Under the pieces are notes generated by a model that worked only from the letters and a program-made list of their open reading frames with translations, was not told the origin of the DNA and did no database searches. Below are positions 1 to 64,000 of a DNA stretch of 64,000 nt, in pieces (positions within the stretch are counted from its first letter, which is position 1; every line of letters starts with the position of its first letter). The position numbers were made by a program, and so were the translations under genes. This DNA comes from Catajapyx aquilonaris. Taxonomy: Eukaryota. Location of the stretch: positions 1 to 64,000 of the forward strand of contig KZ538059.1 in the NCBI GenBank assembly GCA_000934665.2, written 5' to 3'.

Positions 1-200
1 GGGGACCGACAAATGTCCCCACAATTGGAACTGGTCCCCACAGCTACAGTAAAACCACAGACTTCCGTCCCCAGACCTTAGTCAAGACCTGATCACATTA
101 TGAAGGCCTGAAAAAAGTCCTCGTAAGGTTTTCGGTCCTCACAAGGATAGGAAACTTGCGAAAAATATCCTCACAAGGATAGCAATGTCTGACCACATAG
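1..200. mobile_element. Partial copy of the non-autonomous GTCCCCAC-motif element (cut by the window edge), followed by GTCCTCACAAGGATAG repeats
   Basis: 1-88 aligns colinearly with 420-506 (ggggaccgacaaatgtccccacaattgg ... ttccgtccccagaccttagtcaagac vs ggggaacgaaaatgtccccacaattgg ... ttccgtccccagaccttattgaagac). tcctcacaaggatag occurs twice within 135-183. Confidence 0.6.
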
Positions 201-203
201 ACC

Positions 204-507
204 TGTCTTCACTAAGGTGTGGGGACTGTGTGGGGACGTGGAAACTGAACTTTTCGTAGCGAGTGTAAACTAACCTAACCTACCCTAACCTACCCTACCC
301 TACCTACCCTACCCTAACTAACCTAGTCTGAGAGAAATGGACTTTTGTGTAACCCTGCAAAACGAAATAGTGGGGACATGTCCCCACTGTAACGGTAATA
401 TTCTCGTGGGTCAAGCTGTGGGGAACGAAAATGTCCCCACAATTGGGTCAACGTCCCCAGAGTTACAGTAACACACCTGTTTCCGTCCCCAGACCTTATT
501 GAAGACA
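204..507. mobile_element. Non-autonomous DNA element with 23-bp inverted repeats and an internal (CCTAA/CCCTA)n tract; superfamily unresolved (Helentron-like or CACTA-like)
   Basis: tgtcttcactaaggtgtggggac (204-226) matches the reverse complement of gtccccagaccttattgaagaca (485-507) at 21/23. Multiple GGGGAC/GTCCCC motifs inside, pentamer tract at ~268-325, short CA run immediately after. Confidence 0.65.
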
Positions 508-1099
508 ACAACACACACCTGCTCAACGTGGGGCCTGTGCGAAGGGTTGCTTCAAGACCAGGATAAAGTGGCCAAAACAATTTGAGCCCCATAGTACATA
601 GGTATTTCATCAGCAGATGCACACTGCTAGGAAGACGAGAAATAGTGCTCATTTTTTTGCCTCGGATTCACTATATTGGTGAACAATATAATTCGTGTTA
701 AAAAAATTCTCACTGAACATCCAGCCGTCGATATATGCAGTTCTGTTCTGTACTTGACGTGCCAATTTTGCAAGTTCCTATATACCCTGTTCGGAAGCCC
801 CAAATGTATAGTATTAGATAATAAATTCGATTAGGGCATGAGAAACGATAGTGTCGGGCAATGCGGGTGCTTTTAAGCCCTGTGTGGATCCCGCTGTACC
901 CACACTCGGTTGCACCAAGTGTGGATGACACGGTCCAGTGCGTGGCAAGGAGGATTAACTGGACTTGCATTCACCGCTCTCTCGTCACTCTAACAAACAG
1001 TACAGGCCGGAAAAAGAATGAATTCATCCCATTGCCTTTCACAACCTACAATGTGTTGCGGGGGGAAACATGCCCTCATTTTTAACGTGCTAGCGTACA

Positions 1100-1335
1100 A
1101 ATGGTCGCAGTTTCCCGCACGAAAGATCTCCGGATCGAGCAGACGAGTAGAAGAATCCAAATATGAGGGGGGGAGCGGTCAAGTTGACCATAAAATTGGA
1201 CTGCAGGAAGAGAGGTACCTGATTTGGTTTCCTTGGGGACGAGTGAAACGATGGGAGGGTAGATCCAGAGGACAAAAAAAAGGGAATGGTCCCAGAGCGT
1301 GGTTTGTCGAATGGAAATGTCCAATTACATTCTGA
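1100..1335 (+). mobile_element. Eroded LINE (RTE-like) ORF2 C-terminal fragment
   Basis: EERYLIWFPWGRVKRWEGRSRGQKK resembles the RTE motif RRLxWxGHVxRM...RxxKK. Judged by eye only. Confidence 0.25.
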
Positions 1336-3400
1336 CCAATAAAAATGTGTATGAACACATTTAAAATAGCATATTAGGAACAGTTGTGGGAGTATTATGT
1401 ACCTAGTGGTTACAACCTGGTACCAACAACCATATTAAAACACGTGTCGGTACTGTAATGCTTCAGATTAAATCCGTACCCTCGACACGTTATGCCACTG
1501 CCATCTTTCGTTTCATTTTCGTCGCGTGCACTCTGGATTTTGCCGACTTTATCCTTAACAGGCAGTTTGCCTTCGGAGCATGTAAAGTGCATGGCTTTGG
1601 AATAAAATTGCTTTTAAAACTTGAAAGCGGGTATGCCCCAAGTGCTTATGTATGCGCATTTTCCACTATGCATATCGATTTGTGCCGCAAGTTGCTTTAA
1701 TGCATGGATGGCCCCCAAAATCCGTCGGCATTCATCTTCAACCAAAGCAGGCAAGGAGAGTGCTTCTTAAATCTTCCGGGCCGTTCCGGACATTTTGGAT
1801 AGCATACTGGTACAAAATATAGACCGCTAGAGTAGATGCACTTGCACACTTTTAGGCTCGAGAAATATATACCATCACTGTGGCACAATGATTTATTCAT
1901 CTTCTGATATGTAGTTTATGTCTGCAGGTGCTGGACTGACCTTATTGAGGATTATGACCTGTTTTCATATGATTAAAATGTTACGGATTTACATTATTTG
2001 TATATGCATAAAAAATCTTTACTGTCTTTCCTGCTATCTGTCCGGAGAAGTTAAGTGGAGCCAATCGCGGGGCTCATACCGCCACCCAGAAATATCGATA
2101 TACATCGGTACATTGTGAAAAGGAATATCGATATCAAGGAGGGCTGTTTAAAAATTATGGCGGGGTTATCGCTTGTAGGGTAGGGCTATAATATGCATGT
2201 GTGATAGGAGCCACCTTTATGAATAAAGCTAGGAAATCTGCTCCACATAGCCATCATGTATATGCTGCATTGTGCACTGGGGGCGGGGGAAGGGGGGCGG
2301 GAAAGCAGAATTCTGCATAATAGAAGAGCCCCGATCCGAAAGTTATACAAAAGGGCCCCCGAAAATTTTCAAATATGAAACAATACTATATACTGTTATT
2401 TCAAGCCTTCTGTAAGCAAAACTTCCTCGGGGAAACATTTTTTTCCCGTTAAAAATAGGATCAACTAGAGGTAAATATTTGTGAAAAACCGTGAAATGAG
2501 GTTTCTAGATGGTTAATGCTGCGGCTAGACCATTTTACATAAAATTCCCAGGCGCACTCGCTATTGATCCTCTTCTGAGCCAGTAAGTCAGCTCCCGAGA
2601 TTATCCCGTAAACCTCCTTGGGCAAGTAACTGTATATTGCACATCTCCGAATAAACAGTAGCATGCTGTAAAAGACACCGCGCAATACACTCCATTATAA
2701 TCCAGAATAGTACATGGGAAACAACAACAAATCATCCACACCGGGTGCACTGAACCTGAAATTATATCGCAAACAATCAAGGGATGCAAAATTGGGGCGC
2801 AGCATTTTCCTGCTAAAAAGTCAGTGTTGACCCATTACATAGCTCCCATGGCCACCCCACCATGACTATGCGAACTTTGCGGATTTGGGTTAGCTCTTCG
2901 TTTCTATACTCAGCCAGGTGGCGACCAACATCCGATGGCATCACATGGAGCCAAAATCCGCGTGAACATTTCCGACCTCTGCCAATGTAATTCCAGTTAC
3001 GACAGGCGATATTTTTTTGCACTCGACCTACACTCTGGCGCGTACTGTACTATATCGTGGGCATTCATGTAAATTAGCCGAATGTATTGAATTTACTGCG
3101 CACTAGTCGGCTAACATTGTTAACGCAACTCGGGTTGGGCCAGATGTGGAGGGGAGCTGTATGCATAAAATGGCTTTCAGAGTTCTGTTTCCATTGATAA
3201 TATTATCCTAGCCGTAGGGTTGCATCAATAATTCTCAGGTAATAGCCCCCTAATCAGAGTACAGTATCTCAAACGAACATCATTGGAACCGGGTTCAAGA
3301 GTGGGCGGTAAAAATTCATTCATTGCCTGATATGAATGTATAGGCCATGCAGGCTTGACCAGAAAAGAAATAAAAAAGTGACCCATATGAAGGCAAAAAT

Positions 3401-3830
3401 GTGGGACCCTATACCATATATACTGATGGGTCCTATAAGCTGGACCATACTGTATGGGTCCCAAAACATTCCCACGGCCTTCAATACGCGGGGGTTTTAT
3501 GCGGCTTACGTATTCCCAATATTCGTACCACACATCGCGTTGCAATGATATATCACCCGCGAGGATACTGTATTACAATTTGGGGCCGACATTGCCCATC
3601 ACATGTTACATAAAAGTGGGGAGTTATGATTATAATAGGCCATATGCAGGTGAGCCCCAGCATGGTGTCAACATCGGTTCAAGACGCGGGCATACCCTGC
3701 TTTTATTCAGCTCAGATACGAATGATGAGGTGATTTTAGGACACACTATTTTTTTTCCTGGTCTATGGCTGTGGACCTGTGGTGGTCACTTCTTGAGGGT
3801 CCGCTAGACCGAGAGCCTGACAAATAAGCC
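3401..3830 (+). mobile_element. Eroded non-LTR retrotransposon RNase H domain (I/R1/LOA-type)
   Basis: Exact IYTDGS motif, then LRIPNIRTTHRVAM (like RLP...VFxAEL). In shifted frames near 3770-3830, LWTCGGH and DREPDK*A resemble WVPGH and GNExADxLA, in the expected order. Confidence 0.45.
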
Positions 3831-4920
3831 AGCTTTATGTAGCCAGCAGAGGGAAGAACGTCTGGGCTCTTGTTTTATCCAGCCATGACTGAACCACATG
3901 CATACACTACACTGCCACCCAGAGCTCAGCACGGCCCCTTCAGATATGGGGTTAGCATACAATGGGGTCAGATTTTCACAATGGAGCCCATGAATAACGT
4001 GCACAGAGGAGGAAAAAAACTCATAATATTCTAGTCATTAAAGTCAGGTCTACCTACGATAGTGACATTGCCTAGAATCGTAGACGTTTTGTCTCAAGGG
4101 CCTGGAAAATTTGCAACCTGTGAACAGCATATGTGCATGAATATTAAATCCTTTGAACAACATTGCATATATTCAACCTTCAGGTATGTTGCCTTCTTCT
4201 GCATAACCTTATTCAAACTGGTTTCACATTGTTTATGTTACCTCACAGAAATCCCCATATGGGCTTTCCATGGGCACCATTATCGAGTTATATGGGTTAG
4301 TTTTCGAGCAGAAACTCATGCGCTCATAGTGAATCTTTAACTTAACCCTATTACCTTTAAAGGAGAGACCACGCGACTTTCAGAGAAGGGAAAAAAAAGT
4401 TGTGAATGCAGCATGATCTGTTCGCAACAGCTGGTTTTCGCGCTTGAGAAGATACTTAGTGAATTTACTGCAGCTGCCGAATAACCCTTGACGTAGAAAT
4501 TAAATGAGGAATGGGTTTGATCCTAGTGAAAATAATAGGTCTGGTGAAACAAAACAAAAAAATCATGCACAGAAAGTTGAGGTTCACTATATTTTTGCTA
4601 CACTTGCTGAACTTTTTCTCCTGCCAAGAACAGCAATGGAGTTGACAGTGCTCTTGACTACACAGTACAATAGTGCGTGGCGTATCTCATTTGCAAACGT
4701 GGCAAATTTTTGTGTAACTGCTAAGTAAATTCTTGCAGTAGCGCTGTGATTCCGGCAAATTTTTACTTACTGACACTCGCTCGAAGCAATAAACTTTTTC
4801 ATATCACAACAAAATAGTTGTATGTGCTTAATGTGCATCAAAACGGCGCGCATTAATAATTCAGCTTTATTTCCTGGTTAATTAACAAAATAATAATAAT
4901 GTATAGTGCACTGGCTGCTC

Positions 4921-5080
4921 TTTTATTAACTAATACAGATTATTAATAGTTTATTAATTAAATCAAACAGATTATTCATTAGAATTTTTATTGATTGTAC
5001 AGCCTATTGTTAATTATTTATTGATCATACAACCTATTTGTTAATTGTTATTTATTAACTCATACACATATTCTTAATAA
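4921..5080. repeat. Degenerate AT-rich minisatellite, ~28-33 bp unit, about 5 copies
   Basis: Repeated units such as tttattgattgtacagcctattgttaatta and tttattgatcatacaacctatttgttaattg. Confidence 0.6.
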
Positions 5081-8000
5081 TCCACGTTAATTTCCGGAAA
5101 ACTATCATGATTATACCCTACCATATAACACGCTACTGTAAAATACTGCATAATGAACTGGAGCTTGAAAATAATTTCATTTTCCGGAACCCTCACTGCC
5201 TAATCAAATACTGTATTGCATATCTGTACAGCAGAAAATTACACGCATGTTTCACAATATGGCTCACGTTTTTGAATAGCCTGAAGAATAGTGCAGAGGG
5301 AATTATAACAAGCGTCTGAGAGAGTCGAGAAGCGCCGACACTAGTCCTGTACCCTACACTATGCACATAGGATGTGATGAAAGCGGAAAAGGAGGGTGGG
5401 GATGGGAGGGTTAGGGGAGTCAGACTTTCTGAAAATGAATCAAAAGCCTTCTCTTGCCCCGCAGCATTCCAACTATACGTGGCGCAATTATCAAGCTAAC
5501 GCATAAGTCAGTCCCGCTGATGTCCAAAGGAGAATACAGAGCAAAATTTGCACGTATAATTCCAGTGCAAAGTTCATACAAGTGCATGATGGTTGTCACT
5601 CCAGAATGTAACGCCCTGCTACACTCACATATTTAAGCACGGTATCTGTTGTGCAAAATGTGTCTGAATCAAACACGTGAAATTAATGATATTGTCAACA
5701 CGTTTTCGGTTCACTCTCTTCGAAAGAGGGGAAGGGAGGGGGGAAGGCAGAGGAAATCTATTACAATGCCTCGTTGCTGCGGACTAGTGCGGATCCCAGA
5801 TCGATACAGCTTATTTGTTACGCGAGTGTTCGGAATCCCCCTTACCCTCTTCCCCTACCCATATCTAGCAGTAAAATCTCGTTTCAGCAAACCCCGGTGA
5901 CTAATACTCTTCTGCAAGAATGCGTCTTGTCAATGGCATCAAGTTGTCACGATGACGTCACTTTTTCGTTCTATACTAGTATACTCCGTTTGGATGAAAC
6001 TACACGCAATATAAAGTTTCCTCATTCTCTCTAAAAAAAACTCAGGATTCCTTTGAACAACAGCCGCTGGGATCAAAGATTGCATAGTAAAAGTGACGAT
6101 CGATTCTCTAAAAAGTCCTCTTTTTCCTCCGGCTGCTTGGCACAGTTTGGGATGAAAACGTCTTCTCTAAGCGCCTTCTGATTCTTTGATGTGAATACCC
6201 TAATAAGATGAGTGCGGTGATAGAGCTGGAATCCCCTTCCCTTCTGGATCAGTTGAGATGCCACGAGAAACACAGGGACCTCCCAAGAAAAGCGTATAAA
6301 AGAAAAAGAAAGAACCATGGAGAGGAGGGCAACACGCTGAGCATGTCTGTCTGGCCGGCCCTCTGGCACCAGGGTGAACATGCTCCGAATCACTCAACCT
6401 TCCTGGCCATATTCATCACGTGCTAGGCTTCTGGCTAAATCATGAATATACTCGCAAAGTGTGTTGACTGTCACGGGACGGCGATTCTCTTCTGCTCATG
6501 TTACAGCCGCATTCGAAACTTGCTGCCCGTGAAGTCCTCGCTCGTTGAGAGGAGTTAAATGCCGCTTTTCTCGCTGAGCTACTTGTTCAGTCTGGTGTTG
6601 AATGTGTGGTTCAGATGATGCCAACAATCTGGAAGCAACGAATGCGGAAATGGCTGAAATGAAACTAGAATATAGAACAACATGTGAATATCATTGGTAT
6701 AGAGAAGTCCAATTTTGCCAGTTATTTACACCACTAATTAGCATTTTTATTCTTATTCTAGTCATCACTAGCATGTATTGTAGGATTATCTCGAAACTAG
6801 TTTGTTGGATATAGTGTGTGTCACTTGTGGGCTGTATGAGTTTATATGATAGCAGTGCAGGCTGGTTGTAAAACAAAATGCGCATTAGCCTAGGTCCTGG
6901 TATATAAATCGATAAATATTAATTTTATGTTTTACTGTAAGCCTACATTTGGGTCACTCGAATCATAATGTGAATAATATTGAGGGGAAAACTGAAAACC
7001 GCATTGACAGCGTTCAACTAGAAAATGTTTTTCTCTGCATTGTGATTAACCCAAACAAATACAGTAGATCCAATTAATATAAAAACATTTTTCATGCGGT
7101 GTTTTTGGGCCGGATTTCAATAAACAGCAATGAAACAAAATAGCACAAAAAAACCCACCACTCATAAATGCCAGTCGAAATATAAAAGGTCGCATATCCA
7201 TCCAACGCAAAAATGACTATGCATAACAAAATTTTGTGCTGAAACCCCCCAAAACCCCGGGTCTTCTTCCTGCTTCGCTGCAAATATACCAGCAGGAGTA
7301 AGAATGCAAATGAATTTCGCATTTCCCAGAAGACGGTGAGAAAAAAAAATATCCACGTGCCGCACAACCGAGAGTCAAATTAGGGACGAGAGGAACAGGC
7401 TTTTCCTCTTAGTCGACTTGGCAACTGCGAGATTCAAATGGCGGCCAAGTGACGAGGGAGCAATAAGTTGGGAACCTCAACCCGAACAAGCGAAGGAGTA
7501 GGTTTGGGCAACCATCCGCTGCATCAGCGGATTGCCCACCAAAGGAAATGATGAGCCTTCTGTCGCACAGGATCCAGATCTGCATTGATTAGAGATTCCC
7601 CTTTGCGGGAGTGATATATTCTAGGGCTCCCCCACTCAAAAAAAAATTCAGGAGGGTGCTGGGGAGATAGGGTCATAAAAAAGAAGGGAAAAGTACGTCA
7701 TCCTTTTCCACTGATTTAACGCTATGTAAATAAAGCCAAGTTTTCCCTAGACCTAGTAAGTTATATACAGTAGAACTTTCTGTGAGAAGAGCATAAGTGT
7801 GGACTAACAAAGTAAATTGTACCGAATTGTATGGTGCCTGTACACTGCACTAAAATTAATTAATAATTTAATAAATTGGGCTGAAATTATCACCACATAT
7901 TACACTCCAAATACTGGATGTAATGGTATAGTACAAAGAATTTGATCAAGGTACACACTGCTGCATGAAGTGACAATTTCTCACCATCTTCGCAAAACTT

Positions 8001-8319
8001 GTGAGATGGGGCAACCTTGTCATAGTACTTTTTCGCCCTCCAACTTTCTTTACTGTATAGTGGCAGTCTCAGCATGGGATCATAAATATAATAAATTGAT
8101 TAAAACTTTGGCTTAAAAAGAACTTTGGTATTGTCAAAAGATGGCAAATTAGTATCCTGTACGACCTCGCAAATGCAGCTTCTAGCGATGAAAGAGGTTC
8201 CTTAAGACCACCTCCCCCAGTTTTCAATATTGGAATTTCCATCTTGGCATTTACAAAAAGGCATTTCATAACGGCAGACCAACTCTTTATTGCTTTTCAT
8301 TTCTAGGCAGTTTCATCAA

Positions 8320-8720
8320 ACATGGGGGTCTGGTCGTCTATTTGTTTTTATTAGCTTCTCGAAGCTAGATCAAGTTGAGATGGATCGAGCTGTGCTAGAT
8401 AACATGGCATCACTAATTTTGTTTTCAAGGTGGGGGGACTTGAAAGTGTTATACGAGAAGGGTAGGTGTGGCCTGGTCATGAAGATGATTCCAGGGGAGA
8501 AAAGGGCAAAGTTGCCAAGTTTCCAATCTCCTGGGCGGGCTCAGTGGTCCGGCACTGATGGCGACTTGTGACCCTCTTCACGGCCGCCCGCCTCCTTCCT
8601 TTTCCTATGATGGATGGCAATGACCCGAACGGAGCTGGAAGGTGGGGGGGCGATAAAGTTGAAATTGTAACACTTCTATATTGACGTAGATAATGCACCC
8701 TCGGCTGCCTCCAAATTTAT
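8320..8720 (+). mobile_element. Eroded LINE reverse transcriptase fragment (RTE/L2-like)
   Basis: Colinear motifs: LFVFISFSKLDQVEMDRAVL (like FxDFSKAFDxVDRxxL), LKVLYEKGRCGLV (like IKxLYxxxxxxV), and GDKVEIVTLLY followed by a frameshift into DVDN (like LLYADD). Confidence 0.55.
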
Positions 8721-10259
8721 GGACGTCGCCCTCCATTCTGTTCCACTGAACTGCACTTGCACCTGATAAGACGCTGCAAGTCGCAAATGAAACCCTATCG
8801 TTTTGCACGAGAACCTTTGACCACTGTCTTCAACACCCTTCAAAATGTCCACTGCAGTGGGTGGCTACTCCGTCGGACAAGTAAATAACTAGGTTTTAAG
8901 AGCCTATTTTAGGAACTGACGTATCTGGTCTAAAACACTTAGCAAAAACCTATGCACGATCATATAACTGGCAGGGGAGATGCTCGTGCTGTGTGGTCCC
9001 TTGCAAGTAGTGCGTGACTTGTTACACGACCTATCAGTCATACGCAGTCTATCTGCAATTTTCATAAAGCGGGGAAATGCACAATGCGACACTGATGGAC
9101 GTGCAGTACAGTTTTGCATATTTCAACGAACGGGACAACCCACAGGTTAGTGTAGGTTTGAATCTCTGTTATGCGCATATGATGTTCCAAATGTGTCAAA
9201 TTAGAGTGCACACACATCCCCCTCACCTTGTAATATGCACCTACTCTCTGAACAATTGAAGAAGTGGAAGCGTATGAAAGTAGAATGAGTGCTTTATGTG
9301 CAGTCAATTGGGAATTAGTCTCATGTTCGACTACACCCATGTGGCACTATTTTGCAACCTACGCCTGCGCCTGAGCATTTCCTGACGCCATATTGGGCCA
9401 CGCGTGTCTGTGATCGGTCACCAAATCACATTACTTACACCACTCAGCAAGGGGCGAAAATTCTGTATTGTCCGGATAATAATTCAAGCCAAATGCCAAT
9501 ATTAGGCAAGGCAACGTTATTGCCAGGGACGCCAGAGCATGAAACATATATGGGCGCATTTAGGGCACCCGCTTTTCTTTCCCTTTCGAGCTGAAGCTCA
9601 GCACCTCAGGACGTTCCAAGAGGATCCATGTGCACGCAGGTCACGAACTCCCTATTTTGAGGTGCTACAAATAAAGAAAGTTTTAGGCTCCCCTATTGAA
9701 AAAGTTGACCCCCTACGTACTTTTGTCGCTGATTCTAACGAATGTGCCTTATTTCTTTCTAGGTGAGTACAGCCACCAAGCCGACCTTCAACATGCAAGT
9801 GAGTCCAACCCTAAACGTCCACGACACTGTGACCTTAAATGGGCAAAAGGAGCGTGTGTGTGTAAGTCTAACGAGGCAAAAGCTAAGCTCCAAGCGCGGA
9901 CACTATCGGGAAGCAGGATCCGCGTGTAAACTCCTGGCGACCAAATGGTTTTGTGCACGCCAACCTGCGGTTATATCGGATCTCGAGACTCGACGCAGCA
10001 CACAACTGTCGCGCCCCTCCACATTCAAATTGCTGCCTTTGGGTGGGTAGGTAGCTAGGGGTAGGCAGAAGGGGGGTTTCCATCTAAGTGTGCGCTTCTC
10101 CACTTAAAAGCGCCGCAGTGTTTAACTCGGGCTGCGTAATTAACTTCTTATAGTAACCTCCCTCGGTCCTGCCTTGCTCAATGTGGCGGGTCTTGTTGAT
10201 TGGATAAGGGCTGGCGCTTGCACAAGCAATCGCTCGGAATTAATTCGGAATTAAGGACA

Positions 10260-10700
10260 ACATTTCGGCATTGGCGGCTAGGTGGCGCGTATAATGTTCG
10301 CAACAATTCAGCACATCTTTTTGCAGGAAACCCAGCCCTGGGGTTTTTTCCCTCCAAAAAACCTGGATCCATTTATCAAAAAGTAGTTAATTCGCCCCTT
10401 GACACGGCGCGTGCCCCAACTGTATCGGTGAGAATAATTTATTCTTCCCCAGGCACATTGATCGCTTGTCTGGTTACAGGTCCCCTCTCTTCCCCCGCCT
10501 CTTCTCTCTTTCCACCACAACCCTCAAAGGCACTGTTAATAAGCCCAAGTTTTCAGTTACTTCCCTCAATGTGGAAACAGACGCTCGCTTTTTAAGTGTG
10601 AGTCGCTCAGGCCTAATTAGACATCCCCTTCGTGTGGCCGGAGCTTTATTTTTACGGGCCTCCTTCTCCTCCTTCTCAGTAGATGAAGTCATGACTTTGC
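10260..10700 (-). mobile_element. Eroded non-LTR reverse transcriptase N-terminal fragment
   Basis: One minus frame with two stops: RKNKAPATRRG (like KNNKAPGxDG), GKRGDL*PDKRSMCL...KLF (like KGDxxxPxNYRPIxL...KLF), GLGFLQKDVLNCCEH (like QxGF...GCxEH). Confidence 0.45.
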
Positions 10701-11549
10701 TGTCGCTCCCAGCTAATTTCTTTTAACCGCGGAGAAGAAGGAACGGAGGAGAAGATACATGGCAGTCTTCTTAAGGTCTCAACATAAAAGAAAAGTTGGT
10801 ATAAACTCTGGAGAGGCATGTAATGACCCTGATGAATTTGTAACGAGCTGGACTGAGATGTGCGGAGCGGTTTGTTTAGGAGACAATGATGAGGAAGAGA
10901 CATGAAGCATGTGGAATTGCTTTCTTTATAGGCAGCCATTATTGTGACTGATCCACCTAGCGGTGGCGTCCTGAACCGGAGAGAAGGAAAGGGCCATCAG
11001 CGTTTGGGCATTTGGAGTCATTTTTTGATGGCCGAGTTCCCCGGCAACGTGGGTGCATTAAAAAGGATGTACGGTTGACCAGGGAATAATTCGCATTGCC
11101 CATCCTACGCCAACCAGCATGATGAACTTCCAATACAAGCTGCATGTGGTGGCCCCCTAGATAGATTTACGGCCGTGTAATCTCAATTGCCCCTGATATT
11201 ATGGCCCCCTGTGATTAATATCAATCATATTCCCATTTTTCTTTGATAGCCTTATCAAGCCACTGTCGACCCAATTCTGTTAATTTGTGTAGCAATATTT
11301 TGCATGTTCGATGGCCTATTCGGGGAGCCAACATCGCTAACGTTGAGGCCAGATTTGATAATCGGACCCAGCATGCAATAGCCTACGCCTGCAATTTTGG
11401 GCCGCCCCGAGCGTGTTATTGACCAGTGTTGGACTTAAATTGTCTGTTGACATGGTCACAGGAAGACCCTCTTTATGTTTTAATGAACCGGGTGTCATTT
11501 ATACATATGATGCAAAAAATATAAATGCGCGCACGAAACCCCAGGCCGG

Positions 11550-11930
11550 GATTGTAAAGATAAGCTTTGCAAGTAACTCTATTGGGGCGGAAAGGCAGTT
11601 TTATGGCTTGGCATTAACAGGCATGCGTAGATTAGACTTGGTTCATGGATAGACAGCAGCTGTGTTGTAGTCTCAAGGCTGAAGTTTGAAGGAAAAATTG
11701 ATCCGCCATGATGCCACCTGCGTATTTCTTGTCAACCGCAAACATTTCTGTACATGGTATGTAATAATACAAATGAAGAGCATAAGGGGGAACCCCCGTG
11801 AATAAGGAGGGATGGAGCAGGAGCAGCCAATCGCGGGGGGTTTCCGGTACACGGACAGCAGTCTTCAGCTGCTCGGCCAGAAGCATGTCAACGTTTCCAT
11901 CATTGGCATTTCTGTCGATATTTCGCATTC
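11550..11930 (-). mobile_element. Eroded LINE reverse transcriptase fragment (RTE-like)
   Basis: Colinear DMLLAEQLK (like DGIxAELLK), ETPRDWLLLLHPSLFTG (like ExPxDW...PLFKG), YIPCTEMFAVDKKYA (like YRPISLLSVxGKxYA), then KAY further on in the same frame. Confidence 0.5.
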
Positions 11931-14900
11931 GCAGGCCTTCCCATCTTCTTCCTGCTGGATCCAGTAGAAACAGCTATTGGGTGTCAGAAAATGGGATCCC
12001 ACCCGCAAGCTCCGTGAATGCAGAAAAAAGGATAAGGAGCGTTCTCCAAGATGCCTAATGGACACTCCATTGTGGTAGCCTGAATATAAATACCCTCTGG
12101 GCGTTTGAGGCGGTCACCAGAGACATGGGGCGCGCCAATAATGGTCACTATATTCCACTATACTTCCCGCCCGTAATCACTCCACAAGACGAGGCGTAAT
12201 GAGTTGACACTCTGATTAACACACCTCAGTAATCACTCTGTTCGGTGGATTTCACCGAATAATTGCCTACAATCGGTTCAATGGCTTGAATGGGCTAACA
12301 AAGCGAGAAAGCAAGCAGGCCACTTGTGAAAACAGCCAACGAGCTCGTGCCGTATACCGCTGCCCCAGTTTGACAAGCTTACCTTAACTAGATCTACAGT
12401 AATTACGGGATGATTTCATCAAAACCATTTCCGGGTAACGATGCAACATTATTTTACAGGCTAGAACTTGCATCCTTCCCTCCAAATAAAGCCACTCCAG
12501 GAATGAGATTTTGATATAAAAAGTCATAATCTGGTCTTAGCGCATGCTGCAGCCCCCCGGTATTCCTCCACTTTACGATAGCCATTTTGCTCAAGTTCGA
12601 TTTAAAAAGAGATTAAACCGAGTAAATGCCCTCGAGTTGTGTCGCCGATCTAGGGTTAAGTTTCGCTTCTCATACGAGAGCACAGCTTTAGCTCGGGCTG
12701 CGTGGAAATGCGCTTATACCACTTTCACAAATCCAAGTAATGGTGGCCGCTTCAACACAACCAAGATATCGAGTTGATTTCATATCTGACTTACAGTACT
12801 ACAGTAGCAGCTTTTTTGGTTCCGAAACAGACACAAAGCCAACCGATATCATTTTGTCAAAGCCGAAAACATTGGGGGGAAAACATCACTGGGGAGATTG
12901 TTAAATTCATGCCTTGATAGGGAATAATCGGGGTTGACCGAACGTGTCAATAAAGTCGATCTAACCGAACTCAAATTCTGGTCGTTAAATTTTCTCTACT
13001 TGTTATTACTTATTGAAGCATGTCGAACCGACACAAACATCCGGAGAAATTTATAACACATCAACAACCATGCACGAGAACATCCATCCTGCTGCTACGC
13101 GCTGGTTTAAAATTCGAAATCTGACACTTGTAAAATCAGGGTCTCTCCGTTTAAAATATACCCATAGAAATTAGTTTGAAACTGGTTGGCAGCAAAATCG
13201 AGATCGTAATGTCACATGTCATGGCGGCACGGCGGGCAATTTCATCTTGCATGGCAGTTGGCTGCGTCCAATATCCCCTCAGTATAATACAAATGGCTCG
13301 GTGCGGTGGCTAAAGGCATCAGTTCGTGTGCATAGGCCTAGGACAACACTGATTCCGTCCAATGTTTCAATGCGCTGCCATGTCACAAAGCTATCGTTCG
13401 GTAATAATGTCAACACAGGCTTTGTTTACTGACACAGAGCGGCTCATGAACTGATCGGACTCTACGCGGCTTTTTGCGCACGAATACAGCTTTTAAATCC
13501 GGCCCATATTTCAGGAATAGGGGATTTTGGAAAATTTTAGCTCAAAATCCTGCACAGAGTGACGGACACGTTTCCAACTTATGAAAGGGCAAGGATTCGC
13601 ATACTTCAGGAGCAAATATTTACATTATTCAAATCCAATTTTTTACTGCCTGGAAGTAGGCCAAATGTAAGCGTGATGAGTCATGTAGAATAACATGTAC
13701 TGTACAGTATTATAATTTGATATTGTTGTAGTACAACCTACACAAGGTGATGGCTTCAATATTTGAAAGCTTGCCCGCAAATAATATTACGTGCCGACTT
13801 CTGTGTAACATTAGAGCATTATTATTAAAGTCAGCACTGCATCAGCCATTTTCATTTTTCTCATCGAGCTGCACGCAGGCTGAACAGAAATGGCAGCTTG
13901 ACATGGACTTGGAGTGTTTACAACATTTAGAAGTAACGCGCAGAAAATATAGACATTCCGCAGGTTAGATTGCCTTTTTGGGGGTTGAACCTAGAGTAAT
14001 AAACCTTCACCCCAACTTAGTCCTGCCACGCTACGCATTGTTCAGCATTTCAGAAAATATGCAGAAAGTTTAATCCACCACGGGACAGGTCTCAAACTTG
14101 AATGTTATCAAATGTGAAGGTTCAGCATCAGAATTCCGGCTCTAATGATCCTGCGCTTTACTATCGCCCCTCGTCCTTTTTTTTTGAGCAGCTCCCAGAA
14201 CAATAAGACGCTCCTCGCATATTTGCCTGGCAATATAGGTTGCAATATGAAAGGACGTAGGATGCCATCAAATTATACAATCCATATAAGCAGGCAGAAA
14301 TTTTATAGAGCGGCAATTAGATGGCCCGCAGCCCTAAGGACACGGGTATATGCAAGGATCCTTCATCCTGCTTTCCTCACGCGATATTGCACGCCAGGTA
14401 TTTAATTAAATTACGGGCTTGATATTGGGTAAACGGTGAGTCTTCTCTCCCCTACATGCCTTCCATCTCAACTTCATTCTGCGTGAAGGGGAAATGGGGG
14501 CTCAGCCATAGTTCCATGGACGACGATGTAGACACTAATTGCGGGGGTTGACAGGAAGAAAGTCCAGTGCGATGTCAGATGCTCTGTCGTGTCCTCCCCA
14601 CCCACTGGAATCCCCCCTAGTTAGAATGCCATCTAGTATTTGAATACTTACAACTGCGTGTGAATAGCAGTGCTGAAATTGTGGTGTCTGCAACTGTCAC
14701 CATCGATTGCTCTCGTTTTGGGACATCCCTCCGTTGGGGTGTCGCCAGATATTACTCGTGTTGTAAGTGGGGTTCGAATGAAGTCAAATCTTGCTTATCT
14801 GGTTCGATAGCACTTGCAATTGGGATAATGACTGCTGGTGGCCATGATGAATGGTGCTGTAAAATAATGCAGGTCGTGTATCCATGACTTGTGGGGTCAT

Positions 14901-15289
14901 TTGGTGCATTCTTGTCATTGAGAAGCAAAAATTGATCAATTCGATCAATTGCAGTCTCTCTGATTGAAACTTATGGAGCCACCGGCCATGCCAAGGACAC
15001 ATTATTATTGTCATTCACGCAATATATTTGAAATGATGAGCAATATCTCAGAGCGTGCAAGACAATGCGGTTGTGATGAATCGCAAACATTGCTATAGGC
15101 ATTATTGTCACCTTTGTCATGATGCCGATTCAGAGATGCAGCCCAAATGGACGGCATCACGCGCTCCTTTCTTTACATGGACGAACTCGTGTCATAGGAG
15201 CCAGATGGTGTCGCTTGCTTGTCACGCGACGAAATATTGCGTTTCATGTTGCAGTGTTTTTTAAAGGTATGAATCTTGGGAAATGTCGC

Positions 15290-15364
15290 GCTGCTCTGGA
15301 ATGATGGAAGTACTGCAGATTTACATGCCGTAAATCTGCAGTACTTCCATCATTCCAGAGCAGC
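15290..15364. repeat. Perfect inverted repeat: 35-bp arms, 5-nt loop
   Basis: gctgctctggaatgatggaagtactgcagatttac (15290-15324), loop atgcc, exact reverse complement at 15330-15364. No target-site duplication visible. Confidence 0.97.
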
Positions 15365-18290
15365 TTGCTACTGATTGGTCGTATATGATGTGTTAGAATT
15401 GCAGAGAAGGCACATTTTGTGCTCCAACTTTATAACCCACGTGTCAGAAAATCAATGAATTAAGCCATATACTGCATGTGGAATGTTATAGCCAAGAGCC
15501 TCATATGTAACGAATATCTTTGTTGAGGAGCATGCTTTAAAGTGTTCTTTAGGGAGTATATGCATTATACTGGCGACCAGAAATTTTATGTAATGTTGAA
15601 CTCATGTGCCAAAAAGTCAGCTGGAAATTGTGCAAAATTTCTGTTCGATAAATGATTACGAATTTGACAGTTTTATACATTGACATCATTCGCACATTTC
15701 CGAAGTGAAAATAACGCGCTTCCGGCCATAAGCCTCTGCTGACAATATTAATTGTACAATATAAACTGCCAATAATTATCACCGGGTGGAAATGTGGAGG
15801 TTACTTGTACGCACAGGTTGGTAAGTAATTCTCGCATAATATAGTGGTATAATTATCCTTCTTATAGCAGTTCTTTCAGTTGTCATAGTTTCCCCAAGTA
15901 ATAGTTGATCAACTTTGACACTTCTCATTCTCAGCATGATGACAAGTTAGTAATACCTGTTTAGCACAAAACAGCTTAGTACAAGTACCTCGTTCGTATC
16001 TGTCAAGCCGCATGAACATTACCAGGTATCCAGTCAGCGGTAAAGCAAGGATGCCGACCCGGATTTCTAGCCTATCCTTCTCTCTTCCTGACAAATTTTC
16101 GCGGCTTTGCACTACACCGCTGTGGGACTTGGCTCCAGAGGCACAAAATTGGTCTTTCTCTTCCTAACAAACACATCCGGAGAGAATCTAAGCCAGGAAA
16201 CTCTCCCATGGCAATCTGTCTTGCACTTTTGCCTGCTCTTTCGTGTACTCTTCTCATTTCGGAACATATCTACAGCCTGTGTTGTTATTTACCCTCGGTA
16301 AGATTGAGTGCAAGGACCTCCATACCTGTGGACGTTGACCATGATTTACTCTATTCTATAGGGACTGTCTTGTCGATTCTTGCCTACAGTTCATCCGAAT
16401 ATTCTTGCTGTGGCAGAATACAGTGTAGATATATGACTGGAGAACTCATTGCAGAAACCGATAACATCTGCGCAAACATGCACATGGTGTAGCAGTCTCG
16501 ACATGCAAGCAGACTATTTGAAAATCATTACACACGCTCACCGAGCAAATTAATCCTTATTGTTATAGCTCGTCTTCTCGGCGCGTCAATCAAAATGCGA
16601 GTTTTGCTTACCTTTCACGCTGCCAGATAGATAGCTGCACTTGGGTTAGATTAGAAGTCAATAGAGGCGCAGTCAACAGCAGAGCATACCTCTTGTGTTG
16701 AAAACGGAGAGACGAGATAATACCTTGGACAAGTGTATATAGCACCTGTTGGTATTCTCACACTGGAAGTAAACATAACTCTGGATATAGTAATACCTGG
16801 GAATATTACATGTGGATACATCCTAAGAGGAGGTCTCTATTATGAAATGGGGGCAGTTTCCTCAGGGGTTGGGGCTCGATCAGCCCAAGGCATCCTTTTG
16901 ATAAAAGAGGTGGAGGGAAGGTGTCACCATCTTGAGAAGATAACGGCTATTGCGTGCGTTTTCCGTCCGGAACCTTTTCAAAGACGCCAGGGCTGACGAC
17001 GGCACTGGGCCCGTACGTTCCGGAGCTCTTTTCGGAAGTTTGGTTTGGGGAAAAAACCTTTAGAAAAGACGCGATGGGGCTTTTTGTAGCAGGAGAGGAA
17101 TACGACCGTTGTCACCTCCATACCTGCTGGAGGTCCCGGTTTGAATCCCGGAGACGGTGAGAGTGTATATGGTGTTATTGGGAAGCTGATTTTCACTGAC
17201 ACATCTGCCGTTGATGGTTTTGACGGATAATCTGGAAAATATATGAATTAAGAGAAATAAATAAAAAACTAACAATTTTACGTAATTATTGAAATTCGGG
17301 TTTACAAAAAGTAAGACGCGGATATTGACTTTCGATAGTTACATCTGTGATAAGGTAAACAGTGCTGGATGGCTGGCATATTGTTATTTTTGAAATCTTT
17401 TGCAATATTAGTGAGTGCGTTGAAGTGGGTATGTGAAGAATGCGAAGGAACACATCAAAAATGTAATGAAACTGCACGTCGGGTTGTGTGGATGAATATA
17501 AAAATGGGAATATGGGAGATTTTAAAAAACACACACACATTTTGGATGAGAGAATCTCACTGAAAGTCAAATTAATGCCAGAAATGATGGCATAGTATAG
17601 ATGCAACTGCACAATGAAAAAATCTCCAATTTTTGCATAAAAGAAACAGGCGAAAACCTGGAAATTAGTGCTTATGCGCTACATTTATTGGAGTCATAAA
17701 ATATTTGCGAAAGGTTTATCCGACAAAATTTTCATTCATTTGCATCATTGATATTACCAGATATTACGGAGCCTAAAGACTCCTGATTTATATAAACCTA
17801 ATGATGGTAGATGTAGCAGTCAGTCTAGTAGTCTATTTTAATGACCATCGTAGGTTACCGGGAATATTCGAAGTTGGTTTCTCATTCATTTAATTTCATA
17901 ATATTTGACCAAAGTATGAAGGCAAATACACTATACCTGCTTATTTAAACAGTTTTTGCCTCTCCTGCAAAGTCTGCTTGTTATAGACCCAGGAGTTTCT
18001 GATCTCACTGCTTCAATTACGTCAGGCAAAAAATGTGCACTGTATCAAATGCATTGGCTTACATTACAAATACAGAGCTTCCTGCTCAGAGCACTAATTG
18101 ATCCGGAGAAGGTGGGAAGGGAATGATGTATACCTGTACGTAATATGAATAATACCATCTACTGTTTCTCAATCATTTCACCTCTCTACTTTACTATAGA
18201 TATGGGCTCTGTAATTACGCCTACAATTTTCCAAACTCTATGTCTACTAACATCAAGCAGTAGAACATATCCAAAAGATATGTCATTGGT

Positions 18291-18920
18291 CACTTAGCCC
18301 ACACTGGGCAATCCGACGACAGTTTGTGGCACAGAAGTAGGGCAGGGTGGACACCGCGCGGTCCTAACAACCTGGTCAGACTTTGGATTGTGATCGTTGG
18401 TGGCAGGCAACACGGTGGGCAGATTGTACGTGAGCAAGAGTCGCGCATAACGCCAACGACCCGGAACCGCACCCACCGGCCGGCTTTTTCCCGCTCCAAT
18501 GCCTCCCTCCAGTGGGCGACACGGACCGCCGAAGAAGAATCATGGCGGCGCGTTCTTTTTCCCCAACCATCGTAAATAGTGGCTGGGAGGCCGGAATTGA
18601 CTCGCAGGGTTTGGCAGGAAGAAGGACATAAAACCGGATCTGCTGTAAGAAGAGATTTCTCCGGGCCTTGTTGTAGGAAGAGACTCTTCAGTCCAGTTGA
18701 GTGGGGGCAGGCATTGGAGCTAGGGGGGAAGAAACAAGCAGTTTCCAGACTATTTAGAAAGAACAAAACGTTGGCTATCCGGGCAGGCGAGATGTTATGA
18801 GCATCACCCTGTGGGACATCATGACGGAGCACATTGTTCTCTGGAAAATTATGGCTTTCCTATCTCCTGTTGCTTTCATTCCGGAACGGCAGCGTTCATA
18901 TCTTGGGCTTTTGTGGCCGG
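18291..18920 (+). pseudogene. Possible eroded YqaJ/lambda-exonuclease-like domain, probably transposon-derived
   Basis: TGQSDDSLWHRSRAG (like TxGQSxxxxWxxxRxGR), SNASLQWATRTAEEE (like AxxWGxxxE), SGPCCRKRLF (like CxCCGxGLLE), IVLW...ERQ (like FVVW...ER). The catalytic SPDG and EIKCP motifs are not preserved. Confidence 0.3.
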
Positions 18921-20899
18921 GAGGGTCAACATTCCCTGACTCGGCTACAAGCTTCAGTTCCGGGGGTGGTTGTAAACTGAACTAACGAGAGTCCTGGGAC
19001 TCATTGCATCATCCCACCCTCCGCAACATTTTTTTTTCCTCCCCTCTGACCAATCCCCCGGAAGGAACGTGCGCCTCTTAATGAAACGTGGGGTGGTGGA
19101 AATTTTTCACGGTCTCTACATTCCGGGAACTGCGCTCTCATATCACTATCGGAATTGCTTGTTCAGCCCTCCATTGGTATGTAGGCACGAAAGAGGCGAA
19201 ACAGCACCCTTATTTCCGGGCATTAAAAACAGGACATTCGTTACGTCTGAGCATACCACGCGTAAGATATTCGGTCCGATTTCTAGTTAGCACAAGTGGA
19301 GGTATAGGTAGGAAAGTTTTCCAAGGAAATCCATTCTGACCTGTTCTCGTGTGCGGCCTGTTTAACTGCGAAATGCCTGGCGACGGTTCCGCATGTAAAT
19401 GATCCCATTGGAAAGCCCGGTTCCGGTCCTTGCGTTAGATAATGCTCTCCGAGTCTATTACGTATATAAGGCAACAGACAGACTGTTGGAAATCGGCTTG
19501 GCGCGACTTGTGGAGGACGTTCTCCTGTGGGGAGGATAAGGGAAGGGGGGGTGTGTAGAACCTCCTCACTCCAGCCCCCTTTTCAAATGACCTGAAAGTT
19601 TTGCCAAATCCTCCTTTAATGGGCAATTAGGGATCGTCTTCAGTTAGAAATCGAGACTAAGAAGTCCTGAAAGACGTGCTTTGGAGGAATAGAAAGCTGG
19701 GAGGTTCAGATCAGGATCTGCGCAGGTCGACGGGCCCACTCGGCTTATCGTCATTACTTACGCTCTGCACAACAGAGCTGGACTCATCAACTGGCTACGC
19801 ACCTGCGCTAATTATCCGAGACATTGGCAGTAAATGCGCTCATCATCGCAGCAGGGGAGGCCATCCACGGTGACAAAGATGACCTTAGGCTGGTCATCCG
19901 GGACCGCGTTATTGTTCTCAAGGCGCCATACCAGCTTCCTCCCGTTCTCAGGACACGACGATGGCTTTTCTAATGGACGCCCGCCCGGTGTGAAAATGGA
20001 TGCAAATCCCAAACAGAAGCGTATATTCGATTTCATGCTCCGCCGACCAAGCCTCGCATCTCCTATTTGCAGTCAAACTTGGGCTTATTTACTCCCCTGG
20101 ACATGTTAAGACGTCCATTCAAGACCAGATTGCATGCTCTGAATATTCCAGCGCCTTCTGATTCGTATATAAAAAATGGCATATGAATGTTTTCGAACCT
20201 GATCGTGCAGGATGTGCCAAATAGCAAAATATTTTTGTGTGGTATTTACTCCACATATTGCGTACTATCTGCGAAAAATTAGTCGTTCTTTAGTATATAG
20301 TGTAAGTGCCATTGCTTGCAGAACATGATACCTTTACTTTTAGAAAATGGGAGGTGTGCTGCAGGCAAGAGCACTCACAGCAGGATATACCCGAAAACCG
20401 AGTATCTCTCGCCGCATCACGTGGGGCCGATAATACCATCACTTTACCTGCAGAAACTCGCCGCACAACCTGACAAGTTCAATCTCTTGAGGGACTAAAG
20501 CAGCTAATGTTCAATGGCGCTTGACTCCTATAAGCATTATACTGTAGTACCAACTGCTATACAAAGAGAAGCAATTATCCACCGCTTATGCCCATAACTG
20601 TTAGCCTCACACCCATTAATGGAACACGACGTAAAGAGTTGTCCAATACACACCATTCAAACACCTTCGACCAAAGTGCTGAAAAATATATCCATTAAAA
20701 ATGAATTATTGTCCACGTGTTTGCCCATCCTGCCTGTCCACAGGTAATCGAAACTCAGGTGACGTATGAAACGTCTGCTATTGGCCCCCTTTTTCAGTAT
20801 CATATTTATATATTTTTTCCCCTTCTTCCTAGCCCCCCCCCCCCACCCAAGTCTTAGTGAAAAATGGCGCCGGCGTAGTTTGAAGAGGAAAAGAATGAA

Positions 20900-21250
20900 A
20901 GATTGCCTCCCCGGGCAATCGGGCGCTATCTCTCAGCTTTTCTGCAGGGCCCCAGCTAATGATTTCATGTCGTGTGAAATATTGGAGTGGGAGAGTGTAA
21001 ACATTGGGAGAAGGTGGGGGACTTTCACTGCTCTCGTCACAGTAGAAGCACGAAGCAGCCTCATGTTTTTGGTCGCATCTCCACGCAGAGGGTTGTTCTG
21101 GACTCGTAAATCTTTTTTCCTTTCCTGGAAGCATCTTCGCCACCTCTCGCTCTCTGGTCATCGCCTTTTCACGGCTTCTGTGATGTGGTTTTGCTGCTTA
21201 AAACACCGTAGCGAGCTCTTGGCGGCCTTTTCTAACCATACTTTGCATGA
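20900..21250 (-). mobile_element. Eroded LINE ORF2 C-terminal (zinc-knuckle) region
   Basis: WLEKAAKSSLRCFK ... LRVQNNPLR, and in a shifted frame CFYCDESSES (like CxxC...E...H). Confidence 0.28.
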
Positions 21251-22285
21251 AAATGGTGCTGCCCTCTATGCAAACATTGGAAGGGTGGGAGATAGAAAAA
21301 AAAATGGAGAATCTGCAACAAGTCTTAGGGGGTTGCCGTTTTAAAATCTATCATCCCAGAACTCCATATCGCTAACCTGTAATATATACTGGACAAACAT
21401 GTCCTAAATTGCACTGGGAATCCTTTTACGACTTGCACATGAAATTTTTATTGTAAATTCCCCGAAATAGGCATGAGTCGTGCACAGAATGAGGTGTTAT
21501 TGAAATAAGACCTTGCGGTATGGATCAATACACGTGTGCGTACTCTATAGTTGCCCCGTCATTTTCGTAATACGAGTTTCGATTACTATTCTTAGCTTTA
21601 CGAGAATGATAGCATCTCATAACGAAAAGGTGCACTGTGCAATTATGGAAGAAAAAAACAACACGCATTGCTAATAATATTATGTGCTGCCAATGGCTTT
21701 GCAGGTATACGTGTCTCCTGCTTCATTTGCAAATTAAAATAGCAGATATTATAATAGGATGACGTAATATGCGGTATAATGTTGTGATGTCTTTCTGTTT
21801 GGGCAGGTAACTGTGCTTGTTATGCGGTATAATGAAGGCTGGATGGGGTCCATTTATATGCTATTACTAGAGAGTGTTTGTGAAAAGCAGTGTCGGCCCA
21901 CTGTGGGCCAAGTTAACGTACAGTGCTTGCATCGAATTTGCACAGGCTTTACCCATCATGATGTCAGGTGTATGACAACACACTTTAGTAATAATGTGTA
22001 GTTCATTAGCACATTCTGGGCACGGCGATACTGTAGCTCAGATATAATAAAAATAGATTTTGACAAAACGTTACAGTTCCTGAGGCTAGCCCTTTTTGTA
22101 CTCCTACTACAATATCAGTGCCTTACGTATATGAAAGTGCTATGATATACCTCATTCTGATGAATTTGATGCAGATTTCATTTAACATTGCTGTTACGTG
22201 ATCATTTCTGCCATTACTTGCCTTTTTTGTATACATGAAAGTTTGCATGAATGTTCATATCAAAACAAAAAGGCCTAATTATTTA

Positions 22286-22536
22286 CAGTAGGCCCCCCTA
22301 TTATGAAATATTTTAAAAATATATTGAATGAAAAATACAACACGTGTTTATATACAGTACAGTAGTGTGTTGTTATAACTGTCCTGTTTTATTGTTAATT
22401 GTTTTTGTTGAAATCTTAATGTGTATAGTAATTTAAACTTATTAGCATATAATTATACAAAAACGTATATAGGGTTTCGTTTATCAGCGGGAAGGTTTAA
22501 AACCAATATTACCCGCGGATAACCGGGGGCCGACTG
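22286..22536. mobile_element. pogo/Tigger-like MITE with TA target duplication
   Basis: Left end TA|cagtaggcccccc; right end gggggccgactg|TA (reverse complement cagtcggccccc). AT-rich interior containing tacagtacagta. Confidence 0.65.
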
Positions 22537-25500
22537 TACTTCGCATTAATTTTTGATCAGTTTCCGTTGACTATTCATCTTGTATTCTCCCACTTCTCCG
22601 ATGCCTTACACACTCCAGTCCACACAGGTACTCCAACCATGAAACTTTTTTTTTTCATTCCCGAATCTGCAGCCAATGAGCCCATGTTGATCTCTCCATA
22701 CTTGCCAGTACGTAGCCGGTTCCTGCGTGAGGCTTGATTAGGTGGAAATTGGAAGCGGGTCGGTTCCCGCCCCGTGCTTTTACTTTTGGTAAACGGCTTC
22801 AATCACGGAGCAGGAATGCGACTCACTTCTCGTGTCTCCAGCTTCGGAATTCACCACATTCCAGTTCCTATCATACTTCCTCCTGATTCCAGAAAATTCC
22901 TGCCGTGCCTCTTGTAGCATCAAGACATTCCCTAACAAACATTGTAATTATTTATCATCAACAGTGAATTGCTGTGCGGCTATTGAGAAAACACCCTGTA
23001 GAAAGTAATAGGTTCTAGCCAAAAAAAAAACTAGTAGAGGTCAGTGTATTAGGAGGGATATTCGTGGGTATAAAAATTATTCTTGCCGGTGTTGCTCGGA
23101 TATTGATATTGATCGTGAAATGCACGAGTTCAGGTTGCGAGAGGTTGAAATATTCAGATCGTGCGTTTTATTCCGTGAGTCATAATGCGACCAGGCGTAT
23201 CCCAATAATGTATTTAGTAGTGGTAATGCTACCGTTTTAATACCGACGTCGAATAATGCATAGGTGGAGCAGTTCTTTTTACACGGAGATTCTGCTGTTG
23301 AATATTCACCGAATTTTCAGTTACGTAATAAAAAATATAGTGCGTGAAAACTTTTTTTAGTGTTTAAAAAAATATGCATAGAAATTTAAAATGAATATAG
23401 GTTAATAATATACAGAAAATTAGGTTACGCGTCTCATAAAAATGAGATAATTGACTCGCCAGGATTTTGGTTGATTTAGCCGGATTGCTGGAAAGGATCA
23501 ATCGTAACCTATAGCGTTAGGCAGTTTTTTCCAACCCATGCTACAGAATGATTCTCATATTTACTTGCGATAATATTCAAAGAAAAGTTTCCGCAACGCC
23601 GTCAGGTCGACAAGGCGTGTCATCCATAAGAATAGAGATTTACAATTCAAACTGCTTGACATCACCCGGAAGATCGTCTGAGGCCACACGAAAGACATCC
23701 TGAGAGGTGCAAAACCACAAATTTCTCGTGTCCTCTTCTTGTCTTCTCTCCGCCAGGTCCCGGCGTCCTTTTTCCGGCCCAGAAGAGCTGAAGTCAGGGG
23801 GTTCAAATAGACGGCGCCAAGACACTGCCAAGCCCCACCCACCTCCGTCCTCCCAACTAACTTCTCCAAAAAGTCAGTTTCTCGACACCGCTTCCGTCTC
23901 GTCCAAGACTGACTTCGTCTTTCCGTACTCACCCTGCACATGCTTGGACAGGCAGAATACGAACTGGGGACAAAGGAGGAATGTCGCGTCTATCACTCAC
24001 AGTGTATGTTAAATATCTCCATTCAGAAGCAATCATCCGCATACGCGCTTTGTATTGTTGAAGAGTTTGAAGACACAGGTGACTGAACAAAAGAATCGCT
24101 GATGTGCACTTGCTGCCTTAGGCCACACTATATCTTGATTTTAGAAACATTGCGTTTAGATCCTGTCCAGATAATTGTAAGCCCATGTAAGGTCCGATTT
24201 TCCCGACTTTGATTCCGGCATTATCCAGTACATTACAATGCGAGCTGGCTTATGCCGTCCCGTAGAAAAACCTATCTGTGCCGAATCGACTGGAGCCTTT
24301 TACAAAGGTGGACTTGCAATAGTCCCCAGCAGTGCAATTACCAGCAGTAAGCGTAATGAGATCAATTCTAGGAAGGGGGTCGGAAGCAATGCAAAAGCCG
24401 TGCCAGAACTAGTCCTAATGCACCAGTGGAAACTCCAAGGCCTATTCAAACCACCATCTTGATCACCTTGCCACCCACCAAGGGAATACATTGCAGGCTG
24501 GCAATAGTCCAATCAAAGTCTAACGTTCCACAGATGGCCTGACCTTTTAGATCCGTCTCTCAGCCCCGGTTTTTCCCCCCCATCTGCCCGCGGCGGCCAG
24601 CAGGACAGATGGTAGGTTGTACATTGGACACTCATTACCATCTTCAGCTGTTCGGGGAGGGGTTGCGGGGGAGGTTGCTGGCTGAATGGGGGAGTTGGGT
24701 GGGAGAGTACTATCGGTTTCCTGATTGGGACCGCCTGCAGCCCGACTAATTGAGGTTGTGGCCGTGTTCAACTTGGGACTAAGCAGCGGTTCCTGTGGCG
24801 TTCCGGGGGCAACTTTGGACTCCCCGGATAAAGCAATTGCAAAAGAGGGGAGAGTAGCCAAATCCGCCCCTTTGCCCACTGATGGACGGTTTTGTGTCCC
24901 GTCTCTTTCCCTTTTAGCCCACTGCCGCCCTTGCCCAATTGCTATTTACACCGTTGCTTGCACACGGTTGTGCACTCGCATTCATTTTTACGTACTATGC
25001 AATGGTCCAATAATACTCTAGTTGCCAATTAGACCCAGCCTCTACCAAGGCTGCTTGACCGCTGATGTATACAACTCCTAGTCTCCCTCAGGTCCCACAC
25101 CTGACATCCCCTGCATCCACGCCATCTCTTGGCAAAAGTAACTCCATCTTGTGGATGCAGTGATGTCACAATATAAGTATTCCAGGGGAAAAAAAAATCA
25201 ATTGTTTGAAATGGGCTGGCAGCCACGAGGGAGCGGGTCCCTTAGATGGGGGCGAATAGTGACCCTGTCTTTGGGGGATTCAACTAGTAGCTCAAAATCA
25301 AGGAACAGGTTGTTTTTGTCGGGGGAGTCAATAACTAGAGCTTTTTTTAACGTATCTGGGCGTAGGAGAAGGAATATAGTACATGATAGGAACCGATTGG
25401 CCCCATCACGATCTGCTGGCTGGCAAAAAGAATTCGTCCGTGTTGAAAGGTTGGCAGAGGCTAACTGGGATAATGCGACGGAGCGGGCCTCAGCACATCA

Positions 25501-28500
25501 AAAAATAATCAATCTCTGGAGCAGTGACGTGCGGCGACAAAAAAAAACTGGCCAGAGTGAAATAAAAAAGCGGAACTGAAGCTTTAACTACATCTGTTGT
25601 CCAAATCAGGAGAAGTAACCGGAAAATAATGCATCAAACATGTGAAAAATAAGCTAGTATAAATACAAGGGTTAGTTTTTTATACAACAGAATGACATCA
25701 CAGCATGTTTTAATTGTGACTATTGCAGAACCCATACCATTTTACAATACACTGGACCATTCATAGCATATGTGCTATCACAATGACATCTTGCAATTCA
25801 TTTAATATATAATTACAACGATAGCACCATACAGATTTTTTCTTGGACCGAATGGTACATTGCAACATATTCCAGCCTGGTGTAAAGTTGAGCCAAAAAC
25901 AAAGCGCCCAAAAAGCATTTGATTTACAAACGATACTAGAGGGTACACACCAAACCGGGGAAGGTTGTGGCGAATGCAGGCCTAGCCAGTTTAATAAAAT
26001 AGTTCAACCGCCGTTTTGCATTGCGGACTGCTCCGATATGCGGTGTGGGGGGACTATCTCATTCCCTTTCCATTATGGTTAATTGCAAAACAAAGCAACA
26101 AGTGTTATGGAAGTTTAATAATGAAAATAGCCTCGTTTGGCAGCTGGTATTTTTCACCGCTGCTGCGTTCAAACGGCATCGCGATTATTTTTAATCTGCC
26201 AATTGGGCTCAATGTTTCCTGCAATTGGGACAATGTAGAGTGCTCGTCTCTCTTTACCGACCGTGCTGAAAGTGTGCACTTGACATTACGGATTATGTGG
26301 AGTATGTGTCATTTTACAGTATGCCTAATGCACCTGCAGTGTATATTCGCCCTCTGTTTGTGTACAACAAAATGCAGGAATGAATCATTTTCTGAATCGC
26401 AGAGAAAACTGAATGACGAACCGTTATACGCATGCAACATTTTGGCTTCACATTTTAACATAATGAACGAGTGTTCCACAATAGTAAGTCACTTTTGAAA
26501 AATGAGTCGATTTGCTTACTTGGCATAACTTCACTTAATATCAAAAAACTCGCCATCAATGTAACCGTTCGGATTTTGTGGTTTGTCACATTTGACGGTC
26601 CCGTTGCAAGAAAGCATTGCATCGGCCATAAAAAGGAAGCATAAAGTATCCCAGGAGGGTGTGACTTCGAACCGCATCAGAATGTGCAGCTGGCAATCCA
26701 TTTGGGACTGAAAGTGCTTGTAATGTGGTTACCGATAACATTTGTTGTAGTACACGCGAGTTGGAACATAAAAGTGTGGTCGTGGTATAATTGCCTCAAC
26801 TCTTAACCTCACGGAGTTCAATGGCGTTTCGGACAGCGGGCCAAAAGCGAGGCAATCCAGGCGAACAGGAAGTTGTAAATTCGCCAGGGAATTACATACA
26901 GTCATGCAAAGACCCTTCGGAAGCTCCTACTTTTAGTAACTCCGCAATTCCTCTACCATTGTTGAACAGTCTGCATAAACTCCTGGATCCAGTACTAACA
27001 ATCCAACTGATATGCAACTCCGACGGCCAGTATAAATGATGAACATTTCATTCCGGTTTTAGAAAATATCCTTGCTCCTATACTTCCCGTTGTAAAGGAG
27101 AGGCACTTGGGATGCATATGAGACAGGATAAGTTTACTTTCCGAAATGACTAAGATTGGCTATTGAAAGTTGCCTAACTAATTTCGTGCTAATTACTAAT
27201 TACTTTCGTATCATACTTTCGTATTGTAAGAAGAAGTATTACTTTCTGATGTACGCATTGACTGACACATGGCATGTTAAGACATTATTATGAGCTACGA
27301 CACTGACAACTGACGCTTTGCCTGATGACCGAGGAAAATGATCAATATTGTATTGTATTCCTGCTTTGTCCCGTCTAACTTGCAATATTCACAAACTTCG
27401 TGCTACCCCGCATGTGTGATGCGCCATTACAGTGTATGCTAAGAAATTCTATAAAAGATTTTTTTGCCGACTCCTTCCCTGCAAATCCGTCGCGTCAACC
27501 TACGGAAACTAAACTAAATCTGTATCCACAGTGGAAAAAAGCACCACTTGGTATTCAACTCACATTCACTTGGAAGAACCATCTCTTTCTGTCCATACTG
27601 ACGACCCCAAAACACCTCCCCATTTTCATCCACAGGGAGACTAGATAATGCTCCTAGTTCCACAGGCGCCCCCATCTCTACCGAAATATCTGGAAATACT
27701 AAGAAAAGGGCGGGGCATGACAGAATGAGTCCATTGGAAAAGGGACCTCGTACACAATAAAACAGATTCAGGGTTCCCTTGGCTCGCATTAGCTCTAAGA
27801 GCCTTATAGAAGCGATGTAAGCTGTTGGCATTTGGATGGAAAACCACTGCAGGGCCACCACTATTATGTATCCAGACACAAAATGGAAGGTTTGGGGCCC
27901 ATTCCGTCTCATTTTTTTTCTCCTAGAAAGTGTGTGTATGCAGGTGTGTATTTGCACATATACACTATATACACACACATAGGGAGGGATCCGGATCAAT
28001 AAGCTGAGGGTAGTGCGTGCAGGACGGTATTCCAAATGCAGGGGCGCTAGGAAAAGGGGCAGAGAAAGGCTTGTTTGCCCATTGCCCGCACATCGTCGAA
28101 AACTTTAGCGGGAAAAAGGATTTTGAATGGGAGATTTATTGTTTCCAACTTGTTTTATGGAGACATAAATTTCCCCAAATCGTTTTGTTCGTTTCAGGGG
28201 GTGGGAGAGAAAGTGACGGCATGGAGGAAAAATAATGGTGACGGAAAAAATAACAACAGGGGCGGAAATGAAGCGGGAGCTCGTAGTAGGTGGTCTCTGA
28301 CGGTCGGAATATTTTATGTCACTTTTTAGAAATTTTCTCAGCCGAACGCTTTGATCCGACACATTCAGCGAAAATCGATTAAAATACGACATTCCTGAAT
28401 GTATAAATTCCAGGAAGGTATCAGTGTAATGTAACTTCTCGTTTTCCGGTCGGCTACGGAAACGAGGGCTGATGACGGTTATCTGGTCCGCCTTGACATG

Positions 28501-29769
28501 GCAGCACCTTTTTCCTTCCTGCCACTGAGCCTCCAAGACTGATACGGCTCAACGGAAGACACTTATCTCCAGAGGAGTTTAAAAAAAAAAGAAAGAGAGA
28601 GGAGAGAAATCTTAAGGCAAGGCTATGTCTTCGCTATTGTACTCTACCGCACTCCTGCAGTCAGGACGGAGAAAGGAACGAAAGACACTGTTCGATCGAT
28701 CTGGCCTAAGTCAGGAACTGACCTTGTGGAGGTGTGAGCCGAAAGTCAGGGCAATGCTACATCTGGCGGTGGCGTCTGCAAGACTGTCAGGTGGTGACAG
28801 CCGTCATTTAAGAGCTACATGCACTGTACGTAACCAGGGGCAGTGCACAGTGACAGGACATTTTGTGGCCAGTCACGCCCAGTTAATGATATAATGACCG
28901 CGTACACCTAGTGTTTCCATGAGCCTACCTATAAGTCCCAAGTCCCACCACTCAAATCCCGCATACGGGCGTGCGTGGAAACACACTGGCACAAGGTTCA
29001 AATCCTGTGGGGGATGGATAGGGGGGATGAGCGACACTGGCTTGTACCTATAGTGTAACCTGTGCCGTAACAGTGGCCTATATACGGTATAATACCATCT
29101 GCTCTAAGTATTAAATCCGTCCATTAATTAACTAAAAACAATATCCTTGCGCGGTGGGGAGAACACAGTTCCTCCTGTACTTCTGCTCTCCATTGTATGC
29201 CCAGAATTATTACATATGAAAACATGAAATTCACGATAAGAGTCACAATTTTGGTCGAAAATTGGTTAAGACATTGGGTCTATCTAGAGGTCAATTCAGT
29301 ACTGGTAGAGCTGTAATTGTGTCCATTCAGGAGAAATGTTTGAAAATCGAAGGTCCATGTGACGAATATACTGACATACTCGTATATCAAGTCTATAGCT
29401 GGGAGACGTTTCTTAGCCATTTTGTCTTTCTTGAAACTGTGGTCTGGCACAGCAGCTCGTGTATGACTTGCAGTGCACAGGAGCTCCGGTCGGCTGCGGA
29501 GTTTCCAGTCTCATCTCGTGGTCGATGATGCATGGCAATGCCAGAATAATCCCAGGCCTAAGCCATGGAGGATCAAGGGCCCTGCCTCCCGTCTGAACTT
29601 GCAGCCATTCGTGAAGAATAATTGCCAATAATATGTATCTACCAACGGGGCTCGCTCAGACGTTGGGACCATAACCGAAGCGAGAGGTGTATCTCCCATT
29701 GTGGATGTAATCACCCTTGGATTTGATAATGTACGCTTCTCGTTAGGTGTTGCTAAACACCACCTTTCA

Positions 29770-30089
29770 TGGCTGTGTTACTTACGTACTTGAAAGGGGA
29801 ACAGGACACTAACACCGAATAATTCTGCGGGGAAACCAAACCCAGGTTATGGTGCCCCGTCCGTGCCATAATTCCGCCAATGTCAAGTGAAAGTGCCATA
29901 ACTGCATTCATTATCAGTATGAATTGGTGTATTAACCTGGATGGAATAATATGAGAGCGAAAGTAATGCACAGACATGAACTTGAGCAAACGAACTTTGC
30001 ATTTTCAAATATTGCTTTATCCATTCTCTTAGTGTATATTTGTCTCTCGCCGCCATATTCCAAATTGGTTTAAACGAACTGCTTGTCAT
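29770..30089 (-). mobile_element. Eroded LINE reverse transcriptase fragment (CR1/L2/Jockey-like)
   Basis: LREWIKQYLKMQSSFAQV (like LxWIKSYLxxRxQxVxV), then in a shifted frame SPQNYSVL...FKYVSN (like GVPQGSVL...FxxYxND). Confidence 0.42.
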
Positions 30090-32719
30090 TGAAAAATTTA
30101 GAGCAAAACGGCCGTAAAAAGTCTATGGTATGGTCCGGGGCATAATTTTTAAAATAATATACCATACCATGCTGAACACATAAACACGTCGAAATAAGAA
30201 TTCTGCGTGTTATTATATGTAGAAATGGTATTGTTTAGCATTGAAATATGAGGCCATGATCAAACTGTCTGGAAACAAGAGTAGAACGAAAGGAGGCCCC
30301 CATGAATACTCCCTTTAGTCCCTTGTGTAAATAAACCTGTGGGGCATCCTGGTGTCCTGTTGTTTCCAGTATCATGTGAGCCTCACTCCATCTATCAATA
30401 TTGTACGATAATATTTCGCCAAACTACAAAGCGCGCCCATGTACATAATTCCCTGTGTTTACATTTTCCAAAAATAAAGCAATTAACATGATTTATGTTC
30501 TAATCCACGCATATAATTAATAAAATAATAATAACAATAGTTGGATAGTCTACGCGTATGAAATGTTTTGAAACATACTTTAAGCATTGTTGGTTCAAAG
30601 CACAGGGCCGCACTTTCAGATAATTAACTTTTTTCTTTGCCGTTTTTGTACGCATCATCTGGGAATAGCTATGGCCAGAAACACCAGTTATCCCTTTTTC
30701 TTCAATTTCCTCCGAGAAAATCTCCAAGCGCCCCATCTACTCTCATGCACTTTTAATGCTCGGTAAAGACTTTTCTTCTCCCAACTGAAAACACTAGCCC
30801 CTTTACCTCTAAATCACGAAGGATTGGCCCTGCCAGACTCTTGTTGTACGCCAAGCAACTCTGGTAGAAAAAAAAATTGAGGTTTCGCTTCATAATTAAT
30901 TCCCTCCGGAGGAAATGTACGCAATTGTTTATCAAAGCGGAGGACTGCCAGCCAAAAAGACTGGCTTAAATAATCATGCAACTATCGTCGTTCTACACAA
31001 TAGTGCTTCAGCTTGTTGCGTAAATAATGAACCCATAGGGATAGTTCAAGGGAAAAGTAACAGTGTAAAAGGAAGTTCACATTACAACGTTATTTTCGGG
31101 ATGGATCACGTCAAATATAACGGCTAGAACACGCCCTACCTCAACTATCAGTTACAGGCACAGAAATAGTTCAGCATAAAATGAACTTTACGGTGTGGCC
31201 ATATAATTTAGAGCAAAAAGAGAGGAGGGCAAAACCACCAGATCTTTCTATTATGGCGAATGTGCAATTATAAAGTCATGATTATAACCAATGGTAATAT
31301 AGTTATGAGAAGTCTAAACTGACGTACTCATCTGCTGTGAAGCGTCCTGCATTTAGGCACCCCACCCCCACCCCCAAAAAACCAACCTTGATCGATTATT
31401 AAAATCGACCCTTGGATATCATCACCGAGACGGCTTCGCTGGGGGCCATTCTGAAACTGATGTGATAATTATTGTCCGATCAAGCGAAGCCGTTTGGAGA
31501 TAACCGAGTGTCCATTATAAAGTATAACAATGCAGTACTTGGCCCAGTAGATGAAATGGGGCGCGTGTAATTATACAATATCGTGCGGGGAAGCGCCATG
31601 ATAATGTGCAATTTATGCAGGATGGAGAGAGAATTGCAAAACCTCTCGTTCTGAATTTTACGCCTGGCGTTTCGGTGTGTCCTGCACCAGAGGCTGCATT
31701 TTCATGGTTGCATTAGCACTCGTATGTTCATCTGACTGAGAAAACTAGTATGCATACCTTCTAACATTTCTTACACCTGAATCTGCATATCACACCTGAA
31801 TCACACCCAGATCATCTTCTAATATTTTGCAATCAACCCATGTTAAAGAGCACCTACACTGTTATGATTGCCTCCCAGTGCCGCGGGCGAAACAATCATT
31901 CACATTATGCAGACCAAGTCGTATTATCATTGCATGTCGTAGGTTCATAACCAATATGGCAATACCATTTAATTAGGGTATTTGATGAGCACCAGCGCAC
32001 AGCATGTTTCACGACGATTGGGCTTGGTAATAATTACCCGCATTTGGCATCATTTATTTTTCGGAGGGTAAATCCCAGTAATGGAACATTGGCATCGAAA
32101 TTCTTAATTGAGCACTGCAGTAGATCCTAGAACATATAGGTCTAAAGAAAAACCGTTCGTCCGAGGAAGAAAAAGTGGGTCCATCTGTGTTAGAGTAACA
32201 GGTCATCCCCAAGTTGTAGAAGCCACGGCTAATCTTCTCTGTGCCCCAAAGTTTTCTGGTAAGATTTTTTCCCCATTTTTTTTCTCAGGCCTTCATCCCA
32301 ACCCTCCAATTCCATCCCCCCTTTCCCCCATTTCTCTCTGACCGTGGCGAAAATCAATTGTGAGCACATCGCGTCGGATTTTGATTGATCGAGCGAAGGG
32401 AAAAGCCGGTAATGCGAAGCCAGGTCCTGGGCAAACCTTTTAACCCATTACACGTGGGGTTCCTGTGAAACAAAAGGGAAAAGAGCCTAGACCTAGAGAT
32501 AGTTTTTAAACAAAATTTATATATACGAGCCAAAGGGGTGATCTATCCCTCACAACTTTCAAGGAGTGATTGGGTCACTTTACCAAGCATGATAGGCCAA
32601 CTGGGCCTCCGATCAATCCAAGTGGCGATTTTTCTTCCAGGAGAGATTATACATAGAAAAAAAGGGCAAAGCGAGAAGCCTCGTGAATGTTTCAGAGAGA
32701 GCTAACGGTTGAAGCTTCC

Positions 32720-33330
32720 TAGCCCAGCCGCGATTTATGGTGGAAAGCGCCAAGTGCGTCACGTGGGAAAAGAGGACATTCCTCATTGGGATATTGGGGA
32801 GCTCCAGCTAATGTCGGGGAGGAGAGGTTAGAGAGGGGTGAGGCTGAAAAATGGCCCTCATTTTGCATGCCAGGTATAATCGGCCAGTCATGCTCCTTGT
32901 TGGAGCCCACTTTAACACCGCTGCGCTTGCCTTTCCTTCATCCACTCTATTACTACTTTTTCCAGGGCGGACGTGAGGTCGCTGCGCACCATCCGCCATG
33001 TTGGGTAGTCCGTTCGGTACAATGGTGGTCTTCCAGTTAACGTCATCATTACCTTCCGCGGGTTCCCATTATAACTTTACTGTATGGATATCACTCACCC
33101 ACCCGGAGCTTCATCTTCCGGAACTTATTTTTGCCACGGGTCGGATGGACTCCGGCCCATTGCTGTCTTCATCCTTCTTTTCGAATATCGATTCTAGGTT
33201 TTCTGCCGGATTAGAGGCGGGAAAGAGATCCGGGTGCTCCGCAATTTTGGCTCTCTTTAGCGTGCTAAATTTGCGTCTCCCTCCCAAAAAACAAGTGGAA
33301 ACAGTGTCGGCTCCGTGAAAGGGGAGAATG
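32720..33330 (-). mobile_element. Eroded LINE reverse transcriptase fragment
   Basis: Colinear HGADTVSTCFL (like PGxDGISxxFL), LFPAS...SIFEKKD...PESIRPVAKISS (like FPxxW...IFKKGD...PxNYRPISLLS), AQRPHVRPGKSS (like QxGFRPGxST), LYLACKMRAIFQPHPSL (like FLDxxKAFDxVxHxxL). Confidence 0.55.
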
Positions 33331-35139
33331 TTGTTGTTGTTGTTGCAATCCTGAGGGAGTTCCGCTTTAATACTAGGGCATCTGTCCCGTCGCTGATGGA
33401 GGAAGCTTTTGGACTAAGCCAAGCTAACGGGTATACTTCAACTAGCGTTCATTCTGCTTTATTGTTGGCTGTGGGACGGGGGCTTGTCCATTCCCACCCA
33501 CAAAACCTGACGATTGGTTCTACATCTGACACACCACTTGATTTGCCGCATCACTGCCACCTTATTTGAGTACGCACAGTGTCGTGTTAAAAGGTATGGT
33601 CATGCGGTACTAACTGGACAATAGGTCAGTCAAATTAGAGATTTTGACATAAACAGGCCGTTTTTTGTGAGTAAGAGAAGCATATACCGACGGTTTTTCT
33701 TTGGAATTCCTGATGTTCTTTGTTTGAAAGAGGACCCATGTTCTGCTCCAATTCTAGCCACTTACTAGATATCGTAGTGTCCAAACTTCAATGGCATGCC
33801 AACCGTTAGCAAAATCGCCAACGACTTTCTTTTGGGGTTACAAGATGACTATGATGAAAGCTACGTACAGCTAAAAATGACCAAAGGTAGACAGAAATGT
33901 CGGCTCGAGATTAACTTGCTCACATTTCACATGACAACTGGGCATGAAATGTGCGGTGGGTGTTTGAGAAATCATTATTATCTCCTGGTTCCACAGCCGC
34001 TGTGATGTAAACCACGGTGGTCAGGTATATGAGAATATGGCATTATTCATTTCATGACTGGCTCATTTCATTAGGATCTCTAACAATACACAGATAGTCA
34101 TATAAAACAAGTTAACGATTATGTTATGAAAATTTTCTGCTAGCATATTTCTATTCAGGGTGCTCAGTAACACGGGAATCGCTTCAGGTATAGACCGATA
34201 TCCCGTGGCTTATTTTTACAGTGAGTCCAAAATACTCTACCACGCATCATTTTTAGAATCGAGATTTAATTACGTCGCGGCGCGCGGGGAAATTAAGTTT
34301 GGATTCTGTTAGTATTGGCAGTATAGGAAATATCCAGCGGGCCTACCAACCATGAAGCAAGGATGCTAAATATGTACAGAGTACAGGATGTTTTTTTTAA
34401 ATACCCCAAGGCATAAGGTACTGTAGGTCCCACCCACTACCTTATCTGAATGCAGCCCACTCCGATCACCCACCGTAACTGAATGTGATATGAAGCTAAG
34501 AAAGATGCGAAGTTGTCATATGCCAAGCACTTGACAGTGTGACACAGGGATATCCGAAAATAATTGTGGGAACAATATTGGAACAACGTAAGAAGTTGCA
34601 GACTACAGGGCAAGGAATCGTCCTACCCGAACCTAACCATGTATTAAAGATAAGCTGCGGTTATAGTTGTATTGGCTGTTGCTATTTTTCAAGAATTAAC
34701 AGAAAATAGTTTGGCTATGGGTGCGACATCACAGATTGAAAATGGCTAGTACTAGTCTACCTATATAGCAGAAGCTCTAGTGATAATGGAATAAGATCTG
34801 CTTTGTCCACACGTCCCGTCGTTGACAATCAATAAACAATAATTTCCGCGGTTGCATTTACATTGTCAGTTACAGGGCAGTGGGCGCTGATTCCCCATGC
34901 ATCAATTCAAGTGACCAGTGAAGTTACTTATCAACGCAGGTATGCGTGCTATGCCTCATTGGACTCATTAAGAACTATTGAATGTTGCATAGTATGTAAC
35001 TCCATAATAATTGGTTAATTACAACACATAACTTGTGGCATTCCATCTATATTGGTGCGGCCATGTATTTAACGTAACGTATTACCGCATATACCGTGTG
35101 TGCTTTTGGGATCAAAGTGTTACCTTCGGATCTCGCCTG

Positions 35140-35400
35140 CAGGCTTTTCTCAAACAGGTTGAAAGCTTCTATATCAACAAAGCTGTTGTGCGGTTGAGAA
35201 GGAGCCTGCACAAGGGGTTAATCGGGAACACAGAGCATGTGAAGTCAATAGCCTGGCATAAAAGCGATAACCCATCCACAGTGGGGGTTAGTGGTGGGGC
35301 GGAGGGTGCGAAAGAAATCCATAAGGCTTCCACTCAGAAACCTTTGATAAAATATGCAGAAAGCCGGAGCTGCCATGGACGGGCCCAATCGGTACGTATT
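35140..35400 (+). mobile_element. Eroded LINE reverse transcriptase fragment
   Basis: LKQVESFYINKAVVRL (like IxxIESLYxNxxAxVR) and LIKYAES (like LxYADD) at plausible spacing. Confidence 0.3.
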
Positions 35401-36906
35401 ATCAGAAGAAAATATGAGCCAACCAGAATTGGCGGAAACTTCAGCATTGTGAGAGGGATGAACTCCTTGAGGGGGATAATTTAGGACATTCCCAACATGT
35501 CTAAACCAACTGGGCCGTCTCCAGGAAAAAGGAAATGAAGAAGACGGAGAAGCAAAAGGCAAGGATTTTCTTCCCTCCCCTAGAAAGGCTTTATTCCGTT
35601 TCGACGAGCGACATGCAAAATCCCTCCCCGTCATTCGCTTATCTGTAATTGTAAATTAGACTTCGTTATGACATAACCTACATAAGGCAATTTCATCTCC
35701 TAAAGTGGGAAGTCAAGTTTGCAAAATCACACGCCTACTCGATGAACCAAACGCTTGTTGGAATTAACGACTAACGTTCAAGTGAGATAAACGCTCCTGT
35801 TAAATCCGATAGGAAATGAGACGCTTTTCGCATTAACGTACATGTAGAAACTCTGCACCATCCCACAGCATTTTCCAAAATAAGGGAGGCTTTTCTCCTA
35901 AAAGGTTCATTCCTGCACTCCTGTAAAATCTGTCCCGACCGTTATCATTTCGGGAGCTAAAAAGGCACAACATCCGCATCGGAACTGCCGACATCCTATG
36001 CACTTTAGACCGCAGCACTTGGCCCATCTCAGCATCTCCCAACTTTAGCATCCGTCCCCATCCTCAGCATCCCCTCTTAACAAAAGAGGGGGGACCTGGT
36101 ACAAGAAGAGACGCGGAAGCAATCCATCCACTACTAGTTAGGTGTGGAAGCGGAGGAGAGAAGAAAAAAAAAGCCCGGCTGGGTTTCATCAATCATTAAG
36201 CTGGGAAAGCAAAGGGACTGAATCGGTGAAAGGCTCGTTGGAGCTTGCTTTTCTTCACCTTCTTCAAGCAAAAGGCAGTGGGGATATATCTTAGCCTAGA
36301 GCAGCTCTTGTGCTAAGTCAAAACACAATAAGTAGCATTTCCTGATCATTTGGTCTTATCAGACTGTATAGTGTGCAGGCATGCATGCTGTAGATCGCCC
36401 CCAATATGTGTGATCCATCGTTATTATTATTGACCTTATTCATCATCAAAAGTCATGTGATGATGAGCAACCTGCCAGGTTGATTCACATGGTACCAAGG
36501 ATCTAATGGCCTAATTTTTATTAACCTTCACTCTCATATTATTGATTGTTTAAGGAAGTTTAATCTTTTTGTAGAGAGCACCTAATCCGTTAATCACCTT
36601 GAGAGGTTGGCAACTCAATCCACTTCATGACTTTTTGGACAGCCTGGTAGCTTCTAGAACTCAATTCAACAATAAAGACCAGTTCATGGTGGACTGGTCC
36701 ATTCATATTTCTCTTCAGATTTTTATCAAAAAAACCAAACAGAGCAGTTAAAAATATTATGTAGAGTTCACAACATACGTTTCAGCACGAGTTCCTATTT
36801 TTTTGCAATAAGGAAGGTGATAAGGCCCTTGACGCCCTCCCCTTTTCCATTCACACCCCACCGATTCAACCGATGAGCATCGATCCAACCTATCGATTGA
36901 TCTTTT

Positions 36907-37027
36907 CCTCCCTCCCTCCCTCCCTCCCTCCCTCCCTCCCTCNNNNNNNNNNNNNNNNNNNNNNNNNNNNNNNNNNNNNNNNNNNNNNNNNNNNNNNNNN
37001 NNNNNNNNNNNNNNNNNNNNNNNNNNN
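36907..37027. repeat. (CCCT)n microsatellite running into an 85-N assembly gap
   Basis: cctc repeats at 36907-36942; N run at 36943-37027. Confidence 0.97.
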
Positions 37028-38239
37028 GGCCTGAACTAAGACAAATCGCGCCGGCGTCACGAAAAGTTCTACCCCCATTGGACACCCCCATCCCAACCAT
37101 TCAGCCCACCCCCACCCACCTCTTTTTTTACCTTCAATATTTATTCATCGATTACTACTTGAAAAATGATTCAAGCACCGTTTCTGGCCATATGGGCGAG
37201 TGTTTCAGTGTAGCCCAGGGAAGCTGGGAAATGGTGACGTCATAATTCGTGGGCTGTATTTGTGGGAGTAGCGACATCACCGGATATCCAGTGAACTGAT
37301 TCATTTTGTTCGCGACTATCCCTCTCTTTTGGCTCTTTTTTGAAGAATGTCGTAGAGTAAGCAGTGTCGACAGGCGTCGTCAAGTGCGGGATTAGTCCTA
37401 AGCTCGGCCGGATTACTCCTCGGCGGGTCATGAACAGGAGTTGAATAGCTGAATAAACATTCTACCTTTTTTTCCCAGAAAAAATACCTCCCTGTTTGTC
37501 ATGGAATGCGCGTACCTCATTACCATGAAAAGGCGCGCTACCCTAACCTTTAACTTCACGTGTCACATGGCAATAAGTCCGCTTGCATACTCGCATTCAC
37601 AAAACCGCTTCAAGCGATCTGCAGTTAAGCTTGTTTATATTGTTTTTGCACTTGATAATGCGAAAGGTTAAAAAATCGAGCCCTGTGCTTTTGTGTGGCA
37701 GCGAACAATCAAGCCTAATTACTGGGCACGCTGACTAAACAATTAAACGCGCCGTGTGAAAGGGTTACTGTTGAGACCAACGGCCGATATCTATGCCATC
37801 GTAGTTCTACTACATCGGGCTTTGAAAAAAAATTGGCGTATGGGGCGGGAGGGGGGAGGGCTGCGTAATTGTGCTAATAGCTATATGTGAATGTCAACAC
37901 GTGTAAACCATATCTGCCAATCTGTGTTGCCACAAGCGTTGTGCCATTTGCATCCCGGGAGATAACCTGGTCCGTGACATTGTTGCATTTGTTTCATAGC
38001 GTGACAGCTTAAATTTTATGTCACAATAACGGGTGTCAAAATAACTTCAAGTGCTAGTGAATTCAATTGTTTGCTCTATTGTACAGGATATCCTCCAGCA
38101 GAAGCCCTTCAGTTATATAAGTTACGGTATCAAGTTTTACAAAATAATAGGAGCATAGTTCATATTTTTTACATCTACATTTTATACTTTTTTGAGTCAA
38201 CTATTATATTCACCCTGTAGCTATTATTGTTGCAAAGTA

Positions 38240-38446
38240 CAGGGTGGTCCAAGTTCAAGTGTCGTTTTATAACGGCGATTAATAGCAGTGATTTTGCGAT
38301 GATGTAGCAGCGACGCGTAAAATGTCCCACTTCGGCGCATCTTCGGCGCAATCGAAATGGGCAATTTTACACGTCGCTGCTACGTCATCGTTAAGCGCTT
38401 CTATTAATCGCCGTTATAAAACGACACTTGAACTTGGACCACCCTG
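38240..38446. mobile_element. Tc1/mariner-type MITE, 207 bp, almost fully palindromic, TA target duplication
   Basis: TA|cagggtgg ... ccaccctg|TA. Perfect 46-bp TIRs (38240-38285 and 38401-38446); imperfect inverted match continues nearly to the centre. Confidence 0.92.
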
Positions 38447-38619
38447 TATATTTTGAGCAACTGTTATCAAACTTGAATAGCATCTAATATGTTTCTTAGG
38501 CGTCTCATGTCAGAATATACCGCATAGTTGAATAATGCATACCGAATACGTATACGCCTAATTTTGTGAATTGCAAACCTTCCCTTAACTTCACATTTTA
38601 AAGTACATATTGAATCGAG

Positions 38620-38860
38620 TCATAATTTGCTAAGACGGCGCCCCATATAAAATAGGCATCTGGTGCATTCCGTGCTCCAGCTTGCAGACCACGTTTTCCA
38701 TACACTCCGGAAGGCTTCATCCGGCAGGAAAGTTATGTTCTTCGCAGCAGTTTTACACCCCACTTTGTGCCAGATAAGAAGTGGTGGCCGTAAAAGCTCG
38801 GGATTAAAACCATCAACAAGAGGACAATCCGACTGTAACTCCCCGTTGTCCATATTCGGG
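38620..38860 (-). mobile_element. Eroded Tc1/mariner transposase C-terminal fragment
   Basis: CPLVDGFNPELL...IWHKVGCKTAAKNITFL...VWKTWSA...RRLS resembles WPPxSPDLNPxD..IWxxLExKACxxxH...W...RRL of DD37D/DD34E transposases. Confidence 0.35.
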
Positions 38861-39353
38861 AATGATGCCAGATGAATCAAAGGCTGAGCCTGGGTTGACA
38901 TCCATGAATCATGAGCAGAATTCTAGGAGGGAAGGGATCATGAAGGAATCATGAAGAACTGATGAAGCGACTTCACTCAGGCACGCAACTAGTCCAAAAC
39001 AAGCTAAATTGCAGTTCCAGTGCGCCGCCAATGACACTTTACCGATGGCCGTCGTGCGACACGCAACGCCATTGCCTAGGAAACCATTGCACCACCTAAT
39101 AATGTCAATTGCTGGGATGTCCGTTGGGATAGCCTAAATTATTATTTTTCTTTTACGACAACTCTACGAAGGACGCTCCTTACCAACACGAGAAAACAGT
39201 TTCTAAACTATGCGATGTGTGACCGAATTTCTGATCAGGACTAGTCCTCCAATTTTTCCCAGGGACTTTGACCCACTGAATGAATCGTGCTTTATTGTCC
39301 CATTGTCGTGGAAGTGTCAACAATATGGCTGCTCAGCACTATCTTATCAGAGA

Positions 39354-39658
39354 ACCGAAGCAGGTTGGTGTAGTGGATATGGAGTCCGCCTGCTAATCGG
39401 GAGGTCCTGGGTTCGAGGTTCGAATCCCGGTGCCGGCAACTCTGACCGTGGTTTTCTGTGGTTTCCCACGGTTCCTCCAGGTGAATACCGGAGTTGTTTC
39501 CTAATTAATAGGCCACAGCCGCTTCCTTCCATCCCTATCCCGTCCCAAAAAGCGAAATAAAGGTTACAAGAGTTCCAGCCAAAAAAAACAAACAAATCTC
39601 CCCCCTAAAAAGCCAGAACGGCTTCAATGGGGTATGATATTTATTTATTTAAATTTAT
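39354..39658 (+). mobile_element. tRNA-derived SINE, copy 1
   Basis: A box tggtgtagtgg; B box ggttcgaatcc, with a duplicated ggttcga; ctgctaa anticodon-like loop; (TTTA)n tail; 15-bp TSD ctatcttatcagaga at 39339-39353 and 39659-39673; full-length similarity to 59223-59513. Confidence 0.95.
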
Positions 39659-42600
39659 CTATCTTATCAGAGAGAAATTGCCTAAATTATTATCGATTGA
39701 AAAGCTATTCGCTACAGACGAGTGGTAGGATAGCTTAAATTTGTTATAATACCAGAGATGACTATAGCCTACTGCAATAGCTGAGAAGCCTTTCGTCAAT
39801 GTAACCGTTTTTCTTATAAATTTTGCGAGAACCCGGTGTGGAGAATTTCTGTGTGAATATTTTTTTTGCGTTTGGTAAGCAAATCCCACCTTCGGGCTAT
39901 TTTTCACTTTTGTAGCTGTGAAATCTTTTGGATAGGAATTGGACTCAATATCCTAAAAATCTAGACTTTCGCTTATGGTAGGCTTGCGTCAGGCACATTT
40001 AGGACATTTCTGTACCACATTAATTGTTATGGAGCGGCCAAATTAAAAATTCTCCGCTCTGGTTATATTTTTACATCGCAAAATAGTTACATTGAGCTTA
40101 CCTCTGGTTCTGACTGGCTTTAATATTTAGTAGGTCCTGTTATATTGCTTCTATAGTATGCGACCTCCTCTACTGATTCCGCAGACAGAAAATACATTAA
40201 CATGCCCCATTTCCGCTTCAAATCTAAAATTAATTACCCTGCAAGGCATTTACCTGTATACATTCTCCACTAGGCTCCATTGTTTGCACATATTAGTGTA
40301 CGTACTCTATGTGTTGATCTTGCACTGTACACCATAAAATATGCTATTATATTATTACGAGGTTATTTTAGTGCCCAATTTTATCCTCGTGGGAAAACAT
40401 GATTACAATATTAGTGTATGAACTGACTGAAATAGGCCAGCGGTTTTTAGAGCTCGTGTATAAATAACGCCAACTTTCCCTACATTTCATTCTGCGGCCT
40501 TTGTAACCAGCCTTTTTTTCCTGGCAAAATTGGCAATCTCGTGACATGTACAAGATCAACATGTTTTTATCCATCTAAATCCGTTCGACCAGGAGGTCAT
40601 TAGATACAGAATCGTGCATGTCCCTCACGTGTTGTAGCAGCCAAAAAGACATTTCCTGAGTAATTAGAAGGAGCTTTTGGCACACAAGACCAGCCAAAAA
40701 GTTCCTACTGCATATGGAGAGAGTGCACCGAGCTCAGCCGTACTTATTACGAGCCAGCAGTTAGTTTGATTTATGCCCCATTTCCATGTCTTTCAAGCAT
40801 TACCGAGTCATACCGCAGTCGGGAGTTCCTGCCTACGTTATGTGTGTCGCGTATACATGCACAGGCTACGTGCGATAATGACTGTAATTGAATTTTCTGC
40901 TGCCATTTTGGGGCGGCATTCAATAGAGACATCGCCAACAGCGCCTTAATAAGCACTCGGGTGCTTCTGATAAGAAAATGGCGTCAACATGTTGTGTACC
41001 TCCTTTTATCCCCAGAAGAGTTTCAGCGAAATGTTGCAGGTGGATTGAGTTTGACAAGGTGAGGGTCAGAATCGATTTTCAGTCACTTACCACTGCTACT
41101 TTCTGCACAGGAAATTAAGTTACGAGCGCACTTATGTGTGACGCCAAAGAAGCGGCACGTCCAACTTGATCATCCCGAAAGTGACTTGATTGTTTCGCGC
41201 CATAAAAACTAGGGGTGACGTGGCTTACAGGTCGATACGTGGCTTGGTACCCACGAGTCAATCTGACACGGTGACAAAGGCTATTAATACGTGTGCGAAA
41301 CAATGTTTTGTCGCCTCTTTGCGGCCGATAGTAGCGCAGCCAAGTGTTGAAATCTGAAACTACAGACAAAGAGATGTTAGAAAGGAGAGAAAAAAAAGTG
41401 GGCGGGATGCTCTGGATGTTACGACGAACTGCGTTTTTTTATAGCATATACCAGGCTCCCCTTGGAGGGTTAATCTGTCTTAATAACGGGGTGTTAGGGC
41501 GTAGCCAGGATGCCATTTGTCAAGGTGGAATGGGTTGTGAATCGTGGAGAGAAAAGAGAGGAAGAAATTAAAGAGGGATAGGTTATCCTTCTCTTAGCCT
41601 GGGTAATGAATACTACTCGGGCTAATCCTTTGTCTTCATCTGATCAGACAAGTAGGTCAAGAAAACAAGGAGTTCAAGTGCGAATAAATTCATTGCCGAA
41701 TAAAAATTGACATGGCCACCATCATGTTAGGGTGCATCGGGCCGTAATGGTAATCCGTACGACTCGACTATAATTCCTGGCCTCCCTTGTCTGATTATCA
41801 GCTAAATCACATTTTATTCCCCGGATGAGAATCAAACATTCTGCATCCAATCGGCAAGCCTATAATGGTATTGCGCCAGGGAGGAAATTTCAATAGTTGT
41901 TTAATCAAAATCAGTGCTGCGGACAAATCCCTGTGGAGGCCAAATTAGATTGGTGATTTGTGAAAGCTCGCCCGGCGCATAATGGCCAAAATGACTAAAC
42001 TGTAAAACCCCTTCACGGTGCATTGTTGGCCAAGACAATGGCGTTACATTTATCAAACTCCAGAGAGGCGGTGGAGTGGAATTTTTATTCCTGTTCCTTC
42101 CATTGGTCTCAGTTTGGCGGAAATGTTGAATTAAGCAAAGTGCACCGTTGTCGACTTTTTCTGCCCTGTAATTTGTTTCCAGGAAAGCGGATTTGCGTCT
42201 GCGAAGACAAAGGTCAAAATGGCGACTTGGAAGAGATATACGGCCTCTTTATTGGTTTTGGCTTCCTGCGGAGAAAGGTCGACATACACCCGCCCAAAAG
42301 AACGAAGAAGAACTTAAGTAATAATAGAGCTGGAGTGTGTCACACGTCTATTTTCCGATACACTACTATCTTATCCTCTGCTTATATTCTAGCCATAGAT
42401 CCCAAAAAGAACCACACACGGAGGGAAAATTAATTAGCTAAATCGGTTTTCCCCTGATTACCTGCAGGGCAATTAAGGGCATTTTACTGCTGATCTTTCG
42501 ATAATTCAGAACAAGATTTACGCCCGCGAGGACTTATTAGAGTAACAATTCGCATAGTGAATACTAATTCTTTTCTGCAGCCATGATGCCACATTTCTCC

Positions 42601-42936
42601 GAAACGGAATGCAAGCTATTGTATACCCCCTCCCCCAACCTGTTTCTCTCTGACAACAATGCAGTTTGTGTGCGCTGTTAATCCTAGGGATAATTATGAA
42701 TTCCTTGCAGAATACCTTGGGCGGATCCTGCGCCACTATTAAAACTTCATCAGCCTAAGCCAGTAACTATACTCCTACACAACAGAAATCTCCTTATCAG
42801 GGCGTGAAATCAAAGGCGCCCTAATATGAATAACGTTATTACAGAATCAATACCTCGCCTAGTCGCACACTCATGACGAAACTTCGAATCACGCCCACAT
42901 AAGTTTCCATCAGCGGTAATTAATTTATATTAAACC

Positions 42937-43188
42937 TTACCGGCACTTTGCTCCAAACTTTTGTCTTCCTCTTAATTCCCTCATTATCGCAAGTGACGTT
43001 GAGTTCAAGTATGAGAGCGGTTTATCTATAAAATTAAACCCACTTGTGGAATCAAAATTATGACGTCCCTCAGGAGAAAAGGTGGGTCGGTAGGAGGGGG
43101 TTCGGCTCGTAATGAATTTCCTAACAGCCACAACTAGCAGAGGTTGATAACGACCTATCTTCCAATGACGTGGCACCTTCATCTGCAC
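42937..43188 (-). mobile_element. Eroded LINE reverse transcriptase fragment
   Basis: KVPRHWKIGRYQPL ... TPSYRPTFS resembles VPxxWKxAxVxPI...PxNYRPISL. Confidence 0.45.
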
Positions 43189-45608
43189 ACATAAAATGCC
43201 AGCCCAGGCCCAGGCCTACTAGGGCTAAGATAGTGTATCGTAAATTTTATATGGGCCCGTTAGCTTGCTTAATTTGGATTAGAAAAAGCCTCAAAAGCCA
43301 TCCTCTTAATGGTCTTTAGCTTTAACGGATGAAGTACTGTAATCGTCAGAAATTACGTAAATCATGGGGATGTTGTATACAAATGGCCTCTAGGAAGTGA
43401 CTATACACTATAGTCCAGGAACCTTCGATTTTCTGTTCTTTTTCTTACACTCTCAGGCATTACAAGGAAGAAATAGTTGCATTTATATTTTCAGTATTTT
43501 CGGCTCAATTCGGCTCAGGCTGCTTAATATTTAATTGGACGTTGTTGCCTTTTGTCATGATTTTGATTCGATACTTAAGTTCACTCAATTTATATTTGAA
43601 TAGTGCTCCTCTGCAGAATATGGCTCAAGATCGAAATTGCCATTCAAGATTTTAATAGTGAACTGACCGCACTGTTGCACATACCCGACAATTTCATTTA
43701 GAGTGAATTAAATTCTCGACCGATACCAGACAGATTTTTGCATAAGTTATGCGCAAGGATCGGATCAATTATTATCTCCCACGCGCTATAAATATCGCAT
43801 AAAAATGAAACTCATTATTCAAGCAAGGCTCAAACCCCGGAATGGTTGATAAATTACAATCACATTATGCAAATTTATTATTCGCAATTTTGTTAATGAA
43901 ACTTGGTCAGCCCCTATCATTTGTACCGGAAGTGTAGTAGATGAGTACTCAATAATTGAGGTCGACCCATCACCGTCCGCAAAATGGTGGTCCATCCCTC
44001 CCCTTGTTTTTGGGTACCGAAAAAAAAAAACCCGGTACAACTCTAGCGAAAAAGACATTGTGACGCAAGTGACGGGGTCTAATGCAACCGAGTCCCTAGT
44101 GTTCTCCCTTCTCTCCGTTTGCACAGCTGTCCCCGCGTGCCATTCTCTCTGCAAGCTTCATTTAAAGTGTTTGTACAGCATCGGCGAGAGAGGGGTTTAC
44201 CAGCCCAGAGTAAATAATTATGCAGCGACAAGTAGGAGAATGCGAACCGAAGGGAAAAGGCAAGAGTAGGGCATGTCAGAAACCCTAGTTTCTCAGGGGA
44301 AAATGTCACAAAAATAGTGTCCGAAATTAGCACCAACAGATGCTATCAAGATTGTGAAGAATCCTTTTTGTTTTCGTCTTGAAATGGTATATGTGGAATA
44401 AGAGTTCTGTCAAATGCCAACTACTTCAGATCCTGTGCAGCTGCCGCAAGTATTTTAAAAGATATGGAACCAGTTGAAATGGTGGAAGAAAGATGAGTTT
44501 AGGGAGTGGTGGTTTGGTGAGGGGAAAGGAGAGGATTGGAAAATGAAAACGTTTGCCAACTATAGCTCGGGATTTTCCGTGTTTCAAGCAAAGTCGTATC
44601 TGGAAACTTGCGTCGAATTATACTGTGGTGGGAGGGTACAATGGAATAAACAAGGTAGAGCCAATGTCGGATTATTCAGGCGAGTGTTATCGGATATTAT
44701 GCCCCTGTGAATCTGTGATGCGGGGATTCGCGATCAATCAATAGATAAATTTTACCATGTCTCAATGTTTATGAATGATAGAGATAATATTGGCTTTAGA
44801 GAATGTGCTGGTGCACTTCACAATGAAGTGCAAACACTCAACCGCTATGGTGAGACCCTAAACAATTAAAAGCTATATAGAACGTATTTATCTAGCCTCA
44901 TTTATAACTAAATATATATTACTTGTACCACAAACATAGAGAACATGAATGTATTCCACTTTAGGCGGGAATTGCGGGCAATAAAAATTCATACGACCTC
45001 CATTATCTAGGAAAATGGACGGGCCTCGATGGAGGCCATTCTTAAATATTCACATTCCTCCTGAAATTGCTCTACATATGGAGATTGAAGCAAGATCAGA
45101 GTGGTAGTAACACACTGAATTTGAAAATAGAGTTAACAAGATTGAATTCCTGGGTGGATATAAACTATACTGTTGGGCCTCTCTTTACTATTTTGCATAG
45201 TTTTCGCTTTTCGGACACACCCAATGTTACGGTCTGTATCTAATTAAATTGATAATATCAGTATCATATTAACACCAGTAACATTAGTTTTGTAAAAGTT
45301 AGAGCAGCTTGCAGTTACCTTGTATCTGGCCCATTGGATTTTCTCCCAATACTTGACATGGAACGACCTGACAGCCGGTTGTTTATTTCACATGGATTTC
45401 GTTGCAAAACGCTTATCGAATGGAGTGAAACTGCGTCCACGGATTGGAAATTCCGCAGCCTGAAATATGATCATTGCAGCGACTATAAAGCACCACTATA
45501 GTCCGTTTCAGTCGCTACTATACCACCAGCAAGAAAGAAAGCTACAATGTTGACTCTTGCAAGAGTCCAGATTTTTTGGTTCGCCAGTTTTATGCCACAA
45601 AGATCCGA

Positions 45609-45672
45609 CTATACATGATGTACTGTCTCTGTACTGTATAAATACAGTACATAGACAGTACATCAGGTATAG
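45609..45672. repeat. Inverted repeat: 31-bp arms (2 mismatches), 2-nt loop
   Basis: ctatacatgatgtactgtctctgtactgtat, aa, atacagtacatagacagtacatcaggtatag. Confidence 0.9.
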
Positions 45673-45931
45673 ATGCAGTATTTTTTTCTAAATTTTGTAG
45701 ACCTTTAGCAGATATGGGCATTAGTTTCCAGGTAGGTTGTTGCCAGTAGGGCATAACTCTTGCTTTGCAGCGTATACATTTTATAACACATGTATACAGA
45801 AGCGATGAAATATTCCAGTCTGGCCGAGGCCATACGTTAGGGGCTTTTTGCCGCCTGAAGCTAAAAAAAAACCGCCTGAGGAGGTTTAGGTAGCAAAAGG
45901 AGTCTGGCATTTATGGAACCTCCTTCCAAGA

Positions 45932-46276
45932 TTGAAACCTGAAAAATGCCCCATTTTTGTTCTAGGAGTAGAAGAAGGCCCTACCATTTCGGGCTTAGCC
46001 TTGCTTGGCGAGCTTGCAAATTTGGCGGAAATGATGCTGCAAAAACTTGTTCAGGAGATTTTGGTACGGCATCTGGCAAAGCTATACTATGCCACCCATT
46101 TTTTCCCCCTTCCCTCCAATGATATTGCACGCACAAAAGAAAATGTTGGCAAGACGTCAACTGCTGAAGATATGGTAAAAATGGCTCTTTTATTGCCATT
46201 ATCACATGGAACGTTGCCACGTTTTCAACCACACTCGGTGAAAGGTTACGTTTGTTTAAAATTAATTCTGCAGTAA
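45932..46276 (+). mobile_element. Possible eroded Penelope-like reverse transcriptase fragment
   Basis: SGLALLGELANLAEMMLQKLV (like GLAMGSPLSPxLANLFMxxLE), LYYATHFF (at the position of WxRYVDDIF) and HGTLPRF (like NGxLPFL), in order in one open frame. Catalytic DD absent. Confidence 0.33.
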
Positions 46277-48639
46277 AAACTGGCGGCTGTTGTAAGCAGT
46301 TTGGATTCCACCAATGGCCAGAAGTTTTTGCCTCCCTGCATATGTCAAAAATGTGAATAAAAAATATTCGTTTGACCAAAATTGTTATTGAATTCGCTGC
46401 GAGCACCAACCTTGAGGCATTTTGTACTTTTTATTTGGATTTTTTTTCCCCCAGCCCGAGGTGAGTGAAACGGGGCGCAAAAATTAACGCCTCGCCAAAT
46501 GGAAGGGACCCCGAGGGCTGATGGCGCGTTTTTGTATTCTTCACGTCACTTGCCATCAGTTGGCAAACGCGACTGCAATTTTTTTCCCCCCCCCCTACTG
46601 CCAGGGTTGGGTGATTGGTACACCACTATATGCCAGGCGTTCACCAAATAACAAACTATACATGGCCTGTGTACAATCAGTTATTTTAGAGTAGATGATG
46701 GGAGTTGCACATTGTTAACTGCAATCAAGATGCAGATGCACGAGAGATGAAGGAAGATCGTGCTGGGAAGGACTGCAGGAACTATATAGTTGAGTACACT
46801 CCAACTGAAGTTATTGGGTTCGTTGGAGAGAAAACACACGCGCCAACACTATTGCTTTGAAATGCAATAATTGCATTGCTGCTCTATTTAAAAATGTACA
46901 TTTGTGATGCGTTCAACTTTACATGGACATTTTATGAAAACGGTTTTTTATACCCGCAGTCCTGGCCAGCTCTATCTGATCTGTAAACCTTGTACTAGAT
47001 TACGGACTAATTTGTATTGAAATCGATTACACTTTCAAAAGAAGCGCAGAATGAGAGCCTGGGGCTGATAAACGGCCCTCGGATCCCAAAATGTGTTTTC
47101 GACTCCAGTCTATGCTTCCAGTAATTATTTACTGGGCATGTACCTGGACTGCTGATAATCAGATTTTTATATGATTATGCCCCTGCTTTCCTGTCCCGAT
47201 AGAATAAAAGCAGCGTGCATGGATTGACCGCATATCCCGTTGCAACTTTTGACATGGAAAGTATGATTCGGCGTTCAAGGTGTGGAGTGCCTGGTGGTGT
47301 TGGGGGGTGCTTGTGGCTCAAATATGCAGTTCGTCTACCGCAAATGTATTTATTGCCCTTTGTTTTATAACACAAATTCCACCGAGGTTGCTCTTTAACA
47401 TCAAGAGGATACCACAATCGATGCTTCCAGCTGGTGTGCAATTCCAGCACCATTTGTTTTTCTTGGGGCAAATGTGGCGGTGATTGTTACCATGGTGCCA
47501 ATTTTTTTGTGCACAAATTAGCGTTATGGTTATTTGATGCGGGTTGAAAGTAGTGAAAGGGCAGGTTTTATTAAATTTATGAAATTAATCAGGATAGTTT
47601 GGATTGGCAATATGAGTGAAGCTATGCAATATATTCGGAATGATTGTGGGAATATATTTTTATTTCAATTTTGGTGATGATACAAATGACACACCATTAA
47701 CTGTATGGTTCCTGTGGTCGGAGCAGTAAAACCTCATTTTGCATTATTGTTGATAAATCAGACTGCTCATATTTTAGAATCTAATAAGATCAGCATAACA
47801 ATTTGCAATTTTTCCCATGTGTAAAGGTTCTTTCATTAATGTTGCGGATCCCTTCTACAGTAAGTTGTGGAAAAATGATAAAACATATCACTCGTGTGAA
47901 TGGAAGTTCCATTAAAATATATCTCTATTTATGAACATGATGCATACACTATTTAGCAGGAACTAGCCTTTTGGTACCTTTATAACTCACCGACTTATAT
48001 CTCCAAGGCGGATCAAAGCAATTTCCTCATTAGCGTTGCTCCGAGTTTCCTAAACTGCATGACCCTGCCTTGCAAAACGGTCCGGCTACTCTCGTCTCTC
48101 ATCTACTGATACCGCAATTTCTTTCTTCCTTAACTGTATACATTAATGACGCCATACCAGACTTCTCTTTGGTAACAGTATACAGATGACCATCTCTTGG
48201 GACTATAGTACCTGAGGTAGAAGTATGGGCACTGGGCAGTATATATGTTCCATTACACAGCATCAGAGCATCATTAATAAGCCAACTTCCAACGTGCGGC
48301 TTTCCATTTTTTAAATACTTGATGTCACTTCAATTCTTACCCTTGACTTCTTTCGAGTAACCTACTCATTCCGTACATCAACACATGCTGGACGACATAA
48401 AAATTTCATTTGGCCTTTCTCCAACCCAAACACGTTGAACCCGAACGACTAACATCCCCAGCACTTGATTAGGTCAATTCGACGTCCACCTCTACGACAC
48501 GGAAACACTAGAAATCAGGTCGAGTTCATTAGAAGACATATCGTGAGGGTGAACCGAGACGACATGTCCCCCTGAAGACCCGTCGACTTTACGATGATTG
48601 TCCTCTTGTGACTGTTTTGCGGTGGTGGGAGAATTGAAC

Positions 48640-48780
48640 CTCAAATGGCCCCGGAAAATGACCCTGGGCTCGGCCCTTTAATGCTCTTCAAGTATGAAGG
48701 GGCCAATGAGGTCCAAAGTCAACGGGGTTTCAAAACCCCGCGATTCGGCGCCTCTGACACAACATAAAAACTGCTGACGT
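48640..48780 (+). mobile_element. Eroded LINE reverse transcriptase core fragment
   Basis: PGLGPLMLFKY (like SVLGPLLFxxY) followed by RFGASDTT (like xFADDT). Confidence 0.33.
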
Positions 48781-51700
48781 TCGTCTTGGCCTTTCAACGT
48801 CCTAGAAAGTTGGCTGCGCCGTGTTTAACAAGGTTAACGAGGTTTCCAAAGCACCGCCCGAGTTTGGTCGGACGGACCACAAAATAGACAGAGGTACGAA
48901 ACAGAAGCAAATTTTTTTTGCTTCTCCAGCTTATATGCAGGACAGTATTTCTGTAGCCATATTGGCATTGGGCAGACCAGTTTCATATTGTGGATAAATA
49001 AACCCCATAGCTGTTTATACTGTAATAATGCTACTATTAATTTTCCGCTGGTGCTGATGTGACCATTTTTCTTCTTGTGAGGTGGTTGCCATCTGGCAGC
49101 CAATTTTATTTATAAAGTTTGTTCTCATAAATATTCTGGGGCTAATGCAACAGTCAGAATCATAACCTTCGTCAAGAAAATGGTCCACGGTATAAATTAA
49201 AAGTCTTATCAATATCTAGTAATCTAGTAAAATTATATACGCATTATTAACTAGACTCCGACATTTTTTTTTTTGTAAAAGGAAATTCCAGCTTTTCAGT
49301 GTAACAGTAGTTCGTAGAATCTATTCTTGCCCCGAGTCATATGCAAAAGCAAAGACCATGTTCGTGCCACTAAAAGTTTGATATTTCCAGTTTCGTTACC
49401 GCAACGTTTTTATGCTGCAACTGCAACTTCTGAAATGGAGCAGTGTAAAATTTTCAAATGGATATTCTAGAATAATTTTATTCACTGCGCAAGAATATAT
49501 TTATACTATATAGCCTTTGAATTTTCCCTACATTTTTTTTACATAGTTTACACAGTTTTTTTTGGTTAAAATTCAAGTGCAGCACATATGCCATGTTTCA
49601 AATAAATTGCCTTCAGCATCCTGGTTACATACGAAGCAGAAACAAACTTCTCGAATGCAAAGTAGACCATCCATACACGATAAAATTAATGTTACAGCAG
49701 AAAAATTGATTACTGCAGTAGGCTTATATTAGTTTTTCGATCTTAATCCGCAATGCCTAACAATGAATCCATTTTTCAGTCTTTTCACGTGCTCACTGTT
49801 CCGGTGCATTCTGGTTCACACAATTCCAATTTTTGTTACCATTTGCGATCAATCAGTGCAAAACACCTACACCATTTCTACTGTGTACCTTTCATTACTT
49901 TGTCCTTAGGGCAGCAGCACTCCCTGGATACTAAATGACACGTATTTCTGTCACCTGATACACACATGTAATTTGAACACTATAGCAATATATTTTCCTA
50001 CCCAGTGACCTCCGCGAAGACGCGAGGAGAAAAGAGAGTGTCGATTTATTTTCTGCGATTATCCTGGGACTGGGAAGCAATCAATCACAGCCGTCTGTCT
50101 GCTCTGTCGATCCAAATTCGCTTCCTCGCCGAGTTCTTTACTTCCCTTGCATGACAATGCGAATTCTAAAGCCGTTTCTAGGCTCCAGCTCCTTATATAC
50201 AACCCCTTCCTACCTCACTTAGAGTATTCCATAGGTTACCAAGAGCCCGCGTCCCATTCCCAATGAAGCTGCAGCACGCACTCCAATTCATTAGACCTTG
50301 GCACTAACTAATGTATTTTGAAACTGCAGTGCTACTATTGCAAGTTCTTGTCATAACAAATGGAATATCCAGAGATATATTTGTACTGAAAGGATTATTT
50401 TGACTTGAAGATATTGTCTGACCTACACTCAAGGCGTGGTCCACTAGCCTGATCGCCGGCTGTCTCACGACTAATACAAATCCGAAAGCCTCCCAACTCG
50501 GTCCAAATCCAAACACCTCCGCCATCTAGTAGGTGTCACAATATCAATAAAACAATATCGTTTACGCCTGCGGGTGTAACGCACAAAAAACGTGAAAATG
50601 AGAGAATAGTCCAGAATGGAAGAGAAATGTTCAGTCATTTTTCTTCACTCTTATTTTTATGCCATGTTCAGGCTGTTGGCCTGGAATTGCTTCCTAGCAT
50701 TCCCTCGCTCAGTCACACATTCAGACCAGGGGGGGGGGGGCTGTAGAGATGTGCGCAGTTTGGCGAGATGAGTGTACTTCACCGACCTGGGGTACTTTTC
50801 ATAATTTCGTGATGAGTACACGCAAAATTAATGCGCAGATTAAATGAATACAAATCCCGCTTACGCGTTGCATGTGAGCTAATTAGATTTCAGGAGGTTG
50901 GGTTTAATATCCTAGCAGGTTCGTGACCCTCAGCGCTGATGAAACGACTTTCTGAGGCGAAGCCTGAGAATCCTGACCAACTCCCCTTAGAAAACGTCAA
51001 ATCCCCCAACTGGGTGACTACAATATCCCAACGAAATTGCCGGCAGCACGAAACCGAGTGTCGCAGAGGAAAAAGGAGCTTTTCCCCTATTGGATGCCCC
51101 GTTTCTTCCAGGCGGTCATATGAGAAAACGGCCCTTTTCTTCCTATTCCAACGACCCGTCCTCCGGCCCACCCCCCGAAAAAAAAAGAGCTAGAGAAAGA
51201 AACCCTGCCAAGTATAGAAGACGTGCCTTTAAAAACAAAATATAGTCTATATACAAAAAAAAAAATCTTTATGTGAATGTTATGAGTCATAACATTCCGA
51301 GAAGTCCGAGACTAATCGGAGGAAAAATATCTCGAAAGCCATTTTTAATTATGGTTGTCTGAAGCGTGAAACAAAGCGTGAAACAAAACACCCAGAGTCT
51401 ATTATGCGCTAGGGCTCTCGCCATTATGTGGCCGAAAAAATGAACTGGCCAGTCATTTCCTACTACTTTTTTTCAGAATTCAAGTGGAAGAACAGTCTGC
51501 CAAGTTGTTTTTACTGCTCTCCTCCCAAGTTTGCTGTTTTTTAAATCAATAATACTGTCAGGAATATCATGCCCGTTTTTACAGTTGGCTGAGTGATTTT
51601 TTTTTTAACTGTAATACACCTAAATGCGTATGATGGCAGGTTTAATGGTAGACTGCATTTCGGATTCATTTCTTATCACTATTACACTGCGTCGTACTGC

Positions 51701-52309
51701 ACAGTTCCATCAACCGAGAGATTTTTTTTTTGCATACAGAAGAGCTCAATTCGTACAGTGAAAAGCCCTTTAGTTATACGACTCGTAGAATTGTGCATAT
51801 TTTGCCAAATTGTACTGCGTCACATGCAGAGTTTTTGGCTGGAAAAATTGGGCTGAAAGCGATGAATTTTGAACTCTTATTAAAGGCTGGCTGTAAAGCA
51901 AATTATGATAAATATCCTATTCACAATGCATAGTTTTCTTAAGTTGCTATCATACAACCGGCCTTAAGTCACGGCTACATTTTGTGAAGAGTAATATTAA
52001 TTGGATGGCCCTGCATGGAAAATGCGTGTGATCACTTGAGGACGGTATTGTAAAAGTGTGCGGATTTTTTCTTCATCACGTTTTCCGTAGAGTAGTCCAT
52101 GTATTGCTTTTCCCCTACTCCAAACCCTTATTCGCAGAGATTGCCGCAACTTGAAATAAGTCTCATTTTTAAAAATGAAGAGAGGGCTCTTAACCGCTGG
52201 CAGGAGGAAACAGAGAAGCCCCCATCTGCAAGTTAATCATACCATTTAGACCATAAATTCATCCTGATTTCGAAAACCTTTTACCCGGTTCTCTTGCTCC
52301 GCGCTCATG

Positions 52310-52520
52310 AATTCCTTTCCCAAAAGCCTTATGCATGTTTCATTATATCGAATCCGAAGACCGCGTTAATATTACATTCTGTTCTGAATGAGGTCTGGCA
52401 GGCCATGTCGTTTCGCTCAAGCCGTTTCTTTTCTTTTATGCTCTTGGAGGAAACTATTCCTGAGAGACAGAAGCGTATGGCATGCTGCATGCATCACTTG
52501 CTCGCGGGATTTTCGTCCCC
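52310..52520 (+). mobile_element. Eroded LINE reverse transcriptase fragment
   Basis: QKPYACFIISNPKTALILHSVL resembles KPLYACFIDFxKAFDxVxHxxL. Confidence 0.28.
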
Positions 52521-54697
52521 GCCTCTTCATTTTCGGGCTTTACTCACATTTCAGAGGTATATAATTCCTCAAATAGGCGGATGTGTTTTTTCAATAGTAT
52601 TTCTGGGGAGGAAAACGTTTAGGTGCGTTGTTTTTTAAAGATTTTGTATACATGCAGGTGATACTCTATAAATTGATCAAATTTATGCAGTTAGGTCACG
52701 TAAGCACTTACGTAAATTCGGATGTTTACCAATTTGTGTTAGTGAAACTTGGGCGAAATAAACGTTTTGTACAGTGCCTGTTACGGGAGCCAAACTTCAG
52801 GTTTGTACAGTACTGTTGCTGAATTCCAATAGAGTGTCGGATACCATTTGAGACACTGTAATCGATTTTGTGATAGCCTACCATTTACACTACACATAAA
52901 CAAGATTATTGTCATTAATATAAAATAATGAATGCCGATCGTGATGATGAGTTTGAAAAATGGTCATATTTATTTATTATATTTGATTCAACATAGACGC
53001 ATTAGGTTTGGGCACTGCCTACAGTTGTGTTGACAGTCATATACATATTTTGTAACACAAGCGAACTTGGCAATTTACACAACGCCAGACGGATTCCAGT
53101 CTATTTTTATACCCACAGCAATGCACTGCAGCATTGTATTGTGTTATCGCCCAGTCATATGCACCCGGAGCACAGAGTAAGGTCGCTGGGTTTTGATTTA
53201 CCAAAATCGACCAGAACAGTAGTTAGACGCTACCCAACCCTCCAGCCAAAATTCGACACCTATTTACATTCTGCGTGTGGGAGCAATGGCCTGGGTAAAT
53301 ATTGCTCTCTTGGTAATTAATTAATAACATTATGCATTCAGCTTTCCTCGGTTTTGACATGAATCTTCTTTGGGCGTATTGACACCTCTTTCCAATTATT
53401 TCATTCATGGGTGTTGCAACACGTATGTACACGTGTTCCAACATCGGCCTGCAGGCGTCGGGTTTATTATCAAATATTTGGCTCGACTTCCGAATATGAG
53501 AGGCAGCCACTGGACACCTATAGCCGAGTTAAAGTGGTGCAAAGGGATACACTCTTATGTCCGGTCGATTTTGGACCCAGAAGTTGACAAAAAAAATCGC
53601 AAATATTTTTGGCACTTGTAATCAAGAAAGTTGATCTGAATGGACATATATAGCTTCCTTCCTTATATGAACGATCGCAATTAATGCAGGTTTGTAATTC
53701 AAAACGGCACGGATAGATGAGTTTTGTATGGACGCAAGATCCCCAGCTGATTACATCCGTAATGTGCCACCTTATTATTTAGTAATGAGGAGGAAGTGTA
53801 CACAGAAGCGCGGAGCACAAGTGAATGCACCAACGAATCTATATATGTAGGCGGATGCGGAAAGCGGAATAGAAACAAATTAGCCTTTCGTGTTCATTTT
53901 TGTTTGGTAGCGCAAATGCAAATGCAGGGAGATAAGCATACACCAGGCTTTTCAAATAAATGAGGAGCGTGAGCCGCAATAAGGGGCAATTATTCAATGG
54001 CGCAGGATGGCCAGTGCACTGGACCAGCTTGTATTAATCAGCGTGTTTCCACCCCGCAGTTTTTCGCGCAATCCGTTCCTGGTGCTCGTTTTGGAAACAA
54101 GCTGCTGTCAGTTGGGCATATAATCTCTCCACCCCCCCCCCCCCCTATATTCCCTCCCACCTATATTTTTTTTTGAGGGGTGGGTGGGGGTGTTCCTCAT
54201 TTGAGTATAAAATATGATGAAAGGCATGATACACGCGAGCCAAGAGGCGTATCGAGTGGTGGGAAGATCCAATGAGTGTTCCCGCGAGAACTTTTCTGCT
54301 CAATTAACATGGCGGCGAGTCGGATGGCACAGCCCACATTTTGTTCGTTTCGTCTCGTTTCACACCCGAGCGAGCTGTCTCATCCCGTCTGGGGTTTTCT
54401 GCCGGCGAACGAAAACCTGCGGAGACAGTCTCTTCCTTCACTAGGCCCGTTCCTGTCCTTGCGGGACTTAGCCACAATTGCCTTTGCGGAACCGGCTCGG
54501 ATCGGCAAATTTCCCTGCTCTATTACCTAGACTCGATTCAGATTAAATACGCTCGGCTGGTTAATGATGACGTTTTGCAGATTCTAACACGGAAAAACTT
54601 TCAGTCGTTTCTAAACTGTCTCGTGTGACCAAAACCTGGCCTACAGCCTGGATGTCTTCCATTTGGAAGACGACTGCATCAGCAAAAAAAATGTATA

Positions 54698-54860
54698 AGG
54701 TGAAGTGGGGGAAGTGCACACCCGGGGTAAGTGCACATATTGTGCCGCCATATTGGAATGAAAATGGCTGACGCGTTTTGGTGTCGTCAGCCATTTTCAT
54801 TCCAATATGGCGGCACAATATGTGCACTTACCCCGGGTGTGCACTTCCCCCACTCCACCT
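54698..54860. mobile_element. Fold-back MITE (pogo-like termini): 76-bp arms, 11-nt spacer, probable TA target duplication
   Basis: 54696-54773 (including the flanking TA) is the reverse complement of 54785-54862 with one mismatch. Each arm has two GGGG(G/T)AAGTGCACA subterminal repeats. Confidence 0.85.
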
Positions 54861-56499
54861 TAAGTTAACTGAAATATGTGATAAGGTTCAGTTTGTTGGT
54901 CCAGATCCAATTGACATTTGTAGGTGAAGACCACAAAAAACTAGACCTTATCACACATACCGATTCTGCTCGGACCCTCAAAGTTCGCATAATCATTATG
55001 TTGTTTGCAGCCACCCTGTGTGCATCATCCAGCGAATTAAAAAAAAGCGCAACCCTGCACTGCGCTGGTGTGAACCATAGAAACTAAGGCGGAGTAAGCG
55101 CATGCGTAAGAGGTTGAACTGTATCAGTAGCTGAATGATGTAATTGAGCATCTTACATCTGAAGCACTCAGGCAGCTAGAAGTTTTGCGACTGGGACCGG
55201 AAAAGGCGACCCTTAATGAAACCTCCCCGGAGGCACCTCCCCCAAAAGCTAACAACCCTGCGCTACGCTACCAAATAGCCCGGCACACACTCAGCTCTCT
55301 CCCATTTTAAAACATTAGCCTGCAAATTAGGCGTAGCCTACTACCTGGGCCATTAATGCAGCTGGAGAGAGAAGTAGGGGTTGAAAGGTCCGCATATATA
55401 CTGTTAATTACGGTCTCAAGGCGTTAAGTGAAGCAACCTGGACAGTAGTGTACACTGTCATTACCTGATCGTTAGAGCCCGAACTATAAAGTTGTCGACT
55501 CATTCTAGGGTGAGATAATTTCATTGCCGGTACCCTTGCAATCCTGAGGTATGGCACATAAGATCCCACAGGTACTGTGCTATACTGTACACGCAAATTG
55601 CTTCTCACTCCAGCCCACTTGCCCTAGGCTTCAACAGTATCGATCATAAAATCTGGATCTACTCCCCGTCTGGACATTTATGGGCATCCTAGTACTGTCG
55701 GAGACTGTATTATCTGGAAGGTCATCGGGTTCGGATTTCTGTAGCTGCAGGGTACTTATTCCCTATCGGTTAGTATGTGACCAACATTTCGTTGCTTTCA
55801 AGTCGACTAGCTGGGCACAGGTTGATCCAAAGTGGATTTTGGGGGCTCTGCATGGATATATACTGTATACACAAACAGCTGCGGAGCATAACGACCTGGT
55901 GCTAATGATACCCGAAATGAAAATTGAGTATTGCATTGTTATACTGTTTTACTTTGTAGGGCTGAGTGTATAGCCATGAACTAAAATTAGATTTTAGTCC
56001 TATTCAGTGAAGCCAGAGGAAATGATGAATTTGCTTTTTTAGCTTAACAAATGGCGTTATTTTCATAATTGAAAAATGGCAGCTATAATTACATGAAGCA
56101 TTGCAAATTATATTAAACCGTGTGACGGAATGATGATTTTTGTAATCTACAACACCATGTGAAAGTTGTAATATAACATAGAATTATGAGAAAAAATAGC
56201 ACCAACAGAAAGGTATATCTTTCACAGTAAAAAAATTCGCCATGCCACTTTTAAATTTCAGTGTTCATTCTGAATTCTGCAAAAACTTCACACCTATTTT
56301 TGTAGGAGAAAAAACAGATCTTTTTTTTCTTTTGAAATACCAGTGTTGTAATTTGGCTTTGATAATAGCGCACATATTCACTTTGACCTTGCCAAACAAA
56401 AAAATATTACCCAGTGTAGCCAGTAGGGACAAATTTCCAGACCATAAATTATTCACCTAGTTTTGCCTTCTCTTGTTCATTTCTGGCGAGGAGAAAATT

Positions 56500-56770
56500 A
56501 CCTCCCGTAATCCTCTCGAGATGGATCCACATCTATAGGTATGCAACATACATAGGAGCTCATACATAGAACAGGGCCCCGCACCGAAGTAGAGCACTTT
56601 GGATGACTTTTCTCCCCGGGAACGTGCTCCCAGCAGCTGAGAATGTCCATATCATTTTTTTCCAAACGATCTGTTTGGCAGATGGAATTTTTTAAGCCGG
56701 CCAAATTGCGCCGAATGGTGGTTTTTTGTGGGTGTGGGGACTTTCCCCATAAAGTGGAAGGTCGCATTGT
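56500..56770 (-). mobile_element. Eroded LINE apurinic-like endonuclease N-terminus
   Basis: IRRNLAGLKNS...LEKNDMDILSCWEH resembles xWNVxGLxNK...LxxxDIDIxxLQE. Confidence 0.33.
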
Positions 56771-58392
56771 GGCGAAAAGGAGACGCTGTAGTTTCCCAAG
56801 TGCTGAAGTCCGCCCTCCCTTCTACCCCCCACCCCCTTCCAACTGCTTCCAGTCCTCATAACTCCAATGCCAAAAGCACACTCCAGCGGTTTGACCGCAT
56901 CCCACCCCCACTGCTATTAGAAACACTTCAGATGCTCATAAAGGGGGACACTTTATGAGCAGGAAAGATGGCCAGATTGATTTTAAAGGGGGAAGGTACT
57001 CTCTCTGCCCCCCGCCCTGTTGGATAATTCGGACCAGCTGCCCTTTTCTCTTGGACGCCATATTTTTTCTCTCTGTATGTGGTCCTCCAAGCTGAGTGTG
57101 TTAAAAATTCATTTTGAAGAGTGTCATTTTGCCTCCATGGCACTGTGTTGTGTGCTGGCAGGGATGCATGGGTAAAGGAATGGGGGTTACCAAATGTAGC
57201 TTATTTGTTCTCGGAATGGCAGTGATTCATGATGATTTAATGATTCTCGGTGTAGTCTAAAAAGTGAAATGTATTTAAACCAATATTCCAGGATATTCAA
57301 TAGTAATTACTGCGTTTTGTCTGCTTTATAGGGCACAATCAGTCCCATTCTTAGGTGATCTGTTAAAATTCCTGAGTATTCTTAATTTATTGATATCTGA
57401 AGCACTGGATAATAGGTATACTGCGTCACAGGAAGGTATTAATAATTTGTAGACTTTAAGTAGGTTCAGTATTGCATAGTCATTTAATGTAAGTGAGGTT
57501 ACAATGAAACAGTGGGGATTATTTCACTGTGCCTGCTTCAGGTGTTTAATACTTATGCAGCCTTGGAATACTGCTAATAACAACCGTTATTCCGCCTCCT
57601 GAGAGCACGTAAATGTTGTAATTATTATAGTGCCTGTGCTCTCAGGAACTGCTAGTGAATGAACTACAAATTATTTGCAGTTAATAGAGGGTCCTATTTA
57701 ATATTTATGAAAAATACAGCCCCTTGTTATGCGAAATCCATCCATCGATAAAACCAGGTTGTAGTTGTTACTGGTTTCTCTTTATTGAGGGACTAAAATG
57801 ATCGCATTTTCTTTGTTGACAGGTTGCACTAAATCAGACAAAAATACACGGAAAATCTTGGGAACTTCGGTTACGATTGGTTATCACACAATCAGTCTTT
57901 CAAGTTGCACATCCTATAAAAGTGCACATTATTATTAACCTGTAATATGCCGTGCCGTGTTTGATGTATGGGTAAAAAACCGGGATGTATAATTATGCAA
58001 CAAATTCATTAAGTGCCCCACTGCTCTTTACATAATGCAGGTCAAGTCCCTAAAAGTAACTAAATTTCCAGCATGCACTTTTCCGTAAAAAAATTCATTA
58101 GACCATATTTTTGTGCAAATTTACATATGACATTATGAATATTGATGTACACTGCAGTATTCAGAAACAATGGTTTTAATTTTTATATAAATAATGCTAT
58201 TGGTATTAGCCAATGCATAGTACGGCCTTGATGGTACCAGCCTCTCACCGTAGCCGAGTTTGCATGAAGCTTGAGAAACTCTAGTATTTCCAATCTGAAG
58301 TCGACGAAACCCGAGCTCAGTGTCCACTATGTCTTAGGAGAAAGTTGAAGTGATTCCGTGTCTGCCTCCATTCGAACCCGTCTTGAGTCCTT

Positions 58393-58665
58393 TTAAAGGG
58401 GGGGCTTGGAAATAGCAGAGGTGCCGGTACAAATCACGCTATTCTCCTTGATTGATTGCTTCCGCGAAGAGGTCAGGTTAATTTCTCCGGGTCTAGAATT
58501 CCGTCCGAATCCCAACAACTCAAGCTTGGAGTGCCAACTCCTATTTCGATTATGGCAACAGTAGTTGCAAACCGAGCGTCTTTGACCCCGGGATTGACCC
58601 AAATCCTCAACCCTTTTCAACTGAGAGTGATTCATATCGACGCTTTTCTTTCCCCTCGCCGCCAT
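58393..58665 (-). mobile_element. Possible eroded Tc1/mariner N-terminal DNA-binding region
   Basis: RVEDLGQSRGQRRSV ... NRNRSWHSKLELLGFGRNS resembles SVxDxPRSGRPRS...NPxxSxRxLAxELGISRxS. Confidence 0.22.
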
Positions 58666-59222
58666 GTAAACAGGCTTTCACCTCCCAAAATCCCCTTCCG
58701 CCATATTAGATTACGACAAGACATTAACGAGGGCCAATTTTGAGGCAGACTTTCCAAGTAACAGAATGAAGAACTTTGTGAGCCCCCTCAAACACCCGAG
58801 CTGAATTATTAAAAGATGACACGAAAACAAGTTAGTCAGCTATTCATCTCTCGCAGGCCGCTGGATTTATTAGGAATGAGATGCAAATTTTCCTGCACGT
58901 TACAAAAAAACCGGCCCTTTATAAGCTCCAGGCCCCCTTTTGAATCGAGGTACAGTATAAATAATTACAACAATTACAGCCCCCCCCCCCTCCCCATAGT
59001 TGGTACGTTGACTATTAATTTTCCTTCACGCCCACAAGGCCCACTGTCGTCACATGAGGCCACCAGAACCCTACCCGCACCTCATTGAGGGACTTCAACA
59101 CACAATTGTCTATATGTCATCCTAGGAAAGGCTTCGGTGCCACGCGACGCCTTGGTAACCCTAACTTACTTCTGCCCAGTTGCTGGAAATTTATCGTGAA
59201 TTTATAGGAACTGGTTCGGTTC

Positions 59223-59513
59223 ACCGAAGCAGTTTGGTGGAGTGGCTATAGGGAACGACTGCTAATCGGGAGGCCCTGGGTTCTAGCCCCGGGGCCGGCA
59301 ACTCTAACCGTGGTTTTCTGTGGTTTCCCACGGTCCCTCCAGGAGAATTCCGGAGTTGTTTCCTAAATTAATAGGCCACAGCCGCCTCCTTCCTTCCCTA
59401 TCCTATCCCAAAAAGGAAAGTAAAAATGTACACAAGAGTTCCAGACAAAACAAAAATCCCCCCCTAAAGAGCCGAAAAAGGCTGATAACGGGGTAAGATA
59501 TTATTATATTATA
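59223..59513 (+). mobile_element. tRNA-derived SINE, copy 2
   Basis: Same family as 39354-39658. A box tggtggagtgg; degenerate B box ggttctagccc; TTA/TTATA tail; 21-bp TSD ttataggaactggttcggttc at 59202-59222 and 59514-59534. Confidence 0.95.
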
Positions 59514-61345
59514 TTATAGGAACTGGTTCGGTTCAGAATATTCGCCTGTACAAACTTGCACATAATGATTCAGTGATTGTATTATATTGCATAAATGTGA
59601 AAAAGAATGAAATGTAAATTCAAGAATTAAAAGATTATTTGCGTTGGAGCATCACTGGTTTACAGTAAACACGTTGGAGCTCCTCAAGCTTCATATTTTT
59701 GCTCGTAACTGTACAGTGTAGCAGTTTTAATATGGAACTATGTAAACAGCTAGTGGCAAGCATAATTTTGCTAAACATGTACCGTACATTCTGAATATGA
59801 GGAGCTGGAAGCATAAGCAAGCCGTAGGCTATATAGAAGTGGATTTAGAGAAAAATATGGAGGCTTATCAACACAAAATGCTATATCCGGAGGGTAGGAG
59901 CAACTTTGTTGCAACATTTAAAGTCATCGCTTGCATCTCGATATAGAAACTGCTGCAGTTCATACCTTTTATAAATATTTAGCCTACCTTTTATTATTCC
60001 GGGCTTTTGTCATAGCGCGAGATAACAGTATGCGAGGTTTGAATGATGAATAGCAATCTGGATCATTGCAACATTTTGAACCAATATTTTTCACTGTAGC
60101 TTGACGAGTGTATTGTCAATTGGGAGCTTTTAACAATATTGAAGGACAGAAAAATGTGATCTATATAGAGAGCAGCACTGTATGACGAATAAATGCAGTA
60201 TAGTTGCACATTTCATTTCCCGCTATTTATGGCTGAACGCCGTAGCATATTCCGAGGTACTATCCTGTAAGAGACTCTGTAGGCCCCAGAAAATGTACTC
60301 CATCGGCAGTTGGTTTTTGTTTTCTGTAAAAACAAGCCTGCGGGCTTCATTTCCCGCCCAACGGATCCTTTCCCATCATGTACGGACCAGAATAAATAAT
60401 GACGAAACACTGTATTTGCTGACCTCCATCTTGAGTTGTTCTTCTTGCCTGCTGCCAACTTACGAGTAATACGCTCGAAACAAAAGAAAAATGTGAAGAA
60501 GCACATGCTTTGTCCTGCCGCTAAAACATTTCTCTTGACGAGTCCGAATCGGTCAATAAAGTAAACACTGATGAGTGTATGGTGGCAGGAGGAGCTAAAA
60601 AAAAAAGAAATATCGCAAGTTCCTTCAGAAACAGCGATGTTCAAAATCTCTCCCAATGTTCCTTTCCTCTCTTTCTCCAAAGATCGAAGGCTTGGAAACC
60701 ATTAGAGTGGAGCTTATGCGCCGCCCTCAGAACCCAATCCCCAGGAGGAAGCTTTATACTGTGAAAACAAAGAAATTCTCCAAGAGAGCAAACGCTTCCC
60801 CCCTCCCCTCCCCCCACCTTATCCCCCCATGGCCCCCACCCCCCGGAAGTGATGGCTAATCCTCCCTCCAGGTTTTCAAGGGGGTCAGAGAGGGAGAAAG
60901 CAGTTTGTTTCGTTAGAGTCCAACATCCCTGAGTGCTTCTTACACCCGGAGTCTTAATCTTCCACAACTATGTGGACAAGACAGTGTCGGAATATACTCA
61001 GGATTTTTTGAACTATAGTATTAAATGGAGTGGTTACATTTTATGCGGGCTGTTTTTAAGTGGGAAAAAACGTATTTTTTCACATACCAAGTGGAAACTA
61101 AATGAGAGTGTAGTGCTAAACATTTTGAATAATCTTATTAATACTCCAAAATGTTGGATATGATTAAAAAATCATGATGTCAATGCAACGAATCCTGTGT
61201 ATGACAATTCATTCCTGTCCAGAACAAAAAAAAAACACAATGTTGTAGAAATGTAGAACGAAGGACACCGCTATCGCACTCAGTTATCGCTGTGGGTACT
61301 CTGGAGTGGGTTGTATTGAGATAAGTGGGGCCTGGCTAAGTTGTA

Positions 61346-61487
61346 TTCAACAGTTCAAAAAGAATTGTCCCTCGCGTCGAGCGGGCAGCCACGCGTCAGG
61401 ATGAAAGCAACCAGTTAACTGGTTCCTTTCATCCTGACGCGTGGCTGCCCGCTCGACGCGAGGGACAATTCTTTTTGGACTGATGAG
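61346..61487. repeat. Spacerless palindrome, 142 bp, TA-flanked (MITE or inverted retroelement end)
   Basis: Symmetric about gtt|aac (61416/61417). Core 61351-61482 has 2 mismatched pairs and the outer 5 bp have 2 more. TA at 61344-61345 and 61488-61489. Confidence 0.92.
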
Positions 61488-62189
61488 TACCTGCCTTAAG
61501 TCTCGGGGTAGAAAATAACTGTCGTGTCCATTTACGTTACATTTACGAGTACAAGGCTACCAGAAATTATTTGCAACATAGCACATACATATAATTAATG
61601 TATCGCTATAGGCTCTATGAGGGCATGTCACATCTGCACATGACATGCAAACACGTGCTCTGCACTAAATGTGTAACAACCAGCGATACCTATCACTAAA
61701 CCCATGGTATGTGCAAATACACATTGGTGCATAAGTAATTCTAGCTCTATTTTGTGACACCAAATGTGTAAAAGTATGCAGTAAATGCATATTATTACAC
61801 ACCACGTGTGTAAGAATAGTCTACACTAGTGTGGTTGTATGTTACATATGCATGCTACGTTAAATTTCTGTCACTTTTTAAATAGGAATTACTCAACATA
61901 TTGCAAGCAAATTTCACCAACTCCATTTGATATTTGGAAGATAAGTCCATAGTTTCATACAGTCATAGTCCACAGAGTTTCGTTTTGATAGCACAGTTCT
62001 GAAATTATGCAAGCTAGGCTGTGGATCTTATTGATCAGAATCTGGGGATTTGGGATCTGGCTTGCTTCCTCGGCCTTTTTTCTATCCCTGGCAACGTTGG
62101 CCACTATCACATCTCGTCTTTTTTTGAGAGTCCCGGGTATCCCATCTTGGGTGAGACTTCCGACAAGCGGGTGGAGACCCTTTTTCCTC

Positions 62190-62338
62190 TTCTCGAAATC
62201 AAATCCGCGAGTCCGGCCATCCTCTTACAGCCTCGTTTCCGTGTCTTCTTTTGGCCGGACAGGAAAGGGGCTCAGGGGAAGGAGATTTGGACCACTTCCA
62301 CGGACTGGGGCTGGGAAAAAGGAGAAGGACAGGTGTGA
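62190..62338 (+). mobile_element. Possible eroded fragment of an invertebrate transposase-like protein (LPPT...H..R...DWGW type)
   Basis: SASPAILLQPRFRVFFW...TSTDWGWEKGEG resembles LPPTxxALxQHxxRVxxQ...PxDWGWxxxxG. Confidence 0.28.
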
Positions 62339-63092
62339 AAGAGGACACGTCTTTCCGCCGGGGAGAACGCCAAAATTGAAAATTCGCCAAGACTAGGAAC
62401 ATTCCAACTTCCTGATACCAACTTTGGGATGGGCCAGCCAGTTCTGGCTGGAGCGGCGTCACATCACTTTTTGGACATCATAACCGGGCCAAATTAATTA
62501 TTATCGGGAATTATTTTGAGCAGCATTATGCCTTTACTGCATTTCAACTGGAAACAATCCTAATTGGATTGTTGGTGCATGCATGTAATTAAAATGAATT
62601 CCAACGGGATTGTGAAAACGGCTGCCATTATGCGTACAATCTACAGCATACTTTGTACGGTAATTTGTTGACAGTTACCTTTTGGGCCAGCAACTATGTC
62701 ATTTCCAGACTCAGGTCTATTGCCCATCGAGCAATTTCCCTATTGACATTAGTCGCATGACTGAACCCGTCCATGCACAGATTGTTATTGGCATGTTGCA
62801 CCTGTATTTCACGGTTAGCTGCTTCAAAGCAAAGCAGTCAGTGTAGGCGTAATTAAATTACAAAGTTCTTGTCAAGGGCCTTTCACACTATGCAATATTG
62901 TTGTGTCGTTGACTCTACGTGTACTCGACTCATTATGGAACAAATGAAATCAAATCCCTCTTGATATTATATGAGTAGTAATATATTATAATAATAAAAT
63001 GCTGTACATAGTATAATCCCAAGATGTTCTGGTACACGTGTATCCATCGGGCTAATAAATAATATAACTAATAAAATAATTTTTATTTTCAG

Positions 63093-63298
63093 AAGCGTCA
63101 GCACTGCGATTGGTTGACGTCCGGATCCCACCACACGTGGTCAGAGGTCAAACTGCCAAGCTGGAATGCCACTACGAACTGGAGGGCGAGGTCCTTTACT
63201 CAGTCAAGTGGTACCGGAACGGCAACGAGTTCTTCCGATACCTTCCGGGAGAGGTGCCACCAGCTAAAGTCTTCCCTCTCAAGGGAGTCAATGTCGAC
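63093..63298 (+). CDS. beat: Internal coding exon of a Beat (beaten path)-family Ig-superfamily gene; N-terminal part of Ig domain 1
   Basis: Acceptor ttttattttcag at 63081-63092 and donor GTAAGC at 63299; phase 1 in, phase 0 out. Translation ASALRLVDVRIPPHVVRGQTAKLECHYELEGEVLYSVKWYRNGNEFFRYLPGEVPPAKVFPLKGVNVD contains the Beat signature LxCxYxLExxxLYSVKWYxxxxEFFRYxP...FxxxGxxVD. The paralog cannot be assigned. Confidence 0.93.
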
Positions 63299-63626
63299 GT
63301 AAGCGCACATTTTCTTCCCTCTTCCGCTCTTAAAAAAGTCGGCTATTGTAAATAAGTAGGAGTGCAAAGTTGTCAACGGCCGCCACTAACGTGCCAAGTT
63401 TTCCCCCTGTAGTCAAACGAGGTCGGAATGACGAGGTTGTTAGTGTAGAGGGGTGAGAAATTAGCGCGTTAAAAAACATCGAGGTTTACTTCTGCAAAGC
63501 ACTTGCGGCATGAGTTTTTGCTTAATTTATGGCTTTATATTGCAGTGGCATTGTAGCAAGGTTAATGAGGGTTGTTAAAAATTGACGCCGTGCTCCCGTA
63601 GCTGTGAGAAAGAGACTAAAAGAATA

Positions 63627-63938
63627 CAGGGTGTTTGTAATGCGAGCAAACTTGATGAGTTTCTGGACACTGTTGGATTATTTCATGCAGGTATTTAAAA
63701 TCTTAATGTAAAATTAAACATTAAATTTTAAATTACAAAATTATCATGTGACAGCATGTCGTCGAGCCAGTGTCTCAGCCCGTCTCTGAGACATAGGATG
63801 GGGTTTATTGCACTCTTTAATTAATTCTAATTATCGCTCTAATGAGACTGCAGAGACCAAATGATATCTTTAACTAAAGTAATCGTCTAGTGCCCAGAAT
63901 TTCGCTCGAGAAGTTTTAAATCATCAGTAAACACCCTG
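63627..63938. mobile_element. Older Tc1/mariner-type MITE in the intron after the Beat exon
   Basis: TA|cagggtgttt ... aaacaccctg|TA. Degenerate inverted similarity continues ~60 bp (aaactt, ttctgg(a/g)cact, gatta). Confidence 0.75.
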
Positions 63939-64000
63939 TATTCTGAAAACATCAGAATATTTTAATTAAACATATCGCGCGGCTGAGCGTGTCACCGGAC

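Follow-up and report, generated by a model that had tools for sequence, protein, structure and literature searches.

In several SINE superfamilies a "highly conserved domain" (HCD) is found, defined as a module common to SINE families whose other parts differ, and nine such domains are listed for metazoan SINEs (PMC5804259 and PMC4758252, as far as their sections on these domains go). Why some of these central domains hardly change, with heads and tails turning over around them, has been called "a major enigma" (PMC5804259, in part). One of them, the Inv (alpha) domain, corresponds according to these sources to the 5' part of Nin (Nin-DC); it is present in cricket, termite and cockroach SINEs such as Taluc and Gbim, where Pln sometimes accompanies it (PMC5804259, PMC4758252, both in part), and conserved hairpins are attributed to it (PMC5804259, in part). 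For the V domain of mollusc and arthropod SINEs, a stem-loop was predicted in the Vhc subdomain, and T runs inside the domain, with C or CT directly after them, were described (PMC4758252, in part). The B2 SINE RNA was reported as a self-cleaving ribozyme (PMC13172522, in part).

The element described here lies in a stretch of 64 kb (64,000 nucleotides, referred to as the window). An earlier reading of the letters alone (the sequence-only reading) had proposed that the central domain of a SINE at 39435-39518, here called the core, folds into four helices (P1 to P4) locked by a pseudoknot. Compared by description, as far as the sources on Inv/alpha go, that domain and the core are both central, follow directly after the tRNA-like head, are common to varied families and can form hairpins; the two separate, deeply covered blocks found here (39436-39471 and 39508-39543) also recall the two-domain arrangement reported for Inv. 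P1 and P2 (see below) are conserved hairpins of the sort described for Inv/alpha, which does not imply identity with the hairpins of the 2011 paper. The core shares with the V domain a T4 run (39452-39455) followed by CT, but Vhc, again compared by description, is a different domain, a single hairpin with an internal loop and not a helix-closed junction. B2 RNA, too, is transcribed from a tRNA-derived SINE and is proposed to have a structured and active body (PMC13172522, in part); it belongs to a rodent family with no sequence relation shown to the core. We put the probability at about 60% that the core is a structured central domain of the HCD kind in an abundant tRNA-derived SINE, forming a P1-closed junction in the sense RNA.

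Identity of the element

A 305-bp element on the forward strand lies inside perfect direct repeats of 15 bp, and just 5' of its first nucleotide many contigs diverge into unrelated sequence. It can be aligned end to end with a second element of the window (BLAST; about 20% overall difference), which is flanked by its own duplications, and both copies carry A/T-rich simple-repeat tails. The window contains exactly two matches to a 22-nt core motif, a number seen in none of 100 shuffles. No third copy was detected in the 64-kb window by BLAST with both copies or by a covariance-model search; the covariance model, made from four cores (copies 1 and 2 and the two related sequences L082 and L002 described below), recovered only the two known copies, the next-best match having E = 0.6. 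The coordinates of all features are given in Table 1.

Table 1. Coordinates of the SINE copies, their parts and the proposed helices in the window.
Feature	Position	Strand	Basis
SINE copy 1, full element	39354..39658	+	15-bp repeats; contig breaks; alignment to copy 2
Copy 1 target-site duplication, left, ctatcttatcagaga	39339..39353	.	read in sequence
Copy 1 target-site duplication, right; same 15 letters as left	39659..39673	.	read in sequence
Degenerate tRNA-like head	39364..39438	+	Rfam tRNA model score, A- and B-box motifs
P1, 5' strand (9 bp with 39490-39498, three G.U)	39435..39443	+	
P2, 5' strand (7 bp with 39466-39472)	39445..39451	+	RNAalifold
P2 loop, 14 nt, UUUUCUGUGGUUUC	39452..39465	+	identical in copies 1 and 2, L082 and L002
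P2, 3' strand (pairs with 39445-39451)	39466..39472	+	one double change; RNAalifold
P3 mini-hairpin, 3 bp (39480-39482 with 39487-39489), 4-nt loop	39480..39489	+	
P1, 3' strand (pairs with 39435-39443)	39490..39498	+	double changes; RNAalifold
P4 hairpin, 4 bp (39500-39503 with 39509-39512), apparently family-specific	39500..39512	+	
Second deeply covered block, common to several families of the genome	39508..39543	+	contig depth, branching
CCACAG, proposed pseudoknot 3' strand (6 bp with 39456-39461)	39513..39518	+	exact complementarity
Stem-loop in the 3' body, directly before the A/T-rich tail	39602..39632	+	full-length minimum-energy folds of both copies
SINE copy 2, 290 bp (core 59297-59381)	59224..59513	+	alignment, model match
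Copy 2 target-site duplications, 22 bp	59202-59223 and 59514-59535		read in sequence

The head of copy 1 contains an A-box-like motif, TGGTGTAGTGG (39366-39376), and what we take to be a B box, GGTTCGAATCC (39417-39427), both judged against the general consensus sequences of these boxes. The head scored 14.8 bits against the Rfam tRNA model, under the gathering score of 29, and no tRNA was called in it by ARAGORN; it therefore appears to be degenerate, as is usual for SINEs. Between the start of the element and the A-box-like motif there are 11 nt, the same distance as described for cockroach SINEs and Talua (PMC9191728, in part). Taken together, the target-site duplications, the tRNA-like head, the many copies, the short length and the A/T-rich tail identify the element as a tRNA-derived SINE.

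The core is the best-conserved part of this SINE. Between copies 1 and 2 it is 94.1% identical (80 of 85 columns), compared with 76.2% for the head, 83.8% for the next 3' block (37 nt) and 65.6% for the body of the tail. The core of copy 2 differs from that of copy 1 by four substitutions (39444 G>A, 39473 T>C, and 39482 T>A together with 39487 A>T) and one insertion (an extra A in the P4 loop), exactly as the sequence-only reading had described, and its statements that the domain is the centre of a SINE and that head and 3' part are more diverged than the core agree with the duplications (15 and 22 bp), the tRNA-like head, the approximately 2,000 contig pieces per run of one sample (see below) and the identities given above. 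We also considered whether the core could be a second tRNA, 5S or 7SL fragment, and rejected this since Rfam gave no such hit on 39439-39560. Twelve of the 21 open reading frames of at least 110 aa in the window were compared with Pfam, and no family was found among them.

Abundance and modular sharing of the core

Four contig sets containing the window were identified, plus one from a second study, and none of them is recorded as RNA. The contig sets of three DNA runs from one sample, and of one run from a second study, were compared with the region 39340-39680 at 80% likeness. The three runs of the one sample contained 2,304, 1,971 and 2,214 matching contig pieces, and the run of the second study 189. 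Depth was very high at the B-box region, at 39436-39471 and at 39508-39543, with a dip at 39472-39507, and in the tail (39556-39650) it was roughly 50-100x below that of these two blocks. Contigs branched into other sequences after 39472, after 39481 and at 39540/39541. The depth profile together with the branching indicates that the head plus the core are common to several families with different middles and tails, and depth, branching and the two related sequences L082 and L002 all show that SINE families with unlike heads or tails have this central domain in common. The best reading of these sequences is that the core behaves like the HCDs of SINE superfamilies.

Modular sharing bears also on another explanation, that the core has no function as an RNA structure, is conserved for other reasons, and that its helices are relics or side effects. 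It might act at the DNA level, as a control element for pol III or as a hotspot of recombination or template switching by which heads and tails are exchanged, its conservation might reflect recent common descent, or it might derive from a hairpin-bearing parent RNA or LINE segment. HCD-mediated recombination is a published hypothesis (PMC5804259, in part), and the points at which contigs of our data set branch coincide exactly with the borders of the conserved blocks, as would suit such an exchange. The substitutions in the core, treated in the next sections, make us regard this explanation as somewhat unlikely, and we return to the structured domain with the pairs themselves.

Compensatory changes between two lineages

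Every pair of P1 to P4 and of the pseudoknot, checked on the sequence 39435-39518 as written, is a standard pair, so the five pairings of the sequence-only reading exist as it had placed them. A scan of metagenomes with an 18-nt degenerate motif yielded at least 116 loci. Among the matches listed, two (L082 and L002, from one metagenome) are related SINE-like elements and 114 are chance matches. Further scans gave only chance matches in contigs of prokaryote genomes (0 and 3) and in viral contigs (1, 0 and 1). L082 and L002 share with the window copies a 25-nt block, GTGGTTTTCTGTGGTTTCCCAYG, the architecture and a similar end of the head, and nearly all of their other sequence differs. We count them as a second lineage and not as a second species; they could in principle come from the organism of the window itself.

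The four cores were aligned by MAFFT, beginning where the head ends and stopping after P1, from sequence only and with no structural input (alignment A3). A MAFFT alignment that included the 3' part (A2) had a 10-column gap in the 3' strand of P1; pair counts were taken from A3. For P1-P3, 90.5% of the 74 cells in A3 were paired, compared with 34-49% in six controls in which the 3' partner was slid, and changes on both sides were present in 5 of the 19 pairs (slid controls: 0, 0, 0, 0, 0 and 1). The covariation score observed on A3 was reached by none of 500 shuffles.

In P1 there are three double changes, found in L082 and L002 (A-U to U-A, C-G to U-A and U-A to C-G), and the U.G pair at 39443/39490 is retained in all four sequences, which fits pairing in the sense-strand RNA rather than a palindrome in DNA. 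P2 has one double change, in L082, where C-G has become U-A; L002 is a decayed copy in which this P2 pair is broken and another P2 pair is G.U. At the third pair of P3, copy 1 has U-A, copy 2 has A-U and L082 has U.G, and two P3 cells are broken in L002. The double change between copies 1 and 2 that the sequence-only reading had seen as preserving P3 is thus one step in a series of three states. RNAalifold on A3 returned both P1, with G39444-C39489 added to it, and P2, and counted four compensatory pairs; P3 was not predicted by RNAalifold on this alignment. P4 has no counterpart in L082 or L002, and is specific to the lineage of the window copies.

Consequently P1 is well supported as a conserved RNA helix and P2 is supported as one, both by double changes and by RNAalifold, and P3 is plausible as a conserved hairpin. 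Of the structured domain claimed by the sequence-only reading, P1 and P2 hold and P4 is lost, being absent from L082 and L002 and having one of its pairs broken by 39509 T>C (see below). The covariation comes from few events in two independent lineages (copies 1 and 2; L082 and L002 from a single metagenome). If the helices were relics or side effects, it would be hard to see why the three double changes of P1 and the one of P2 all fall at partner positions and are all complementary. In DNA or in an antisense RNA, the conserved U.G and two more G.U pairs would not match, and the antisense strand of L082 folds no better than shuffles (z = -0.7). These observations argue for pairing of the sense RNA, and we infer from them selection at the RNA level.

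Variation within the family

Variants making up at least 3% of contig depth were found at 19 of the 84 core positions: 11 of the 46 stem positions, 8 of the 26 unpaired positions and none of the 12 positions of the pseudoknot. The sequence-only reading had named an equal spread of substitutions over stems and loops as evidence against a selected fold. The frequencies are indeed similar (11/46 versus 8/26), so that stems are as variable as loops, as expected if the helices had no function; yet pairing can be kept with 10 of the 11 stem variants. Eight of these form four reciprocal pairs with similar shares in run X1, two in P1 (39438 A>G 12% and 39495 T>C 10%; 39441 T>C 22% and 39492 A>G 15%), one in P2 (39448 G>A 4% and 39469 C>T 7%) and one in P3 (39482 T>A 78% and 39487 A>T 74%), where all shares are marginal, depth-weighted values from contigs that do not cover the linkage of paired variants. 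The stem variants at 39440 and 39497 lead to G.U or G-C pairs, and 39509 T>C breaks a pair of P4. The paired shares match poorly in run X3 (e.g., 39495 T>C 3% versus 39438 A>G 13%), and the variants at 39448/39469 may be independent decay because both lie in CpG sites.

For P3, the form of copy 2 is the majority form in the family and copy 1 has the minority form (39482 T>A at 69-83% and 39487 A>T at 73-86% of depth in the four runs). Three loose-end consensus strings over P3, which represent sister families, have A...T at the third pair without exception; with the four aligned sequences, none of seven has a mismatch there. P4 varies within the family, 39509 T>C being common and insertions occurring after 39501 and 39502.

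Folding energy and a competitor of P2

A helix of the P1 type (8 bp) arose by chance in 42 of 20,000 shuffles of copy 1 and in 151 of 20,000 shuffles of L082. The 84-nt core has a folding z of -2.1 (4 of 200 shuffles fold equally well), and the four cores of 65-69 nt have modest values (z = -2.4, -1.25, -1.7 and -2.55). P1 is part of the minimum-energy fold of all four cores. The minimum-energy fold of the 84-nt core retains P1 and P4 and replaces P2 and P3, and the structure of the sequence-only reading is at -21.3 kcal/mol, compared with -26.7 kcal/mol for the minimum-energy fold.

The competitor of P2 is the hairpin CUGUGG-UUUC-CCACGG (39456-39461/39466-39471). Its pair probability in the full-length RNAs of the two copies is 0.97 and 0.75, compared with 0.02 and 0.25 for P2, and the pair probability of P1 is 0.0 in full-length copy 2. 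Energy predictions are thus unstable from copy to copy, which would be expected if no fold were selected, and the most conserved part of the core is a loop sequence and not a helix, which points the same way. In L082 a G-to-A change makes the competing hairpin weaker, and only in P2 is this change compensated; no other evolutionary observation speaks for P2 against its competitor. We retain the P1-closed junction as the preferred structure.

The loop and its possible partner

The P2 loop contains both the T4 run and the 5' strand of the proposed pseudoknot (39456-39461). This strand is identical in the four sequences; its partner reads CCACAG in copies 1 and 2 and in L082 and TCACAG in L002. 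Within 39435-39518 no variant of at least 3% is present at 39449-39464 or 39510-39518, and none is present through 39522 either. The strands being invariant (apart from TCACAG in L002), covariation is silent on the pseudoknot.

A pseudoknot between the P2 loop and CCACAG is possible from these sequences. It is an essential part of an explanation in which the core would be a compact tertiary module, the three-way junction and P4 being locked by the pseudoknot and active in self-cleavage, exonuclease resistance or the binding of ribosome or RT. The two hexamers are exactly complementary and have no variants of at least 3% in the family, and the relative retains the downstream hexamer in spite of changed flanks and spacing (46 nt versus 40 nt from the block to CCACAG; TCACAG in L002). 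Furthermore, P2 (CCGUGG/CCACGG) and the pseudoknot (CUGUGG/CCACAG) give each 5' strand one fully Watson-Crick partner, and the self-cleavage reported for B2 RNA (PMC13172522, in part) offers a precedent. However, strands without variation allow no covariation, and a 6-bp match between loop and tail is found in approximately 5% of shuffles (1,058 and 916 of 20,000 for copy 1 and L082), so that the exact complementarity pointed out in the sequence-only reading stands but is weak against chance. The complementarity could also follow simply from the presence of two near-repeats, GTGGTTTTC followed by TGTGGTTTCC on one side and CCACGG with CCACAG on the other. In addition, P4 is not conserved, and CUGUGG is predicted to pair with CCACGG instead (the competing hairpin above).

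Searches of Rfam gave nothing in the window core at the gathering score, and at E up to 10 no family of any kind on the core of copies 1 and 2, L082 and L002. The ribozyme-like module suspected by the sequence-only reading therefore has no Rfam ribozyme match in the four copies even at this threshold, and a ribozyme role of the core is unsupported. Exonuclease-resistant RNAs consist of a three-way junction with a pseudoknot from a loop to a downstream sequence, forming a ring that involves the 5' end. The core would be like them in coarse topology alone, and matches no curated Rfam model. We regard a compact and active tertiary module as distinctly unlikely.

Proposed role of the core

As a SINE, the element would be a non-autonomous retrotransposon transcribed by RNA polymerase III. 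In its sense RNA, P1 would close a domain directly after the tRNA-like head, and would enclose P2 and probably the 3-bp P3, which would give a three-way junction with the 14-nt P2 loop as its most strictly conserved part. The fold may be kept by selection on the source copies that are still retrotransposing, and not by the host. Most likely the domain would then work in cis, folding by itself and exposing the invariant loop to a partner, which could be a protein of the partner LINE, a host protein or the downstream CCACAG, and the fold would keep the 3' part, recognized by the LINE, free of the head.

The 7SL fold in the left arm of Alu/B1 is kept because it recruits proteins that help to capture the LINE machinery. 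The Alu fold descends from 7SL RNA, and the protein that binds it is known. Conservation for the benefit of the host, as an exapted functional ncRNA or regulatory element, is discussed for the HCDs of some vertebrate SINEs (PMC5804259, in part) but is hardly credible here, as the two window copies look like any other insertion, their target-site duplications being intact, differ from each other by 20% overall, and share their sequence with some 2,000 contig pieces per run of one sample, which indicates amplification and not locus-specific constraint.

A bolder form of the structured central domain is an autonomous module in which the P1-P2-P3 junction, locked by the pseudoknot, would protect or process the LINE-recognition part after removal of the head. 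By analogy, it would block 5'-3' decay like viral exonuclease-resistant RNAs, or cut itself. We hold both the module and these activities to be improbable; if true, they would assign a definite biochemical task to conserved SINE domains that have long lacked an explanation. Should P1 and P2 alone stand, the core joins the structured SINE bodies proposed before; should the pseudoknot or an activity stand as well, it would represent a new class of mobile-element RNA module. The junction, the invariant loop and the complementary hexamer in any case offer a concrete, mutable target for the conservation described as enigmatic (PMC5804259, in part).

Hairpins in such SINE domains are already in print, and the support added here is real but thin, since it comes from two lineages. 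The literature on SINE domains that we covered, which stands apart from the original papers of Luchetti and Mantovani, contained no proposal of a compensatory closing helix or a pseudoknot, and strings of the core motif were matched in the full-text literature only by papers that are unrelated by title. The sequence-only reading named Lm1 and Talua as insect SINEs with a similarly organised body. Accession numbers for Talua are given in the supplement of PMC4348803.

Outside the core, the minimum-energy folds of both full-length copies contain a predicted stem-loop at the end of the 3' body (Table 1), the loop of which differs in copy 2.

Modular layout of the SINE and its sister families

Contigs of the same organism branch from the SINE into other sequences at the positions given in the table, which reveals sister SINE families that have in common the head and the segments 39436-71 and 39508-40 but differ in the middle and in their 3' bodies. 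With its two conserved blocks set apart from each other, the window SINE recalls, by analogy, the two-domain arrangement of Inv and Pln (highly conserved SINE domains) that is described for some insect SINEs in PMC5804259. A short motif of the 3' body, CCCCTAAAAA, is common to both lineages, being found also in the 3' part of L082 and L002 (the two loci of one metagenome that carry a diverged relative of the SINE core); this shared motif lies far from the core and suggests that the overall layout of the two lineages is related, and not the core alone.

Positions of the features in the two SINE copies of the window
Feature	Copy 1	Copy 2	Basis
B-box region with 7-nt tandem duplication (copy 1)	39410-39423
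Internal T4 run (potential terminator)	39452-39455	59314-59317
Branch points of contigs	39472-39507; 39540-39541		same-organism contigs
Motif CCCCTAAAAA	39600-39611
3'-body stem-loop	39602-39632	59462-59494	full-length fold prediction

The duplication in the B-box region consists of GGTTCGA twice in tandem and is missing from copy 2. Elements lacking these 7 nt account for only ~7-8% of the depth in the three runs that come from a single sample, and for ~22% in the run of the second study, so the duplicated form is the common one.

Internal T-run and 3' stem-loop

The most conserved block of the SINE contains a T4 run, directly followed by CT, which from its sequence is a potential polymerase III terminator. 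In the contig depth data the run of copy 1 showed no variation within the family at the 3% level, and the alignment of the four cores places it in L082 and L002 as well. PMC4758252 likewise notes, for mollusc SINEs, T-runs followed by C or CT, a context regarded as favouring read-through and the same as that of the window SINE.

The 3'-body stem-loop, which directly precedes the A/T-rich tail and has the layout CCCC ... AAGCC-loop-GGCTT ... GGGG, was predicted in both copies, whose loops differ from each other. As modelled, it looks like the type of 3' hairpin that is recognised by the reverse transcriptase of a partner LINE; no 3' end of a partner LINE was found within the 64-kb window.

The window has 21 ORFs that reach at least 110 aa; none of the 12 scanned against Pfam gave a match, which makes the window look largely non-coding. 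It also includes an assembly gap of 85 N.
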